Source: Candidatus Bathyarchaeota archaeon (GTDB lineage: Archaea > Thermoproteota > Bathyarchaeia > Bathyarchaeales > Bathycorpusculaceae). Taken from it: 64,000 bases of DNA. Within the stretch, counting starts at the first letter, position 1, and every line of letters starts with the position of its first letter. The notes beneath the pieces were generated by a model that searched no databases, had not been told where the DNA came from, and saw nothing but the letters and a program-made list of their open reading frames with translations. The stretch lies in NCBI GenBank assembly GCA_963811105.1, contig CAWEPZ010000002.1, positions 602,984 through 666,983 of the forward strand, read 5' to 3'. Shown here piece by piece: positions 1-64,000 of this stretch. Made by a program: the position numbers and the translations under genes.

Positions 1-238
1 TGATTATTAAACTTGTGTTGCTGTAGCTCTACAGCAACAAAGCGGTATGTTGTTTTTGAAATTCCAATTCTGAATCAATAACCAAAAAATGTGTTATTAA
101 AACAAAAAAGAAAAGTGTTTGTTTTATTTATATGACCTCGCATATTATGTTCAAGATCTTGGAGGATGGAAAAGGGTTTCCCACTATTCTTTGGAAGAAA
201 AAAACATTCACCATTATGCGGAGAACTTTTGGCTAGGG

Positions 239-1195
239 ATGAGAATTTATCGTAGCCTTATTTCAAACTTGTTGGACGTTAAGGTTCCTCTTTTTTGTGG
301 ACATAAAGTGACCTATAATTGCAATCTTCGATGCAAAATGTGTCCTTTCTGGAAAAGAATCACTCCTGATTCAAGTATTGATCAGGAAAAAGCAATTCTG
401 AAACAGGTTTATGATTCTGGTGCTTGTAGTATCGCATTTGAAGGCGGGGAACCACTCCTTAGGAATGATCTAGTCCAAATCCTTGCTTTTTCTCGCTCTC
501 TGCCTTTGCATACTAGCATTATAACTAACGGTACTTTACTCGAATCCAGAATAGGCGAAATTGCTCCGTATATTAACGGTGTCGTCTATGTTTCGTTGGA
601 TGGTTTAGAGAAAACTCATGATGAAATCAGGGGAGTCGGCGGAAGTTTTAGAAAAGCGGTGAGCGGCATATGTGCGGCTAAAGAAAAAGTTGCCGTAACC
701 ATAAACACGACAATAATGGCTGAAAACATCGACGAAATAGAAGACTTGGTAAAGCTATCAAAAGAGTTAGGTACACGAATATCCTTGGCTGTAGCTCACG
801 AATATTGTAATATCAACGCATCTTCACCAGCTACTAGCAAAGCATTAAAAATAGCACATAGGCTGATTGAAATGAAGCGAGAAGGTTATCCTATTGTTAA
901 TTCAATCGGCTACTTGAAAGTGATGGCTAAAGAGAAAAAATGGCAATGTAAACCATGGGCGACGGTAAACATCGATCCCAACGGCAATTTAGTCTTGCCT
1001 TGCTATGTTCACAATGATTACGTGAGCAACGTTTCCGTTTTTGAAAATAGTATTAAAAACTCTGTTTCTGACTTTGATTGGAAAAAAATAGAAAACTGCA
1101 GAAAATGCAGCCTTCACTGTTATGTTGAGCCATCTTTAGTGCTTTCACGAGATTTTAAATCGTATATGCATTGGGCATTTCGAGTCAGTCTTTAA
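239..1195 (+). CDS. Radical SAM protein (PTO1314-like archaeal family) with C-terminal Cys cluster
   Basis: CNLRCKMC motif, FEGGEPLL, ITNG, VSLDG; C-terminal C...PC...CRKCSLHC. ATG at 239 preferred over TTG at 119. Confidence 0.85.
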   Translation: MRIYRSLISNLLDVKVPLFCGHKVTYNCNLRCKMCPFWKRITPDSSIDQEKAILKQVYDSGACSIAFEGGEPLLRNDLVQILAFSRSLPLHTSIITNGTLLESRIGEIAPYINGVVYVSLDGLEKTHDEIRGVGGSFRKAVSGICAAKEKVAVTINTTIMAENIDEIEDLVKLSKELGTRISLAVAHEYCNINASSPATSKALKIAHRLIEMKREGYPIVNSIGYLKVMAKEKKWQCKPWATVNIDPNGNLVLPCYVHNDYVSNVSVFENSIKNSVSDFDWKKIENCRKCSLHCYVEPSLVLSRDFKSYMHWAFRVSL

Positions 1196-1315
1196 TTTTT
1201 AGGAGAAATTAGAACCCAACTGTGTTAATTAGAACGACTGCTTGTTGAAAAGACTGAGTATTAGAAAATTAATATTTATGGTAGATTAGGTATTTTCAGC
1301 AAGAAGTGTAGGATA

Positions 1316-1565
1316 ATGGTTTACTCAAAAGGCAATGTGGAAGTTACGAGGGATGACAGGGTCAGTGCAAAGGTTTTAAACATTACCCTGTTAGCTTCGG
1401 CGAAGAATTAGAAATGGATATTGTTGAATGCACCCCAAAGAAGAAGGCATAGCTAAAGTTCAAGGTTTAATGATACAAGTTGCCGATGCTAAACTTGGAA
1501 AGCACGTGAAAATAAAGATAAATCGGATTGGCGGCACAACGGCAGAGGCAGAAATAACAAAATAG
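1316..1565 (+). pseudogene. Degenerate single-TRAM-domain RNA-binding protein
   Basis: Across frameshifts and one TGA reads MVYSKG..GFKHYPVSFGEELEMDIVECTPK/EGIAKVQGLMIQVADAKLGKHVKIKINRIGGTTAEAEITK*, a TRAM-like pattern. Confidence 0.65.
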
Positions 1566-2178
1566 CTCGCTTTTCATAAAAATGAAGCCAAGTTTAGATA
1601 AAACCAGAGGTTGCATCAAATTTCGCGCTCTGCGGCTGGTTTTTGAGCGCTGGAAGGACTTTTCTTCTCAGCGCCAACACCCAGTATCTTATCACGATAC
1701 ATCAACCAATTTGCAAAGACAAAATTTGGCTAAACGTGTCTATTTTAAGGCTTAAATCAAGAATAATATGTCCAAATTAAGCTTCAGAGAGCTAGCGATG
1801 CATCTTAACTCGGTCGGTTACCTTGGAAGCGAGTAAGTTAACATTTAATTCTGATGTAGCGTAATGTTTATATCAGTAGGATTCGCTTCTGATAGAATTC
1901 AGCTATAATTGCTAACCCCGCAGTTTTCACATGGCGGCGGCTCAACCCCCACCGAAACGGCGATTGCCTTGCAGGAATGACGGAGTTGGCCTCCAATTGC
2001 GGGGACACGAATGTAGACCTGATTAATTGCTCAATTAGGTCTGAATTGGGCTTTGACGTATTGAGTGGAATGTTTTTCCCTCCAAATCCAGTTAGGCACA
2101 AATCATGCGAAATAGTGCAGAACGTACCACACAAAAAACAAGATAGAAAGATCCGCAGAAATTAACTTGGAGTGCATA

Positions 2179-3673
<1,495 letters not shown>

Positions 3674-3832
3674 AAGTAAAAAGCATGAAGAGTGCTTGAT
3701 TGGAGGAGCAAGGAGAACATTAAGAACCTACAGGATACGTCAAAGCCCAATAATATAGCAACTATAGCTAGAAAAGGGTTAATCTTTTCTTTTTAAAATA
3801 AGAGGGATCTTTATCCGCTTTTAAAAACAAGG

Positions 3833-4336
3833 TTAATCTGTTAGTTTTTTAGTATAGTCCCAGATTTTGTCGCCTACGTAATGCAATGATTTAACGACTG
3901 GCCCTTGCTTGGTGGCTCTGGCGGTTTCTGCGTCTGTTAGGCTTTCGCCCAGCGCCAATGCTTTGCCAAATTTCACATCTACCACAACTACGAGGTCACC
4001 TTTGTTAAATTCTCCTTCAACCCGCACAATCCCCGGTGCCATTACGTTCGCGCCTTTGCAAACATACGGTACAGCGCCCATGTCAACCACGATTTTAGGG
4101 GCCTTAGTATTGAACTCGGTGAAGTGCAGGGTAGGTAGGATATTATCGCCGACTTTGAAGAGCAAGGGTTTTGCACCGATTAGGTAAACTTCTCCAACAT
4201 CAGATTCTACAACTTCCACGGTTGCTTTACCGCCGTAAAGCGTTTCCAAGTTAATCTTTAATCTAGGTGTGGCTTTTTCAAGAATTTGTTTTGCTTCTTT
4301 GGTTTTGAGAGGGAATCGGCGTTGTTTTGTTGGCAT
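3833..4336 (-). CDS. PUA-domain RNA-binding protein (DUF1947+PUA, MCT-1/Tma20-like)
   Basis: VVDMGAVPYVCKGANVMAPGI...LHYVGDKIW. Confidence 0.9.
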   Translation of the reverse strand: MPTKQRRFPLKTKEAKQILEKATPRLKINLETLYGGKATVEVVESDVGEVYLIGAKPLLFKVGDNILPTLHFTEFNTKAPKIVVDMGAVPYVCKGANVMAPGIVRVEGEFNKGDLVVVVDVKFGKALALGESLTDAETARATKQGPVVKSLHYVGDKIWDYTKKLTD

Positions 4337-4373
4337 GCTTGTTCTCTATGTTAAGTCACTGTAGAAGAGAAAT

Positions 4374-4970
4374 TTATCTTTGCTCTTTTTTGGTTTGCCT
4401 TTTTTTAAAGATTCTATCCAGGATCTTGCCAACATCCACCTTAAACATTATTATCGTAATAATAATTGTCAAAGCTATAGAAATCAAAACTATTTCTAAT
4501 GGACTTAACAACCCTGAAAAATTCGATTCAACCCAATTGCCCAGAAAAGCACCAGCAACGGTTATTGTTATTTTACCTAGAAAATAGGATAGAAAAAATT
4601 TTGTGGGGCTATACTTCATAAGCCCCAGCGGTATAACGACTGGTTCATCAGGAATGGGAGTAGCTGCAGCTATGTAGAGCAGCAAAAAAGCCCAGCGTCT
4701 AACCTTTCCAGCTTCAACATCAAGTCTCTTTTGACTTTTTTCACTAAGATGCCCGCTTACGAAGAAGGTGATCATGTAGTGGATGCCTTTAGCTAGGGCT
4801 GCAGCTAGGGCAATTAGGAAAGCTATTGTGATAAGGGCAGTTGCGTCAGCATTTGCCAAGCCGATCGCTGCTGTGGATGCGATTAGGAGGTTTGAAGGAC
4901 CTAAGAAAGGTATCAAATTTAACCCGAAGGCAACCAAGAATGTAATAATGAACTCAACGGTAAACAGCAT
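4374..4970 (-). CDS. DedA/VTT-like membrane protein
   Basis: Several hydrophobic helices; ATPIPDEPVVIPLGLMKYSPTKFFLSYFLGK motif; start probably MLFTVEF. Confidence 0.75.
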   Translation of the reverse strand: MLFTVEFIITFLVAFGLNLIPFLGPSNLLIASTAAIGLANADATALITIAFLIALAAALAKGIHYMITFFVSGHLSEKSQKRLDVEAGKVRRWAFLLLYIAAATPIPDEPVVIPLGLMKYSPTKFFLSYFLGKITITVAGAFLGNWVESNFSGLLSPLEIVLISIALTIIITIIMFKVDVGKILDRIFKKRQTKKEQR

Positions 4971-5059
4971 ATACTCTACCCAGTTTCTCCAGGAAACAAT
5001 TAAATTAGCATACATATAAGCACAAGTAAGCAAAACATGGGCAGATTTAGTCCGTATAA

Positions 5060-5725
5060 CTAAACTATTCGCTTAGAGGCTTTTCTCCTAACAAACACAA
5101 CTATTAATGCGGCAACTATCACGATAGCGATTACAATAATGGTGACATAGAACATAGTTTGATCTAACCCAAGTATTTGAGGCGCCCACATGTTTGTGGC
5201 AAAAGCGGTTGCATTTACTGTATAACCTGGTAAATAGTCGGAGGTTTGTATGTACACGCCTGTTGCTTTATCCCATTCTTTGTGTCTTTGAGGAGTGTCA
5301 ACATAAGTTATTGTTCGGGTCGCGCCGGCTATTGTCTCAGTTTTTTGGCCTTGAATTGTTATTGTGCTGTTTGTCAACACGTCGTAGAAGGAGGCTCCTG
5401 GATTGAGGTTTGCTGGAATAATTATCCATGCTTCCACATCACCAGTTGTGAAGTCAATGTCTCTGATTGCACTTGAAAGGGATCCATTGGGAGTTTCTGC
5501 AACTATATTCACCCACATTTTGGTGCCAGTGATATTGACGACTTCCATTCTTGCCCAAATCAAATCATGCCCTAATGCGGGGGTACCAGTTGTACTTACA
5601 TTATACTCTATCCAATCGCCAGGCTTAACACCAAAAGAACTCAAAGCCTTCACTTGCCCAGGATTCAAGAAAAAGACACAACTGAGCAACAGACAAACAA
5701 TTATTGCGACAACCGCTTTTTTCAT
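5060..5725 (-). CDS. Secreted surface protein with C-terminal membrane anchor
   Basis: Signal peptide, GVKPGDWIEY, WDKATG, terminal TM plus RRK; paralogous to 50554-51277. Confidence 0.8.
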   Translation of the reverse strand: MKKAVVAIIVCLLLSCVFFLNPGQVKALSSFGVKPGDWIEYNVSTTGTPALGHDLIWARMEVVNITGTKMWVNIVAETPNGSLSSAIRDIDFTTGDVEAWIIIPANLNPGASFYDVLTNSTITIQGQKTETIAGATRTITYVDTPQRHKEWDKATGVYIQTSDYLPGYTVNATAFATNMWAPQILGLDQTMFYVTIIVIAIVIVAALIVVFVRRKASKRIV

Positions 5726-5859
5726 AAAAAGCATCACATAACTATCTGCTTTTTATCTTTAAATAATTTGTGTCGTCTCTGACTTAAAGAAAAAAATAAT
5801 CTTGTGCTCCATATGCTGACTTATTTTGATTTAGCGGTGGTTCAAATTTTGATCTTTTC

Positions 5860-6578
5860 TTACTCCTGCAAAGTCAGTTATTTGGCCTGTTCCAATTTCA
5901 TTTTGATGTTAGATATTTTTCAGGGTTGATTTTCGTCTGCTTGCATTGTTCGAAGAATGCTTGCACTCGTTCTTCTCTTTTTTCGGTGTTGAAACGCAGA
6001 AATAATGCGCGATGTTTCATATCAAAGGGCTATTTGGTTTTCCATACAGGTAGAAGAGCATTGCTTCGAAGAGGATGGCAATGTCGCCTTCGCAACTTAG
6101 TAATCCCGTATATTAGTGCTTTCTTTGCTTATGCTGAAGGATATTCCTCAATATCGTTAACAAATTATGAGAGGCGATTGAACACTTCAGAATGTTGCAA
6201 TGCTTTTTGATGGAATGGGTTCGTTCATTGTTTGTTACAAGTCCGAGCCATATCTTGTAACTGCAACTCAGACATCCGGGTCGGGAGGTGGGTGGGTCTT
6301 TCATTGTACTCTTAATAATTTCCCGAGCACTTTTTGTATTGATTTCCCCAAAGGCTCCGATGTCTCGCCAGTCCTTCGAGCTGTGGTTGACTAAATATTT
6401 GCACAATTGCTTTGTGTTCTGTGGGAGATGCTGCTCCTATTGCTCCTATGTCGTATCGAATGCGATCATGCTGTTTTTCATAATCGATTTCCATACTTTT
6501 CTCGAAACGTCGAAGTGGTGAAATTAAATTTGATTTGCTGGAATCGTTTGTTCGATTCGAATTCTTGTTATTGTCCAT
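5860..6578 (-). pseudogene. Fragmented HEAT-repeat-like gene
   Basis: Successive frames give SPLRRFEKSMEIDYEKQHDRIRYD... then NHSSKDWRDIGAFGEINTKSAREIIKSTMKDP...; multiple frameshifts; left end approximate. Confidence 0.5.
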
Positions 6579-6778
6579 AAAAATAACCTTGAGTTCAAGT
6601 TTAATTATAAAATATCTGGTTCTCACGCAGGTTTTAAATTATTGTTGTATCATCCAAGTAATTTAAAATACCTAAAAAATTAAGATTCTACCTGTGTTTC
6701 TTTTCTAAAGTCCGTGAGATAGGTTTAAATGTTGAGAGATAAAGTATAGAGGAGATAAAGATACATGAGGATTCCAGA

Positions 6779-7006
6779 ATGAGCGAAATGACAACCGAAA
6801 TCCTTGAACAAAACCTCAGCAAAGTCGTATTAGTACGCCTTAAAGGTGGAAAAAGCCTCAGAGGAAGACTGAAGGGTTTCGACCAACACCTAAACCTAGT
6901 TCTAGAAGAGACCGAAGACACAACAGCCGTTGAAAACCAAAAGAAACTGGGACTAATAATCGTTCGAGGAGATAACGTAGTCCTTATATCGCCTCCGCCT
7001 AGGTGA
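6779..7006 (+). CDS. lsm: Sm-like archaeal protein (SmAP/Lsm)
   Basis: [14 protein letters not shown] (Sm1) and [13 protein letters not shown] (Sm2); upstream of rpl37e as is usual in archaea. Confidence 0.96.
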
Positions 7007-7011
7007 CCGTC

Positions 7012-7200
7012 GTGGGAAAAGGCACTCCTTCGATGGGCAAGCGCCAAGGGAAAACCGTCCATATTAAGTGCAGGCGTTGCGGAAGACGAGCATATCATGT
7101 ACGCCATAAGCGTTGTGGTGCATGCGGTTTCGGCGAAACCACAACTATTAGGCACTATTCTTGGATGCGTAAGACTCTTCAAAGAGTAAGAGTCGTCTAA
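7012..7200 (+). CDS. rpl37e: 50S ribosomal protein L37e
   Basis: KGTPSMGKR...[13 protein letters not shown]...CGACGFG; start GTG at 7003 or 7012. Confidence 0.97.
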
Positions 7201-7354
7201 AAACAATTTAATACTGTTTTAGTCAAGTTTTTTCTCGTTAAATTTAGAAACGGCAGAACATTTTCTTTCTTTAATTCAAAAAATTCTATAATTTCGTATT
7301 TGGTCAGCGTATTTTCGATATTTTTCTTAAAAATTGAAAAAGGATTTAGTTGTT

Positions 7355-7969
7355 TTATGTGTTTGTGGTATTGTAGTAGCCTTTGTCTATCTTGACAAAG
7401 ATCAGTGGACCTTTGCTTTGCGCCATCTCGCGAGCTTTCCGTAATGCTTCATTTGCTATTGTGAATATTCTATCTCTTTCGCTAAGGTCTTGAACTCGTT
7501 TTTCTCCAAGCTCCATCTTAAGCAAGTTTTCAGATAAAATTTCTGTTCCGCAGATTTCACCGTTCTTTAGCAGCGTAGTTACAATAATCTCGAGGAGCTC
7601 CTGCTTACGCTCGATTTTCTTCCATAGGGGCTCAGCGTTGGCGAGAGTCTTGGAAATTTTGTTCCATCGATTAGCGTTTTGGTCACCTATGAGCAGTTTA
7701 ACCCGCTCCTTCCATTTTTTAAACCAAATTCCAATCCAAATGGTTAAAAACTCGTCAAGCTCAGAGGAGTCTTCCTTGAAAATGCTTTCAAGTTTTTCAA
7801 CCAATTCACATTGGTTTGCTTCTTTTCCCATCAAGTTCCAATGGAATTTGAGGTAATTTGTGAAGTCTTGGCAAGCAACTTGCAAAACCTTACGGTCCGA
7901 TCCCATGATGTCTAGAGCCGGATCTATTTCCTTCAATTTCTCCCCTATCATTAGTTCGACAAAGTTCAT
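7355..7969 (-). CDS. Hypothetical helical protein
   Basis: 204-aa ORF with ATG start and protein-like composition; no motif recognised. Confidence 0.7.
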   Translation of the reverse strand: MNFVELMIGEKLKEIDPALDIMGSDRKVLQVACQDFTNYLKFHWNLMGKEANQCELVEKLESIFKEDSSELDEFLTIWIGIWFKKWKERVKLLIGDQNANRWNKISKTLANAEPLWKKIERKQELLEIIVTTLLKNGEICGTEILSENLLKMELGEKRVQDLSERDRIFTIANEALRKAREMAQSKGPLIFVKIDKGYYNTTNT

Positions 7970-8103
7970 ACTAATTCCCGCTCTGAAGCCTTCTCCAATA
8001 TTGATTTAAGATCAAGGGTTTAATTAAACTTTATTTCCTAAGTACATATAATTGGGTAATTCAATTTTTAACAATACTTCAAATATCGATATATCAAAAA
8101 GAC

Positions 8104-8760
8104 TTATTCAATAAAGTTTGGAAGTTCGGTAACATCACGTAGAATCAGATCTGGTCCTTCTTTCAAAAGCTCCTCACACTGAAAAAGCCCCGATAATACA
8201 GCTGCCGTTCTTGCGCCAGCGGCTTTTCCCGCGCGCACATCACTCACAGAGTCTCCAGCAATTACGCAGTCACATATGTCAATATCTAAGGCTTTTACGC
8301 ATTTTATTAACGCTTCAGGGGAAGGCTTAGGTTTGGCGGTGTCCAGAGCTGTTACGACATAAGTAAAATAATCAGATATGCCAAAATACTTTAACTCTTC
8401 TATGATCGCATTTTTTGGAGCGTAACGCATCGTTATTAATGCAAGTTTAGCTTTTTGCGATAACGTTTCAAGCGTTATCTGAACGTTGGGTATAAGCTTA
8501 GTTTTTTCATGACTGACTAGATAGTAAGTTTCAAAATACACCTTTAGAAATTTTTTGCTATCCCCATTGGTAATATCGTTTATTGAAAGACCTTGTTCTA
8601 GCCTTCTTGGAATTTCCAGGACAGTTTGCTTTTCAGGAGGTTTTTGCCCTATGCTTTGGAACGCTATTTTGGCTGCTTCAATATATGCTTCTGAAGAGTC
8701 AACTATTGTGCCGTCCAAGTCCAAGAAAATGCCTTTAACTTTCAAACAGATTTCGTTCAT
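8104..8760 (-). CDS. HAD-superfamily hydrolase (phosphoglycolate phosphatase-like)
   Basis: DLDGTIVDS, KPKPSPE, GDSVSD, AGKAAG. Confidence 0.93.
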   Translation of the reverse strand: MNEICLKVKGIFLDLDGTIVDSSEAYIEAAKIAFQSIGQKPPEKQTVLEIPRRLEQGLSINDITNGDSKKFLKVYFETYYLVSHEKTKLIPNVQITLETLSQKAKLALITMRYAPKNAIIEELKYFGISDYFTYVVTALDTAKPKPSPEALIKCVKALDIDICDCVIAGDSVSDVRAGKAAGARTAAVLSGLFQCEELLKEGPDLILRDVTELPNFIE

Positions 8761-8925
8761 GAATCATCTGTAGCTCTTGAATGGGGACTCAATGTTTCTT
8801 AAATGTTTCTTACCTGTTCGATGAATCAATCTGATGTATAGTGTCTATATAGATTGTATAGGGAATCTCTATAGGCGTGCATGATGCCTTCATCCTTGAA
8901 CAAGAGTAGAGGTGAAAAAAAAAGA

Positions 8926-9099
8926 ATGATCTCACGAGATTGCGACGGTTGCTCCATGCTTAAAGCATGCTGCACACGCTACAAAAAAGCTGTAAAAGGC
9001 GACAAAGTCTACTGCCCCGACGGCACAGCCCACCTAATCGACAAATACAGCATAAATCAAAGCTCAGAAATAATTTGTTTCTTTGAAGCGTTTCAATGA
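8926..9099 (+). CDS. Small Cys-rich protein
   Basis: SD GAGGTGA then ATG; MISRDCDGCSMLKACC...YCPDGTAH. Confidence 0.6.
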   Translation: MISRDCDGCSMLKACCTRYKKAVKGDKVYCPDGTAHLIDKYSINQSSEIICFFEAFQ

Positions 9100-9609
9100 T
9101 TAAACTAACTTGATCCAATAGCGCTCTCAATGGGCGAGCTGCAGCTAAAATTATACCACCATTTTTTCAAATTTCTCCAGCGGTAACCAATTCTAGAGAT
9201 TATGATTCAATTGAAGCTGATTTTCTATATATTATATGCTATCGATGACGTGCTTTGTATTCTATAAGAACGACTAATACTCCGTTTATCTCTAAACGTA
9301 AAACCGAGTGGAGATAAAACGGTGTTAACAGATAATTATGGAGATTCTGTGTGGGGAAATCAAGAAGCAGGAATTATATTTGGAAAGGGCGGAAAAAACA
9401 TTTCACTCATTATTGAAAATGTTGGCATAAAAAAATTTGGCTTTCTTGAATCCCTTCAAGGAATAATTGTTGAGCAAACTAATATCGAAGCCTGTCTCGA
9501 TAAGATAATAGCCTTAATCCTAAAATAGGATTTAGGAAATATGATTTTCCAAATTACATTATAGGAAATATGGCAACTCAACAAGTTTATTTGAATAAAT
9601 CGAGCGCAC

Positions 9610-10080
9610 CTATGCAAAGTAGAGTGCGACTACGCTGTCGCCTAGAATTGAGGTTTTCAGCGAGTTTACTTGTTTTCCGAGATTGGGTAGCTGTCCTTTG
9701 CTGACGAAATTCTGGTAAAGAGCAACCGCTTCATCATTTGTCAAGTTGTCTTGGAATCCTACAACGTAGTAGTTGTCAAGTTGCGCGTGAGGATATTTAT
9801 CGTTAAGAACTCTCTTGCAATACGATTCAACGTTTGATGGGGGGCTATTTGACCCTATTCTAAATACGACCACTGAAATCCGGCTGTACTGTTCACTGGT
9901 TGAAACAGCGACGGCAGTTTCGTCGTATTGGCCTCCGTATATGTCTGCTTGTGGAAATTCTGATCCACATCGAGAACACGTTCCAACTCCGGCTACTCTC
10001 GTTATGGAGTCGCCTGGCATCCAGGCTATTCCTAGGCTTGCTTTTACTAAAAGTTCTCCACATTTGGGGCATTTCCACAA
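9610..10080 (-). CDS. Zinc-ribbon protein
   Basis: CPKCG...CSRCG N-terminal C4 ribbon. Confidence 0.7.
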   Translation of the reverse strand: MWKCPKCGELLVKASLGIAWMPGDSITRVAGVGTCSRCGSEFPQADIYGGQYDETAVAVSTSEQYSRISVVVFRIGSNSPPSNVESYCKRVLNDKYPHAQLDNYYVVGFQDNLTNDEAVALYQNFVSKGQLPNLGKQVNSLKTSILGDSVVALYFA

Positions 10081-10150
10081 TCGGCAACCGCTAACGATTG
10101 AGGATCTTGATTCGCCTTTTTTCCAATAATGAGGCTGATCTTCTTGGATG

Positions 10151-10492
10151 CTAGTCTTTCTTTAGTTGTTCCCTTTTTAGAGCCACTTCATTTTCTGCCT
10201 GTACTTTCTCAAAGATTTGTTTTCTGTAATTTCTCAATGCTTCCCATGATATTGGGGTGTTGATTGCGAACAATGCATTAAGAGCGTGATCCTTTACTGT
10301 TGGATCCGGGTCTTCTAAAGCAAGAGTAAGATCCTCAACTGCCCGATTATCTCCAATTTGTCCTAGAGCTTCCGCAGCGTTTGCCCGAATTTCAGGGCTT
10401 TTCGTATATTTGAGAGCTTTAATCAAGCCCTTAACATCGCTTTTGGCCTTGAGCTTTTCAGTTTCGGTTTTTCTTGAACCAAATAATGGCAA
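10151..10492 (-). CDS. HEAT-repeat (PBS lyase-type) protein
   Basis: DVKGLIKAL...IRANAAEALGQIGDNRAVEDLTLALEDPD. Confidence 0.85.
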   Translation of the reverse strand: MPLFGSRKTETEKLKAKSDVKGLIKALKYTKSPEIRANAAEALGQIGDNRAVEDLTLALEDPDPTVKDHALNALFAINTPISWEALRNYRKQIFEKVQAENEVALKREQLKKD

Positions 10493-10721
10493 AAATTTCG
10501 CCTTTTATGAATCATTAAATAGTGTTAGTTTAAAAGTTTTTGGGAACGCTTAAAACCGCGTGCTGCCTTGTCTCAAAATTAACAAATGGTTCATTTAATC
10601 GGTATCAGCTTTGTGTTCTGATTGCCAACGGGTTTCTTGTAGATCTGCCTTTATTTGAGGAAGGTCAATTTTGCTTAAGTTCAAAATGTCAATGATGATG
10701 TCAGGAGGAAGAAGGAACCAG

Positions 10722-11070
10722 TTAGTTTCCAAAGAATTCAGGATAAGCCGCCATTAGTCTTGCTGTATCTTGACCGTCAATGATTCCAAAGAAAATCTTT
10801 CTACCCTCAGCAAACGACTTGGCGGTTGCAAATATTTTCATTAGTTCAACCACGGTTTCATCGATTTCGTTCCAATATTCCACCAAAAAGACCTCTGCTG
10901 GCGCTCGAAACAATCTTTGTATCTGGTCGCCATTCGTCCCCATTTTCTTAGGAGTAAGGATGCCTTTTGTAGTTTGACCATTCAAAGCGATTGCGACGGA
11001 TTTTCGTTCGTTGTTAATGACCAATCGGGTTGAAAACAAATCGTCCGTCTTTCCACCCCAATCTTGAAAA
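10722..11070 (-). pseudogene. Truncated putative restriction-endonuclease-fold domain
   Basis: In-frame FQDWGGKTDDLFSTRL...AIALNG...KMGTNGDQIQRLF; no 5-prime part; assignment from memory of similar proteins. Confidence 0.4.
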
Positions 11071-11355
11071 GCACAACGCAGGTATGAGTCAAAATTTTCA
11101 TAAAATTATTTAGGAGCGTTGTTTTTAGCTTTAGCATACAATTAAAAAAAACCATGTGTCCATAAATAACATACAACTTCTTTCTCCTGTTTTAACGGAC
11201 CCTATTTTCGTCATAGCCGATTGCGTTGCTTCGTAGGATAGACTGTTTTTGAGTTATTCTTCCACATTGTAAACAGTAGATGCAAGTTTGTATGTTGGTT
11301 ATGGACATATGGAAAAAAAATAGATGCGTGATTTATTAAAAAATTGAATAAAAAC

Positions 11356-12441
11356 CTAGCTCAAAACTGATTCAAAGTTTAAGTTAAGCACAACTTCAGA
11401 AATGTCACTTGCATATTCCGCTGTTCGCCTAACACTTTCAATTAATAATCGCAAGTTAACTATTTCTTCAATCTTAGCATTTTGCAATGAGAGAACAGTT
11501 TCTTTCTCCAATTTGTGGACTTGACTAAGCTTTTCAATAACACTTTCGGCTTGGTTAAAGTCATGCCTAAATAACGCATCCATGGCGCTCTCAAACATTG
11601 AATTAGCCAAGGTGCTTAGCTGATCGATTTTTTCCAAAAGCTCCTCATTTACTTGATCATTTAGCAAAAGGGTGTTTTCGGCGATTTTGGTCGCGTGATC
11701 TGCGGTTCTTTCAACAGCTTTCGCTATGAGCCTATAGCCTAAGCAGTCTTTCTGGTTGTTTAATCCGATTTCTTTAACGATTCTTGGGTTTGAAACCGCC
11801 AATTTTAGAAGCCTTACAATGTAGAGGCCAAATCGGTTTACTTCCCGATCGGTTTCAATTACTGATTTTGAAGTGGGGTAATCCAATCTTTTTAATGCCC
11901 CTATGGCTTCTTTGTGCATAGATGAGGCTATAATCGACATTCGACTAAGGGCATTTTGAACTGTGAGTTCTGGATAATTTAGTAAGACTTGAAGAGTCAA
12001 GTCTATTGGGGTGTCAATTACGATTTCTGTTCCAACCAGATAGTGTCTGGCAAAGGTTTTGAGGTGGTTTCTAAGTTTGGAGGAGAGCACTTTTTGTCCT
12101 TGCGCTCGGATGTGCAGAATGTTGTAGCCGTCTAAATAAGCGGAGATTGCTGTTCTCATGACAGCGTCTGGATTGTCGTTTAATGATGCTTTGATGAAGG
12201 CTTCATCTTGCTTTTCTTTTCTTGCAAACTTTGAAGGTGATATTGAGAGTGATCCGTCGTCTTCTTGGCGGACTATCATTGAGCTTCCTTTCTTCAGCTC
12301 GTTTCGAGTGGCCCAATCTTTGGGTAAGGAGATTATGAATGTTGATCCGCCTGTTACCTGAAGTTTGCGTTGCTCTTCGTTTATTTTTTCGGTTTCTTTG
12401 GTCACGTTTGACTCCAAGTTACTTTTTCTATGATGGCTCAT
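11356..12441 (-). CDS. Phosphate uptake regulator (AbrB-like N-terminus plus PhoU repeats)
   Basis: RKLQVTGGSTFIISLPKDW; DREVNRF, ERTADH, RRTAEY; divergent from pstS. Confidence 0.93.
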   Translation of the reverse strand: MSHHRKSNLESNVTKETEKINEEQRKLQVTGGSTFIISLPKDWATRNELKKGSSMIVRQEDDGSLSISPSKFARKEKQDEAFIKASLNDNPDAVMRTAISAYLDGYNILHIRAQGQKVLSSKLRNHLKTFARHYLVGTEIVIDTPIDLTLQVLLNYPELTVQNALSRMSIIASSMHKEAIGALKRLDYPTSKSVIETDREVNRFGLYIVRLLKLAVSNPRIVKEIGLNNQKDCLGYRLIAKAVERTADHATKIAENTLLLNDQVNEELLEKIDQLSTLANSMFESAMDALFRHDFNQAESVIEKLSQVHKLEKETVLSLQNAKIEEIVNLRLLIESVRRTAEYASDISEVVLNLNFESVLS

Positions 12442-12535
12442 TATATTAGGTATATCTATATAGACTATAAATTTTATGGAGATTCACTATATAAAAAACA
12501 TGGCTTTAAAGAGTACATAAAATGAAGGAAGAAAT
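12442..12535. promoter_or_regulatory. Divergent regulator/pstS promoter region with TCTATATAGA palindrome
   Basis: AT-rich intergenic; perfect palindrome at 12455-12464; further CTATA repeats. Confidence 0.5.
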
Positions 12536-13642
12536 ATGAAAACTACATATTTAATTATTGTCGCAATCGTCATCATAGCTATTATCATAGGCGGAGCTTT
12601 TGCCTACATTTCATTGCAGTCACCGCCAGCAACTTCGGTTCAATTAAATGGTGCTGGTGCAACTTTTCCCCAGCCATTCCTTAATGCTACAATCATTGCA
12701 TATCAATCAATAAGACCCAATGTGGAAATTAACTACCAACCAGTCGGCAGCGGAGCAGGAATAAATGCGCTTACAGCAAAAACAGTTGACTTTGCAGCTT
12801 CAGATGCTCCCTTAAGCAGTAACCAAACAGCCACTTTAACCAGTCCCACGGTTCATATTCCAGAAACAATTGGTGCCGTTACATTAGCTTACAATCTACC
12901 TGGGATTTCGGGAGGTCTTCACCTGTCAGGTGATGTTATTTCTAAGATCTTTCTTGGAACAGTAACTAAGTGGAATGACCCCGCAATAGTGGCGCTTAAC
13001 ATAGACACTATACTTCCAGACCAAGCAATAACAACTGTTCACCGCTCTGATAGTTCTGGAACAACCAACGTCTTCACCAAATACCTAGCCGACGTAAGCT
13101 CTACATGGAAAAGTGAAATAGGATCTGGGACATCAGTTCAGTGGCCAGGTGGGCAAGGTCAAAGCGGAAATTCAGCCGTTGCATCTACTGTTGCCTCAAC
13201 ACAGTACGCTATAGGCTACGTTGAACTTACGTACGCGCTACAAAACAAAATGGCAGTTGCCTCGATTCAGAATATAGCAGGAAACTTCATAGCCCCATCA
13301 CTTGCTTCAACCAATACAGCAGTTCAATCTGGAGCTTCTCAAGGTTTGCCATCAGGTGATCAATCATGGACTTCTGTAAGTCTCCTAAACACTAACGACC
13401 CACAAGCATACCCAATCGTATCTTTTACATACCTGTTAGAGTACAAAGAACTTGACGTTATTCCAGGCATGACCCAAGATAAGGCAACAGCAATCGTGCA
13501 GTACATGTGGTATGTTGTCCATGAGGGACAAAACTTAGGACCCAGCCTTTCATATGCACAGCTCCCAGCAAACGTAGTATCCATCGATGAAACCACAATC
13601 AAGTCGATAACATTCAACGGACAAACATTGCAAGAGAGCTAA
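12536..13642 (+). CDS. pstS: Phosphate ABC transporter substrate-binding protein
   Basis: GAGATFP, GSGAG, DFAASDAPL, HRSDSSGTT, IGYVE, AYPI; N-terminal TM. Confidence 0.97.
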   Translation: MKTTYLIIVAIVIIAIIIGGAFAYISLQSPPATSVQLNGAGATFPQPFLNATIIAYQSIRPNVEINYQPVGSGAGINALTAKTVDFAASDAPLSSNQTATLTSPTVHIPETIGAVTLAYNLPGISGGLHLSGDVISKIFLGTVTKWNDPAIVALNIDTILPDQAITTVHRSDSSGTTNVFTKYLADVSSTWKSEIGSGTSVQWPGGQGQSGNSAVASTVASTQYAIGYVELTYALQNKMAVASIQNIAGNFIAPSLASTNTAVQSGASQGLPSGDQSWTSVSLLNTNDPQAYPIVSFTYLLEYKELDVIPGMTQDKATAIVQYMWYVVHEGQNLGPSLSYAQLPANVVSIDETTIKSITFNGQTLQES

Positions 13643-13669
13643 TCAAAATGCAGCGATGAGCAGCCTTAT

Positions 13670-13682
13670 TCCTTTTTTTGTT
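13670..13682 (+). terminator. Oligo-T terminator/attenuator between pstS and pstC
   Basis: CCTTTTTTTGTT shortly after the pstS stop. Confidence 0.45.
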
Positions 13683-13720
13683 AAAAACTTATTGAAAATC
13701 TTTGATGAGCAGATCCAAAA

Positions 13721-14662
13721 ATGACGAGGAAAATAACAGGCGACAATGTCTTCAAAATATTAATTGCCATAATTGCAGCTTCAGCTCTTGTCATCCTCAC
13801 TGCCAACACCTATGTTCTAGCCAGCGGATCGACACTTGTATTGAACAAGTTTGGTGTTGGTTTCTTAACAAATACACAGTGGAATTCTGTCGAAGGAAGA
13901 GAAGCTTTCGGCTTGTTACCTTATATTCTCGGAACTTTAGTCACCTCAGGAATCGCGCTTCTTATTGGAGTGCCATTAAGCTTAGGTATTGCAATTTTTC
14001 TTGCAGAGATGTCGCCAAAAAAAATCGGGGTACCGCTGTCATATCTTGTTGAGCTTTTAGCTGCCGTACCAAGCGTTATTTACGGGCTTTGGGGACTATT
14101 TGTTCTCCGTTTTTGGATACAAGACTATATTGAACTCCCTATAAACAAGTTATTTGGGTGGATTCCAATTTTTAGCGGAACTCCTTTTGGGTCAGACATC
14201 TTTACTGCAGGAATAATTTTGTCAATTATGATTATTCCAACAGTAGCTTCAATTTCTCGAGAAGTTATCAGTGCTGTTCCCAATTCTATCCGTGAAGGCG
14301 CCTACAGCATCGGAGCAACAAAATGGGAAGTAATCCGTCACTGGGTCCTCAACTACGGTCGGTCAGGAATCTTCGGCGCAATTATCCTGGGGCTGGGAAG
14401 AGCAATAGGTGAAACTATGGCAGTTACCATGGTTATTGGCAATGCCATTGGCCCAAATGCAATGCCTACCTCGCTTTTTAAACCTGGGCAAACGTTGCCT
14501 TCCTTAATAGCCAACGGTTTCATTGAATCGCCCACGCCTATTGAAAAATCAGCTTACGCGGGTGCGGCTTTGATTCTGCTTATCATAAGCATCATTATCA
14601 GCATATTGGCTTACCTCATGGTTAACCGTGTATTGAAAGTTAAAGGAGGCGCCATAGAATAA
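13721..14662 (+). CDS. pstC: Phosphate ABC transporter permease
   Basis: ELLAAVPSVIYGLWG, EGAYSIGAT, GRAIGETMAV. Confidence 0.96.
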   Translation: MTRKITGDNVFKILIAIIAASALVILTANTYVLASGSTLVLNKFGVGFLTNTQWNSVEGREAFGLLPYILGTLVTSGIALLIGVPLSLGIAIFLAEMSPKKIGVPLSYLVELLAAVPSVIYGLWGLFVLRFWIQDYIELPINKLFGWIPIFSGTPFGSDIFTAGIILSIMIIPTVASISREVISAVPNSIREGAYSIGATKWEVIRHWVLNYGRSGIFGAIILGLGRAIGETMAVTMVIGNAIGPNAMPTSLFKPGQTLPSLIANGFIESPTPIEKSAYAGAALILLIISIIISILAYLMVNRVLKVKGGAIE

Positions 14663-15504
14663 TCCGTAAAATAACAGCTGGCAGTTATGGTTTCCGCAAA
14701 TTTAAAAACAAACTATTCTTTGTTCTCTGCCTCATATGCGTGATCATCGCAATTATTCCATTGTTAAGCATATTATTCGAAGTCATTGCAAAGGGTGCTT
14801 CACAAATAAATCTTCATTTCCTAACTTCAAATGGGTTGAAAGGCGGCATCGGGCCCTCGATACAGGGCACACTTATAATGATTGGTTTAACCAGCTTAAT
14901 CGGAATACCTATAGGCATTCTTTCAGGAGTATACTTGGCAGAGTTCGGAAACAACAAATACGCTTCAACAATAAGGGTCACTAATAATGTACTCACACAG
15001 TTTCCTTCAATAGTAATTGGTATCACCGCATTTGGAATAATAATAATATATGTTACAGGAAGCTACTCGCCGCTTGCAGGCGCCGTAGCGCTTTCTTTCA
15101 TGTTAATTCCAATAGTTGCAAGAACAACTGAGGAATCGCTAAAACTTGTGCCAAACTCCGTCCGCGAAGCGTCGTTGGCTTTGGGGGTACATAAGTGGAG
15201 AACAACCATTAGCGTGGTTTTGCCAGCAGCTGGCAGTGGGTTAATCACTGGGACTCTTCTAGCAGTTGCCAGAATTGCAGGAGAAACTGCGCCTTTACTT
15301 TTTACAATTTTAGGCAATAGCTTCTTCTTTCAAGGTTTAAATCAGCCGATGGATGCGCTTCCACTTAGAATTTTTCTTGATTCACGACAGTCTTCCCCAG
15401 AGATACAGGCTCAAGCTTGGGGCGCAGCATTAGTGTTGATTTTAATAGTTTTAGCGCTTAACGTAGGCGTCAGATTAGCCAGCAGAGGTAAATTGGCAAG
15501 GTGA
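14659..15504 (+). CDS. pstA: Phosphate ABC transporter permease; probable ATA start
   Basis: PSIVIG, EASLALG, ARIAGETAPLL. Frame is open upstream of GTG 14740 to ATA 14659 behind AAGGAGG. Confidence 0.93.
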   Translation: MIRKITAGSYGFRKFKNKLFFVLCLICVIIAIIPLLSILFEVIAKGASQINLHFLTSNGLKGGIGPSIQGTLIMIGLTSLIGIPIGILSGVYLAEFGNNKYASTIRVTNNVLTQFPSIVIGITAFGIIIIYVTGSYSPLAGAVALSFMLIPIVARTTEESLKLVPNSVREASLALGVHKWRTTISVVLPAAGSGLITGTLLAVARIAGETAPLLFTILGNSFFFQGLNQPMDALPLRIFLDSRQSSPEIQAQAWGAALVLILIVLALNVGVRLASRGKLAR

Positions 15505-15510
15505 AAGTAA

Positions 15511-16275
15511 ATGAGTGACAGCACTAAAATGCAAAGTATTGGATTAAACGCTTGGTTTGGAACAAAACATGTTCTTAAAGAGATCAGCCTATCGGTCAAG
15601 GCAAATGCAATTACAGCTATAATTGGTCCATCCGGCTGTGGAAAATCAACTTATATCCGCACCTTGAACAGAATGCATGAGTTGGTACCGAACGCCAAAA
15701 GATCTGGACAGGTACTTCTTGATGGTCAAGATATTTATGCTGCAGACGTAGACCCCGTGATGGTCAGGCGTCGTGTAGGAATGGTTTTCCAGAAACCTAA
15801 CCCTTTTCCCACAATGTCAATATATGACAATGTAGCGGCTGGACTGAAGTTAACTGGAGCCAGAAAAGGACAGAATCTAGATGAAATTGTGAAACGAAGC
15901 CTGGAACAAGCAACTCTTTGGGAAGAAGTCAAAGATGACCTAAAAAAGCCGGGAACAAGCATTTCAGGTGGACAACAGCAAAGGTTGTGTATTGCTCGGG
16001 CTATAGCTTTGCAACCCGAAGTTATTTTAATGGATGAGCCATGTTCAGCCTTGGATCCAATCGCTACGGCTAAAATTGAGCGATTAGTAGTTGAGCTTAA
16101 GCGGGATTACACCGTTATTATTGTGACGCATAATATGCAACAAGCTTCAAGAGTGTCAGATTACACAGCGTTTTTCTATTTAGGGGCGCTTGTTGAGTTT
16201 GGGGAAACCAATGATATTTTTGAGTCTCCAAAGAACCCATTAACTGAAAAATATATAACTGGAGAATTCGGATAA
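15511..16275 (+). CDS. pstB: Phosphate ABC transporter ATPase
   Basis: [47 protein letters not shown]. Confidence 0.98.
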
Positions 16276-16288
16276 ACGAGGAATAATT

Positions 16289-16933
16289 ATGAGCAGAATA
16301 ATAGACAACGGACTAGAAGAACAATCGGTGCTGATAACTCGCATGGCTGAATTAACCTACGAAACGCTGGCTTTGTCCATACAAGGGTACCTTAGAGGAA
16401 AAAGCGTTCAAGAAGACGTAAGGGAAATGTCAGACATGCTTGTTGCAATGTCAGATAAACTTGAAGATAAATCCTTCGAATTAATCGCTCGCTTCCAACC
16501 AGTCGCCTCAGATCTTAGAACCATAAAATCTTACATGAAAATAGGCAATGACTTTGCAAGATACGGCAGATACGCCCTTGATATATCATACGTTAACGAC
16601 GAGGTAAACGGCTTAAAAGAATGTGACTCTTGGGTAAAAGGCCACATTGAGGAAATGAGCCAAAAAGTTCTCCTAATGGTAAGAATAAGCATTGACTCTT
16701 TAAGAAAACATGATGTAACTCTCGCGAAAACAATCTCAAAAACCGAACGCCAGGTCGACAAAATGTACCTCGACTACCTCGAGAAACTGATTCATGGTGA
16801 GCAAACCAACAACAAATGCGTAATTTCCAGTGTCTTGATGACACGATATTTAGAGCGAATAGGAGATCACGCTGCTTACGTTTGCGAATCAATCGTGTAC
16901 ATAGTGACGGGCGAAAAAATAACCCTAAGATAG
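16289..16933 (+). CDS. phoU: Phosphate signalling protein PhoU
   Basis: IARFQPVASDLR, YLERIGDHA, IVYIVTG. Confidence 0.95.
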   Translation: MSRIIDNGLEEQSVLITRMAELTYETLALSIQGYLRGKSVQEDVREMSDMLVAMSDKLEDKSFELIARFQPVASDLRTIKSYMKIGNDFARYGRYALDISYVNDEVNGLKECDSWVKGHIEEMSQKVLLMVRISIDSLRKHDVTLAKTISKTERQVDKMYLDYLEKLIHGEQTNNKCVISSVLMTRYLERIGDHAAYVCESIVYIVTGEKITLR

Positions 16934-17229
16934 TTTTTTCTAATCTCTCCGCTGTAGATTTCCGGCTGAGTTTTTTTCATTTCTTGCCTTCGGGTTCAAA
17001 TTGATTTTTTATTTGCGTCGCTTTCTAAGAAGAAATTTCTTCTTACCAAGAAATGCAACAATCAGAAGTTTGCGCATTGCTGTTTTTCAATATATGTCAA
17101 TATTGTTTCATGGCCCGAGGGTTCTTCGTGCCTTTTTTTTGTCAAGAAATGAGGTTAGTCAGATCCCCTATTATTAATATTGTTTTTCCTGCAAAAATGG
17201 CGTAACCTTCAAAAGGGACAGTTCAGCCA

Positions 17230-17880
17230 ATGATAAGAATAATGGTACCTCTTCTGAATGTTAATTGGCAAAGTCTTCCAGCCGACTATTCCCTGAGCGA
17301 ACGCGATGCTGACGTGTTGGCGCTTATAGAAAAAGAAGACTTAGCTATATTCACGTTCGATGGGTTAAAAAGACGCACAGGACTCCATCCAGAAACTCTT
17401 TCTCGCATTCTTATTCGACTAGAAGAAGAAGGGGTTATAAAAAAAGGACCTGAAGGCTACAGGGTTACTCCAAAAATAACTGAACTGAAACTTCGCCAGC
17501 CAAACCAGGAGGAGGCAACAACTCCGCTTATTCAGACTTTCCTTCCGTCTGACCTCTTGACGCAACAGCTTATATTATCACTTAAAGGTAAATGGTTCGG
17601 TGTTCTCCGTTGGTTAGGCATATCAGAAAATAATCAAGGCGTAACCATGAAGTGGATCACAGAAGACGGAGGAATCCAAATAGCCGCAAACATTCAAGGA
17701 ACAGCGCTAAACATAGAAGCCAAATTCCTGACGAATAATAACTTAAATTTGGCGCTGAAGGCTTCATATCAGCTTATGGCAACCATAGGTAAGCTCTGCC
17801 AAGCCTCAAGCTTAACTAAACGTGGCTTAGCCAGAAATGTCGCTTATTATGGCGAATCACCTTTTATGATGCCGACTTAA
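17230..17880 (+). CDS. Winged-helix domain protein
   Basis: FTFDGLKRRTGLHPETLSRILIRLEEEGVIKK. Confidence 0.75.
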   Translation: MIRIMVPLLNVNWQSLPADYSLSERDADVLALIEKEDLAIFTFDGLKRRTGLHPETLSRILIRLEEEGVIKKGPEGYRVTPKITELKLRQPNQEEATTPLIQTFLPSDLLTQQLILSLKGKWFGVLRWLGISENNQGVTMKWITEDGGIQIAANIQGTALNIEAKFLTNNNLNLALKASYQLMATIGKLCQASSLTKRGLARNVAYYGESPFMMPT

Positions 17881-17956
17881 TTTTTTGTGACTAGCTTTGG
17901 CTATTCCTTAGTCAACAAATACCTTTTTAACGTATACTCTTTTGGTGAAAAACAAA

Positions 17957-18889
17957 ATGAGTCAACTAACTAATCCGTTAGAAGTCCTCAAATCGCTCTC
18001 AGAAGCAACAAGCATGCTAATCAAGAAAACCTCGGAGTCAGTTGTCAGCGTAAAAGCGCAGATGTCACACGGAACAGGCGTTGTTTTAACAAAAGACGGC
18101 TACATCGTCACCTGTAATCATGTCCTCGGCGGATGCAATACAATCAAAATTGGTCAAGGAGAAAAAACATTCAACGCCAAAATCGTTGGAACGGACCCAT
18201 ACAACGACATAGCTCTCTTAAAGACGGAGAAGGGAGAATTTACACCCATAGAGACGGGTAATTCAGAGAAACTAAGCGTCGGCCAATATGTTTTTGCTCT
18301 TGCTAACCCATTTAACCGAAGCCAGTCCACTGCCACCACAGGCATCATAACTAACGTAAACAGCACAATCAGAGGTTGGCGAGGTATGACACAAATGGAA
18401 AACGTCATTGCGACCGATGCACAACTTAATCCAGGATTCAGTGGCGGGCCACTCGTTGATGTAGAAGGCAGAATTATCGGCATAAACACAGCTTATGTTT
18501 GGCAAAGAGGCATTGCTATTCCTATAAACAAGGTAAAAGCCGTCGCCGAAAGGTTGATGACTGGAAGAGTCACTCAAAAAGGTTATCTGGGCATAATTGC
18601 CAACACTGTTGCTATTCCAGAAGAAATCGCTGAACAAGCAGGCTTAGAACAGGAAACTGGAGTTATGATTTTCTCTGTTGAAGCTGGATCGCCAGCACGC
18701 AAGGCAGGATTAGCCATGGGGGATGTCCTAGTCAAATTTAACGGCAAACCCGTCACTGAATTCTACGACCTTCCAAGACTACTCGCTGAAGACGTAATAA
18801 ATAAAGAAACCAAGCTAACAATCATCAGACGAGAAAACCTGATCGAAACAACCATAGTTCCGACTGTTCACGGAGGCGAAGAAGAATAA
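17957..18889 (+). CDS. HtrA/DegP-like serine protease with one PDZ domain, no signal peptide
   Basis: GTGV, TCNHV, DIALL, DAQLNPGFSGGPL; PDZ YLGI...GSPARKAGL..GDV. Confidence 0.93.
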   Translation: MSQLTNPLEVLKSLSEATSMLIKKTSESVVSVKAQMSHGTGVVLTKDGYIVTCNHVLGGCNTIKIGQGEKTFNAKIVGTDPYNDIALLKTEKGEFTPIETGNSEKLSVGQYVFALANPFNRSQSTATTGIITNVNSTIRGWRGMTQMENVIATDAQLNPGFSGGPLVDVEGRIIGINTAYVWQRGIAIPINKVKAVAERLMTGRVTQKGYLGIIANTVAIPEEIAEQAGLEQETGVMIFSVEAGSPARKAGLAMGDVLVKFNGKPVTEFYDLPRLLAEDVINKETKLTIIRRENLIETTIVPTVHGGEEE

Positions 18890-19029
18890 TAAATCGTTCT
18901 CCATTAGAACTTGAACCGCCAACACCAATGCAACCACCACCGCTTAGGCGTTCCCCTTACCCGACACTACGAATTAACAGTGCAAACGCTGTTGATTCCA
19001 TGGCTCCTTTTCCGTCTGTTTTTGATTAG
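18886..19029 (+). CDS. Putative 47-aa proline-rich peptide (ATA start)
   Basis: GGAGG at 18872, ATA overlapping the protease stop, open to TAG 19029, then a T-run. Confidence 0.35.
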   Translation: MINRSPLELEPPTPMQPPPLRRSPYPTLRINSANAVDSMAPFPSVFD

Positions 19030-19105
19030 GCAGAGAGCCCCTTTCCTTTTTTTTAAACCTGTTTAAATTAATTTATAAGCAGATTCTAACTATCCAGTAC
19101 TACAA

Positions 19106-19510
19106 GTGGTTTGCATGCATGCAGGACTAGCTTTCCTCATAGGCATTTTAGTTACGATTGCGGCTTTCCTATTTTACGCTGCAATTTCAGGAACAACCTA
19201 CTATGGGCTGGCTATTCAGGTTGAAGTAACACTTGCGGTAGCCCTCACAGTTGTTGCAATTATTGCAGTGCTCATATTCTATGCAGGGGTCAAAGCTCAA
19301 TTTAGACGGGTAAAAACAGGCAAAGAAGCCTTAATTGGAGCTAAGGGTATAGTAACCAGCGACCTTAAACCAGAAGGTGAAGTCCGGGTAATGGGTGAGT
19401 TCTGGGAAGCCACCACAAAAGATGCAATTATAGCTGCAGGTCAACCTGTTGAAGTCATAAGCCTAGAAGGCATGTTCCTCGTGGTGAAACCAGCCGAGCA
19501 AAAGCCTTAA
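19106..19510 (+). CDS. nfeD: Short NfeD-family membrane protein
   Basis: TM helices then TGKEALIGAKGIV..DLKPEGEVRVMGEFWEA OB-fold. Confidence 0.9.
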   Translation: MVCMHAGLAFLIGILVTIAAFLFYAAISGTTYYGLAIQVEVTLAVALTVVAIIAVLIFYAGVKAQFRRVKTGKEALIGAKGIVTSDLKPEGEVRVMGEFWEATTKDAIIAAGQPVEVISLEGMFLVVKPAEQKP

Positions 19511-19554
19511 TTCTTCAAGCAGCAAATACCAATACTTGTTGAGGATGTGAAAAA

Positions 19555-20418
19555 TTGGTTGATGTTTTAACTCCGATCATCGGTTTTATAGCCATTGTAG
19601 TAGCACTTTTCCTGTTAAGCGGTATTCGTGTTTTGAGAGAATGGGAGCGAATGCCAGTCTTAAGGCTCGGGCGCTACGTCGGTTTGAAGGGTCCTGGACT
19701 CATCTATCTTATTCCATTAATTGACAGGGCACCTCTAAAAATCTCTACAAGATTAGACACTATTCAATTCCGCACAGAGTCAACTTTAACCAAAGATAAC
19801 GTTCCAGTAAATGTTGATTCAGTTTTGTACATGAAGCCCGTAGATTTAGAGAAGGCAGTGTTGGCAGTTGAAAATTACTATCAAGCTACCCAATTGGCAT
19901 CACAAACTACACTTAGGGAAGTCATTGGAAAAGTTAGCCTCAACGAATTGCTTGCTGAACGTGAAAAAGTCGGAGCTCACTTACGTGAAATCATCGACGA
20001 AAAAACGGAGTCTTGGGGAATCAAAGCTACTGCTGTCGAAGTTCGTGATGTCATTATCCCAAGTAACCTTCAAGATGCCATGAGCCGCCAAGCACAGGCT
20101 GAACGGGAACGCATGGCAAGAGTAACTTTAGCTACTGCTGAGTTCGAAGCGTCGGCAAAAATGATTGAAGCAGCAAAAATGTACGAGGCAAGCCCAGAGG
20201 GTCTAAGACTTAGGTGGATGAACATACTCTACGAGTTAGGACAGCAATCACAAACAAACACAATCATGTTAGTGCCAGCATCCATGCCTGAAGCAGGTTG
20301 GCCTCCAGTTGGAACCTACGGCTTCAAAGACCTAACCATGGCACAACAAGCCCAAGCTGCAAAGAAGAAACCATTACCCAGCCAAGAACCTACTCTGCAA
20401 TCAGAACAACCTGAGTAA
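19555..20418 (+). CDS. Stomatin/SPFH (band 7) protein
   Basis: RLGR...GPGL, TKDNV, QTTLREVIG, WGIK, QAQAERE. Confidence 0.96.
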   Translation: MVDVLTPIIGFIAIVVALFLLSGIRVLREWERMPVLRLGRYVGLKGPGLIYLIPLIDRAPLKISTRLDTIQFRTESTLTKDNVPVNVDSVLYMKPVDLEKAVLAVENYYQATQLASQTTLREVIGKVSLNELLAEREKVGAHLREIIDEKTESWGIKATAVEVRDVIIPSNLQDAMSRQAQAERERMARVTLATAEFEASAKMIEAAKMYEASPEGLRLRWMNILYELGQQSQTNTIMLVPASMPEAGWPPVGTYGFKDLTMAQQAQAAKKKPLPSQEPTLQSEQPE

Positions 20419-20459
20419 ACCAAAATTTTTTCTTTTCTTTCGCTTGGCAATCCAAATAT

Positions 20460-21482
20460 TTAGGCTTCTTTTACTGCTTTCACCGTGCGTTCCAGTAAAA
20501 GTTGAGCCGCTTCTTGACTTGGCCAACCGCCTAAACCGCAGTCAGGACCTGTAAAAGTCATCTGCTCACCGTACTTTTCTTTAGCAAATCTAAACCTTTT
20601 CCTGATAATTTCTTCTGACTCAACAAGTTGCACTGCTAAAGGTTTAGCGATGCCCCTCTCGTATAGTTCAGCCAAAATACTGTCAATATCTGTTCTGGAA
20701 ACGCCAACTCTAATTTGCTTATTAGCCCTCTCCAGCATGTTTTTAGGCACCGCCTCAATGTTTCTAGGCGAAGCTGCGTACTCAAACGATAATACGTCAA
20801 GGTTTTTGATAGAAAGCAAATCGTGTACCCCGGCCACTGAATGCAAATGAATCTGTCGTGTGGCACCTTGGAAATCAAATGCTTTTTCAAGTACTCCGCG
20901 AACAATGTCAGGGGCGGCTTGGATATTGTTGTAGCCGAAGCTTGGCTCATCGATCGAAACGGCTTTGGTTTCGATGTACTTGCTGTTTAGGATGCTGTTT
21001 TTTGCAAAACGCCTAATAGTCTCTGCCAAAGAATCCAGCACATCTTGATAAGGAGTTTTCCCCACCTCATGGAGATACTGCTCGAGCGGACCGAAAATCG
21101 ATACTCGCAGCCGAATTTTTTTGCCAAACTTTTCGCTTAGCGCCTTAGCCTGTTGATTAAGTAAGTACACTTCAGGTATAACCGCACTTTTCTCTTCTAC
21201 AAGAAACGAGCCTGATTCCATTGCTACATGCAAAACATCGCCTATTTGCTTAATACCATCATACTGCTGCGGAAAATTAACTACATCTAAGCCTGAATCT
21301 ACTTTTTTCCAAAAAGAATCAAGAACAGGAATACAAAAGTTCTTTTGGAGAAAATCATCTTTTGAGAGGTCTTTTCCGTTAATTGCTGCTTCTCTTGCCT
21401 GCCGGTATGCTGTGTTGAAGGTATCCCTATTTAGATTTGATGGAAGGGGAAAACTTCCTATATCATCAACTAAAGTGTCCAT
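20460..21482 (-). CDS. Cobalamin-independent methionine synthase catalytic-domain (core MetE-like) protein
   Basis: IGSFP, IDEP, HLH, FEY, GPDCG; single barrel of 340 aa. Confidence 0.8.
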   Translation of the reverse strand: MDTLVDDIGSFPLPSNLNRDTFNTAYRQAREAAINGKDLSKDDFLQKNFCIPVLDSFWKKVDSGLDVVNFPQQYDGIKQIGDVLHVAMESGSFLVEEKSAVIPEVYLLNQQAKALSEKFGKKIRLRVSIFGPLEQYLHEVGKTPYQDVLDSLAETIRRFAKNSILNSKYIETKAVSIDEPSFGYNNIQAAPDIVRGVLEKAFDFQGATRQIHLHSVAGVHDLLSIKNLDVLSFEYAASPRNIEAVPKNMLERANKQIRVGVSRTDIDSILAELYERGIAKPLAVQLVESEEIIRKRFRFAKEKYGEQMTFTGPDCGLGGWPSQEAAQLLLERTVKAVKEA

Positions 21483-21551
21483 AAACCATATTGATTTAAG
21501 GAAATTCTATTAAAGATAATCCTAACTTTAAACGGCTGAAAGGTATGACTT

Positions 21552-21959
21552 ATGTCGGAATGCATATTCTGCCAAATAATCAAAAAACAAGTGCCTGCAA
21601 GCATAGTCTATGAGGACGAGCAAGTAATGGCTTTTTTAAGCAATCATCCAGTGAACATGGGGCATACACTTGTTGTTCCCAAGAAACATTACGTTAACCT
21701 CTTCGAGATTCCAGAGGAAGAAGCAGCCTACCTCTTCAGGATTGTAAAGCGTATCACGCTTGCGGTTAAAGACACTGCAAATTCCGATGCTATTAGAATA
21801 GTGCAAAATAACGGCAAAGATGCTGGTCAAATCATTTTCCACTTGCACGTTCACATTATTCCCATGAAACCAAGTAACCATTCCTGGGATGAGCACGGGT
21901 TTCAAACGGCTGAATTACTGGAGATAGACGCTGAGAAAATCAGGTTGCGCGTTCAATAG
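21552..21959 (+). CDS. HIT family nucleotide hydrolase
   Basis: CIFC, GHTLVVPKKH, HLHVHIIP. Confidence 0.95.
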   Translation: MSECIFCQIIKKQVPASIVYEDEQVMAFLSNHPVNMGHTLVVPKKHYVNLFEIPEEEAAYLFRIVKRITLAVKDTANSDAIRIVQNNGKDAGQIIFHLHVHIIPMKPSNHSWDEHGFQTAELLEIDAEKIRLRVQ

Positions 21960-22228
21960 CTTTGTTGGACCAAGAGAAGTATAATTTGATATTAAATTCT
22001 AAACAAAGTAAACTGCTGACCTATTTTTATGACAATTTGTTCCCACTGACGCCATAGCATTTTGTAAACCCTTCTTTTAAGGTAAAATCTTTTGCTCTCT
22101 CTTTAGACGGCGCTGTCTCAGCCAAAAGTTGAACACTGCCCAGCGAAGAATCGTTTAGAAGCCTTTTTCTAAGGCACACATATAAAAGAGTGAAAAACAA
22201 CATTGCTCATCGATAAAAGCTGAATAAC

Positions 22229-22576
22229 ATGACGCAAGAACCAAACGAACAAAACAACCCTATCCCATCAGCACCTCAAATCGAGAAACTTTTAATCGAC
22301 GACCCCTCAAACTTTCAGTTCCATGCTGCATACCTTGTTTATTCAGAAATCTTTGACACGTCAAATGAGGAAGCAAAAAAAGAACTTAACCAGAATCTTG
22401 AAAATTTAAAAGCTAACAAAATAGATGCCCAAACATTTTACCTTAACATTTCACGCTACCGCAAAATAGACCAACCTATGCAAAGAGGCGGAAAATTCAC
22501 AGTGGCAACTCAACGCAAGAAAGATTGGCGTATGAAGACTCAACGGTCGGAACGAATCAAGAGGCACAAGAAATAA
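22229..22576 (+). CDS. Hypothetical protein with basic C-terminus
   Basis: ATG start, TATA-like TATAAAA upstream, K/R-rich tail. Confidence 0.7.
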   Translation: MTQEPNEQNNPIPSAPQIEKLLIDDPSNFQFHAAYLVYSEIFDTSNEEAKKELNQNLENLKANKIDAQTFYLNISRYRKIDQPMQRGGKFTVATQRKKDWRMKTQRSERIKRHKK

Positions 22577-22718
22577 AGCTCTGTTCAATTTCTTTAAAAC
22601 GTTATTTTAAGCAAACGGTTTATTCTTTAATGTTTAGTCATGTTTAAACATTATAAACGGAATGCTTAATTGGGCATAATTAGCTTTTGTAGTTTAAATT
22701 ACTTCAAAGGGATAGCTA

Positions 22719-23489
22719 TTGAAAACACTAGATATCGCCGTCATAGGTGTTTGCGCGGCACTTTATGCAGTAGTTGGACGCTTAACAGATTTAGGTGTAA
22801 CATTTCTTGGTGTGGCATTTTGGCCAGCCGTTGTAATACCAGCCATCTTTGCCGTACTATATGGACCATGGGTAGGAGGTATCGGTGGGGCAATTGGCAT
22901 TTTCATCCGAGACATGCTTTTCCACGGAAACGCCGCTTTAAGCCTCACTGCTGGTGTCCCGCCAAATTTCATCTTGTTCTTCCTCATCGGTTATATGTCT
23001 GCAAGAAATATCGATAATAGGAAGATCGCGGTTGCCCTAGTCCTTTCCGTTGCGGTAGTTATCACTGGACTCATAGTACCTACATTAGTTTTTCCAGCTG
23101 AGTTCTCAACATTAACTGGTGGTTTGTCATCAGCCGAAATACTTCTAGTGTTCGGTCTAACTGTAGTGCTAAGTTTAGTTGTTATTAGTGCTGTGGCTAT
23201 TCATTGGAAACAATGGAGAAGCTTCGCTGTTGCAGCTATCATTGGGCAAGCGGCAGGAGCAGGTTTGCTTTCCGTCACAATATGGGCGGTCAGTCCACTG
23301 TTCCTTTCTTACTTTAAAGGCCCCGTCGGAGCTACTTTCATCCTTCCACTATTCGTTTGGACTTTCGCCACGGAGATACCGTTCATTCTCCTCGTGGGAC
23401 CGCCAATAATAAAAGCGTGCTACAGAGCATTTCCAAGCCTCAGGCAAAGACAATTCGGTAGCCAAGAAAAAGGCGAAACCATTGACTAA
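22719..23489 (+). CDS. ECF transporter S component (candidate pantoate/pantothenate uptake)
   Basis: AALYAV, AVLYGPWVGGIGGAIGIFIRD; overlaps the pantoate kinase gene. Confidence 0.82.
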   Translation: MKTLDIAVIGVCAALYAVVGRLTDLGVTFLGVAFWPAVVIPAIFAVLYGPWVGGIGGAIGIFIRDMLFHGNAALSLTAGVPPNFILFFLIGYMSARNIDNRKIAVALVLSVAVVITGLIVPTLVFPAEFSTLTGGLSSAEILLVFGLTVVLSLVVISAVAIHWKQWRSFAVAAIIGQAAGAGLLSVTIWAVSPLFLSYFKGPVGATFILPLFVWTFATEIPFILLVGPPIIKACYRAFPSLRQRQFGSQEKGETID

Positions 23490-24441
23490 ACAAATGATAA
23501 AATCAGCAAAAGCCTTTGCACCAGCAGCAATATCCAGCTTCTTTGAAATCCACGATACTGAAGGCATCAAGCCAATTGCTAATTTAGAAAAAATGGGTGC
23601 TCGAGGTGGAGGATTTGGGCTTCAAAAAGGTATTCTAACCAAGGTAACCGCGCAAGAAGCAGAAAAAACTAGCGTTGAGATATCCATTAATTCCAAGCCT
23701 GCTTTGGAAGCAAAGACAACAAGACTGGCGGTTGAAACATTTCTTGCGAAAACTGAACAAGAATACGCTGTTTCGGTTGAGCATCAAGTTGATGTTCCTA
23801 TTGGAACAGGATTCGGCACTAGTGCAGGCGGAGCCTTAACCGCATGTTTGGCGCTGAAAGAAGCTTTAGCATTGCCCTTAACCTACAATCAAATAGGCAA
23901 AATAGCCCACATTGCAGAAATTAAATGTCAAACGGGATTAGGCACAGTAAGCTCATTAACATTTACTGGCGGCTGCGTACTTGTTGTTGAACCAGGTGCC
24001 CCAGGCATATGCCAACTTGACCGCATACCAATAACCCCTGATTATCTGATTGTAGCGGGCGTTTTCCAGTCAAACGTGTCAAAAAAAACGATTTTATCAG
24101 ACCCAGAGAAAAAGAAAATTATTAACCGCTATGGCAAGAAAACCTTACAGGCAATCCTTGATGAACCCAGTTTAGAAAATTTTCTTGAGCGGTGCTGGGA
24201 ATTTTCGGAAAAGTCAGGCATTGCAACGCCGAATGTTCGTCAACTAGTCAAACTGGCTAAGAAGGCTGGCGCAGTTGGTGCTGCCCAAAATATGATTGGG
24301 GAAGCTGTACATGCATTGGTGCTTGAAGAAAATGTCGGTCAGGTGGCGGAAGCTTTTAAGAAGCTTTTGCCCTCTGAACAAGTTATAGTAAGTAAAATTG
24401 AGCTCCAAGGCGCTAGGCTGATTGGTCATGCAGAAATATAA
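23482..24441 (+). CDS. pok: Pantoate kinase (GHMP family)
   Basis: AFAPAAISSFF, VPIGTGFGTSAG, AHIAEI...TGLGTV, QNMIGEAV. Confidence 0.9.
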   Translation: MTKQMIKSAKAFAPAAISSFFEIHDTEGIKPIANLEKMGARGGGFGLQKGILTKVTAQEAEKTSVEISINSKPALEAKTTRLAVETFLAKTEQEYAVSVEHQVDVPIGTGFGTSAGGALTACLALKEALALPLTYNQIGKIAHIAEIKCQTGLGTVSSLTFTGGCVLVVEPGAPGICQLDRIPITPDYLIVAGVFQSNVSKKTILSDPEKKKIINRYGKKTLQAILDEPSLENFLERCWEFSEKSGIATPNVRQLVKLAKKAGAVGAAQNMIGEAVHALVLEENVGQVAEAFKKLLPSEQVIVSKIELQGARLIGHAEI

Positions 24442-24907
24442 GAAAGTAGCAGTTGGCGGAACCTTTGATGAACTTCATAGAGGACACAGAACGTTGCTAG
24501 GAAAAGCTTTTGAAATCGGCGATAAAGTTGTCATAGGTTTGTCTTCAAATGAATTCGTATCAAAAATGGGCAAACCACACATAACTGCACCTTACGCCGA
24601 AAGGTATAGGGAAATAGAGGCTTACTTAGAAAAGTCTGGCTTGGCTGAAAGAGCAGAAATCGTCCCCTTAAATGACCCTTATGGCCTAACAATATCTGGC
24701 AAGGGCTTAGACGCATTAGTTGTAAGCAAAGAAACAGAAGTGATAGCCGCTAAAATAAATAAAATAGGAAAGGAAGCTGGTTTTTCACCATTAAGAATTG
24801 TAACCGTAAGCATGGTCCCTGCGGAAAACTGCTCGCCGATTTCTACAACTCGAGTTAGATATGGAGAAATCGACCGGAATGGCCACTTGCTTAACACTCC
24901 ACAATGA
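24428..24907 (+). CDS. coaD: Phosphopantetheine adenylyltransferase (archaeal type)
   Basis: VAVGGTFDELHRGH, LNDPYG, VVSKET, ISTTRVR.GEIDRNG. Confidence 0.93.
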   Translation: MQKYKKVAVGGTFDELHRGHRTLLGKAFEIGDKVVIGLSSNEFVSKMGKPHITAPYAERYREIEAYLEKSGLAERAEIVPLNDPYGLTISGKGLDALVVSKETEVIAAKINKIGKEAGFSPLRIVTVSMVPAENCSPISTTRVRYGEIDRNGHLLNTPQ

Positions 24908-24910
24908 TTG

Positions 24911-25750
24911 CTACAATATTTCTCCTATCACATTGATAGGTTTACTAATTGACGACATTAAATCTTCAAGCCTCTCTTTATCAACAGTGGTAAGAATTAC
25001 TGTAGCTGGACCAGCAGATTTGTTGAAATCCAAACCCTGCACTTCCATGAGCTTGAGTTGTCTGCCGACCCCATATGCCATCATTCTTGCCTCATCAGCG
25101 ATACCGAAAGTCCCAACAGCTGCAATGTCATGTACATATTTTTTTTGCGATAGTTGAATTACATTTTTGAGGTCTGCAATTTCGCCTTTTACTTCTGACA
25201 AAATTACTTCTTCGCCAACTTTTGGTTTACCAATGGCGACTATTAAATCACCTGGGATTGTTTTCCCAAGTCGTAGCTCTTCTTCATTTGCAAAGCCAAC
25301 TACAGTTAACCCTGCGCCAGTTTGTACAGTTTCGAAATTGTCTTCAGTGTTTTCCATGAGCACTTGGTTTGGGTCAAGCCCTATGCTTCTGGCTTCTCGG
25401 CTTATTCCTTGAATTATTTCGTTTCCTGTTGGGTCCTTTTCAACGCCTAAAGTAACGGATAACAACAGAGGAAAGGCTCCTGTCGCAGTCACATCCATTA
25501 AGGCAACTCTTGCCAAAAACTTTCCCAAAACACCCCCGTCAACTTTGACTTTATCCATGATTTTTGGACCTACTGCTCCTGATGATGTTGATCCCGTTAC
25601 AATAGCGTGGCCTGTTGGAATTCGAAGAATTGAAACGTCGCCTCTGCGGGTGTAGGCAATTTGGGCTGGTTTAACTTGGAACGCTAAAGGCCTAAGTATT
25701 GTCCCCACGTTCTCCACAAGGTGCAAATATACCGTTAAAGCTTGACGCAT
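24911..25750 (-). CDS. AIR-synthase/PurM-fold protein, alpha-ribazole kinase CblS-like
   Basis: GKFLARVALMDV...LGVEKDPTGNEIIQGI, TEDNFETVQTG, GKPKVGEEV, KSAGPAT; true start may be ~25714. Confidence 0.75.
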   Translation of the reverse strand: MRQALTVYLHLVENVGTILRPLAFQVKPAQIAYTRRGDVSILRIPTGHAIVTGSTSSGAVGPKIMDKVKVDGGVLGKFLARVALMDVTATGAFPLLLSVTLGVEKDPTGNEIIQGISREARSIGLDPNQVLMENTEDNFETVQTGAGLTVVGFANEEELRLGKTIPGDLIVAIGKPKVGEEVILSEVKGEIADLKNVIQLSQKKYVHDIAAVGTFGIADEARMMAYGVGRQLKLMEVQGLDFNKSAGPATVILTTVDKERLEDLMSSISKPINVIGEIL

Positions 25751-26035
25751 TACTTCTGAACGGGAAAGGCCATGTTCTTTCAGCTAGATTATCAATGTCC
25801 GAAATCACTTTATCTGGTAAACGTACGTTTATTATTTCCAAAACCTGCACCTCTGGTTACTTGAGTTGTACACCTACCTTATTATTTACTACTTAAAATT
25901 GTTAAGGAAATTTCCATGAAACATTCCTTTGAGCGGAATCTCAATGGAAGATGGATCAAATTTCTTAAGGTTAGAGCAAATAGCACAAATGTTATATGCT
26001 TCATTGACCTAAAAAACTGGAAGGGAGAGCTAACT

Positions 26036-27022
26036 ATGAGAAATAACAACAAAATCTTAACTCTAAGTATAATCTTTCTACTAACTTTAACCACAATATA
26101 TGTAAGCGCAGCGTCTATGGCACCTGCAAAAGCAGCAGACACTGCCACATACATCCAAAAATATACCATAAAAGATGGGACCACTGGAGACTTTATTTAT
26201 TCCAATGATCTCACCACCGGCTCAGCCAGTGGTAATTTACAAATAAGTAACGGGCAAGAATTGCAAGTTACAGTTACAATAAAAATCTCCACTAGCAATC
26301 CATCATCCAGCTTAACGCTTAGCACAGGCATGGCTCATCCGAGCGGTGACCACTACTGGGCACATGATTCGAGTGATGGATACAACTTGGGGGCTTACAA
26401 TCCTAATTCCGCAAGTTTCTCATTCACCCAGACGGCTGGAACCTTTACAATAACCTGCTTTGGAGTGGCATCAGGCGTAGTTGCAATTTCAGCGGGCGGA
26501 ATAACATTACATAAGTCAGTACCCGTCAGCTTAGTTGCACTCAAGGATCCCAGCGGAACAATATTGGACGAAATAAAGCCAAACATCACAGACGCATCTA
26601 TCAACGAATATAACACTAAACTGAAAGATGCACAGAATAAATTATCAAGTCTTGGCGGCGCTGACCCATCTTGGACTAGCTTAGCCCAAAATGTAATAAG
26701 TGCATCTCAGACTGTTGCTGACCAAGGTTTAACTGATAATGCAATCGCGATGCTTGACAGCTTAAACAATGCAAGTGCACCAGCGTCAGGAGCACTCCAA
26801 ATACTCTTTATACCCTTGATAGCAATATTCGCAGTCTTGGCAGGACTATTTGGATTCATGTTCATGAGAAATAGAAGCAAAGTAAGCTACTACAAACTTG
26901 TGGTTGAAGACCAAATCAAAGACCTCGAAGGCTTGACCCTCAGAGCTTCAAAGATCGACAGAACAATGGCTTCAAACCTTGATGGCGTGAAAGACAGATT
27001 GAAACGGTTAGTTGGGATGTGA
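26036..27022 (+). CDS. Membrane-anchored secreted protein with short cytoplasmic coiled coil
   Basis: Signal peptide MRNNNKILTLSIIFLL..., S/T/G-rich beta domain, helical stalk, TM ILFIPLIAIFAVLAGLFGFMFM, tail VVEDQIKDLEGL; abuts the tubulin-like gene. Confidence 0.85.
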   Translation: MRNNNKILTLSIIFLLTLTTIYVSAASMAPAKAADTATYIQKYTIKDGTTGDFIYSNDLTTGSASGNLQISNGQELQVTVTIKISTSNPSSSLTLSTGMAHPSGDHYWAHDSSDGYNLGAYNPNSASFSFTQTAGTFTITCFGVASGVVAISAGGITLHKSVPVSLVALKDPSGTILDEIKPNITDASINEYNTKLKDAQNKLSSLGGADPSWTSLAQNVISASQTVADQGLTDNAIAMLDSLNNASAPASGALQILFIPLIAIFAVLAGLFGFMFMRNRSKVSYYKLVVEDQIKDLEGLTLRASKIDRTMASNLDGVKDRLKRLVGM

Positions 27023-27025
27023 TAA

Positions 27026-29722
27026 GCGACGAAAATATACCAAAACAGTGTTCAAGTAATCGGCCTCGGTTCAGCCGGAACAAACATCGTCGAAGCTTTC
27101 CTCAAAAACGCAAAAACCATGGAACTGCTAGGGAACGACATTACTCGTCTTTCCCTTTTAGCAATTGACATAGCTGACCCAGAAATCAGAAGCCTATTAG
27201 AAACTGACGAAAAAATAACCAAATCGATGCTAAAAGCAGGCATTCCGCGAGAAAGACTCCGTGTAGTCGCTCAATCAGTAAAGTTCCCAACAGCCGAAGC
27301 AATGTTCGACTTCATTAACCAAAAATACAACGAATACCTAATAGGCGAAGGAGCTAAACTAGAAGATTTCAAACCGTGGCTTGAATCAACGATGGCAATT
27401 CCACCAATGGCGGGCGGCGCAGGCAGAAGAAGAGCATTAGCAAAAGCAATTTACGCTTTAAACTATTACCAACTTGGTATTATTCGCAATTGCATAAACG
27501 TCTTCAAAGAACAAGCCCTCTCATCAATTATCACTCCAACTGTAGTTCTAGTCTATGGTTTAGGCGGAGGAACAGGAAGCGGGATCTTCTTTGACTTCGC
27601 AAGGCATCTGCGGAAAACATTAGGCTCAGGTGTACCAATCATAGCCTTCGTCATCACTCCTTGTGGCGGAGATGACCCTCCAGCAAAGGGCTGCTCAGCA
27701 TTCACCGCGATGAGCGAGCTTTCGCTTTTGCTCAACAAAGACTATAATCAATATGTCATCAAAGAATTTGGTGACCTGTACCGGAATCCTTTGAACGCCC
27801 TTGTTTACTTGCCTTTGCTTCCTGCATTTTCAAAAGTAGGTAACATAGTTACGGCACGCAAAGAAATGGATGACATGGTTGTAGACATGCTTTATGTTCT
27901 TATGGATTTTGACTTAGCAGACTTGATGGGTGGCATAGGCACAGAAGTTGGGCTTACCACTAATTCAGCCCATACTCTGGGCATGATGAAAGTTATTTAT
28001 CCAGTGGATGACTACATTGCAGCATATAAAGTCAATTTTGAAAGCCTTCAACTGCTTCAAGAGCACCGAAAAGAAAAAATTCAGTTGTTAGATGCAATGT
28101 ACTGCTTGGTTAAAAATAACTATGATGTAGCAAAAGAATACTACAAAAACTATCTAATTAAAACGGGCACTTACAACGAAGAGCAATTTGAAGAAAAAGT
28201 CAAAGCATTAATTACAAGTAACCCGCGAATGGAAGATGACTTAGAACTGCACATCAAAGGCATCGAGATACAAGTTAGAAACTGGATGCGTGAATTAACA
28301 AGATTCCTCTCAACAATCAGATTCATGGGCAAACCTGGTCCAATTGAAGAAGCCATAATCGACCTTACTCTCAAGAAAGCGGGCACAAGGAAAATTGATA
28401 GCCTCGAAGCTTTGCTGGGTAACCTAACAAAAACTCATCTTGAGTTTTCAGATCGAAAAGCTGCCATTATCGAACGGTTGAGGCAGTTAATTCCAAGCTC
28501 GCAAGTCTTCACTGTAAGGCAAAAGAGAATTTTAGATGACTTTGTTAATATTTCTGAGATTGCTGAAAAATCCTTAAACACCTTGAAGTTCTACGATGAA
28601 ACTCGATACTTAACAGACGCATTAGTTCGATATTATAATGTTATGCCAGAGTGCACATGCGAACAGAACGAATTGAAAGACATACAATCTGAACTGGCAA
28701 CAATTTACCTCTTAGTTCAATTGATGCTTAGGTCACCTCAAGACGAAGCAAAAATGATTGAGGAGCACCTCGCCTACGTTAACGGAATCATCCTGAAACG
28801 TCAAGACAGCCGAAGTACTGTAGACAATGAAGTAGTAAGAATTCAAGAATCAAAGAAACGCAAAGAATTTGACAAATCAAAAATGGAAGCTCAACTAAGA
28901 AAGACTTTCAGTTCAAAGAGGTATGCAAGAGAACAACTACTCCAGTTAGATAGGGATTTGAAGAGGATTGAAACTGAAGAAGCGCTTGCTCTTGAGAATT
29001 TGACTAAAGCTGATAACTCAATTCAACTATACGAGAATTTAGCTAAGAGGGTGGAATTAGTATCTGATTACCGTAAGCGTCTCGGCAAAATTGTGGAGAT
29101 GCAGCGCGAATACGAAGAAAGACTTGCAACAATTACAGCGCCAAAGAAGTACTTTGAGAAATCAGCTGAACTAACCGAACTTGAGCAAAGAAAAATCCTA
29201 TTCAAGATACTGACTGAACAAGAAGAAATGCTGTCCAAAGACATTATATTCAGAGACATAATGGACATGGATCACTTCAAAGACTACATGAAAAGTGTAA
29301 TTAGAGCATTCAAGACACCAAGCGTTATGGGATTCAAACCAGTCTACAAAACAGATTACATCTGGGTAACTGTACAATGCCCACCAAACATGTGGACCGA
29401 AGACATGTCCCAAGAAGTCTACACAGCTCTCGCAGGATACGTAACCAGCGAAGTATCAAGAACAATTACTGTTCGAGTAACCGAGTCGAGAGACGCCTGG
29501 ACAACACGTATATTAGTGGTAGGCGGAAGAGCGAAATCTTCAGATATGGAAGCCTACGATGAAATGCAACTACTCTACAGCAAATCAACCGATTTCGAAA
29601 GACACCTCTCAAGATCTTATCTGCTTGAACACGGCGTTGCAGCAACACAAATAGTCAAAGAACTCAGCGGAAACGGCGGCGAAACCGCAACCAACGGAAA
29701 CGGCAAAAACAACAAAAAATAG
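27026..29722 (+). CDS. Giant tubulin/FtsZ-superfamily GTPase with internal coiled coil
   Basis: T1 VQVIGLGSAGTNIV (upstream of ATG 27119), AIDIAD, T3 GGAGRRR, T4 GLGGGTGSG, T7 DFDLADL, long E/K/L/Q heptad region, tubulin-like C-terminal strands. Confidence 0.9.
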   Translation, partial: ATKIYQNSVQVIGLGSAGTNIVEAFLKNAKTMELLGNDITRLSLLAIDIADPEIRSLLETDEKITKSMLKAGIPRERLRVVAQSVKFPTAEAMFDFINQKYNEYLIGEGAKLEDFKPWLESTMAIPPMAGGAGRRRALAKAIYALNYYQLGIIRNCINVFKEQALSSIITPTVVLVYGLGGGTGSGIFFDFARHLRKTLGSGVPIIAFVITPCGGDDPPAKGCSAFTAMSELSLLLNKDYNQYVIKEFGDLYRNPLNALVYLPLLPAFSKVGNIVTARKEMDDMVVDMLYVLMDFDLADLMGGIGTEVGLTTNSAHTLGMMKVIYPVDDYIAAYKVNFESLQLLQEHRKEKIQLLDAMYCLVKNNYDVAKEYYKNYLIKTGTYNEEQFEEKVKALITSNPRMEDDLELHIKGIEIQVRNWMRELTRFLSTIRFMGKPGPIEEAIIDLTLKKAGTRKIDSLEALLGNLTKTHLEFSDRKAAIIERLRQLIPSSQVFTVRQKRILDDFVNISEIAEKSLNTLKFYDETRYLTDALVRYYNVMPECTCEQNELKDIQSELATIYLLVQLMLRSPQDEAKMIEEHLAYVNGIILKRQDSRSTVDNEVVRIQESKKRKEFDKSKMEAQLRKTFSSKRYAREQLLQLDRDLKRIETEEALALENLTKADNSIQLYENLAKRVELVSDYRKRLGKIVEMQREYEERLATITAPKKYFEKSAELTELEQRKILFKILTEQEEMLSKDIIFRDIMDMDHFKDYMKSVIRAFKTPSVMGFKPVYKTDYIWVTVQCPPNMWTEDMSQEVYTALAGYVTSEVSRTITVRVTESRDAWTTRILVVGGRAKSSDMEAYDEMQLLYSKSTDFERHLSRSYLLEHGVAATQIVKELSGNGGETATNGNGKNNKK

Positions 29723-29746
29723 AAGGGAGCTTTAACTCCTTTTTTA
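29723..29746. terminator. Hairpin plus T-run between convergent tubulin-like genes
   Basis: AAGGGAG-cttaa-CTCCTTTTTT. Confidence 0.5.
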
Positions 29747-31483
29747 TTCCAATAAACTTTTTGTGATTAACTGCCAATCTTCTTCAGTTATCGAACCTTT
29801 TTTCACTGCTTTGTTCTTCATTTTTTCAATTCTTTTCTCTAGTGCAGTAAATCTTGTAATGGTGTCAAAGCCGCCTACAAACAAGGCTATATCTATGCGG
29901 TCACTGCTGTCTTCTACATACACTGGGTCAGTTATGAAGATTGATTCGAGGTCTGCTTTATTCTTGAACCAGTCAGCTACTGCTAATTCAATTTTTCCCC
30001 TTGTAAGCTTTTCTTTCAACTGAAATGGCATTCGCATAAGAACATAAACTATGGTGGCGGTTGATAGGTCAAAAGTAAAAAGTGGTCGGAGCAGAGTAGA
30101 GTTAAGCATATTTTCTAATGAACCGTAAATTTTCAAGCTTACCCCAGGTGATAATAAAACAGTGAACATTTTGGAGCCAAACGATTTCGACATCTCACAA
30201 AGTTCTGGGACAAGAGTTTCTTTAGCTAACATTAAATCAAGAAGGTAATTCAATACTTCGTTTCCGTTAATGGCGTAACCGCTTCGGTCAACACCTACGT
30301 AACTTTCGAGATTGTCTCTATCAAAAAGCACAAGCGCTGTATCTTGTTTCGAAGCCAAAATGCCTATGGACGCAAAACTGTTGAATTGCCCATCTATGGG
30401 CTGCGCCTTCGAGGGCAAAAGTGGTAGAGCTATGGAGTTTATATTCCATTCTTTGAATTGAGAATTTAAGGTTGGTAATAGAGCGCTACTTATGCCGTCC
30501 CAAGTGGATGAAACTATGATGGCGCCTTGAAGTTTCTCGATAGGTTTGCTCTTAATTTTTCCAAAAAAGTTTTCATTGCCTGTCATATAGGGCAAAATGT
30601 CGTACCAGAAATGAGTATCAATATCCTCATCTAAACAGACAATATTGTTATCTTCAAGTTTTCCCCGACCCCATTTAACCACATCTTTAGTTGATTTTTC
30701 AACAAAGATAGGTAGAACCCCTCTGACTTTTTTGCCTGCAAAAGAGCCTTTTAAGAGAATGCTTATTGGGTATTCACCAATGCATATGACCGCTTTTGTC
30801 GGTAAAAGAGACTTTAAATTATCAGTAAATTCTCCTATGTTTTCGACACTGTCTGTTAATGGTACTTTATTCTCAACCTCGATTGACATGCTCGCGACTA
30901 CACTTTCTACTGGCAACGCAATTTGCTCAAGGTCGGGGCGAGTCAATGGATCAGCGAGTTTATCTTGATCCTTCACCCATTTCAATTCGATGAGTGTTTG
31001 ATTCTGTTTTCCATCAATCAATTGAACATTGGTATCGATTTGAGGTTTTTCCAGCGTTTCTTTTTCGTTTTCAGCTGATTTGTTGTCTATTTCCACGATG
31101 TTTTCTTGAGTTGCGGCCTCTGATGAGGCTGGTTGAATATTATTAGCTTTGTCAGCGGTTTGAACCGGATTGTCGGTTGAAGTTAGCAATGTTTCACTTT
31201 GTTGACCACTGTCTTGGTTGTTTGTTGGGGCTGTATTAGATTCGACTTCAGCCTGTGATGGCTGTTTTACATTTTCAGCTGACAGTAAGTTGCTATCGCT
31301 GTCAATTGGTTGAATGTTGTCGTTAATCCCAACTGGCTGTTTTGCTGTTTCATCAACGGTTGGTTGTGTGAAGTTGTCGTTATTGATTGGTGCAGACGGT
31401 TTGTTGGTTCCATTTGCACGTTCTTTTTCATAGTCACTTTTTGAATACCATAATTTCAGTTTTCTTCTAGGCAAAGTTATCAC
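29744..31483 (-). CDS. Degenerate tubulin/FtsZ-fold protein with acidic disordered N-terminus
   Basis: ~225-aa N/Q/D/E/P/T-rich N-terminus; AVICIGEYP, VSSTWDGISSALLP, LPLLPS..NSFASI, LVLFDRDNL, DLSTATIVYVL, IDIALFVGG follow FtsZ/CetZ element order. Confidence 0.7.
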   Translation of the reverse strand: MITLPRRKLKLWYSKSDYEKERANGTNKPSAPINNDNFTQPTVDETAKQPVGINDNIQPIDSDSNLLSAENVKQPSQAEVESNTAPTNNQDSGQQSETLLTSTDNPVQTADKANNIQPASSEAATQENIVEIDNKSAENEKETLEKPQIDTNVQLIDGKQNQTLIELKWVKDQDKLADPLTRPDLEQIALPVESVVASMSIEVENKVPLTDSVENIGEFTDNLKSLLPTKAVICIGEYPISILLKGSFAGKKVRGVLPIFVEKSTKDVVKWGRGKLEDNNIVCLDEDIDTHFWYDILPYMTGNENFFGKIKSKPIEKLQGAIIVSSTWDGISSALLPTLNSQFKEWNINSIALPLLPSKAQPIDGQFNSFASIGILASKQDTALVLFDRDNLESYVGVDRSGYAINGNEVLNYLLDLMLAKETLVPELCEMSKSFGSKMFTVLLSPGVSLKIYGSLENMLNSTLLRPLFTFDLSTATIVYVLMRMPFQLKEKLTRGKIELAVADWFKNKADLESIFITDPVYVEDSSDRIDIALFVGGFDTITRFTALEKRIEKMKNKAVKKGSITEEDWQLITKSLLE

Positions 31484-31549
31484 TTTCGGGGCTTTTTTCT
31501 CGATAAGCTTAAGAAGACTATAGCAAAATAAGGTTTTAGGTATTTACCC

Positions 31550-34102
31550 TTGAAAGCGGGAGAGAAAGAGAATACTTCACGTTTCAAACGCTTGTTTAAC
31601 AGAAGTAAGAGAGCGCCAAAACAGAAAGAAAACGAGGAAAACCAAACAACCGAAGAGACACCAACCACAAGTCAGGCACCAAAAAAGCTCTCGGGATTCA
31701 ACGAACGCTTCAGCATCACCAATATTAGAAAAAAGATGAAAGAGACAGAAAAGAGGGAACGTGCGCTTGAAACAACTAGAATCAAAATCATAACATTAAT
31801 TATGACTTTTATCGCAATGGGATTGGCTTTTTCGTTAATACCCCTATTATCACAGCCTTTGCCAATACTTCTAGCTCTACTTGTAGCTTTTGTTACTTGG
31901 CAAAAACCACGAATTGGAATGCCTGTTGGAAGCATCATTATCGGCATAGGCTTGCTTTATCATTTATCAGTATTTAATGCTGATGACCCTGTAAATTCAA
32001 TTAATTTCATTGCCCTGATAGGCGAACCCGTCTACCGATTCGCCTTCGCTGGTGTTTTAATGGGTTTATTTGTTGCGTTGCCCATAATCTTCTACCGCTA
32101 CAGGCATGCTATTGCCATAGACTTTGGCATATTGGCGGCGATGTCGCTTGCCAGCAACCAAACATACTTTTTAGCTATTCCATTAATCTTAACTGCAGTG
32201 GTGTTCTACAAAAAAGACGCTGTCGTAGCTGCCGTGTATTATGGTTTAATAACTATACCTTTGATGATTGTAGAATATTTTAAGTTCTATATAGCACAAA
32301 CTACCGCCGTAGAATGGTGGAAAGCGCCGGGGTCAGCTCCGCCGCTTTTTGAGCCTCTGACAAAAACGTTTAACCTACTTCAATCAACAACCATGGGCTC
32401 TTTTAGGCTCTTTAATGCAAACCAGCTTACAGACGCAATAACGTATCAATTTCTGCCCACGACCAATCCAGATATCGTAGGAAAAACAATGCGCTCAGCG
32501 ATTATTCAATACCGTGACTCTTTCCCAGGAATACTCTTGTTCGTGGTTATTATTGTCGGAGTAGTTTTGGCACTCATGGTTTTCGGCGTCGGTTTCGTAA
32601 AGAAGACAAACATTGCATATGGTGACCGCGTGTTAACATCTTTAGTTGCCACTGTAGCTACTGCATTGTTCTTTGTGCTTTTAGGTTCTCTTCAAGCTCC
32701 ATTAGCTTACACTGCAACAGTTGATGTTACAGCCACCGCTTTAGCTACTTTAGCCACTCTTGCCTTCACATTACCTATTTCCATGATTAATTATCAACCT
32801 AAAAAAAATGCAACAGCAGATATGATTACTGAAAAAGCAAATGAGTTGATGGTGACGCTCCAAGCCTTTGAAACCCAACTTAACATTGTCAAAACAAGCA
32901 TTCCAATAAACGTCAGCGCCACAGACGTAAAAATGATGCTTCTCAAAGACAAACTAAACGATATTCAAAACAAAATCTCCAAAGGATTCTACGAACCATC
33001 AGAAATGGACAAAATCTTCAATGAACTAGACAAAAGCATCAGCGCGGAAATTGATGGTCTGATATCTGAACTTAACGCTATTCTTAGTGAATACCAAATT
33101 TTCGTCAACACAGAATACGCTTCATGGCTTGGCAGACTCAAAGATGACATCGGATTAGAATTTAAGGCCAGCATGAAACCACATTATGAAGCAAACTTAC
33201 CTTTGGAAGAGCGAATACAAAGTATCCAAGAAGTGCTAGACGCTGGCAGAGTTCTAGCAGTTGATGTCATCCAAGTTGTTAATCCAATCTACGAAATTAT
33301 AACAGTTTTGTATGATCCAAATCTTCCTAAAGACAGCGAGGCAGTTGCCTATTCCAAAATGAAGCTTGATGAAAAAGCACCTTGGCAAGCGGTTGAAGCA
33401 TTGTACGTAGCGCTTAATAATTGGCGCAAGCAGTACGGCGATGAGATTGCAAAATCCACAGAATACCTCAAAAACTCCTTGAAGCCAATTATTGATTTAC
33501 CCCTTCAAAGTGGCAGTTTAGGGCCAGTCTTAGGTGACAAAATGCCCATGATACTGGGGGATGCAAAGAAAGCATCATTAATCAAAGATACCAGTGAGAA
33601 AAAACAGCTAAATGTTTTGAATCTGTTGACCATCGAATATCTTCTTGACGGCGTTCTTGATATTTCCAAAGACGTTTTCTCTATCCTTAACGAAGCGCTG
33701 AATAACCAAGAAAAAGACATCGTGGAAATGCTGCCTACAAGCAATTACCTTTGGGAGAAAAACGCTACTTTAAACGAAAGAATGACAGAAGCACTAACTG
33801 TACTATCTAGCCCAAGAAGTAAAGTGAACGAAATTATGGAAAACCTGCCAAAATTCGAAGGCTACATCAATGAATGCATACAAACACTAACATTATACAA
33901 TGAACGCAGAGAGCTCCTGCTCAACTATCCAATGGCGAGAATTGCAATAGAAGATCAGCTAAAACAAAAAACGCGCCTGACAACAGCTGATCTGCCCTTT
34001 GAAACAAAATACTCAGCTGAATACTTGCGACTCTACTACTTGGAAAAGTACAGCGAATTCGACTTTGACAAACAAAACGTTTGGTTAACAAAGAAAAGTT
34101 GA
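31550..34102 (+). CDS. Large polytopic membrane protein with long C-terminal helical domain
   Basis: Charged N-terminus, ~9-10 TM segments, ~430-aa amphipathic helical tail. Confidence 0.85.
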   Translation: MKAGEKENTSRFKRLFNRSKRAPKQKENEENQTTEETPTTSQAPKKLSGFNERFSITNIRKKMKETEKRERALETTRIKIITLIMTFIAMGLAFSLIPLLSQPLPILLALLVAFVTWQKPRIGMPVGSIIIGIGLLYHLSVFNADDPVNSINFIALIGEPVYRFAFAGVLMGLFVALPIIFYRYRHAIAIDFGILAAMSLASNQTYFLAIPLILTAVVFYKKDAVVAAVYYGLITIPLMIVEYFKFYIAQTTAVEWWKAPGSAPPLFEPLTKTFNLLQSTTMGSFRLFNANQLTDAITYQFLPTTNPDIVGKTMRSAIIQYRDSFPGILLFVVIIVGVVLALMVFGVGFVKKTNIAYGDRVLTSLVATVATALFFVLLGSLQAPLAYTATVDVTATALATLATLAFTLPISMINYQPKKNATADMITEKANELMVTLQAFETQLNIVKTSIPINVSATDVKMMLLKDKLNDIQNKISKGFYEPSEMDKIFNELDKSISAEIDGLISELNAILSEYQIFVNTEYASWLGRLKDDIGLEFKASMKPHYEANLPLEERIQSIQEVLDAGRVLAVDVIQVVNPIYEIITVLYDPNLPKDSEAVAYSKMKLDEKAPWQAVEALYVALNNWRKQYGDEIAKSTEYLKNSLKPIIDLPLQSGSLGPVLGDKMPMILGDAKKASLIKDTSEKKQLNVLNLLTIEYLLDGVLDISKDVFSILNEALNNQEKDIVEMLPTSNYLWEKNATLNERMTEALTVLSSPRSKVNEIMENLPKFEGYINECIQTLTLYNERRELLLNYPMARIAIEDQLKQKTRLTTADLPFETKYSAEYLRLYYLEKYSEFDFDKQNVWLTKKS

Positions 34103-34184
34103 CCAACTTGATTTAACGTATCAACACTTTCTTTTTATATCTCAAATCGCTTCTAATCAAATAGTAGTTTTTGAGGCGAAAAAC

Positions 34185-34850
34185 ATGACTTATTTTGCTG
34201 ACCGAGTTGACGCTGGAAAGCGTTTAGCTTCAGCGCTGACGGATTTTGAAAGTAAAAACGGGGTTGTTTTAGCGATTCCACGAGGCGGCGTCATTGTAGG
34301 CTATGAGATTGCCAAAGCTCTTAATCTTCCACTTGACGTTATTATTCCGCACAAGATTGGTGCACCAGACAATCCTGAGTTGGCTATTGGCGCTATGACT
34401 GAAGACGGAACTATAATCCTGGATAACAAATTAGTCGCGTTTATTGGTGTACCCGACTGGTATGTTCAAGAAGAAAGCAAACGACAAAAAGTCGAAATTG
34501 AACGCCGACTAAAATTATACAGGCAAAACGAGCCTTATCCAAAATTGAAAGGTCGGGATGTTATACTTGTGGATGATGGAATAGCTACAGGTTCAACCAT
34601 GAAGGCAGCCTTAGCCTCTGTCAGAAACAGGGGCGCCAGAACTGTTACCGTCGCAGTTCCAGTTGGTCCACCTTCAACTTTAGAAGAACTAAAAAAGCAA
34701 GCAGACCAAGTAGTTTGCATATATACTCCGGAGTATTTCCAAGCCATTGGAGAATTCTTCGCTGATTTTGGCCAAACATCGGATGAAGAGGTAATCGACA
34801 TACTTAGGCAAAGTAGACGAAAACATCCCGAAAAAATAGCTGGGAGGTGA
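34185..34850 (+). CDS. Type I phosphoribosyltransferase
   Basis: FADRVDAG, LAIPRGGV, VILVDDGIATGST, VAVPV. Confidence 0.93.
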   Translation: MTYFADRVDAGKRLASALTDFESKNGVVLAIPRGGVIVGYEIAKALNLPLDVIIPHKIGAPDNPELAIGAMTEDGTIILDNKLVAFIGVPDWYVQEESKRQKVEIERRLKLYRQNEPYPKLKGRDVILVDDGIATGSTMKAALASVRNRGARTVTVAVPVGPPSTLEELKKQADQVVCIYTPEYFQAIGEFFADFGQTSDEEVIDILRQSRRKHPEKIAGR

Positions 34851-34854
34851 GAGC

Positions 34855-35512
34855 ATGAGTCATCAAGAAATAATCGTTAGAATTCCTGTCGGCGGAGCAA
34901 TTGTGGAGGGCAACCTAAACCTACCCTCTGAGACTAAAGGGGTAGTATTGTTTGCACATGGAAGCGGAAGCAGCAGATTCAGCCCCCGAAACCGATATGT
35001 TGCAAGGCAGTTTAACAAGGCAAAAATTGGAACATTACTATTCGATTTGCTTACTAATGAAGAAGACCAACAAGACTTAGAAACAGGCGAATACCGCTTT
35101 AACATCTCTCTTCTTGCTAAGCGCCTAATTGCTGCAACTGAATGGCTCAAAGTAGATCCAAAAACAAAAAATTGCATTTTCGGTTACTTTGGAGCAAGCA
35201 CAGGCGCAGCAGCGGCTTTAATAGCGGCCGCAAAGCTTCCAAATGACATTATGGCTGTGGTTTCTCGTGGAGGACGCCCAGATTTAGCAGCGGATTATCT
35301 TCCTCAAGTAACGGCACCAACTCTTTTGCTGGTAGGCGGATTGGACACTGAGGTGATCGAGTTAAACAGACTTGCAATGGGGCAAATGTCATCTGAAAAA
35401 AAAATAGTGATTATCCCGGGCGCAACGCATCTGTTTGAGGAGCCGAGGGAAGCTTGAAGAGGTCGCGAAGATATCAACAGATTGGTTCCTGCGTTACCTA
35501 CTTAAGCAGTAA
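34855..35512 (+). CDS. Dienelactone-hydrolase-like alpha/beta hydrolase (one +1 frameshift)
   Basis: HGSGSSRFSPRN, GYFGASTG, SRGGRPDLA, ATHLFEEP; removing A35446 restores GKLEEVAKISTDWF...*. Confidence 0.88.
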
Positions 35513-35529
35513 GCATTGAGGAGAAATAC

Positions 35530-35961
35530 TTATTCGCCTTTCGGATTCTTGTACATATTATAGAGTGCATAGTTTTCTGCAATGTCCGCCGTGTATAGAA
35601 AGCTAAACGCTAACACATCTTCAAGAGGCACATTCATGTAAACCTTATCTTCAGAAATGTTCATTGCTTTGGCTTTAGAGGTCAAAATCACCGTTAAAGT
35701 ATCTCCCATTGCTAGCTCGTCGCCGAGTTTATGTCCATCTTCTGAAACTTCGTCGAGGGCTATGGCTGTTTTCCATGCGTCGCCCCCTCCGAAATCAATA
35801 ATTACGTATGGATGTCCCATTTGAACCAAGGACGAAATAGAGATCGAGGGCATACATTTTGCGCATTGGCCTGAAACCTCATTCATTTCTGTCTCGTTTA
35901 AAGGTAGAACAAGAATTTTATGTTTTATATTTGATTGATCTGTCACTGTGAGAAACTGCAT
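35530..35961 (-). CDS. Hypothetical protein
   Basis: 143-aa ATG ORF. Confidence 0.6.
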   Translation of the reverse strand: MQFLTVTDQSNIKHKILVLPLNETEMNEVSGQCAKCMPSISISSLVQMGHPYVIIDFGGGDAWKTAIALDEVSEDGHKLGDELAMGDTLTVILTSKAKAMNISEDKVYMNVPLEDVLAFSFLYTADIAENYALYNMYKNPKGE

Positions 35962-36090
35962 AAAATCACAAACTAGTTATTCTCTTTTAAAGCTATAACT
36001 TTTTCTGTTTTGTCAAAGAGCCAAAAGCGGATTGTCTAAGTAGAAAAAATTAGAGTAGATTTGTTTGCCGGAGTTAAGTTATTTAGCTGA

Positions 36091-36300
36091 TTATGTTGTG
36101 CCTTTTTTGTCGCTAACATTAACGTTTACAACTTGCTGCACGTTTTGTGGTTTGTCTTTTTTTCTGCCCATCATTGCAGGTGAAAATATTAGCCAAGCTA
36201 TGAATCCGCAAATGACTCCGTTGAAAGCTGAAATTATTGCCGTGAATGCATCTGCAGTTCCGCCGACTAAATAGCCAGACGCAGCTTCTACGATAGACAA
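36091..36300 (-). pseudogene. Membrane protein fragment
   Basis: TM plus QQVVNVNV tail; no clear start. Confidence 0.35.
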
Positions 36301-36661
36301 TATTTTTTCATAGATTAGGCAAAGCTGTCAGCTGCAGTGTTGAATCCTAAATTCTGTGCGTCACTCCAGAACAGCAAATCAAAATCTGCTACATTCGATT
36401 CAAACCTAAAGGCAAACCTTCCTCGAAAACTTCTCTGTGAATGATGATGCAGCTGGTTCCGTTAAAAATCGATTTCATCTTAGAACCCCAAATAGCGTTG
36501 CCTTGCGCGTCTTTGAGGTTCAAGTTAAGTATTTTTATGGGGGTTAGGCGGAATAAATTACCTGTAGTGACAAGTTTTTTGTAAATGGCAAAGGGCAAAT
36601 TATTATAGAAGTGATGTAGATAAACAAAAGAAAAGGGGAAATAATTTTTTGCGCTTATTGA

Positions 36662-39277
36662 TTATGCTTTTTTCCTGAGTAGCAAAAATCCTACTATAGC
36701 GACCGCCAGAATAATTGCAATGGTTGAAATTGCGAAGTATAGCTCAAAAGGTGTTTGTGCAGCCAATGTTAGCGGTGTGGGTGTTGGAGTTGTAACTGGA
36801 CCTTTGGCTGCCGTTGCATAAGTAGTTGCATATGAACTGCCGTAGGAGTCGTCGCCCATGAATGTTGCCGTAATAGTGTATTGTCCTTCAATTGCAGGGT
36901 ACCATGTGTAGCCGAAAGTGCCGCTGTATCCTTCAGTGGTTACGTCTGCGATATGAATTGGGTTACCGTTTGAATCTACAGCATCTATGGATACTGGAAC
37001 CCCAATTATCGTTTCATTGTTAAAGAGTCCACCGTGTGGCTGCGACAGATGCAAGTATTCCATTTGTGTTGACATTGAATCCTTTGAAACACATGGCGAA
37101 CTAGACTCTGCCGGTGACATGTCAAGTACTGTACCTTTAATCAAAATTCCATTCCCTGCAGATACTGCTGTTTCCGGCGCCGTTACTGTAGTAGTGCTCT
37201 GCCCCTTGCCGATCACATACATATACCCATCCCACGGGTTAGCAGCTACCAGATAGCCATCAGAAACTGCTCCAAAAGTCATTGGATTATCTAGTTTCCA
37301 TACAAGTGTACCATCAGTCATATTGATGCAGTGTATGCCCCACCCTCGTGTTAGCGGCCAAGTGGGTGTGTGCTCAGTATTGTATGTGAACAGCTTTCCG
37401 TCAGCAATGTTTCCGCCTGCATTGAAGGCATAATTATCAGTGCCATTTACATCAGTGTAGGGACTTTCGAACGGTGCATATGTGGGTGCAACGTAGTGCC
37501 ACACTATTCTGCCATCAGTCCAGTTGAAGGCCCAAACGCCGTCATAAGCATACCTAATGACCATACCATAACCTGACGAGATTGCGTAAGCTCCGAAACC
37601 AGAGACCGACCAAGGATAATCCGTCTTCTCACTTCTGAACCATTTTCCCGTAAAGCCATCGAATATTACGAAGTATCCGCCTTGAGCCCAAGCAGCGACT
37701 TTTCCGTGATCCATCATCACAGGGCCTGAATGATACAGAATGTCCGGATATTCAGTTGTTGTTAAGTTGTATGTCAGTGCGCCTGTTGATAGCTTATAGA
37801 ATTGGCATACGATTTGCCACCTTAAACTATCGAAGGGCTGACCATATTGTGGATTAGACTGTCCATATGTATCTGTCACGACTGCTCCCATATCGTTCTC
37901 GTAATCCTGGTATGTCGGTAGACTGCTTCTCTGGTAGGTTGTATTGCTTATTATTCTAGTAGTGAAGTTAGTGCTTGTTCCTCTTGTTGTCCAGTTAATC
38001 AAACGGTAACGTTGATCGCCTGCGGTTGCTCCGAGATCCTGTATGTTCGAAACATAGCCACCGATCTGGTTGACAAAAGTACCTCCCGTCAAGGGCGCAA
38101 TTGAGTAGTTCCCGGTTACGGCTCCAGTAAATGGATCAATCTTCCTCAAATACGAACCGCTTATCGACAAAAGATCGATTGACCAAGTTTGAGATCCTAA
38201 TTCCTCGCCAGAGATTGTCTCGCTCGATGAGACTGGTGAATTATATGCAATCCAAGAAGGCGTAATACCATTCGATGCTATCGGTATTGCGTAATACTGT
38301 ACTCCGGTTTGTAGATCATAGCACACTGCACAGCTCGTTGGCACACCCTGTATTGATACCGTCATGGTCTGGTAGCATCTTCCTGCATAGATCACACTGG
38401 GGGTACCTGGATTACCTGTTGTTCCGAACTGGCCTGCCGGGCCTCCGATAAGGCCTGCCACAGCACCAAGTCGTTTCCACAGTACGTGAGCAGTGTTTGG
38501 CGCTTGAACCCATGGAGTGAAACCAGCAGCTGAATTGTATTGTTTGGTCGTGCCAGGATAGAGTGTGTCCCAGTTAGGATAGCCAAAGCCAACATAGCCA
38601 GTGCCAGGATAGTTTCCTAGAATTGGCCACCAACCTCTGTTGTTTATTGAAGCAGGGCGAGTCCAGTAGTCGGTCGGCATGGTTAACGGCCAAGACGCCA
38701 CAGCAGCTTGCTGAACGGTAAGGTTTTGTGTCTGAGTGGAACTGGGCTTGTAGTAGCATTCGTTATATATGTTATCTCTTCCGCCAAACTCAAGATTAGC
38801 TCCCGATGAGTTCGTTACGATTTTTCCATTGAAATATCGTCCTGCAGGGAAATACGTTCCAATAAAGTCAAACTTGATTCCCCATGTTCCAGTTTGATCT
38901 GGAGTTAGTGTAAACCAGCTTGCAGCGGTAGCAGGTTCCGAGTCTACAGTTCTGACGTCTTTGGTTCCGTCTGGTTTCGTGATTGTAATTACAAATCCCA
39001 TGGGAATAATTATATTGTTTGAAGGGAGTGCAGGATTAATCCAGAAGTTCACCAAAACTTCTTGACCAACGCCTACAACCCAAGGTTCAAAGCTAAGGAA
39101 GGCTCTAGTTTCAGCTTGTCTGGCAACAGTAATGCCGGCTGGTATTGGTCCACTAACGGGTTGTTGTGCAGCAAGTTGACCCTTGGCTGACTGAATTGGC
39201 ATTAACATTGGTACAATAGAAGCAATCAGAATTGCCATGAAGATTAAAGCAAGTGTCTTTATTTTGTTTGTTTGCAA
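36662..39277 (-). CDS. Large surface protein with PQQ-like beta-propeller and Ig-like domains, C-terminal anchor
   Basis: Signal peptide, ITKPDG, APNTAHVLW, DG..VW repeats, IADGK, TM plus LRKK. Confidence 0.88.
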   Translation of the reverse strand: MQTNKIKTLALIFMAILIASIVPMLMPIQSAKGQLAAQQPVSGPIPAGITVARQAETRAFLSFEPWVVGVGQEVLVNFWINPALPSNNIIIPMGFVITITKPDGTKDVRTVDSEPATAASWFTLTPDQTGTWGIKFDFIGTYFPAGRYFNGKIVTNSSGANLEFGGRDNIYNECYYKPSSTQTQNLTVQQAAVASWPLTMPTDYWTRPASINNRGWWPILGNYPGTGYVGFGYPNWDTLYPGTTKQYNSAAGFTPWVQAPNTAHVLWKRLGAVAGLIGGPAGQFGTTGNPGTPSVIYAGRCYQTMTVSIQGVPTSCAVCYDLQTGVQYYAIPIASNGITPSWIAYNSPVSSSETISGEELGSQTWSIDLLSISGSYLRKIDPFTGAVTGNYSIAPLTGGTFVNQIGGYVSNIQDLGATAGDQRYRLINWTTRGTSTNFTTRIISNTTYQRSSLPTYQDYENDMGAVVTDTYGQSNPQYGQPFDSLRWQIVCQFYKLSTGALTYNLTTTEYPDILYHSGPVMMDHGKVAAWAQGGYFVIFDGFTGKWFRSEKTDYPWSVSGFGAYAISSGYGMVIRYAYDGVWAFNWTDGRIVWHYVAPTYAPFESPYTDVNGTDNYAFNAGGNIADGKLFTYNTEHTPTWPLTRGWGIHCINMTDGTLVWKLDNPMTFGAVSDGYLVAANPWDGYMYVIGKGQSTTTVTAPETAVSAGNGILIKGTVLDMSPAESSSPCVSKDSMSTQMEYLHLSQPHGGLFNNETIIGVPVSIDAVDSNGNPIHIADVTTEGYSGTFGYTWYPAIEGQYTITATFMGDDSYGSSYATTYATAAKGPVTTPTPTPLTLAAQTPFELYFAISTIAIILAVAIVGFLLLRKKA

Positions 39278-39504
39278 ATGAATTTTTTCTCCTTTTTTTT
39301 ACTTTTTTTACTTATTTGCCAAAAAAAGGCCTGAAGTCCTATGTGTAACAAAGTTTATTTAAGACTTTCGAAAAAATCAACTTATGCAATTAAGATGATA
39401 ACAAGAAATAGCCATTTCTTAGCGGTCAAACCCAAAACTGACCTTTTCATTAGAAAAATCTTATCTTGTGTAGCTTACAATAGCAAGGTGGAGCTACCAG
39501 CCTG

Positions 39505-40134
39505 TTGATAGATCTAAGTTTAATTGTTTTAAATATTATTCTGTTTTTTCTCTTTGCCTTAATAGGATCTTTAGAATTCAGAAAGAAAAGAGAACGTCGC
39601 CTATGGGGAGCTTCTGTCTCTATTATAGTTGCTGAAACCTTCGGGTTCTCACAGCGCTTATTGAGTGTTTTAACATTTATAACCGCATTTTACATATCAA
39701 TGCAAGGAATCCCAGTAAGCATTTATGCAATATTATGGGTATTTGGCGCCGATCCCAAAGGATGGATTCCACTTGACTATATTCCGCTTGAAGTAACTGG
39801 GATAGTGTTGTTTTTCATAGGCGGTCTTCTTGTTATCCTCGGCTGGTCAAAAATATTCAATGCGAAAGACCACATAGTCACTGATGGCGTCTACAGGCAT
39901 CTTAGGCATCCCCAATACTTAGGGATTTTACTAGCTACCCTTAGCCTAACTATCTACAGGTTCTCTCCAATTTCAGTAATGTTATGGCCAGCTTTAGTGC
40001 TCATTTATTACCAATTGGCAAGGAAAGAAGAAAAGAACATAGAAGGCAAGTTTGGTGAACAATTTCTTGAGTATAAACGAAATGTTTCCATGTTTTTGCC
40101 TTTCACTAGCTTGCGAAAGCAGAGTGAAGCCTGA
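39505..40134 (+). CDS. Isoprenylcysteine carboxyl methyltransferase/PEMT family membrane protein
   Basis: IVTDGVYRHLRHPQYLG, EE....KFGEQFLEYKRNV..FLP. Confidence 0.9.
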   Translation: MIDLSLIVLNIILFFLFALIGSLEFRKKRERRLWGASVSIIVAETFGFSQRLLSVLTFITAFYISMQGIPVSIYAILWVFGADPKGWIPLDYIPLEVTGIVLFFIGGLLVILGWSKIFNAKDHIVTDGVYRHLRHPQYLGILLATLSLTIYRFSPISVMLWPALVLIYYQLARKEEKNIEGKFGEQFLEYKRNVSMFLPFTSLRKQSEA

Positions 40135-40230
40135 ATTCCGCTCATAGACAATACCAAAAACAATTGCTTTTTTTAAATATGCGTCGCAAACGTAAGGCTT
40201 CTTTGACCATTGGCTCTACGAATGAGACGT

Positions 40231-41563
40231 TTAACCTTTACTTTTTCTCATTCTAACGTACAGGTACATAAAAGTGAAGCTAATTGCAATAAAGACTACA
40301 GCTGCCAAGGTATAAAGGTCATAGTTAGGTGATGAAGGAGACGGAGAAGTCAGCTGCGATATTGGACCGCCAAAGCAATAAACTGTCCCTTCCCTTGAGA
40401 CTACGTAAAGTTTGCCGTCGGCAATAGCGGGGGAAGATTTTACTTCGCTTCCAACGTCATAATTCCATATTTGCATTCCTGTAGTCGAGTTTAAACAATA
40501 TGCGCGTCCGTCGTTTGAGCCTATGTACAGTTTGTCGTCAGCAATAGCCGGGGAAGAAGCCACAGAATCTCCAGTTTCAAAATTCCAGATTATTGCTCCA
40601 TCGCTCGGACTTAAACAGTAAACATTTCCATCCCATGAACCCACGAAGACTTTGCCGTAAGCGAAAGCGGGAGATGAGAATACAGCTGGCGGCGCATCGC
40701 AACTCCATATTATTGTTCCAGTATTGGCGTCCAAACAATGAATTTGCGACCCCACCCACCCTTGTGGTGACCCGCCATCTGCAAAAAAGACTTTTCCATC
40801 AGCAACACAAGGAGAATCGCTAATTTTACTTGAAGCTGTATAAGTCCATAGCATAGCTCCTGTATTCTCATCTAAAGCAAAAAAGCTGTCTTGGCTTCCT
40901 GCAAATACCTTGCCGTCAGCTACTGCGGGGTTAAAGGGCCAATCCCCAGTATTATATTTCCACACCAACGCTCCTGTGTCCGAGTCGAGGCAATAAAGGT
41001 TAAAATCAGCCGATCCTGTAAACACCTTGCCCTCTGAAACAGCGATAAAGGAAAACAAATCGTCCCCAGTTTTGTATTTCCATATAACCAATCCGTTTGT
41101 TGCATTCAAGCAATACATGTAATCATCTATAGATCCTATGTAGACTTTTCCATCAAGAACGGCCGGAGATGCCCTGTTCGGGTGATATTGTCCTTGCGTG
41201 CATCGCATGGATAAATCGCTTCTATATTTCCAAATAAATGAGCCTGTACTGGCGTTCAAACAAACGACGTAATCATCCTCTGACTGTATAAACATCCTAT
41301 CATCTGCAACCGCGGGAGAAGCACACATAACACCTCCCGAAAGTGTATAATTCCACAATAAATTTGGTGTGTTAGGTGCTAGGCTTTCGGTGTAACCTGT
41401 GAAGCCAGCGTCGTGGTGGAACATTGGCCACGGATAGCTTGTTTGATTTTCTTGTGCACTCAGCTGGGCGTTGGCTGTTTGGTAGACAATTGGATGCAAC
41501 AAGAAAAGCTATCAATAAAACCATCGAGAATGCAAATAGTCTAGTATGGGTATTTGAGGTCAA
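40231..41563 (-). CDS. PQQ-repeat (BamB-like) beta-propeller surface protein (one +1 frameshift in signal peptide)
   Basis: WPMFHHD, repeated SSPAVADGKVY/FVGS.DG.VYCL...TG..IW; signal peptide is in another frame, joined at a T-run near 41505. Confidence 0.9.
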
Positions 41564-41821
41564 GCAACGATCGGTTGATTATTTTCCGCTCTAAAGCTTT
41601 TAAAGTATTCTCAATTCCAAAGTTGAAAACATAATAATCACAAAAGTATTTGCCTAGCGTACTCAAAACCTGACTCAACAAACTTTTGAGCTGAGAATAC
41701 AATAGTTAAGCCAGAGTTTTGGAAATGTTTGTTACCGAATGTGCTGCATTTTGTTTAATCGCTTTATAGGGAAGTTTATGTAGTATAGAGCAGTAACGTT
41801 ATGATTAAATGGTGATGGAAA

Positions 41822-42109
41822 ATGTCGGAAAAATCAAAGATTGTTTTCGTTGGAAATAAAATGCCAATGGACTATGTTATGGCGATTATTACTGGTCTGT
41901 CGGCGGGCGATGGTAAAGAAATAACCTTGAAAGCAAGAGGACAAGCAATAGCTACAGCGGTTGACGCAGCTGAAATAACGAGAAATCGCTTCCTAAAAGA
42001 CCTGAAAGTACACAAAATCGTAATAGGAACAGAGCAGATGCCGCCAAGAGAAGGCGAAACCAGATCACGAATGGTTTCAACAATTGAAATAATGCTAACA
42101 AAAGAGTAG
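41822..42109 (+). CDS. albA: DNA/RNA-binding protein Alba
   Basis: VFVGNKMPMDYV, LKARGQAIATAVDAAE, VSTIEI. Confidence 0.96.
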   Translation: MSEKSKIVFVGNKMPMDYVMAIITGLSAGDGKEITLKARGQAIATAVDAAEITRNRFLKDLKVHKIVIGTEQMPPREGETRSRMVSTIEIMLTKE

Positions 42110-42257
42110 GAATACTTCCGCGAAACACCGCTAAGTAAACATAAAAGCACGCCGAGTTTTGGTCTTCTGATGTCTTATTAAAAACGCTGTTGGAGAACCA
42201 AGACAACGTCGCTTTCTCTGCCTTTTTCCATATTTAGGTTGATCTTTGATTTTCTCT

Positions 42258-42440
42258 TCAAGCTTCTTTTGCTTTTGTTTCCTTCTTTGGGCTATCATGG
42301 CTCCATATCTTTGCCTTAACGTAACTCGCTCTACAACTGTTCGAATGGTACACTTTTTTTAAGTCATACGTTTCAAATACCACACCGCAGTAGCAGGTTC
42401 TAATTAGAACTTCATAACTTAATCTTTCAAAGCTTTCCAT
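42258..42440 (-). CDS. Small putative zinc-binding protein
   Basis: RTCYCG...YHSNSCR; start uncertain. Confidence 0.45.
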   Translation of the reverse strand: MESFERLSYEVLIRTCYCGVVFETYDLKKVYHSNSCRASYVKAKIWSHDSPKKETKAKEA

Positions 42441-42755
42441 ATCACAAGCATTCCAGTAGAAGTCTTTTAGTAATCCCTGTCTCTTTTTCAAATGTCAAGG
42501 GAAAACTGACCCCAAAAGTAACGCTGCTTTTATAGATCCAGCTTTCACAATTTGGTGGATCAAAAAATCTGCTTTTAATCACAAAACCTTCTCCATAGAT
42601 GATATATGAAGAGGTGGATTTCTGTCTTTCCATGCGTGCAAATAGCTTGAATGACCTGAATCAAATATACAGGACTAAAGTCTTTATAGAAGCCATTCAG
42701 TGATTTCCGTTGGTTAAATTAAATTTTAATCCCACAACTAAACGGTATTCAAACC

Positions 42756-43004
42756 TTAGTCTTCTTGATATTCGTTTTTAACAAGTTCTACGGAGACTGA
42801 ATCATCGTGACCAGTTTTCTTTTCGGGTTTTTTCTCTCTTCCTTCCATGAACCCATTTTCCGAAGCAGTTATTTCGTCTTCATCGAGCATGTTTTCTCTT
42901 TGCGCATCATCATAAATATCTTCAGTTTCTGTTTCGTCATTATTTTTTTTAACATCATCTGTATCCAAATGAGGCATTTTTCTTTTTTTGCTCATCCAAA
43001 ACAC
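42756..43004 (-). CDS. Small acidic protein
   Basis: D/E-rich, EDIYD...EDEITASENGFMEG. Confidence 0.6.
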   Translation of the reverse strand: MFWMSKKRKMPHLDTDDVKKNNDETETEDIYDDAQRENMLDEDEITASENGFMEGREKKPEKKTGHDDSVSVELVKNEYQED

Positions 43005-43103
43005 CCGTGAAGAACTATTAATGTTAGACCTTAATATCCTTAACTTGAGTTCAGTTTTAGTTGAAAAGGAAATAGAATTTGGAGAATTCAGTATAAATGT
43101 ACT

Positions 43104-43126
43104 CTAAATATGGCGGGGTCCGACGG
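43104..43126 (-). other. Possible degenerate tRNA 3-prime end (att-like remnant)
   Basis: Minus strand of 43111-43133 reads ATTCATACCGTCGGACCCCGCCA; a GC island in AT-rich DNA. Confidence 0.3.
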
Positions 43127-43685
43127 TATGAATGGCTGATCGGAATATGATAAATATAAGGCTAATTTGCCTATTTTGGGTCAAAACACTTGGAAAGTGA
43201 TTTCGCTACAAACATTCCAATCAGGGACAGATGATGTGAAGCGGCAAATAGCTAATTTAAAGAAGCGGCTGAAATGTCTCCCAAGCCAAAATTTGAGTTT
43301 GCGCCAATTTAATTATCAAATATTATCATAAGTTCTTTAACTTGTGAAATATCAGAAGGTTTTCTTCTTTTAACAATTACTATCACGGTTATGCTTCAGG
43401 CTTGGTTTGTTGTCAAAGACTCAGAAAAATGTTAAGGATAAATTATGGGTGAAGCAGGTTAATTTAGGTCTATTTCTGGATGAATTAGAATGCATTTTTG
43501 ATGATTCGATTTCGCAGAGAATCACCCGCGAAAAGAAATTAACTGCAATTTCAGAATTATGAATTCTTAAAGGTTAAATAAGATTTCAACTGATAAGCAA
43601 AAACACCAATCTAAATATTAGATGCCAGTGGATGAGCAAGTTTACATGCAAAAAAGAAGAGTCAATGTTTTGTTCTTTAGGTTCA

Positions 43686-45139
43686 TGAATAGATTCTCTA
43701 CTCCGCTCAAAATTGTCACTCCACTTTTATTATTTCTGTTGCTTTTTGTGGCACAAATAACACCGGTGTACGCTCAACTTAGCCCTGCTAGAAATCTAAC
43801 TGGAACTTGGCAAAGCTCCTCTTCCGGCATGTATTATGATATGGATCCGTCAGATCCAAACACTCGTATGAACGATATAACCGCCACGTTTGCTATGGAC
43901 ATTACTCAACAGGACAGTCAAATAACCATAATATTGCATTTGAACCCGATAAGTTGGGTAACAGACGACGCGTACTGGCAAGAATACCAGCTGTCCGGCG
44001 TTCCTCCAGTAGGGGGCGGCTCAATTGAGTTTATTGGAACTGTTTCAAGTTCAAGTTTTACAGCTGATGAGCAAGGGAGTCAATTGACTCAGGAACGCTT
44101 AGTCGGTACGTTTACCACCGATATTATAACCGCGACACTTAGTGGATCTTCCGAAACTACAGCTCAAAATGGCATAGTTGTAACAAGAACTAGTTCACCA
44201 ACATCAGCGCCAACTCAGGCTTCCACGTCAACTCCGTCAACGACAACGCAGCCAACGTTCAGCCGTTATTCGGGTAATGTTGCAGTAAACAAAGGCTCTG
44301 CTTGGTTCACAAATACTGGCGAGAATATGCCTCTTTCTTCAGGTCAAATGTACTCTGGAACCACAGTTTTAACTGGCAACGACTCGATTGTCGGTTTCAC
44401 ATACCCTATGCAGGATGGGACCGTGTATTTGAACGAGAACACTGAAGCAGGATGGGTAGCTCTCACCTCGAAACCTGCACCAGATGGCCAAATCGCTTAC
44501 TCAGTATATCCATCAACCGTTGTTCTGCCTCCAACCTGGGGACAAGATGCCAAAGATATGTTAATATCGATCTCGTTAGAAGCGACAATTGCTGTAGGTT
44601 TATTTGGGGAAACAGTCCCATCAGGTGTAGCAGTTGGTATAGTTGTCGAGGGAGGGGTATTTTTGGTACATTTTGGGGTCGCATATGTTCAAGAAAGTAG
44701 ATCGCATTTAGTTCAAGTACCTCAAGGATTATTCTTGGGAGAAAACGCGGAGTATATTGTAGAGGTCTCGGACACAACGACGACTGTTCAGGTCCTTGAT
44801 GGCTCGGTTGTATTCGTTGATATCGCCACAAATAACACAGTAAATGTAGAAAAGAATAAGATGCTAACGCTTCCATCGGGAGAACAAAGCGGATTTAGTA
44901 AACAAGACCTTCAGTCTGATTTATCTGCCTTTAACTCTGGTTCAGTAAATCAGTGGTGGATACAAACAAAACCCAATGCTTTATTCGACTTTGCGGACCT
45001 TCCTTTTGAACCCTTAGTTCTGGTTTTTGTTGTTCTGGCAATAGTCTTCGTAATAGCCGCTGTCGTAACCGCCTACAGAAGAACCAAGGGTCAGCGCAGG
45101 AGCAGTAATCCGATGCATAAATCCAGCACATGTCCATAA
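43686..45139 (+). CDS. Secreted/anchored protein with FecR-like domain
   Basis: Signal peptide, NLTGTW domain, S/T linker, TVLTGNDS...DGTVYLNENT and EYIVEV...TTVQVLDGSV, C-terminal TM. Confidence 0.75.
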
Positions 45140-45249
45140 TCTCATCAAAAGTTTCCCTATCAGGCTTACGCAAAGCCATAGCAAACCAATCCACCGGTGT
45201 CTATTTCCGATTCTAAAGCCATCCTGTAAGACTCAACAGTTTTACCCAC
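45060..45249 (-). pseudogene. Frameshifted, truncated paralog of the 46104-46394 gene
   Basis: GTG start MGKTVESYRMALESEID/..FAMALRKPDRETFDEIMDMC; overlaps the end of the FecR-like gene in antisense. Confidence 0.7.
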
Positions 45250-45469
45250 ATCAATCATCTCACTCTAGTTGGAAACCTTAGAGTTGACTAAAAACTGCTT
45301 TTAAGCTATCTGTGAAACGACTACCGAACGCAGTGGAGAGGGGGAATTAAACTGATAATCTACGCTTTTCTACTTGCATATCCAGCGGACTTGAAATTTA
45401 CCATTTCTTCGGCAATCTCCAAGAAAAAATTTTGAACCTTAGGACCAGCCAAAGTTTTTCAGACATTTG

Positions 45470-46066
45470 CTATGTAGGCGATTTTTCAGGCGGCATCCAT
45501 ACGGGTTTGCTGTCAACTGTCTCCCGCTGGGAAGGCGACGGGCAGGGCAAGTCTAACGCTTCAAACACGCCTTTCTCGGTTTCTCCGGCGATTGCTTTGT
45601 TGTCTTTGATTAGGCCTTGGCTGTACTTGATTCGCATTCCTTTGGAAATGGCGTAGCCAGCAAGCCACATGTTATGCTCCGCTGAACCAGTTCGGACAAG
45701 CAGGTGAATGCCAAAAGTCGATGATATCGCGCGGTAGAAATCCACTTGGAAAAGACCACCGTGACAAGGCAAGAATGCTTTTATAACACTGCTGCCCTGG
45801 CAGTTAGGTTTAGCCTTCAAGCGTCTTAGTTCTTCACTTATCTTTTGCCATTCAAAATCGCTCTTTGTGACCACGACAAAATCAATGTCATGCACCTTAG
45901 GTTTCTGCCGCCTGATGCTTCCAGCAATTTCTATCTTGACACAGTGAGTACATACAATAGTTTTTATTTGGTTTGCTGTTTTTTCGGCATCTTCTAGGTC
46001 GAGTTCCATTAATAGTGGTACTTCGTTTTCTGGAAAAAGCGTGGATTGTTTCTTCATTGTTTTCAC
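45470..46066 (-). CDS. Minimal X-family DNA polymerase (palm and thumb only)
   Basis: AGSIRR, HDIDFVV, QVDF, LVRTGSAEHN, ETEKGVFEALDLP..SPSQRE. Confidence 0.9.
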   Translation of the reverse strand: MKTMKKQSTLFPENEVPLLMELDLEDAEKTANQIKTIVCTHCVKIEIAGSIRRQKPKVHDIDFVVVTKSDFEWQKISEELRRLKAKPNCQGSSVIKAFLPCHGGLFQVDFYRAISSTFGIHLLVRTGSAEHNMWLAGYAISKGMRIKYSQGLIKDNKAIAGETEKGVFEALDLPCPSPSQRETVDSKPVWMPPEKSPT

Positions 46067-46103
46067 CTTTCTTTTGTTGTAACGTGGACTTTATAGTTTG
46101 CTT

Positions 46104-46394
46104 TTAATCTCCGATTGAGGTTGGGTACATATTTTTTGCCAACGCAAGTGCGTTTAGCTTATGCTCGAGTTCGTTCAACTTCTTCTGTTGAGCCAACAGA
46201 ATAGAGATGACCATAGGCTCAAAGAGTATTGGGTTGGTGGCGCAGCTGCCTGCTGAAGCTAAACCTCTGCACATATCCATTATCTCATCAAAAGCCTGCT
46301 GCTCCTCATCGTTTTGCAGTGCATTTCTAAAGCCCTTCCATCTGTGAATCTCAAATTCCAAAGCTATACGGTAAGAAGGAACAGTTTTGCCCAT
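46104..46394 (-). CDS. Small helical protein resembling the PolB2-operon partner (arCOG07300-like)
   Basis: GGAGG SD, MGKTVPSYRIALEFEI.RWKGFR.AL...FDEIMDMCR...NPILFEPMVISILL.QQK. Confidence 0.75.
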   Translation of the reverse strand: MGKTVPSYRIALEFEIHRWKGFRNALQNDEEQQAFDEIMDMCRGLASAGSCATNPILFEPMVISILLAQQKKLNELEHKLNALALAKNMYPTSIGD

Positions 46395-46699
46395 GCTTGT
46401 TAAGCCTCCAGACAATCTGAATCCTTTTTCATAGGAAATCACTCGGAGCGTAAGAATCGGCAAAAAATGCATATAAAGCAAATGGACAAACTGCGTTGTC
46501 AAGCAGTAGAGGGTAGAGTAAAAGTGAAAAAGGATCCAGGTTCAGAAAGAGCAAATAAATTGTTAGTCAAGAAACGAGACCGTATGAAAAATCACACAAC
46601 GACTGATTGGGCGCTTAAAAAATTACCCATAACTCTTTTGGTTTTGCAATTTTTTATTTTTTGACAAGCACCTGAATTAGTCCTTGGACCCCAAGAATC

Positions 46700-46950
46700 G
46701 GAAATGAACACGCAATATCATCCGCTGCAAAAGCAAACATCAGATTTATCCAGGCCCTCTTTTTCCAATCCTTTTTAAGCTGCAACCAAAGTCTTCAGTT
46801 CTTGCTCAATTGAAGGCAACTCAACTGGCAAAACTAACTTATCAAAGGTAGATGATGATGGCGTGTTTTTTTCACTCCCATCATCATCTTCTAAGCCTAA
46901 GCGAGATGCTTTCAACCGTACAGCAATAAGGGTTTTGCCCAGAATCTTTG
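46700..46950 (-). pseudogene. Remnant of an HTH-type gene
   Basis: AKILGKTLIAVRLKASRLGL...LVLPVELPSIEQELKTLVAA*KGLEKEGLDK, with a stop and a frameshift. Confidence 0.5.
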
Positions 46951-47204
46951 CATAGGTAGTTACACCACAAATGTAGTGTCGTATGAGGCAAGCTATGGAC
47001 CAGAAACTAACTTAACCTATCATGATTCAGCGGCAAACGAGGTATATAACCCAATAACTGATTCTTGGTAAATCAAAACACTTTAGAAAATGCATCCAAA
47101 GAATAGTTTTGCTTCGATTTCATTTATGAAAACTAAGTAGAAGAGAGGAACTACGTACCTCCTTTTTTTGATTTGTTTTCCAGCGTTGTTGACTTTGGAA
47201 GGTT

Positions 47205-47669
47205 TCAAGTCTTCCTAAGTTTGGAACCGACGTAGAAACCAACAAACCCAATTGCTAGTGCAACACTTACATTAACGAATACTAGATCGCCAAGCATCCT
47301 AGACTCGAGGTTGAATAATTGTGTTGCAGAGAATGTGAAGGTGGGGTTAGCGCTTGTTATTGCTTGTGTAACCATTGTATTCCAAGATGATAGTCCGACA
47401 AAATTGGCAACGTAGAGTATTAAGAAAACTGCGCTCAAAAGTGTCATCTTTGTGATTGCTTCTAGTCCATTTTCTGACCATATTCTTCTTGAAAAAGCAT
47501 AGCCAACAATAAGGGCTGAAACAAGAAAGGCTACAACTGTTTGAACGTTATCTGCCCAATCTGAAGCAACCGAAATAGATAGGCTAAGTGGTAACCCTAC
47601 CAGAAAACTGACAATAACCACTAAAACGATTGTAGAAGCTACAGCTGTAATGACATCTCCAAATTTTAT
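47205..47669 (-). CDS. 4-TM membrane protein (probable ATA start)
   Basis: AAGGAGGTGA-gaaag-ATA AAA TTT GGA GAT; four hydrophobic helices. Confidence 0.75.
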   Translation of the reverse strand: MKFGDVITAVASTIVLVVIVSFLVGLPLSLSISVASDWADNVQTVVAFLVSALIVGYAFSRRIWSENGLEAITKMTLLSAVFLILYVANFVGLSSWNTMVTQAITSANPTFTFSATQLFNLESRMLGDLVFVNVSVALAIGFVGFYVGSKLRKT

Positions 47670-47967
47670 CTTTCTCACCTCCTTACATCTTAATTTGATT
47701 TTTTTTAGCCAGTAATTTACGCAGAAATCATAAAAATCCACGAATCTGCAAGAACCTATTTGTTATGTCATCTAAAGACTCAATAGTCCACTTTTTAGAC
47801 CGCTATTATCAGGATATTTTTTAACCTTTTAAAATTGTGTGACTGTAGAGCGCCAACAACAATGACTAGATTAAGGTTCAAACTCAACATTATTTGCTCG
47901 AGATCTTTAAAAGAGAATTCGTCTGGCAGCATTTGCTGATCCAGAACCTTTCCCAAAAAGTTGTTTT

Positions 47968-48740
47968 TCAGAAGGTTTGCGGTTGCTGTGGGGGCGTTGT
48001 TCTTGCTTTCATCGAGTAATAGTAAAGCGTTATGGCTATTGGAAAGATCGGCGTTATCAAAGCTGTAAGAATGCCTGATATGAGGGGGCTGACTACGCCA
48101 AATGGTGTAGTGATTAATCCGATTATGCTACTTACTATGCCGACAATGATGCCAAGTACAAGCAATAAACCAAAGGTCTTTAGCCATCTGTTGCTGACGA
48201 GAACCCGGCTTCTAGAGAGGCTCTCAGAAATGCCTGTGCCTTCAAGCATTATGGCTGGGTACACAAGCGAAAACATTATAGCGAGGATTATTCCGGGAAT
48301 AATTAACGCAATTAATCCAAGAACAATGATAATTCCTGTAACGATGCTTGCTGCTAACAAGAAAAGTACTTTTGTCAAGGTGAAATTGAAGGCTGCTTGC
48401 AAGTTTGCCTGTCCTCTTTCTAGCATATCTGAAGTGAATTTTACTGTAATTCCTGTAGTAAAGCTGTTGACGATCCAACTTACGATTCCGGTTAGAAATA
48501 GAACCGTTACGGTTGCTGTTAGGAAGGCTGGAAAATATGCTAATAGTTGCTGCGACGTGGGATTCACTGGGGCTACAGGCATAACTATTGCTGATCTCAC
48601 AGCTATAGTTACTAATCCTGTTAGGATTCCTGCAGCTAGGAAGGGAATTAAGTACTGCGCAAAATTTCGCGAATATAAATTGAACGTTTGAGTTAATATT
48701 TCGCCTATGGCGAGTTCTCTTTGAGGTTTCTTGCTTTCCA
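47968..48740 (-). CDS. Polytopic membrane protein (GDPD-membrane/DUF975-like)
   Basis: IGEILTQTFNLY..NF, IALIIPGI, SLSRSRVLV..RWLKTF, TLYYYSM. Confidence 0.8.
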
Positions 48741-48958
48741 TTAACTTGTCCTCTGTTTTCCTCACGTTGTTTGAGCTTATTAATTTTGTTAGACAATAGA
48801 GTCTGTTAACCAAAGTTCGAATCCGATTGGTTGGCTTTTCTTGATTTTTGAACCAGAACACCTATAAGCTGACATATGCATATATTATAATATTACAATA
48901 TCTTGGAGCTGGTTTTTTGGATAAAGCATTACTCAAGCCCACATTGACCTGACTCGAA

Positions 48959-48986
48959 TGTTTCGAAACTGTTTCACAACTGTTTC
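48959..48986 (+). promoter_or_regulatory. Three TGTTTC direct repeats at 11-bp period
   Basis: TGTTTC at 48959, 48970 and 48981, upstream of the 49053 gene. Confidence 0.55.
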
Positions 48987-49052
48987 AGCGAACTATCATA
49001 TCGCTCCAAGACATTAGTATATCATAATAAAAACAAAAGTGAGGTAAATAAA

Positions 49053-49886
49053 ATGAAAACTTTGAAAATAATAACATTGGTTAGTATCTCAGTTGTAGTA
49101 GCTGCTCTGTTAACTACATCTGCCTTCGCGTTGGGCATGATGGGAGGACCATATGGAGGATATGGCGGAATGATGGGAGGCGGCTACGGCTCCGGCTATG
49201 GATACAACAATCCACCCTACACAACAGGAGCAACTATTCCCACAACACCAACATCCCAGTACTATCAGCCAGTTTACCCAATGATGTTCGGAGGAGGCAT
49301 GATGAGTCGATTAGGCAACGGCCAAGGCTTTAGCGGAATGATGAGCGGCTACGGATACAAAGCACCATACACTTACACTGGAACACCACTAACTCTTAAC
49401 AATGCAGTAACAATAGCCCAAAACTATGTGTCATCGATAGGAAATCCTGACTTAGTTGTTAAACAAGTTGAAGAATACTCGGCAAACTTCTACGTCCAAG
49501 TTAACGAGAAAAGCACAGGCAACGGAGCATTCGAGCTATTAATCAACAAGTACACAGGCAGCATCTATCCAGAAATGGGGCCCAACATGATGTGGAACAC
49601 CAAGTATGGCATGATGAGAGGTGGAATCCTAGGCGGAATCTTTGGAACACCAACCACAACCTTGACAGTAACTGCAACTCAGGCAAAAGCTAACGCTCAG
49701 CAATACCTAAACACGTACATACCAGGGGCAACGACAGGCGACGTTACAACATTCTACGGCTACTACACCATCGAAGTCCTTAACGGCGGAACAACTTATG
49801 GCATGCTAAGTGTCAACGGATACAGCGGACAAATCTGGGTCCACACGTGGCATGGATTGTTCGTCCAAGAACAGCAAATAAGCTAA
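49053..49886 (+). CDS. Secreted Gly/Met-rich protein with two PepSY-like repeats
   Basis: Signal peptide, GMMGG repeats, AFELLINKYTG..YPEMGPNMMWNTKYG, GMLSVNGYSGQIWVHTWHG. Confidence 0.85.
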   Translation: MKTLKIITLVSISVVVAALLTTSAFALGMMGGPYGGYGGMMGGGYGSGYGYNNPPYTTGATIPTTPTSQYYQPVYPMMFGGGMMSRLGNGQGFSGMMSGYGYKAPYTYTGTPLTLNNAVTIAQNYVSSIGNPDLVVKQVEEYSANFYVQVNEKSTGNGAFELLINKYTGSIYPEMGPNMMWNTKYGMMRGGILGGIFGTPTTTLTVTATQAKANAQQYLNTYIPGATTGDVTTFYGYYTIEVLNGGTTYGMLSVNGYSGQIWVHTWHGLFVQEQQIS

Positions 49887-49988
49887 AAAAACCAATCCAT
49901 TCCTTTTTTGTAATTCGATATTTAGAATAATAGAAAACCTAAAGAGATGAGCAGAATGTTAGAATATTCGAATAAGCAGGCAACAAAA

Positions 49989-50327
49989 ATGTCCAAACCA
50001 ACCTTTGACATGTCAATATACGAGCTACAAGCAGAGATTTCAAAAACACTAGCTCATCCTCTAAGGATTGCAATTATCCATTACCTAAAAGACGGCGAAA
50101 AAACAGTAAACGCTCTCACCCAAACACTGGGCGCCAGCCAATCTAACATATCTCAGCATTTAGCAATAATGAGGCAAAGACAAATCGTTAAAACCAGAAA
50201 AGAAGGCTCAACCGTATACTATCGAGTTGCAAGTCCAAAAATCAGCCAGGCATGCGACATGGTAAGGGAAGTTCTCTTGGATCAACTTAAGCAAAAACAA
50301 GAAATAGCAGAAACTTTCTCACCATAG
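49989..50327 (+). CDS. ArsR/SmtB family transcriptional regulator
   Basis: KTLAHPLRIAII, SQSNISQHL, RKEG..VYY. Confidence 0.93.
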   Translation: MSKPTFDMSIYELQAEISKTLAHPLRIAIIHYLKDGEKTVNALTQTLGASQSNISQHLAIMRQRQIVKTRKEGSTVYYRVASPKISQACDMVREVLLDQLKQKQEIAETFSP

Positions 50328-50340
50328 GAGGAAACAAAAA

Positions 50341-50514
50341 ATGTGTCCGTTTGGTTTTGGATGCGGTTGCGGATGCGGATCCAGTGACGACAAAAAGGAA
50401 GTCACCCGCGAGGTAATCCGAGAAATCGTAATGATTCCCTGCAAGTACTGCGGAGCCCTCTTCCAACAAACAGCAACATTTTGCCCCCACTGCGGAGCAA
50501 AGAGAACTGTTTAA
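50341..50514 (+). CDS. 57-aa Cys-rich zinc-ribbon protein (missing from ORF track)
   Basis: GGAGG SD; MCPFGFGCGCGCGSSDDKKEVTREVIREIVMIPCKYCGALFQQTATFCPHCGAKRTV*. Confidence 0.8.
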   Translation: MCPFGFGCGCGCGSSDDKKEVTREVIREIVMIPCKYCGALFQQTATFCPHCGAKRTV

Positions 50515-50553
50515 CAACTAAAAGAATATAGCATACAATAGGAGATTTTCATT

Positions 50554-51277
50554 TTGTCCAAATTAAAACTCTTAACAGCTATTCTGACAACTGCCCTTTT
50601 GGCAGCGTTCGTACTTCCTGTTTTAGCCCTAACATACAGTCCAGGCGTTGCAACAGGGCAATATGTAAAGTATGGCAATTTTGTTGGGATCGGTCAAGGA
50701 GTTGAGTCCTTTAATGATTATGACTGGCTAAAGTTACAGGTTACAGACGTTTCTGGAAAAGCAGTAACTTTGTTTTCAACCAGCCAATTCAAAAACGGAA
50801 CAGCTATCGCAGGGAATGGCACCACATCCGTTTGGAACGTTGAAACAGGAACTGAAGACGGTGTTCCAAGTACCCAAGGTCCAATAATAGCATCAAACTT
50901 GAATCAAGGAGATCCAATACCGCCACCTAACACATATGCCGTCAACAGAACTGAAAGCCGAACGTACTTAGGAGTTAGCCGAACAGTGAACATTCTTGAC
51001 GCTTCACTCTCAACGCCCGATTATAATACCACTCTTACTTACGTTTATGACAAAGCCTCCGGAATGCTGCCTAGAGTCAACCACTCAAACCCTAACTCAA
51101 GCCGAACCTCAACCTGTAACAACAACAATTTCTTACAGCTTAATTGAAACGAACATTTTCGGTTCAACAAATCCTTCGCCTTCCGTTCCAGAGTTACCCT
51201 TCACAGCAGTCGGAGTTGTCGTTGTCGTCGTTTTGATAAGTACTTTTGCTGCGGTTATTCTTTTCAAGAAAAAATAG
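50554..51277 (+). CDS. Surface protein with PEF-like C-terminal sorting signal (one +1 frameshift)
   Basis: Signal peptide; frameshift near 51070 joins YDKASGML to LESTT...PSPSVPELPF, TM, KKK. Confidence 0.8.
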
Positions 51278-51985
51278 AAGACAGTCGAAAGATCAATATA
51301 CACCTTCTTAATTTTTGCCCTAAAGCTTTAGCAAATGAATTAAGGCATAGGGCTTGTCCTCGTTTGGGGGATAAGCTCGGTCCGACTCACTTTTGCCAAG
51401 AAGATTTGTTCCTTCTTGATAATGGATTTGCTTAATATTTTGAGCGCATTTAGAGTAGTAGAAAAAAAATTAAAACAAAAAAGGATTGTTTTGAAAAGGG
51501 AAAATTGAACTGCTTACACGGTTATGTCGGTAATTTCACAGATTGAGGTTGGTCTGCGTATTGTTGGGTTGGGGATTTCCTAGACTTTGCCTTTTGTATT
51601 ATGTCTTCATTTATGAAGTTTTTGACGCTGACTTCTTGTTCGATTCCAAATACAAAGTTTATTGGACTTTGGTGCTTGGCTCAAGAAGGTTATTCTGTAG
51701 AGCCCTTTATCTAAAGTCAGCTTGACCAAAGGGTCTTGCTTTGCAATTTTCTGTTGATCCGTTGTACAGTTCTCTTCAAGCTATAATTATTGATTTTTTA
51801 GACATATTTCACGTATTGTAGTGTTTTTATGTTCGACAGATGGGTCTCTTGTCGTGTTTTGATATGTTTGTGTTATGTACAAGGGTTTAAGTGACAGTTA
51901 TACGTACTATTACGATATAAGATATGTGTCTTAGAAGGCGCTTTTCACGTCTGCACCACACAACAAATGGAGAGAAATATAGAAA

Positions 51986-52393
51986 ATGAACAATAACTAT
52001 CAAAAAGAAACCCAAACAAAATTAACCAAAGGCCTCTTAGACATGATTGTCCTTGAATACCTAAATGAACAATCCATGCACGGATATCAAATGATTAGCA
52101 AAATCCGCAAAGGCTTTGGCGTCTATTTAGGACCCAGCACCGTCTACCCCCTGCTAGGCTTACTTGAAAAGAAAGGCTACGTAACGAGCGATTGGAATAT
52201 GTGTACCGTTAGACCGCGAAAAATGTACAAGCTTACCAATGAGGGAAAAAATGTCTTGAACTTTGCCGAAAACTCGCTCAGACTCATGGTCAAAAATATG
52301 GCAGGCGCCAACAAAGTCGGAGTACAAGTAGCTCCACAAATCTACACGAGGTCAACGATTCAAAGAGAAAATCCGATGTTGACAGTTTGCTGA
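51986..52393 (+). CDS. PadR family transcriptional regulator
   Basis: MHGYQM, GPSTVYPLL..LEKKGYV, RPRKMYKLT.EG. Confidence 0.93.
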   Translation: MNNNYQKETQTKLTKGLLDMIVLEYLNEQSMHGYQMISKIRKGFGVYLGPSTVYPLLGLLEKKGYVTSDWNMCTVRPRKMYKLTNEGKNVLNFAENSLRLMVKNMAGANKVGVQVAPQIYTRSTIQRENPMLTVC

Positions 52394-53072
52394 TTCGTCA
52401 AATATAAAGAAAAAAGGGGCCTAAATCTTGATAGATAAAGCTAAGATTATAGATGCGACGTGCATGTGTGAGCATCTCAAAAGTGAACATTCATATTTTT
52501 TAGATAAAGTATGTACTAGATCTAAGTGTGAATGTTACAGGTTTGTTTTAAAGGATGAACAATAGAAGTCTATTTTTTTAGGACTGAACCATGCCGTTTG
52601 AAAGCTTTGTAGCGTCGCCGTATTCATCATGAAAAACAGTGCGCTATAAAACATGCAACAATATCTGAATATAGGCAATATGAGGGTATCATCGTTTCCG
52701 ACTATACCCCATATTGACTTGATTTTATTTTTACCATTTATTCTGGATACATTCATTGCAGTATGGTCTGAAATCTGATCCAGCTTGGAGAAAGCCTTCC
52801 AGAAGGTCACGATTAGAAATTGCTACAGTGTTATTCAGAGCATATGAGAGGGCACATATTTTTCCTTTTCTTTTAATGTGTTTTGTCTGTTTGCTTATTT
52901 GTCTTTGTCTGTTTGTCTGTCTGGTAAGAGGCGGGGGTGTAGGAAACTAGAGAGAGTATTTAACTTAGTCGTAGGCGTGTTAGTTGTAGTTTGGGTTTGG
53001 GGATTAGATTTTAATCCAACCAGCCTCACAGCGCGGGCAAACTCGCTATTTACTTTCAATGCTATAGGCAAC

Positions 53073-53237
53073 TAGCGCGCATGCGTGTTCCTAAATTCTT
53101 TTAATAAACTGAATCTATTTTTGGGTTTGATTTTGGGCGTTATTCTCTATTAGCTTCTCATCATTGAAGCGTCCTTTCACCCAATAAATGAGCAACAAAA
53201 CAGTCCTAAACTAATTTAGGAACAACCACGCGCGCTA
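53073..53237. mobile_element. MITE-like element 1 with 23-bp terminal inverted repeats
   Basis: Left end TAGCGCGCATGCGTGTTCCTAAA; right end TTTAGGAACAACCACGCGCGCTA (20/23 complementary). Confidence 0.6.
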
Positions 53238-53255
53238 ACCTAACATTAGCTATCT

Positions 53256-53738
53256 TTAGCAGCCCGCTTCGCTATCCTTTTTCCCCAGAAAAGCCATTTC
53301 CAAGTTGGCGGAGCACCTGTCCGTGTAAAACTGTTGGATTGTCTTATCATTCTGTATAGTGAAAACAAAGGAAAAGCAAGGATAAACAACAACGCGAAAA
53401 TAAACAAGAAGTCGAGCAATCTGTACGGGCAAGTTAGTTTCGGAACTGACAAGTGCCAAAGCCATTATTGGTGAGGCGACAGCAAAAGTGAGGAAAACGT
53501 TAAACATTAAACCAATCACGCCATCCAAACCTCTCAAACCCGTCCACGAAGGAAATAAGTACTCCTTGATGGCAGCCAGTATTTTCTGGCCTGAAGAGTA
53601 ATTTGCCCATTGATCAAGACCAGTGCGCAAAACGTTTTCACAATAGCCGCATTTTACGGTTTCTGGACCAAATCTTGGGCTCCAGCTAGATATTCGTGCA
53701 CCACAATTTGTACATACAAAGAAATGATATGTTGGCAC
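53256..53738 (-). CDS. Zn-ribbon membrane protein (possibly frameshifted near the 3-prime end)
   Basis: CTNCG...CGYC then TM segments; an overlapping ORF at 53246-53452 suggests a frameshift. Confidence 0.55.
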   Translation of the reverse strand: MPTYHFFVCTNCGARISSWSPRFGPETVKCGYCENVLRTGLDQWANYSSGQKILAAIKEYLFPSWTGLRGLDGVIGLMFNVFLTFAVASPIMALALVSSETNLPVQIARLLVYFRVVVYPCFSFVFTIQNDKTIQQFYTDRCSANLEMAFLGKKDSEAGC

Positions 53739-54042
53739 TGTAATCTCTCACCCGAAACTTATGTATTAAGACATTGTTAGGATTATCTTATTAAGACTTA
53801 TGTAATGGGCAAATCCCTGGTTGAGCCGTTAAATTGTCTGCCGGAAATTTGCTTATTATCAGACTTTCCCTGTTCAGAGTCAATCCAACATGCGTTGAAA
53901 AGAGCGGTTGGAGGACACCTGAGTTTGAAGCCCCGCGTTTATTGCATCTTCAAAATTGTCCACTATGCTTGTTCATTGGAAGCTGCCTATTTTCTTCAAG
54001 CAAACTGTTGTTTGGGTCAATTTCTGAAATTTAGCAACAAGG

Positions 54043-54212
54043 TGGCGCGCCTGGTTGTTCCGATATTGGTTAAAAGTGGTCATAATTCGCCTTTAGGTTT
54101 CAGCAGCCTGCTTGCATTCACCGTTCAGAGTACATGCTTTGATATATGGCTTAAACGCGAAAAGCGTACTTTTAACCATTTTTAACCATTTTAGGATCAC
54201 GCATGCGCGCTA
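54043..54212. mobile_element. MITE-like element 2, opposite orientation
   Basis: Left end TGGCGCGCCTGGTTGTTCCGATA; right end TTTAGGATCACGCATGCGCGCTA (22/23 to the reverse complement of element 1 left end). Confidence 0.6.
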
Positions 54213-54330
54213 TAAGGTCCGCAGTCTAATGCGGGTCACGATTCATTCGTTAATTTGCTTGATTGCTATGCTTCTTAATGCTGTGGCCGCCGTTAGGTTG
54301 AAGATTGCAGAGAAGGCTCGGTTAATTACT

Positions 54331-54945
54331 TTACTCGCGAAATGAGCAAGATAAACACGATAAAGGTAATTTAGCAACGCATTGGTGGGTTTGAGGATCA
54401 CTTCGGATCGCGCCACGGCCCACCATTATCTTGACAGATTTTTTCTTTGCCAGGACACGGCGCACCATTAAGCCGATAAAGATGCCCAATCCGGTAGAGA
54501 TTAGTAGCGATAACCCAATTGACCCAAGTAATGGTGCGGTAAACCCCCATAAGGCGTAAATTGAACTGATAAGAATCGTCGGAAGCAGTCCTAGGAAGGC
54601 TGCCAAAGGTATGGCTGCCATCAATTTGATGGGTTGGGATTGGCTGGTCAATCGACCAATGAGCAATCCTTCTAACCCCCCGCAGGCCGCGAAAATGAGT
54701 AGATCCCAACTGCCACCCCCGCTTATGGCAATACCTAAGGTTAGCCCTGCGCCACCGGCGAGGAGACCTGTACCGGAACCAAAAGCTACTGCTACAGCTG
54801 CCAACATGATCTGGAACGGAATGACTAGGCCACCCAATAAGGAGTATTGCGTGATTAAGGTGCTGGAAAACAGCGCCGCGAGGATGACAATGGCAATGTC
54901 CCAACGTGCGCGTAGGATGGGCGCTTGGTCTAAACCTTTTTCCAT
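54331..54945 (-). CDS. Membrane protein, ECF S-component-like
   Basis: AVAFGSGTGLLAGGAG, GLLIG; about 5 TM; visibly GC-richer than its flanks. Confidence 0.6.
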   Translation of the reverse strand: MEKGLDQAPILRARWDIAIVILAALFSSTLITQYSLLGGLVIPFQIMLAAVAVAFGSGTGLLAGGAGLTLGIAISGGGSWDLLIFAACGGLEGLLIGRLTSQSQPIKLMAAIPLAAFLGLLPTILISSIYALWGFTAPLLGSIGLSLLISTGLGIFIGLMVRRVLAKKKSVKIMVGRGAIRSDPQTHQCVAKLPLSCLSCSFRE

Positions 54946-54971
54946 AGCTGTCCCCTTAGCGTATCCATATA

Positions 54972-55178
54972 TCAGGGCAAAACCGCTGATGAAAACAAGG
55001 ATCCAGAAAAAACTGTCGGGTTCCAGTAGAATGTTGTTGGTTCACTCCATGTAGCTCCTCCATTATTGGAGTATTGGTAGGTGTTTCCGCTGTCAGCCTG
55101 CATTATGGAACCCAGAAAAATCGCAAAAATAAGGCCGATACTGAAACAGATGATAGCTATGGAGTATCGAGCTCGCAT
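54972..55178 (-). CDS. Small membrane/secreted protein or fragment
   Basis: N-terminal TM, YSNNGGATWS (Asp-box-like). Confidence 0.45.
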   Translation of the reverse strand: MRARYSIAIICFSIGLIFAIFLGSIMQADSGNTYQYSNNGGATWSEPTTFYWNPTVFSGSLFSSAVLP

Positions 55179-55599
55179 GCTGGCTCACACAGAATAATTG
55201 AGTAAAGCTAATTTAAGCTTTGTGCGCATAAGCGCTGAATAACTCGTTTTTGGTTTGTTTCTTTGAATGGGACGCTTTTTGGGGGTTAGTATAGCGCGGC
55301 GCGTTCGTGAGGGAGAGCGTCGTTGTGTTCGTTCGCGTTCACATCCGAGAGAGAGAGAGAAAAAGATTAGATTTTAATCCAACCAACCAGCGGAAATCCA
55401 TCTTGAATTGGCTTCTGCAAGGACTCTTCAAAGCATATACACGATTCAGACCATAGTTTATGCATGAATATGAAAAGAGGGGGGTAGTAGTAAAATCAGA
55501 GTCAATATAGGATAAGAGCTATGCGAGATGTTTTTTCAAAAACTAAATGCGCGTCCAATAACAAAAGGGTTTTATTAATTGAGACTCAAAAGTGATGCG

Positions 55600-56712
55600 A
55601 TGAAAACTATTCATAAAGTCATCTTCGGAAATGCTAAAAACATGAAAGATGTTAAAGATGGTTCTATTGACCTAATGGTTACATCTCCCCCTTACCCAAT
55701 GATTGAGATGTGGGATGAGATTTTTTCAAAACAGAATCCAGCCATAGGTGAAGCTCTAACAAAAGAAGACGGAAACAGAGCTTTTGAGTTAATGAATAAA
55801 GAACTTGATAAAGGCTGGAAAGAGGTATATAGAGTTCTCATAGATGGTGGATTTGCCTGCATAAATATTGGGAACGCTACAAGAAAAATAGGCGAAGAGT
55901 TCAAATTATATTCCAATCATTCACGGATACTCGAATACTGTATTAAGTTAGGTTTCAGTTCCTTACCCGAGATTTTATGGCGAAAGCAGACAAATGCTCC
56001 CAACAAGTTCATGGGGTCAGGGATGTTACCTGCTGGAGCCTATGTGACTTTGGAACACGAACACATTTTGGTTTTACGGAAGGGAAATAAACGAGAGTTC
56101 AAAACAAAAGAGGATAAGTTAAGACGACAAAAAAGCGCATTTTTCTGGGAAGAACGAAACATTTGGTTCTCAGACATTTGGGAAGATTTGAAAGGAACAA
56201 AACAAAACAGCATAGACAAAAAGATAAGGGAACGAAGTGGCGCTTATCCATTTGAGTTAGCTTATCGATTAATCAATATGTTTTCTCTAAGAGAAGACAC
56301 TGTGTTAGACCCTTTTCTGGGGACTGGAACAACTACAATCGCTGCAATGGCTACGGGGAGAAATAGTATTGGAGTTGAAATAGACCCTAATTTCAAGAAA
56401 CATCTTTTCTTGAGATTCAGAAATGCTATTGATTTTTCAAATGGGATTTTAGAAAATAGAATGCTAGCACATCTAAGTTTTGTCCGAGAAAGAATTAAAA
56501 CAAAGGGCAGATTAGGTTATGCTAGTAAGGTTTATGGATTTCCTGTTATGACCAGTCAAGAAACTGAAATAACGTTTGACGAATTAAGCAAAATCAAAGA
56601 GAAAGAGAATGAGGTTGACGTTGAATACAAAGAGATGCCCACATTTCAATTTGGAAAAGGCGCTCTGCTTCAAAAAGGCAAATTGTTGAGGGATTGGCTT
56701 CGCTCAGATTAG
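55600..56712 (+). CDS. N4-cytosine DNA methyltransferase, beta class (M.MjaI/M.MthZI-like)
   Basis: VTSPPYPMIEMWD before VLDPFLGTGTT; GSGMLPAGAYVTLEHE. Confidence 0.9.
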   Translation: MKTIHKVIFGNAKNMKDVKDGSIDLMVTSPPYPMIEMWDEIFSKQNPAIGEALTKEDGNRAFELMNKELDKGWKEVYRVLIDGGFACINIGNATRKIGEEFKLYSNHSRILEYCIKLGFSSLPEILWRKQTNAPNKFMGSGMLPAGAYVTLEHEHILVLRKGNKREFKTKEDKLRRQKSAFFWEERNIWFSDIWEDLKGTKQNSIDKKIRERSGAYPFELAYRLINMFSLREDTVLDPFLGTGTTTIAAMATGRNSIGVEIDPNFKKHLFLRFRNAIDFSNGILENRMLAHLSFVRERIKTKGRLGYASKVYGFPVMTSQETEITFDELSKIKEKENEVDVEYKEMPTFQFGKGALLQKGKLLRDWLRSD

Positions 56713-56834
56713 AAATCGTATTCTACCCTAATTCCATCTTTCAGTTTCTCATAATAAATTAGCTTAACATTAATTTTTTCGTGCAACATGCTCTTGGTCT
56801 TGTAGGTAATAGGTTTAATCGAAACGGGCAGCAA
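56709..56834 (-). pseudogene. C-terminal remnant of MjaI-family restriction endonuclease
   Basis: LPVSIKPITYKTKSMLHEKINVKLIYYEKLKDGIRVEYDF*, convergent with and overlapping the methylase stop. Confidence 0.7.
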
Positions 56835-56835
56835 G

Positions 56836-58173
56836 TTAAGTAGCCACTAAGCCGCGCTTGCGTTTCTTGAAGTAAACAAACACCCCAGCGCCCACAACAA
56901 CTGTGACAACAACGGCAGCAAATGCAACAAGAACGGGCTCAGTCTTCGGCAATACAACGATGCCATCTTCAATGTCGTAAGGAGCCATTAGCGGGTAATT
57001 GTCTTTGCCAGAAACAAAACTCACAAATCCATCGACCTTGGTGTCCCATTTATACCCATTTACTATGTATGGAGCATCGCCTATGCCGTCTCTATTGCCG
57101 TCTGTCCCATTATAATCGGCCCAGTAGTTACCTATGGTCCCGTTATCCCATTTGTTGCCCTCTACGCCATTATCAATGTGGATCTTGCAGGAGTTTGCTG
57201 TGAGGGTGTTGCCATAAAACGTGTTGTTTACGGCTCCTTCTTGAAGAGCTATAGCAAACCCGTTATTTGCCATGTAGTTGCCATAGATGGTGTTGTTTGA
57301 GCAACTAAAAACAGTGCGAATAGCTTGGTTAACGAACCCTGTTATTTTGTTTCCAAAGATTAGGTTATTAGAACAATCTCTAAAGAGAGCTATGCCTTCG
57401 CTGCCTTTGTATGCAGGTCCAGTAATGTTGTTTCTGGCAATTATGTTCGAGTCCGCTTTATCAAGTGTTATCGGGAGCGATCCTTCGATTTTGTTGTCTG
57501 AGATTACGTTTGATGAGCCTTCGATGTGTATGCTGCCGTCTATGCCGCCGGTTACGTCGATTATAGTATTTCCTCGGATTATGTTGTTTGTGCCGTTGCA
57601 GATGATGGCTGAACCTTGGATGCTGGAGAAGTTGTTGTTTTCAATTATGACCTGTGAAGAGTCTTTGATTGCTACTCCTAGGGAGGCGTCCATGTACGCG
57701 GTTTCGTTGGTGAACATATTGCCGATGATGCTGATATGTAAAGAATTGGCGATCCTAACTCCCGTGGTACACTTTTCAATAGTTAAGTGTGTGAGGGTAA
57801 CGTTGTTTCGTCCCACTACTATTATGCCATTGTTTCCGGCGTCTTGCGAGCGGGGTGCGCTTCCCACCCAGCTTTCATTTCCCCGAATCAAATAGTCGGA
57901 ACCATCGAGGATAATATTGTCGCGTTGAATTTCAATCGTGCGAAGAGCAATACTGTTGGTGAGTTTGTAGAGGTTGCCTGTTTTCTCGATGGGCGCCGTT
58001 GCTGGTTCTATGGTCCCGTCGTTTCTTATGTAAATTCGTTGGAGATCAGGCCCAGGGTTTGGAAAGAAGTTAGCATTCGCCTCTTGGAGAGGTTGAATTG
58101 CAGCCACAGCTAGGATTACAAAGAGAATGATGATTGATAAGTCGAGCAGCTTGATTTTCTTATGTATAGTCAT
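56836..58173 (-). CDS. NosD/CASH right-handed beta-helix surface protein
   Basis: IYIRNDGTI, IQRDNIILDG, N.I..N.I repeats, GNYWADYNGTDGNRDGIGDAPY, DNYPLM, TM plus KKRK. Confidence 0.9.
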   Translation of the reverse strand: MTIHKKIKLLDLSIIILFVILAVAAIQPLQEANANFFPNPGPDLQRIYIRNDGTIEPATAPIEKTGNLYKLTNSIALRTIEIQRDNIILDGSDYLIRGNESWVGSAPRSQDAGNNGIIVVGRNNVTLTHLTIEKCTTGVRIANSLHISIIGNMFTNETAYMDASLGVAIKDSSQVIIENNNFSSIQGSAIICNGTNNIIRGNTIIDVTGGIDGSIHIEGSSNVISDNKIEGSLPITLDKADSNIIARNNITGPAYKGSEGIALFRDCSNNLIFGNKITGFVNQAIRTVFSCSNNTIYGNYMANNGFAIALQEGAVNNTFYGNTLTANSCKIHIDNGVEGNKWDNGTIGNYWADYNGTDGNRDGIGDAPYIVNGYKWDTKVDGFVSFVSGKDNYPLMAPYDIEDGIVVLPKTEPVLVAFAAVVVTVVVGAGVFVYFKKRKRGLVAT

Positions 58174-58408
58174 TAGGTTTTTACTCCTTTAGACTGGTTT
58201 AAAAGGGTAATCGTCAAGATTTCTTGACTGATTGGGTCAACCCGTTAGTCAAACTTTCTTGACTAAATCATCCACCGTAGAATTGCGTTTCTTGAAGTCA
58301 ATTAACAGCTAACAGCCGGTACAACTAATGCTGACATCCAGTATCAGTTGCGGTTAAACGTTGTTCGAAGCCCGCCTAAAGGAGTTAACGATAACCAGCT
58401 AGAGTAGG

Positions 58409-59581
58409 TTAACCGACGCACCAACCGAACCGTTTCACGTCAACTGGCGAGACTTTCTCATCTATCATCAGGTCACGCAAGCATACGGGGTCAGTTTCCA
58501 AGAAGTCTCCCGTGCAGGCATAGGCTCTGCCTCGGCATCCTCCGCATGTTTCACGATACTCGCAGGTTCCGCATTTCCCTTTCAAGACGCTTCTTTGTCT
58601 GAGTGTATTGAGCGTTTTTGAGTTGCGCCAAATATCGATTAGGCTCTGCTCTCGGATGTTTCCGACTTTTATCGGCAGAAAAGTGCATGGGTAAACGTCT
58701 CCGTTTGGACGTAGGCTAAAGTAGAATATTCCAGCATGACACCCGACCGCATTGTGTATCCAGAACGCCTTAAGCAGCAAATCTTTAGGTTTGCTGTCGT
58801 GTGCTTTGTGCATTTCCAAGGCGATTTCTGGGTAAAGCGGTTGACCGCCTGACATGGTGAAAACCATTTCTGATTCTTCCTGCTTTGCCTGCAAGTACCG
58901 TATCAGGCTGACCCGCTGCTCATCAGTCATCGCTTGATCCATCATGGCTTTTCCTCTGCCGACTGGAACCAAATCGTAAACTGCAACTTCGTCTACGCCC
59001 AAATTTTCTAAAAACTCGATGCGCTTCGGCATCTCTTCACAGGTGTCTTTAAGCGCCATAGTGGTAACGATAACTTCTAGATCCATGTCGATGCAGGCTT
59101 TGATTGCCGCTACCCCTTTTTCAAAGCTGCCCTTTACGTTTCTGAGTTTGTCATGAGTTTCAGGGTAAACTGAATCAATAGGTATGCCGATTGCTTTGAT
59201 TCCTGAATCACGGAGTTCCAAAGCTACTCTGTGGTTCATTAACATTCCATTAGACAGCATTGCTGTTATGATTCCTCTGTCGTCGCAGTATTGGGCAAGT
59301 GTTAAAACGAATTCTTTTCTTAGAAGAGGTTCGCCGCCGCTGAAAATCAAAGCCTCAGTTCCAAGGGTCTTCATCTCGTCAATGGCGTGCATTGCTTCTT
59401 TAACGTTAAGCTCATCTGACATGGCTTCCCGCGCTGAAACATGGCAGTGAAGACAACTGAGGTTACAGGCTTTGGTTACAGCGAAAGATACGATAAGGGG
59501 CGTGTTGATGGTTCCTTCTAAACCCTTGCCTAAAAGTTTCTGCCGAAGCATCAATTCGAGCATTTTAAGTCCAGTTCCCAC
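58409..59581 (-). CDS. Radical SAM/SPASM domain protein
   Basis: CNLSCLHC, SGGEPLL, CHAG...NGDVYPC, GNIR, CGTC...CGGCRGRAY, DPVC. Confidence 0.93.
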   Translation of the reverse strand: MGTGLKMLELMLRQKLLGKGLEGTINTPLIVSFAVTKACNLSCLHCHVSAREAMSDELNVKEAMHAIDEMKTLGTEALIFSGGEPLLRKEFVLTLAQYCDDRGIITAMLSNGMLMNHRVALELRDSGIKAIGIPIDSVYPETHDKLRNVKGSFEKGVAAIKACIDMDLEVIVTTMALKDTCEEMPKRIEFLENLGVDEVAVYDLVPVGRGKAMMDQAMTDEQRVSLIRYLQAKQEESEMVFTMSGGQPLYPEIALEMHKAHDSKPKDLLLKAFWIHNAVGCHAGIFYFSLRPNGDVYPCTFLPIKVGNIREQSLIDIWRNSKTLNTLRQRSVLKGKCGTCEYRETCGGCRGRAYACTGDFLETDPVCLRDLMIDEKVSPVDVKRFGWCVG

Positions 59582-59617
59582 TTTACCTCACCGTTTTCAT
59601 GTCTAAAGTTTGATTGT

Positions 59618-60563
59618 TTAGACTCTGGGTCGAATAAGCCATAACTGAATCAATCTACGCAACAACCATGCAAATGCAAAGACGACTGAAACTACGATTA
59701 TCACAACCATCATGTTTGATCCAATGTCAAATGCTGCTTCGCTAACTTTTGGCGGAGACAAGTCAGTTAAAGTAATATCTTGAATCGATGCGAATCCATC
59801 ATGCCCAACGTAGTATTCTGTCCCATTGACTATGTTTCCCTGAGGATTTTCAACGCCGTGGAGCACGTCAACACTTTGTACGTACCCATTAATGTAAAGG
59901 TGTATGCCTGTGGAAGTGCGGGTAAACTCGATTTGTACCCATTGGTTTAGCGGAACTGGCTGAGTAGTTACTATCTCGTTGAATCCTCCACTGTCGGTTA
60001 ACACGAAACCGCTAAGTGCTCCTTGAACGTAGTTTTCGCCGCTTGCAGGATCACCTGCTCTTATGGCTAACCCGAGGACTCTGGTAGTGTTCTGCCAAGC
60101 GGCAGCTTGATCTGGATGGTTAGCTTTGACCAAGATGTTGTTGTAGGTTTCGTTTTTGTATCCTGGAACTTTAATCCATGCGGTGATGTCAACGTATTTT
60201 TGTATGTCAAGATTCGGTGAAATTGGAATGTAGATTGGTTGAGGTGTTGGAGGAAAGCCAACTATGAATTTTATGGGTATGTAGATGAAGTTTTGCCCGT
60301 CAAACTGCATTGCCTTGCCAAATTTGCCGTCCACGAGTGTGGGTTGGGGTGTACCAGCTACGATGCCTGAGTTTACGCCTGTCTTGTCGGGAGTTATAGT
60401 GTTGTAACCGCTTGCTTGGACTTCATTTAGCGGCCAGTTGCCAACAACGGTTCCGCTGTTTTGCGCCTCAACACCCGTCAGTAAAATTAGGCTTATAGTT
60501 GTCAGCTAATAGGCATATTATTAAAATCTTTACCATGCTATTGTTAACTTTCTTAATTCTCAT
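59618..60563 (-). CDS. LamG/concanavalin-like surface protein (one +1 frameshift in signal peptide)
   Basis: VVGNWPLNE, GKFGKAMQFDG, ITAWIK, LNQW, LYING; signal peptide joined by removing one base at ~60506. Confidence 0.85.
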
Positions 60564-60792
60564 TGCTACCACATCTGACTGTATAGATTACGCAACAGGC
60601 ATATTACTCTCCCCAAGGAACAGACTGTTCCGCTAAAAGAACACTCAAAGTCAAAGTTTCTTGACCTAATCTGACTGGTTGTTTTATGGTTTTTCAAAAT
60701 GCATTCTGGACAAGCAGTACCAACGTCAAAGTTGCAGATGGATTAACGCTTTTAGCTAAATCAACAGGCAAGATAAGAAATCCGCAAACAGA

Positions 60793-61437
60793 CTATGTAA
60801 ATCCTGAAGTGGAATTTAGCATAAAGCAGTTCTCGTTGTTATTCCAAACAAATATTTCGCTATTTGCTGTACTAATGTAAAGAGGCTCTTCATATCTGTT
60901 GGATTCCAAAGAAGTTGAGAATAGGAAGCCAGTTACATTGTCATCGATTCTAAAAACAACAGGCTTTTTATTACTATCCCGTGGCAAGCCCGATTCTGAA
61001 AGAGAGAATAGAACTTTCACGGTCTTATTATTCAATTGAACATAATCTTGACCACTTGAAGTCGGAAAAGAAGCGTTTTGTGCTTTCAGAATAACATAGA
61101 AGTCAACAGCCTTATTACCCATATTTTGACTATAAAGAGAAATTGTATTATTCTCGCTAAGATAGGCTCTTGCGGAGCCATTATTGTCTAATCCAAAATT
61201 CACAATTGCTTGTGTGTAAACATCATTTATTTGGGAAAATAGCAAAACAACAAAAAGCGCGAATATGCAATAAACCAAAAGGTTTCTCTTTTTGCGATAC
61301 CTTCTCAATGAAGGGAAAGCTAACAGTAAGACAACAAAAACAATTGCAACGACTATTATCCCGATGAAATATGAAATTGACACTGATGAAGGTGCAGCAA
61401 ACGCAAGAGGTAAGGGCAACGAGTTACCAAACGTCAT
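60793..61437 (-). CDS. Membrane protein with extracellular domain
   Basis: Two N-terminal TM segments then a beta-rich domain; SD GGGAG before ATG. Confidence 0.7.
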   Translation of the reverse strand: MTFGNSLPLPLAFAAPSSVSISYFIGIIVVAIVFVVLLLAFPSLRRYRKKRNLLVYCIFALFVVLLFSQINDVYTQAIVNFGLDNNGSARAYLSENNTISLYSQNMGNKAVDFYVILKAQNASFPTSSGQDYVQLNNKTVKVLFSLSESGLPRDSNKKPVVFRIDDNVTGFLFSTSLESNRYEEPLYISTANSEIFVWNNNENCFMLNSTSGFT

Positions 61438-61440
61438 ATG

Positions 61441-62763
61441 TCAGTCTCCCTTGACTATTATCTTGGCGGTTCTTCGATGCCTTCTTTTTACAATAAGCAC
61501 AATCACTATCGTTAGGGGCACTGCTATTACCGCAATTGCCAAGGTGAGTTGACCCATTAATTGACTATACGATGTGCCGTTGTCAAGTACTGGTAACTCT
61601 TCACCGATGATAGCAACATTGGATGTTGCACTGGTGATCTTTAGTTGATTATTGCTTTCTAAAGACCATCCATCATTATTTGCTTTGTTTACACCGTCTA
61701 TGTAAACGGTCCAATTGAATGCACTGAGATGGAATGGAAATTTGAAGACTTGGCTACCAGTTCCTTGAACAGTGTAATTTAGTTCTGGCATTGAATGCCA
61801 AGTGAGAGGACTAATGCCTGTGATTGTAATGCTACAGTTTTCAACAGAAACTCCAAAATTCGCTGGATAATGAGCTTGTAGTATGTAAGGCAGAACATCT
61901 CTGCCCGTCACGTTTGAAGCGAACTTCCCAGCATTGATGACATAATTATTCAGAGTTAAGTTAATGAAATTGTAAGTATCGCCATCAATATTGGATTGGT
62001 CATAAGAACCATCTGTTGCAAAGTTGATTGTCCCGTTGGTCGAAGGTATTTGAAAACGGTCAGCAGAAGTGAAAATTTTCAGAGCCGGTTCTGCGGTTGG
62101 AAGAGGAGCTAAAGACGAATAGTCTGGTACGTCGTCAACCCCGATTTCAACATTTGAATTTTCTTCTGAAGTGTTTATTGTTAACTCTTTAGAGGCGTAG
62201 GAGTAATTCCAACAGTCACCTATTTGCTTAGTTTCCCCGTTAATTCTTACAGTCCACTCAACCCATCGTGCCGAATCTGAAAAGAGGGCATTTACAAAAA
62301 GAGTTTGAGTTCCTGATCCCTTCACAGAATAGCCTAACCATTGATACGCTACTTCGCTGTAAACAAGGGTAGGCGCTTCTTGAAGTTTCCCTATTATTAC
62401 TGAACAATTTTTTGCCGAAATGTACAGATTGCCCTGAATAGATGTGTAGCCTTGGCTGTTACTTTTTAGCCCCGTGAAAAACCATGTGTTATTTTCAAAT
62501 TTTACTGTTTTGTAGTTTACATTTGAATATAATCCAATTTGGCTATTTAACGCAGGTATATCAAATGTTACAAGTGAAGGATGTGGAAAAGAAGAAGAAT
62601 TATCTGGTGTGGCATATTGAATCTCTGAATTAAATCCCGAAGGGGTTGAGACAGATGTAAATGGAATAGCTGCGTGTGCTTTGATAGGATACATAGCAGC
62701 GGATAATGTTATAATAAATACACAAAAGGTCACTGACTGAATTGCAAATTTCTTGAAGTTCAA
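61441..62763 (-). CDS. Surface protein with an internal duplication and C-terminal anchor
   Basis: Two repeats: ISAKNCSVII..YSVKGSGTQ..WTVRING and VSVENCSITI..YTVQGTGSQ..WTVYIDG. Confidence 0.82.
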   Translation of the reverse strand: MNFKKFAIQSVTFCVFIITLSAAMYPIKAHAAIPFTSVSTPSGFNSEIQYATPDNSSSFPHPSLVTFDIPALNSQIGLYSNVNYKTVKFENNTWFFTGLKSNSQGYTSIQGNLYISAKNCSVIIGKLQEAPTLVYSEVAYQWLGYSVKGSGTQTLFVNALFSDSARWVEWTVRINGETKQIGDCWNYSYASKELTINTSEENSNVEIGVDDVPDYSSLAPLPTAEPALKIFTSADRFQIPSTNGTINFATDGSYDQSNIDGDTYNFINLTLNNYVINAGKFASNVTGRDVLPYILQAHYPANFGVSVENCSITITGISPLTWHSMPELNYTVQGTGSQVFKFPFHLSAFNWTVYIDGVNKANNDGWSLESNNQLKITSATSNVAIIGEELPVLDNGTSYSQLMGQLTLAIAVIAVPLTIVIVLIVKRRHRRTAKIIVKGD

Positions 62764-62867
62764 TCGGCTGCCTCCAGTTTATACTGATTAAGAAAGCGAA
62801 GAGTGATACTTAATGCGATGCTTTAGAACGAACTGTTCTTATTTTAGCACAGGAAAAAAGTCAGCGT

Positions 62868-63161
62868 TTATCCGTGGATTTCTTTGTTGAGCTTTTTTTC
62901 TGAAAAGAACAGAAAAGCAGCGACTACACCTACAACTAAGGCAGCAACCCCAAAGAGTAAGACAGCAATACTGCCGTTTGTTGAAGCCGCCATAGCTTGC
63001 GTTGTAGAGGTAGAAGAAGGCTGAGGTGTAGACTGGTTTTGCAAAATGGTTTGGGGCAAAAAGCTTACCGCGCCTGCCAGCAAGAGAGCTAATGTGATTG
63101 CAAGAATAGGTGCAAGAAGCATTTTCTTGTTTAGCAAGCCCATAACCTCAAACTTTTTCAT
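62868..63161 (-). CDS. Small two-TM membrane protein
   Basis: TM, S/T/Q linker, TM, FSEKKL. Confidence 0.65.
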   Translation of the reverse strand: MKKFEVMGLLNKKMLLAPILAITLALLLAGAVSFLPQTILQNQSTPQPSSTSTTQAMAASTNGSIAVLLFGVAALVVGVVAAFLFFSEKKLNKEIHG

Positions 63162-63306
63162 TTAATAGTTGATGATGAAACGTGTAGTCTGTTATTTAAT
63201 GCTATTTTTCCTCTTTATTGTTCTAATTTTCGAACAGGCACAAATGGCAACATTTGGGGATAGCTCTTAAATTGTTGGCATACTTAGTTTGAGGCTGTGA
63301 AGAGCT

Positions 63307-63729
63307 TTGGCTGGGGACGAATCCAAAGAAGTGCTAAAAGGAACCACTCTTGAAGTCTACCGTTTTCTGCTGAAAAGCACCAAGCCAGTCGGCATACGAG
63401 AGCTTCAAAGAGCGCTCGACCTGAGCAGCTCGTCAGTAGCCACCTATCATCTTTCTAAACTGGAAGATGCAGGTCTCCTAAAAAGACAAGAGGGCGGATT
63501 TAGTGTCAACAAGTTTCTTTTAGAAAACAGTATCAAAATCAGCCGTTTCCTAGTTCCAAGATACTTCTTTTACTCTATCTTTGCCCTCGCTGTTCTCATA
63601 CTTGAGTTGACAATGATGATGCCCGCCTCTCTCTACCGTGAATACATCTTCTCTGTTATCGCAACAGCTGTTTTCGTTTTCTTCTTTGTTTATGAAACAG
63701 CAAAAACCTGGCTTAGAGGGAATTTGTAA
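63307..63729 (+). CDS. Membrane-tethered winged-helix regulator
   Basis: LKGTTLEVY..., GIRELQRALDLSSSSVATYHLSKLEDAGL, then two TM segments. Confidence 0.88.
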   Translation: MAGDESKEVLKGTTLEVYRFLLKSTKPVGIRELQRALDLSSSSVATYHLSKLEDAGLLKRQEGGFSVNKFLLENSIKISRFLVPRYFFYSIFALAVLILELTMMMPASLYREYIFSVIATAVFVFFFVYETAKTWLRGNL

Positions 63730-63792
63730 ATAGCCAAGCGTTTGGAAATGACTGAGATTCCAGTGAAAGATTCTTGACTGGTTTTTTTAGTG

Positions 63793-64000
63793 TCAAACAT
63801 TTCCTTGTAGTCTCTTCCTAACTATAGCTAGAGCAATTGGGATAGAGAGTAATAACGGTAGAATTGTTAACCAAGAAAACTCAGGAACAGAAGGAGTTGG
63901 AGTTGGGGATGAAATAGGTGATTGATTTCCAGTTCCAACATCAATAAAGAATAGCGCACTTGCTTTTGATGTGAAGCTTATGTCTTTCGCATATTGGTAT
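63793..64000 (-). CDS. 3-prime end of a PEF-CTERM surface protein (partial)
   Basis: ...SPTPTPSVPEFSWLTILPLLLSIPIALAIVRKRLQGNV*. Confidence 0.8.
   Translation of the reverse strand, partial: YQYAKDISFTSKASALFFIDVGTGNQSPISSPTPTPSVPEFSWLTILPLLLSIPIALAIVRKRLQGNV

Follow-up and report, generated by a model that had tools for sequence, protein, structure and literature searches.

FtsZl1/Tubulin_2 proteins have been known as sequences since 2010, and we know of no function or partner established for them. They combine an N-terminal FtsZ-like GTPase domain with a long coiled coil and an alpha-helical or alpha-beta C-terminus, carry PF13809 and have membrane proteins in their operons, and a membrane-remodelling role has been proposed for these systems (Makarova and Koonin 2010, PMC2875224). 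The partners listed in the portion of that paper available to us are vWA proteins, protein kinases, P-loop GTPases and OmpA-family proteins; no second tubulin-fold protein is named in that portion. A thaumarchaeal FtsZ-like protein (the Nmar_1262 type, with the motif AGKAGSA) has been described in a Cdv/ESCRT-III-bearing TACK archaeon, where its role is not known; it is reported not to polymerise in yeast, even with the motif restored (PMC3684127).

Here we analysed a stretch of 64,000 nucleotides from a Candidatus Bathyarchaeota genome (the window), in which a giant GTPase of the FtsZl1 kind, with the same domain order and PF13809, lies in a cluster with other genes (Table 1). The locus provides FtsZl1/Tubulin_2 with a defined and conserved partner set, made up of a pair of membrane proteins together with another protein of tubulin fold, 579 aa long. 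None of the vWA, protein kinase, P-loop GTPase or OmpA-family partners listed in the accessible part of the 2010 survey is present in this cluster. In the literature as far as it was available, with supplements that may include members, we found no description of the family of the 579-aa protein or of any tubulin-fold partner of FtsZl1.

Table 1. Features of the cluster and of the 579-aa protein (positions in the window)
Feature	Position	Strand	Basis or remark
Bitopic membrane (anchored) protein, upstream gene of the cluster	25916..27022	+	TM prediction, conserved neighbourhood
Giant FtsZl1/Tubulin_2-type GTPase	27029..29722	+	Pfam PF13809, invariant motifs; ATG at 27119
Gene of the 579-aa protein	29744..31483	-	GTG start; stop codon 29744-29746
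Complete tubulin/FtsZ-superfamily fold, residues 225-579	29747..30811	-	AF2, Foldseek, VIA
End of H7, short T7, H8, residues 421-435 KETLVPELCEMSKSF	30179..30223	-	E427, E430 nearly invariant
S6/T6 equivalent D388-R389-D390	30314..30322	-	Arg in place of the N or Y of relatives and the N of CetZ (D-N-D)
T4-loop equivalent, residues 326-334 STWDGISSA	30482..30508	-	GGGTGSG replaced by W-D-G-x-G/S-S-A
T1-loop equivalent, residues 233-239 ICIGEYP	30767..30787	-	glycine loop replaced by G-E-Y-P
N-terminal helix before the tubulin fold, residues 209-224 (model helix 10-25)	30812..30859	-	
Acidic low-complexity linker, residues 25-208	30860..31411	-	composition, charge
Basic/aromatic N-terminal peptide, residues 1-24 VITLPRRKLKLWYSKSDYEKERAN	31412..31483	-	conserved in long-armed relatives
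Polytopic membrane protein, divergent from the gene of the 579-aa protein	31550..34102	+	conserved neighbourhood

Our preferred explanation, to which we give a probability of roughly 0.6, is that the 579-aa protein is a non-catalytic, nucleotide-independent tubulin-fold subunit of a membrane-anchored two-tubulin FtsZl1 machine. The protein belongs to the tubulin/FtsZ superfamily as a divergent member, with the whole fold kept and the canonical GTP-binding loops given up, and it represents, in Bathyarchaeia, a partner protein found in conserved clusters built on the giant GTPase. The machine itself would comprise this GTPase, the bitopic protein with its cytoplasmic tail and the polytopic protein with its large cytoplasmic domain.

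The first-pass annotation had assigned a tubulin/FtsZ fold to residues ~225-579 and had set this beforehand as the point on which it could be refuted; the predicted structure is indeed a tubulin fold according to AlphaFold2 (AF2), Foldseek and VIA. The AF2 model of the core, built on an 85-row alignment with distant relatives, reached a pLDDT of 94.1 and a pTM of 0.91, while the shallow alignment A1 (24 close homologs) gave an unusable model (pLDDT 49.5). Residues 225-579 form the equivalent of the nucleotide domain, the core helix H7, the C-terminal domain and the terminal helices, and the helix that precedes them is also present in short forms of 377 aa. Foldseek matched the model to BtubA, tubulins, TubZ and CetZ with probability 1.00 and E ~1e-14, and of at least 500 matches at E<=0.001 all the entries among those listed belong to the tubulin superfamily. 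The top structural match was the Odin tubulin 7eve (VIA Z 30.6, rmsd 3.2, 337 aa, model residues 26-380). The best matches were CetZ, Odin/Asgard tubulins, BtubA/B and eukaryotic tubulins, which align along the whole chain, terminal helices included (Z 29-30.6; TM 0.75 to CetZ1, normalised to the 579-aa protein), although identity to CetZ and tubulins is 10-16% and T1, T4 and T6 are not conserved.

Standard searches give no hint of this relationship. The 579-aa protein matched no Pfam family at E<=0.1 (the sole match, Phage_XkdX, has a chance-level E of 0.19), PF00091 was absent at E<=1, and NCBIfam, PADLOC and a single-protein query of PDB sequences returned nothing; the family profile found no tubulin among PDB sequences either, with an unrelated best match at E 0.14. 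PF12327 (FtsZ_C) is absent from the protein and from the host genome search. Nevertheless, the family profile collects 133 representatives and matches PF00091-bearing proteins at E 1e-27 to 1e-5, and PF00091 itself is detected at E<=0.1 in 28 of the 30 distant representatives scanned, 15 of them above the Pfam cut-off. Moreover, hhalign joins the family to the tubulin-like relatives with a Zn ribbon over 350 columns (probability 100, E 1.8e-39), and the best PDB matches of a joint partner profile are CetZ (1e-13) and AtubB2 (4.7e-13). At the level of sequence comparison, homology to the tubulin/FtsZ superfamily is thus proven through intermediates, without a direct match. Since the family is missed by standard domain searches, censuses of archaeal tubulin relatives based on PF00091 probably undercount it. 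In its own genome (96.65% complete), the gene of the 579-aa protein and that of the giant GTPase were the only tubulin-superfamily genes found. ESCRT-III homologs are present in the host archaeal group, in which our searches detected neither FtsZ nor CetZ.

The T1 and T4 glycines and the T6 Asn contact nucleotide in FtsZ and tubulin. Replacement of the T1 and T4 glycine loops had been proposed from the letters alone, and it is borne out by both the alignment to relatives and the family counts; likewise, all the strings quoted at that stage occur in the protein (ICIGEYP 233-239, WDGISS 328-333, LLPS...FNSF 355-370, LFDRDNL 386-392, DLSTA 472-476 and IALFVGG 532-538). ICIGEYP aligns opposite VGIGTAGG of relatives with intact motifs, and in the A2 profile, which includes the 579-aa protein, the matching positions fall opposite IGVGQAGG of CetZ. 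The GxGxxG loop is absent, I-G-E-Y-P-I being there instead, and the family has G in 53/53, E in 53/53, Y in 51/53 and P in 47/53 sequences. At T4, SSTWDGISSA lies opposite TALGGGTGSG of relatives, and the same A2 profile places the matching positions opposite the CetZ T4 loop. Across 70 sequences the counts are W 69, D 64 (N 6), G 70, G 69, S 69 and A 64, which gives the consensus W-D-G-V/I-G-S-A; the canonical GGGTG[ST]G occurs in 0/70, and the protein in the window is the only one of the 70 in which residue 332 is S and not G. The T6 Arg is found in 69/70 members; of 24 distant relatives, 8 have N and 9 have Y, and CetZ has 'VDNDAF'. Because the T1 and T4 replacements are nearly invariant across the family, they have been selected and reflect neither chance nor decay. 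The nucleotide-contact positions are occupied by Trp and Asp (T4), Glu-Tyr-Pro (T1) and Arg (T6), and GTP binding would have been lost.

The same loops can be read in another way, namely that the protein still binds nucleotide in a non-canonical pocket formed by W-D-G-x-G-S-A, G-E-Y-P and D-R-D, and that it polymerises or acts as a switch. Half of T4 is kept (G330 and S333, with G at 332 in 69/70), P357-S358-K359...F367-N368 of T5 are invariant or nearly so in the family, and the strict conservation of the replacing residues shows the pocket region to be functional. Given the retained G-x-G-S-A and T5 region, the protein could still take up a nucleotide or some other phosphorylated ligand. However, the first two glycines of T4 have become Trp and Asp, those of T1 Glu-Tyr-Pro, and the Asn of D-N-D is an Arg. 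Furthermore, the thaumarchaeal protein with the milder AGKAGSA change is reported not to polymerise in yeast even after restoration (PMC3684127). We consider nucleotide binding by the 579-aa protein unlikely, albeit the least unlikely of the alternatives to our preferred explanation.

A second family-specific feature is located after H7. E427 and E430 are each present in 69/70 members, both at the start of the helix that follows H7 in the AF2 model. The E430 column has E in 22/27 Bathyarchaeial rows and is acidic in 0/24 distant relatives, and the deeper branches of the family do not have this acid. Judging by spacing and alignment, E427 and E430 may correspond to the acids of T7/H8 that are catalytic in FtsZ and alpha-tubulin. 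The H8 residue in question is acidic in one tubulin (alpha E254) and basic in the other (beta K254), and alpha-tubulin still binds GTP. The H8 Glu apparently gained in the main Bathyarchaeial clade sits at the position of this catalytic alpha-tubulin E254 and of the beta-tubulin lysine, if the textbook equivalence holds. An acidic versus basic contrast in one H8 residue would recall alpha/beta-tubulin, as does the idea of two paralogous tubulin folds with one subunit that does not turn over nucleotide. In a similar manner, the comparison with Misato/DML1 made by the first-pass annotation survives as a concept, but no Misato family was matched in Pfam at E<=0.1.

The closest relatives of the 579-aa protein are the Zn-ribbon tubulin-like proteins (e.g. 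P0180, P0184 and P0187; some labelled as Nitrososphaerota MAG), which are homologous to it over the whole fold and for which we found no description in the literature searched. They share with it the LPS...FNA, IYGSLENIL-like and SDRID..LLGG motifs, have the giant FtsZl1 GTPase, the anchored protein and the polytopic protein as neighbours, and fall with it into one clade. Unlike it, most of them keep GxGxxG, GGGTGSG and an N-terminal Zn ribbon. In a tree of ORFs chosen by HMM, computed with a quick search and with SH-aLRT as the only support, the family of the 579-aa protein forms one clade (SH-aLRT 99) nested in a 48-row partner clade (SH-aLRT 90). This partner clade includes many GGGTGSG members and is separated from 10 other tubulin-superfamily paralogs, and the GGGTGTG paralogs, FtsZ-like by motif, are outside it. 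By the position of the family in this tree, its replaced loops are a derived state. The 579-aa protein shares with the partner clade homology over its whole length, the LPS..FNA and SDRID..GG motifs and the cluster location. The Nmar_1262 type resembles it in being a tubulin-superfamily member with a degenerate T4, hence the same concept of a protein devoid of GTP motifs. Nonetheless, the AGKAGSA proteins (315-333 aa) match the family profile in the N-terminal half only (E ~1e-10), differ in T4 motif and length, and group among the other paralogs rather than in the partner clade, as a separate lineage.

The gene neighbourhood is conserved along with the protein, and the link to the giant GTPase goes well past the side-by-side placement noted at first pass. 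At 80 Bathyarchaeial loci the giant GTPase was present in 77, the polytopic protein in 77 and the anchored protein in 70; for the first two, where we checked, the missing cases are loci that end near the gene of the 579-aa protein. In the sampled genomes the family occurs in 10/401, and all 10 are among the 16 with the giant GTPase. In four of the other six genomes with this GTPase, a partner-like ORF that is even more degenerate lies 2.3-2.4 kb beyond it. Half (5/10) of the sampled genomes of the host genus have neither the 579-aa protein nor the giant GTPase, which indicates an accessory system. The anchored protein is laid out as a signal/TM segment (47-65), a ~230-aa outside domain, a second TM (296-314) and a ~50-aa cytoplasmic helical tail; its translation probably begins at an internal Met (residue 41), and in the protein atlas it matched only unnamed Bathyarchaeota clusters. 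The polytopic protein has ~9-10 TM segments (residues 80-413) followed by a ~435-aa soluble helical C-terminal region.

The arrangement of the genes differs between lineages. In Bathyarchaeia the gene of the 579-aa protein lies on the opposite strand and converges with that of the giant GTPase, so the pair is not co-transcribed. Fifteen metagenome loci of the relatives bearing GTP motifs have the cluster genes colinear with an extra gene X, and 11 truncated loci are consistent with this order; there, the gene of the GTP-competent relative ends the operon, after the polytopic protein and gene X. Five loci of distant relatives (L125-L127, L129 and L130) have tandem paralogs in place of the cluster.

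These data also bear on the idea that the 579-aa protein is a self-assembling scaffold independent of nucleotide, or an adaptor for the membrane proteins of the cluster and not for the giant GTPase, with the fold serving as a protein-binding platform. Its gene shares a divergent intergenic region of 66 bp with that of the polytopic protein, the relatives' gene follows the polytopic protein and gene X at the operon end, both membrane proteins have sizeable cytoplasmic parts, and disordered N- or C-terminal tails or a Zn ribbon are present depending on lineage, as expected of docking modules. On the other hand, co-occurrence with the giant GTPase is as tight as with the membrane proteins, and such a role leaves the conserved, family-specific acid pair at H8 unexplained. 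We find it improbable, and more so than residual nucleotide binding. The remaining alternative, a decaying paralog without function of its own whose relic tubulin gene is kept by linkage, accords with the lost canonical motifs and with the lack of Pfam, NCBIfam or PDB sequence matches, but is hardly credible given the 526 homologs (identity 55-96% among the 120 matches listed), 56 invariant columns in an alignment of 24 members, replaced loops that are themselves nearly invariant, an intact fold predicted with high confidence and a reading frame kept open in nearly all loci. The ORF called at first pass is real, and the homologs on record include another 579-aa protein at 96% identity.

The neighbour of the 579-aa protein had been described as an intact tubulin homolog; the GGGTGSG motif and the conserved link between the two genes agree with this, but its type is FtsZl1/Tubulin_2 and not CetZ/tubulin. 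It carries GLGSAG (T1), GGGTGSG (T4) and a T7-like DFDLADL, and its 867/898 aa open with an FtsZ-like GTPase domain, continue through a long helical middle part and end in an alpha/beta region. The 579-aa protein has no PF13809 match and no coiled-coil region, and is thus not itself of the FtsZl1/Tubulin_2 type. The conserved T1 of the giant GTPase lies in frame upstream of the ATG, the match to PF13809 improves from 4.3e-10 to 8.6e-15 with the N-terminal extension, and the start codon column reads ACG in 67/70 and ATG in 3/70; the conserved ACG at 27029, rather than the ATG, is the likely start. We rejected the possibility that the 579-aa protein supplies a T7 loop missing from the giant GTPase, since the alignment of the GTPase family has a conserved T7-like [DN]FD[LP]ADL with invariant aspartates. 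The 'TRILVVGG' string in its C-terminus, considered as a displaced S9-S10 of a split tubulin fold, found no support, as hhalign aligns residues 10-231 only (probability 95). A complex prediction that paired the core of the 579-aa protein with residues 1-352 of the giant GTPase, GTP and Mg included, scored 0.00 twice, was run without controls and is neutral on binding.

The N-terminal ~225 aa had been called acidic and low-complexity. This applies to most of the region, which is N/E/S/T/D/Q/P-rich with a net charge of -18 over residues 1-225, but not to the first ~24 residues, which are basic (the first 30 aa carry a net charge of about +5) and conserved in long-armed relatives with the consensus [MV]ITLPKRKL[RK]LWY[SN]K.DY.KERE. 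The linker varies in length and sequence between relatives and is lacking in most family members, many of which have 376-399 aa; in 109 homologs the arm measures between 0 and 297 aa. The model has coil at its residues 1-9 (protein 200-208), with a mean pLDDT of 57 over its first 10 residues. Viewed across these alignments, the arm is a clade-specific appendage in which an acidic linker bears a conserved basic peptide.

If the 579-aa protein is indeed the nucleotide-independent subunit of a two-tubulin machine, it may dock on the giant GTPase through the longitudinal face typical of tubulins, with E427 and E430 of H8 acting on, or capping, the GTPase site of its partner. The first-pass annotation had proposed a heteropolymer subunit, cap or nucleator, each of them a putative role. 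Against an action of E427 and E430 on the partner's site stand the invariant aspartates in the T7-like motif of the giant GTPase itself, which make an acid in trans unnecessary. The basic peptide on its flexible acidic linker could tether the protein to a membrane component; the arm would be analogous to the linker and terminal peptide of FtsZ, and it is found where the relatives have their Zn ribbon.

The locus thus offers a testable model of a GTPase and a pseudo-GTPase tubulin paired on a membrane anchor in an archaeal group that bears ESCRT-III, and it shows that a second tubulin-fold protein can drop its GTP loops yet remain under strong selection. More tentatively, TACK archaea may have a two-tubulin membrane machine in which the giant FtsZl1 always keeps its GTP site, while its dedicated partner has given up GTP binding in three or more separate clades and has gained the H8 Glu in the main Bathyarchaeial one. 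If true, the partner would be a pure GTPase activator or cap, in an independent prokaryotic re-invention of the alpha/beta split between catalytic and non-exchanging subunits, and a two-paralog system of which one subunit has repeatedly lost nucleotide binding would bear on the evolution of heterodimeric tubulin. The clades proposed to have undergone such a loss are the Bathyarchaeial WDGxGSA family, a clade of Nitrososphaerota type and a third family.

We propose that the partner, a tubulin-like protein encoded next to a giant GTPase of FtsZl1/Tubulin_2 type, would serve a membrane-anchored FtsZl1 machine as a tubulin-fold subunit without catalytic activity, which is the best-supported explanation of our data (probability about 0.6). 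That the partner functions together with the surrounding gene cluster appears very likely, and we give slightly less than even odds to a direct tubulin-type contact with the giant GTPase. In those parts of the full-text literature covered by our search, neither the partner's family nor a tubulin-fold partner for FtsZl1 is described. The closest published concept is the thaumarchaeal FtsZ-like protein Nmar_1262, which has a variant motif and did not polymerise in yeast (PMC3684127).

Coordinates of the features discussed, in the window or in related loci (L-numbers)
Feature	Location	Strand	Remarks
Archaeal 16S rRNA	window 2179-3673		
Junction of giant GTPase with preceding gene	window 27017-27121		equivalent in L002-L081
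Apparent giant GTPase start codon	window 27029-27031		ACG
Giant GTPase, from first ATG	window 27119-29722	+	Pfam Tubulin_2 4.3e-10, Tubulin more weakly
Giant GTPase, C-terminal segment	window 29150-29650		~170 aa
Partner ORF	window 29744-31483	-	GTG start, 579 aa
Beta-propeller protein (PQQ_2/BamB-like)	window 36662-39277	-	
Beta-propeller protein (PQQ_2/BamB-like)	window 40231-41502	-	strong matches, PF13570 1.5e-58
Degenerate partner-like ORF	L180 4530-5540	-	~300-340 aa
Degenerate partner-like ORF	L181 4444-5571	-	~300-340 aa
Degenerate partner-like ORF	L182 12942-13937	+	~300-340 aa
Degenerate partner-like ORF	L184 168-1139	-	~300-340 aa
Gene X	L086-L122, e.g. L089 6993-7976		~330-350 aa, unannotated; ~1 kb upstream of Zn-ribbon tubulin-like gene

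The partner ORF is a real gene. We found 526 proteins homologous to its residues 226-579 at E<=0.001 (among 7158 candidates); one, with 96% identity, is also 579 aa long, and all 526 lack a Pfam domain or a name beyond 'hypothetical protein'. Since many homologs span only 376-399 aa, the C-terminal ~377 residues represent the conserved unit, and the long N-terminal arm is an appendage restricted to some lineages. The window belongs to a Bathyarchaeial genome, and record titles at nearly all related loci read Bathyarchaeota or Bathyarchaeia. Bins assigned to bacteria or to other phyla contain a few of the loci or proteins, namely Limnocylindrales (L042), Promethearchaeota (L035) and Dehalococcoidia (P0181/P0195 clusters). 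L042 carries the same flanking AIR-synthase-like, phosphoribosyltransferase and hydrolase genes as the window and many loci, so mis-binning is likely there.

Searches with the partner itself yielded a chance-level match alone in Pfam, and none in NCBIfam or by sequence in the PDB. With a profile of 24 family members, the top PDB match was unrelated (E 0.14), and AlphaFold2 on a shallow 24-member alignment gave a failed model (pLDDT 49.5). Run against 1.84 billion representatives, the family profile found 133 proteins, including distant relatives of 420-460 aa (E 1e-27 to 1e-5). Among 30 of these scanned, 28 matched Pfam Tubulin (PF00091) at E<=0.1, 15 exceeded its curated cut-off and several bore an N-terminal zinc ribbon. 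By hhalign the family aligned to 24 distant relatives over 350 columns (probability 100, E 1.8e-39), and the joint profile matched CetZ (1e-13), the Asgard tubulin AtubB2, FtsZ and TubZ in the PDB. An 85-row alignment including the distant relatives led AlphaFold2 to a model of residues 200-579 with pLDDT 94.1 and pTM 0.91. Foldseek matched it to tubulins, BtubA, TubZ and CetZ (E ~1e-14, probability 1.00; TM 0.75 for CetZ1, normalised to the partner). VIA-align gave Z 30.6 and rmsd 3.2 A over 337 residues with Odin tubulin and Z ~29 with eukaryotic tubulins and BtubA, spanning model residues 26-380, terminal helices included. The first-pass annotation had proposed a tubulin/FtsZ fold, and this holds; because the predicted structure matches tubulins, the contrary outcome of a different fold did not arise.

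The replacement of the glycine loops, also noted at first pass, was borne out by alignments to relatives and by conservation in 70 family sequences. ICIGEYP (T1, residues 233-239) and SSTWDGISSA (T4, 325-334) stand opposite VGIGTAGG and TALGGGTGSG of the intact-motif relatives, and a profile including the partner sets the same positions opposite the CetZ T1/T4 loops. In the family, T4 reads W (69 of 70), D (64, with N in 6), G (70), V/I/F, G (69), S (69) and A (64); the window's protein alone has Ser for Gly at residue 332. T1 has G and E in 53/53, Y in 51/53 and P in 47/53, and the Arg of the S6/T6 motif D-R-D is kept in 69/70, a position held by Asn or Tyr in CetZ and many relatives. Because the replacing residues are nearly invariant, the loops reflect selection for a new pocket state and not decay. 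In FtsZ and tubulin the T1/T4/T6 positions touch the phosphates and base of the nucleotide, and it is from these contacts that we infer a loss of GTP binding. The partner thus probably binds no nucleotide at all. The rival idea that it still does so is unlikely, and is kept alive by the invariant T5 region (P-S-K...F-N) and the retained half of T4.

In the AlphaFold2 model, core helix H7 (model residues 208-221) is followed by a three-residue loop and a helix (model residues 225-236) that carries E427 and E430, each present in 69/70 family members. Based on the spacing from H7 and the alignment (shared C, S and K around them), we consider both candidate counterparts of the T7/H8 acid pair in FtsZ and of D251/E254 in alpha-tubulin. 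The E430 column holds Glu in 22/27 Bathyarchaeial rows and is acidic in 0/24 distant relatives (R 8, K 6, others), and the acid is missing from the deepest Bathyarchaeial branches too. E430 is thereby suggestive of a gained activator-type residue; an activator or cap role for the pair is less likely than not.

The arm had been described as low-complexity and acidic, which holds for residues 1-225 as a whole (net charge -18) but not for the first ~24 residues, a basic/aromatic stretch that long-armed relatives share. Beyond it, both length and sequence are variable. In another clade the arm is a different one of 250-297 aa, others have C-terminal tails, and distant relatives carry a Zn ribbon at the end where the partner has its arm. 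As terminal modules differ by lineage while the basic peptide is conserved, the arm would fit a flexible tether that carries a docking peptide.

The cluster is conserved. Across 80 Bathyarchaeial loci, the giant GTPase lies convergent and downstream of the partner gene in 77, a polytopic membrane protein divergent and upstream in 77, and, preceding the GTPase, a bitopic membrane protein in 70; the three GTPase and three polytopic misses are loci that stop no more than about 300 bases from the gene. In the bitopic protein, a signal/TM segment and a second TM enclose an outside domain, and a helical tail of ~50 aa lies in the cytoplasm; the polytopic one combines ~9-10 TM segments with a soluble C-terminal region of ~435 aa. 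Neither had a significant Pfam match, and PADLOC matched no cluster protein. We also fetched 66 metagenome loci of intact-motif relatives, where the same gene set occurs but in single-strand order: anchored protein, giant GTPase, polytopic protein, gene X and Zn-ribbon tubulin-like protein. The full set is present in 15, 11 truncated loci are consistent with it, and 15 have no upstream sequence. There the partner gene is without exception preceded by gene X (32 ORF hits), in which a beta-rich N-terminal part leads into a charged helix and then a C-terminal half made of helices. ORFs weakly resembling X lie after the polytopic gene in just two Bathyarchaeial loci, and none was found in the window. 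Five loci whose family members are more distantly related (L125-L127, L129, L130; 25-28% identity to the Zn-ribbon query) have a tandem paralog in place of the cluster, with the relative 1.3-1.4 kb downstream of that second tubulin-like gene. Two beta-propeller proteins near the cluster are unrelated to it as far as seen.

The neighbour had been called an intact tubulin homolog. Its GTP motifs are indeed invariant, but Pfam and architecture assign it to FtsZl1/Tubulin_2: its GTPase domain is followed by a long helical region and then a C-terminal domain, the FtsZl1 layout described by Makarova and Koonin 2010 (PMC2875224). A 38-row alignment has invariant T1 (G-x-G-x-x-G), T4 (G-G-G-x-G-x-G) and T7-like [DN]-F-D-[LP]-A-D-L, which gives it the appearance of a complete GTPase equipped with a catalytic loop of its own. 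Only residues 10-231 (S1 to H5) aligned to the partner family by hhalign (probability 95). The C-terminal segment (DYIWVTV...P...helix...TITVRV...TRILVVGG) shares a strand-Pro-helix-strand-strand-GG pattern with S8-H10-S9-S10 of the partner (IVYVLMRMP...DRIDIALFVGG), a repeat that hhalign did not detect; given this pattern, the giant GTPase might have a tubulin fold interrupted by a coiled-coil insertion of ~400 aa.

The T1 strand of the giant GTPase (IYQNSVQVIGLGSAG) is encoded in frame 5' of the first ATG; the strand is present in 55/55 intact Bathyarchaeial copies. Between the upstream stop and the T1-strand codons, 58/70 sequences lack an in-frame ATG, GTG or TTG. The equivalent start place is ACG (or one codon earlier) in 67 of the 70 and ATG in the other three; in the window this ACG lies 6 bases past the TGA TAA stops of the preceding gene. 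Translation thus appears to start at the conserved ACG, and the fixation of a Thr codon as ACG across the family indicates a near-cognate start or termination-reinitiation.

Among 401 genomes drawn evenly from the phylum, 16 encode the giant GTPase, including all 10 with matches of target-family strength, at adjacent coordinates. In four of the other six, a partner-like ORF of still greater degeneracy lies 2.3-2.4 kb beyond the GTPase; a fifth has no partner in the 18.5 kb fetched, and in the sixth the contig ends. These four ORFs, from other families of the phylum, follow an anchored protein and giant GTPase pair and score profile E 4e-4 to 1.8e-8; a T4-like string (AGVAGD or AGRAED) was found in those of L180 and L181, and the polytopic-protein profile did not recognise the intervening gene. 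Neither gene is present in 5/10 sampled same-genus genomes, which makes the system accessory. In the window's genome, 96.65% complete, no further tubulin-superfamily gene and no FtsZ_C were found; it has two Snf7/ESCRT-III matches.

A quick IQ-TREE search (58 rows, SH-aLRT only) separated 48 cluster-associated partners from 10 paralogs of the phylum that also belong to the tubulin superfamily (support 90), with AGKAGSA-type thaumarchaeal FtsZ-like proteins among the latter and the target family as one clade (99). Within the partner clade, canonical GGGTGSG is found widely. T4 is degenerate in three or more clades that stand apart from each other (the target family together with two intermediates; a clade of four rows including Nitrososphaerota-labelled proteins; a third family, represented among the degenerate partner-like ORFs above), so the GTP motif was likely lost repeatedly.
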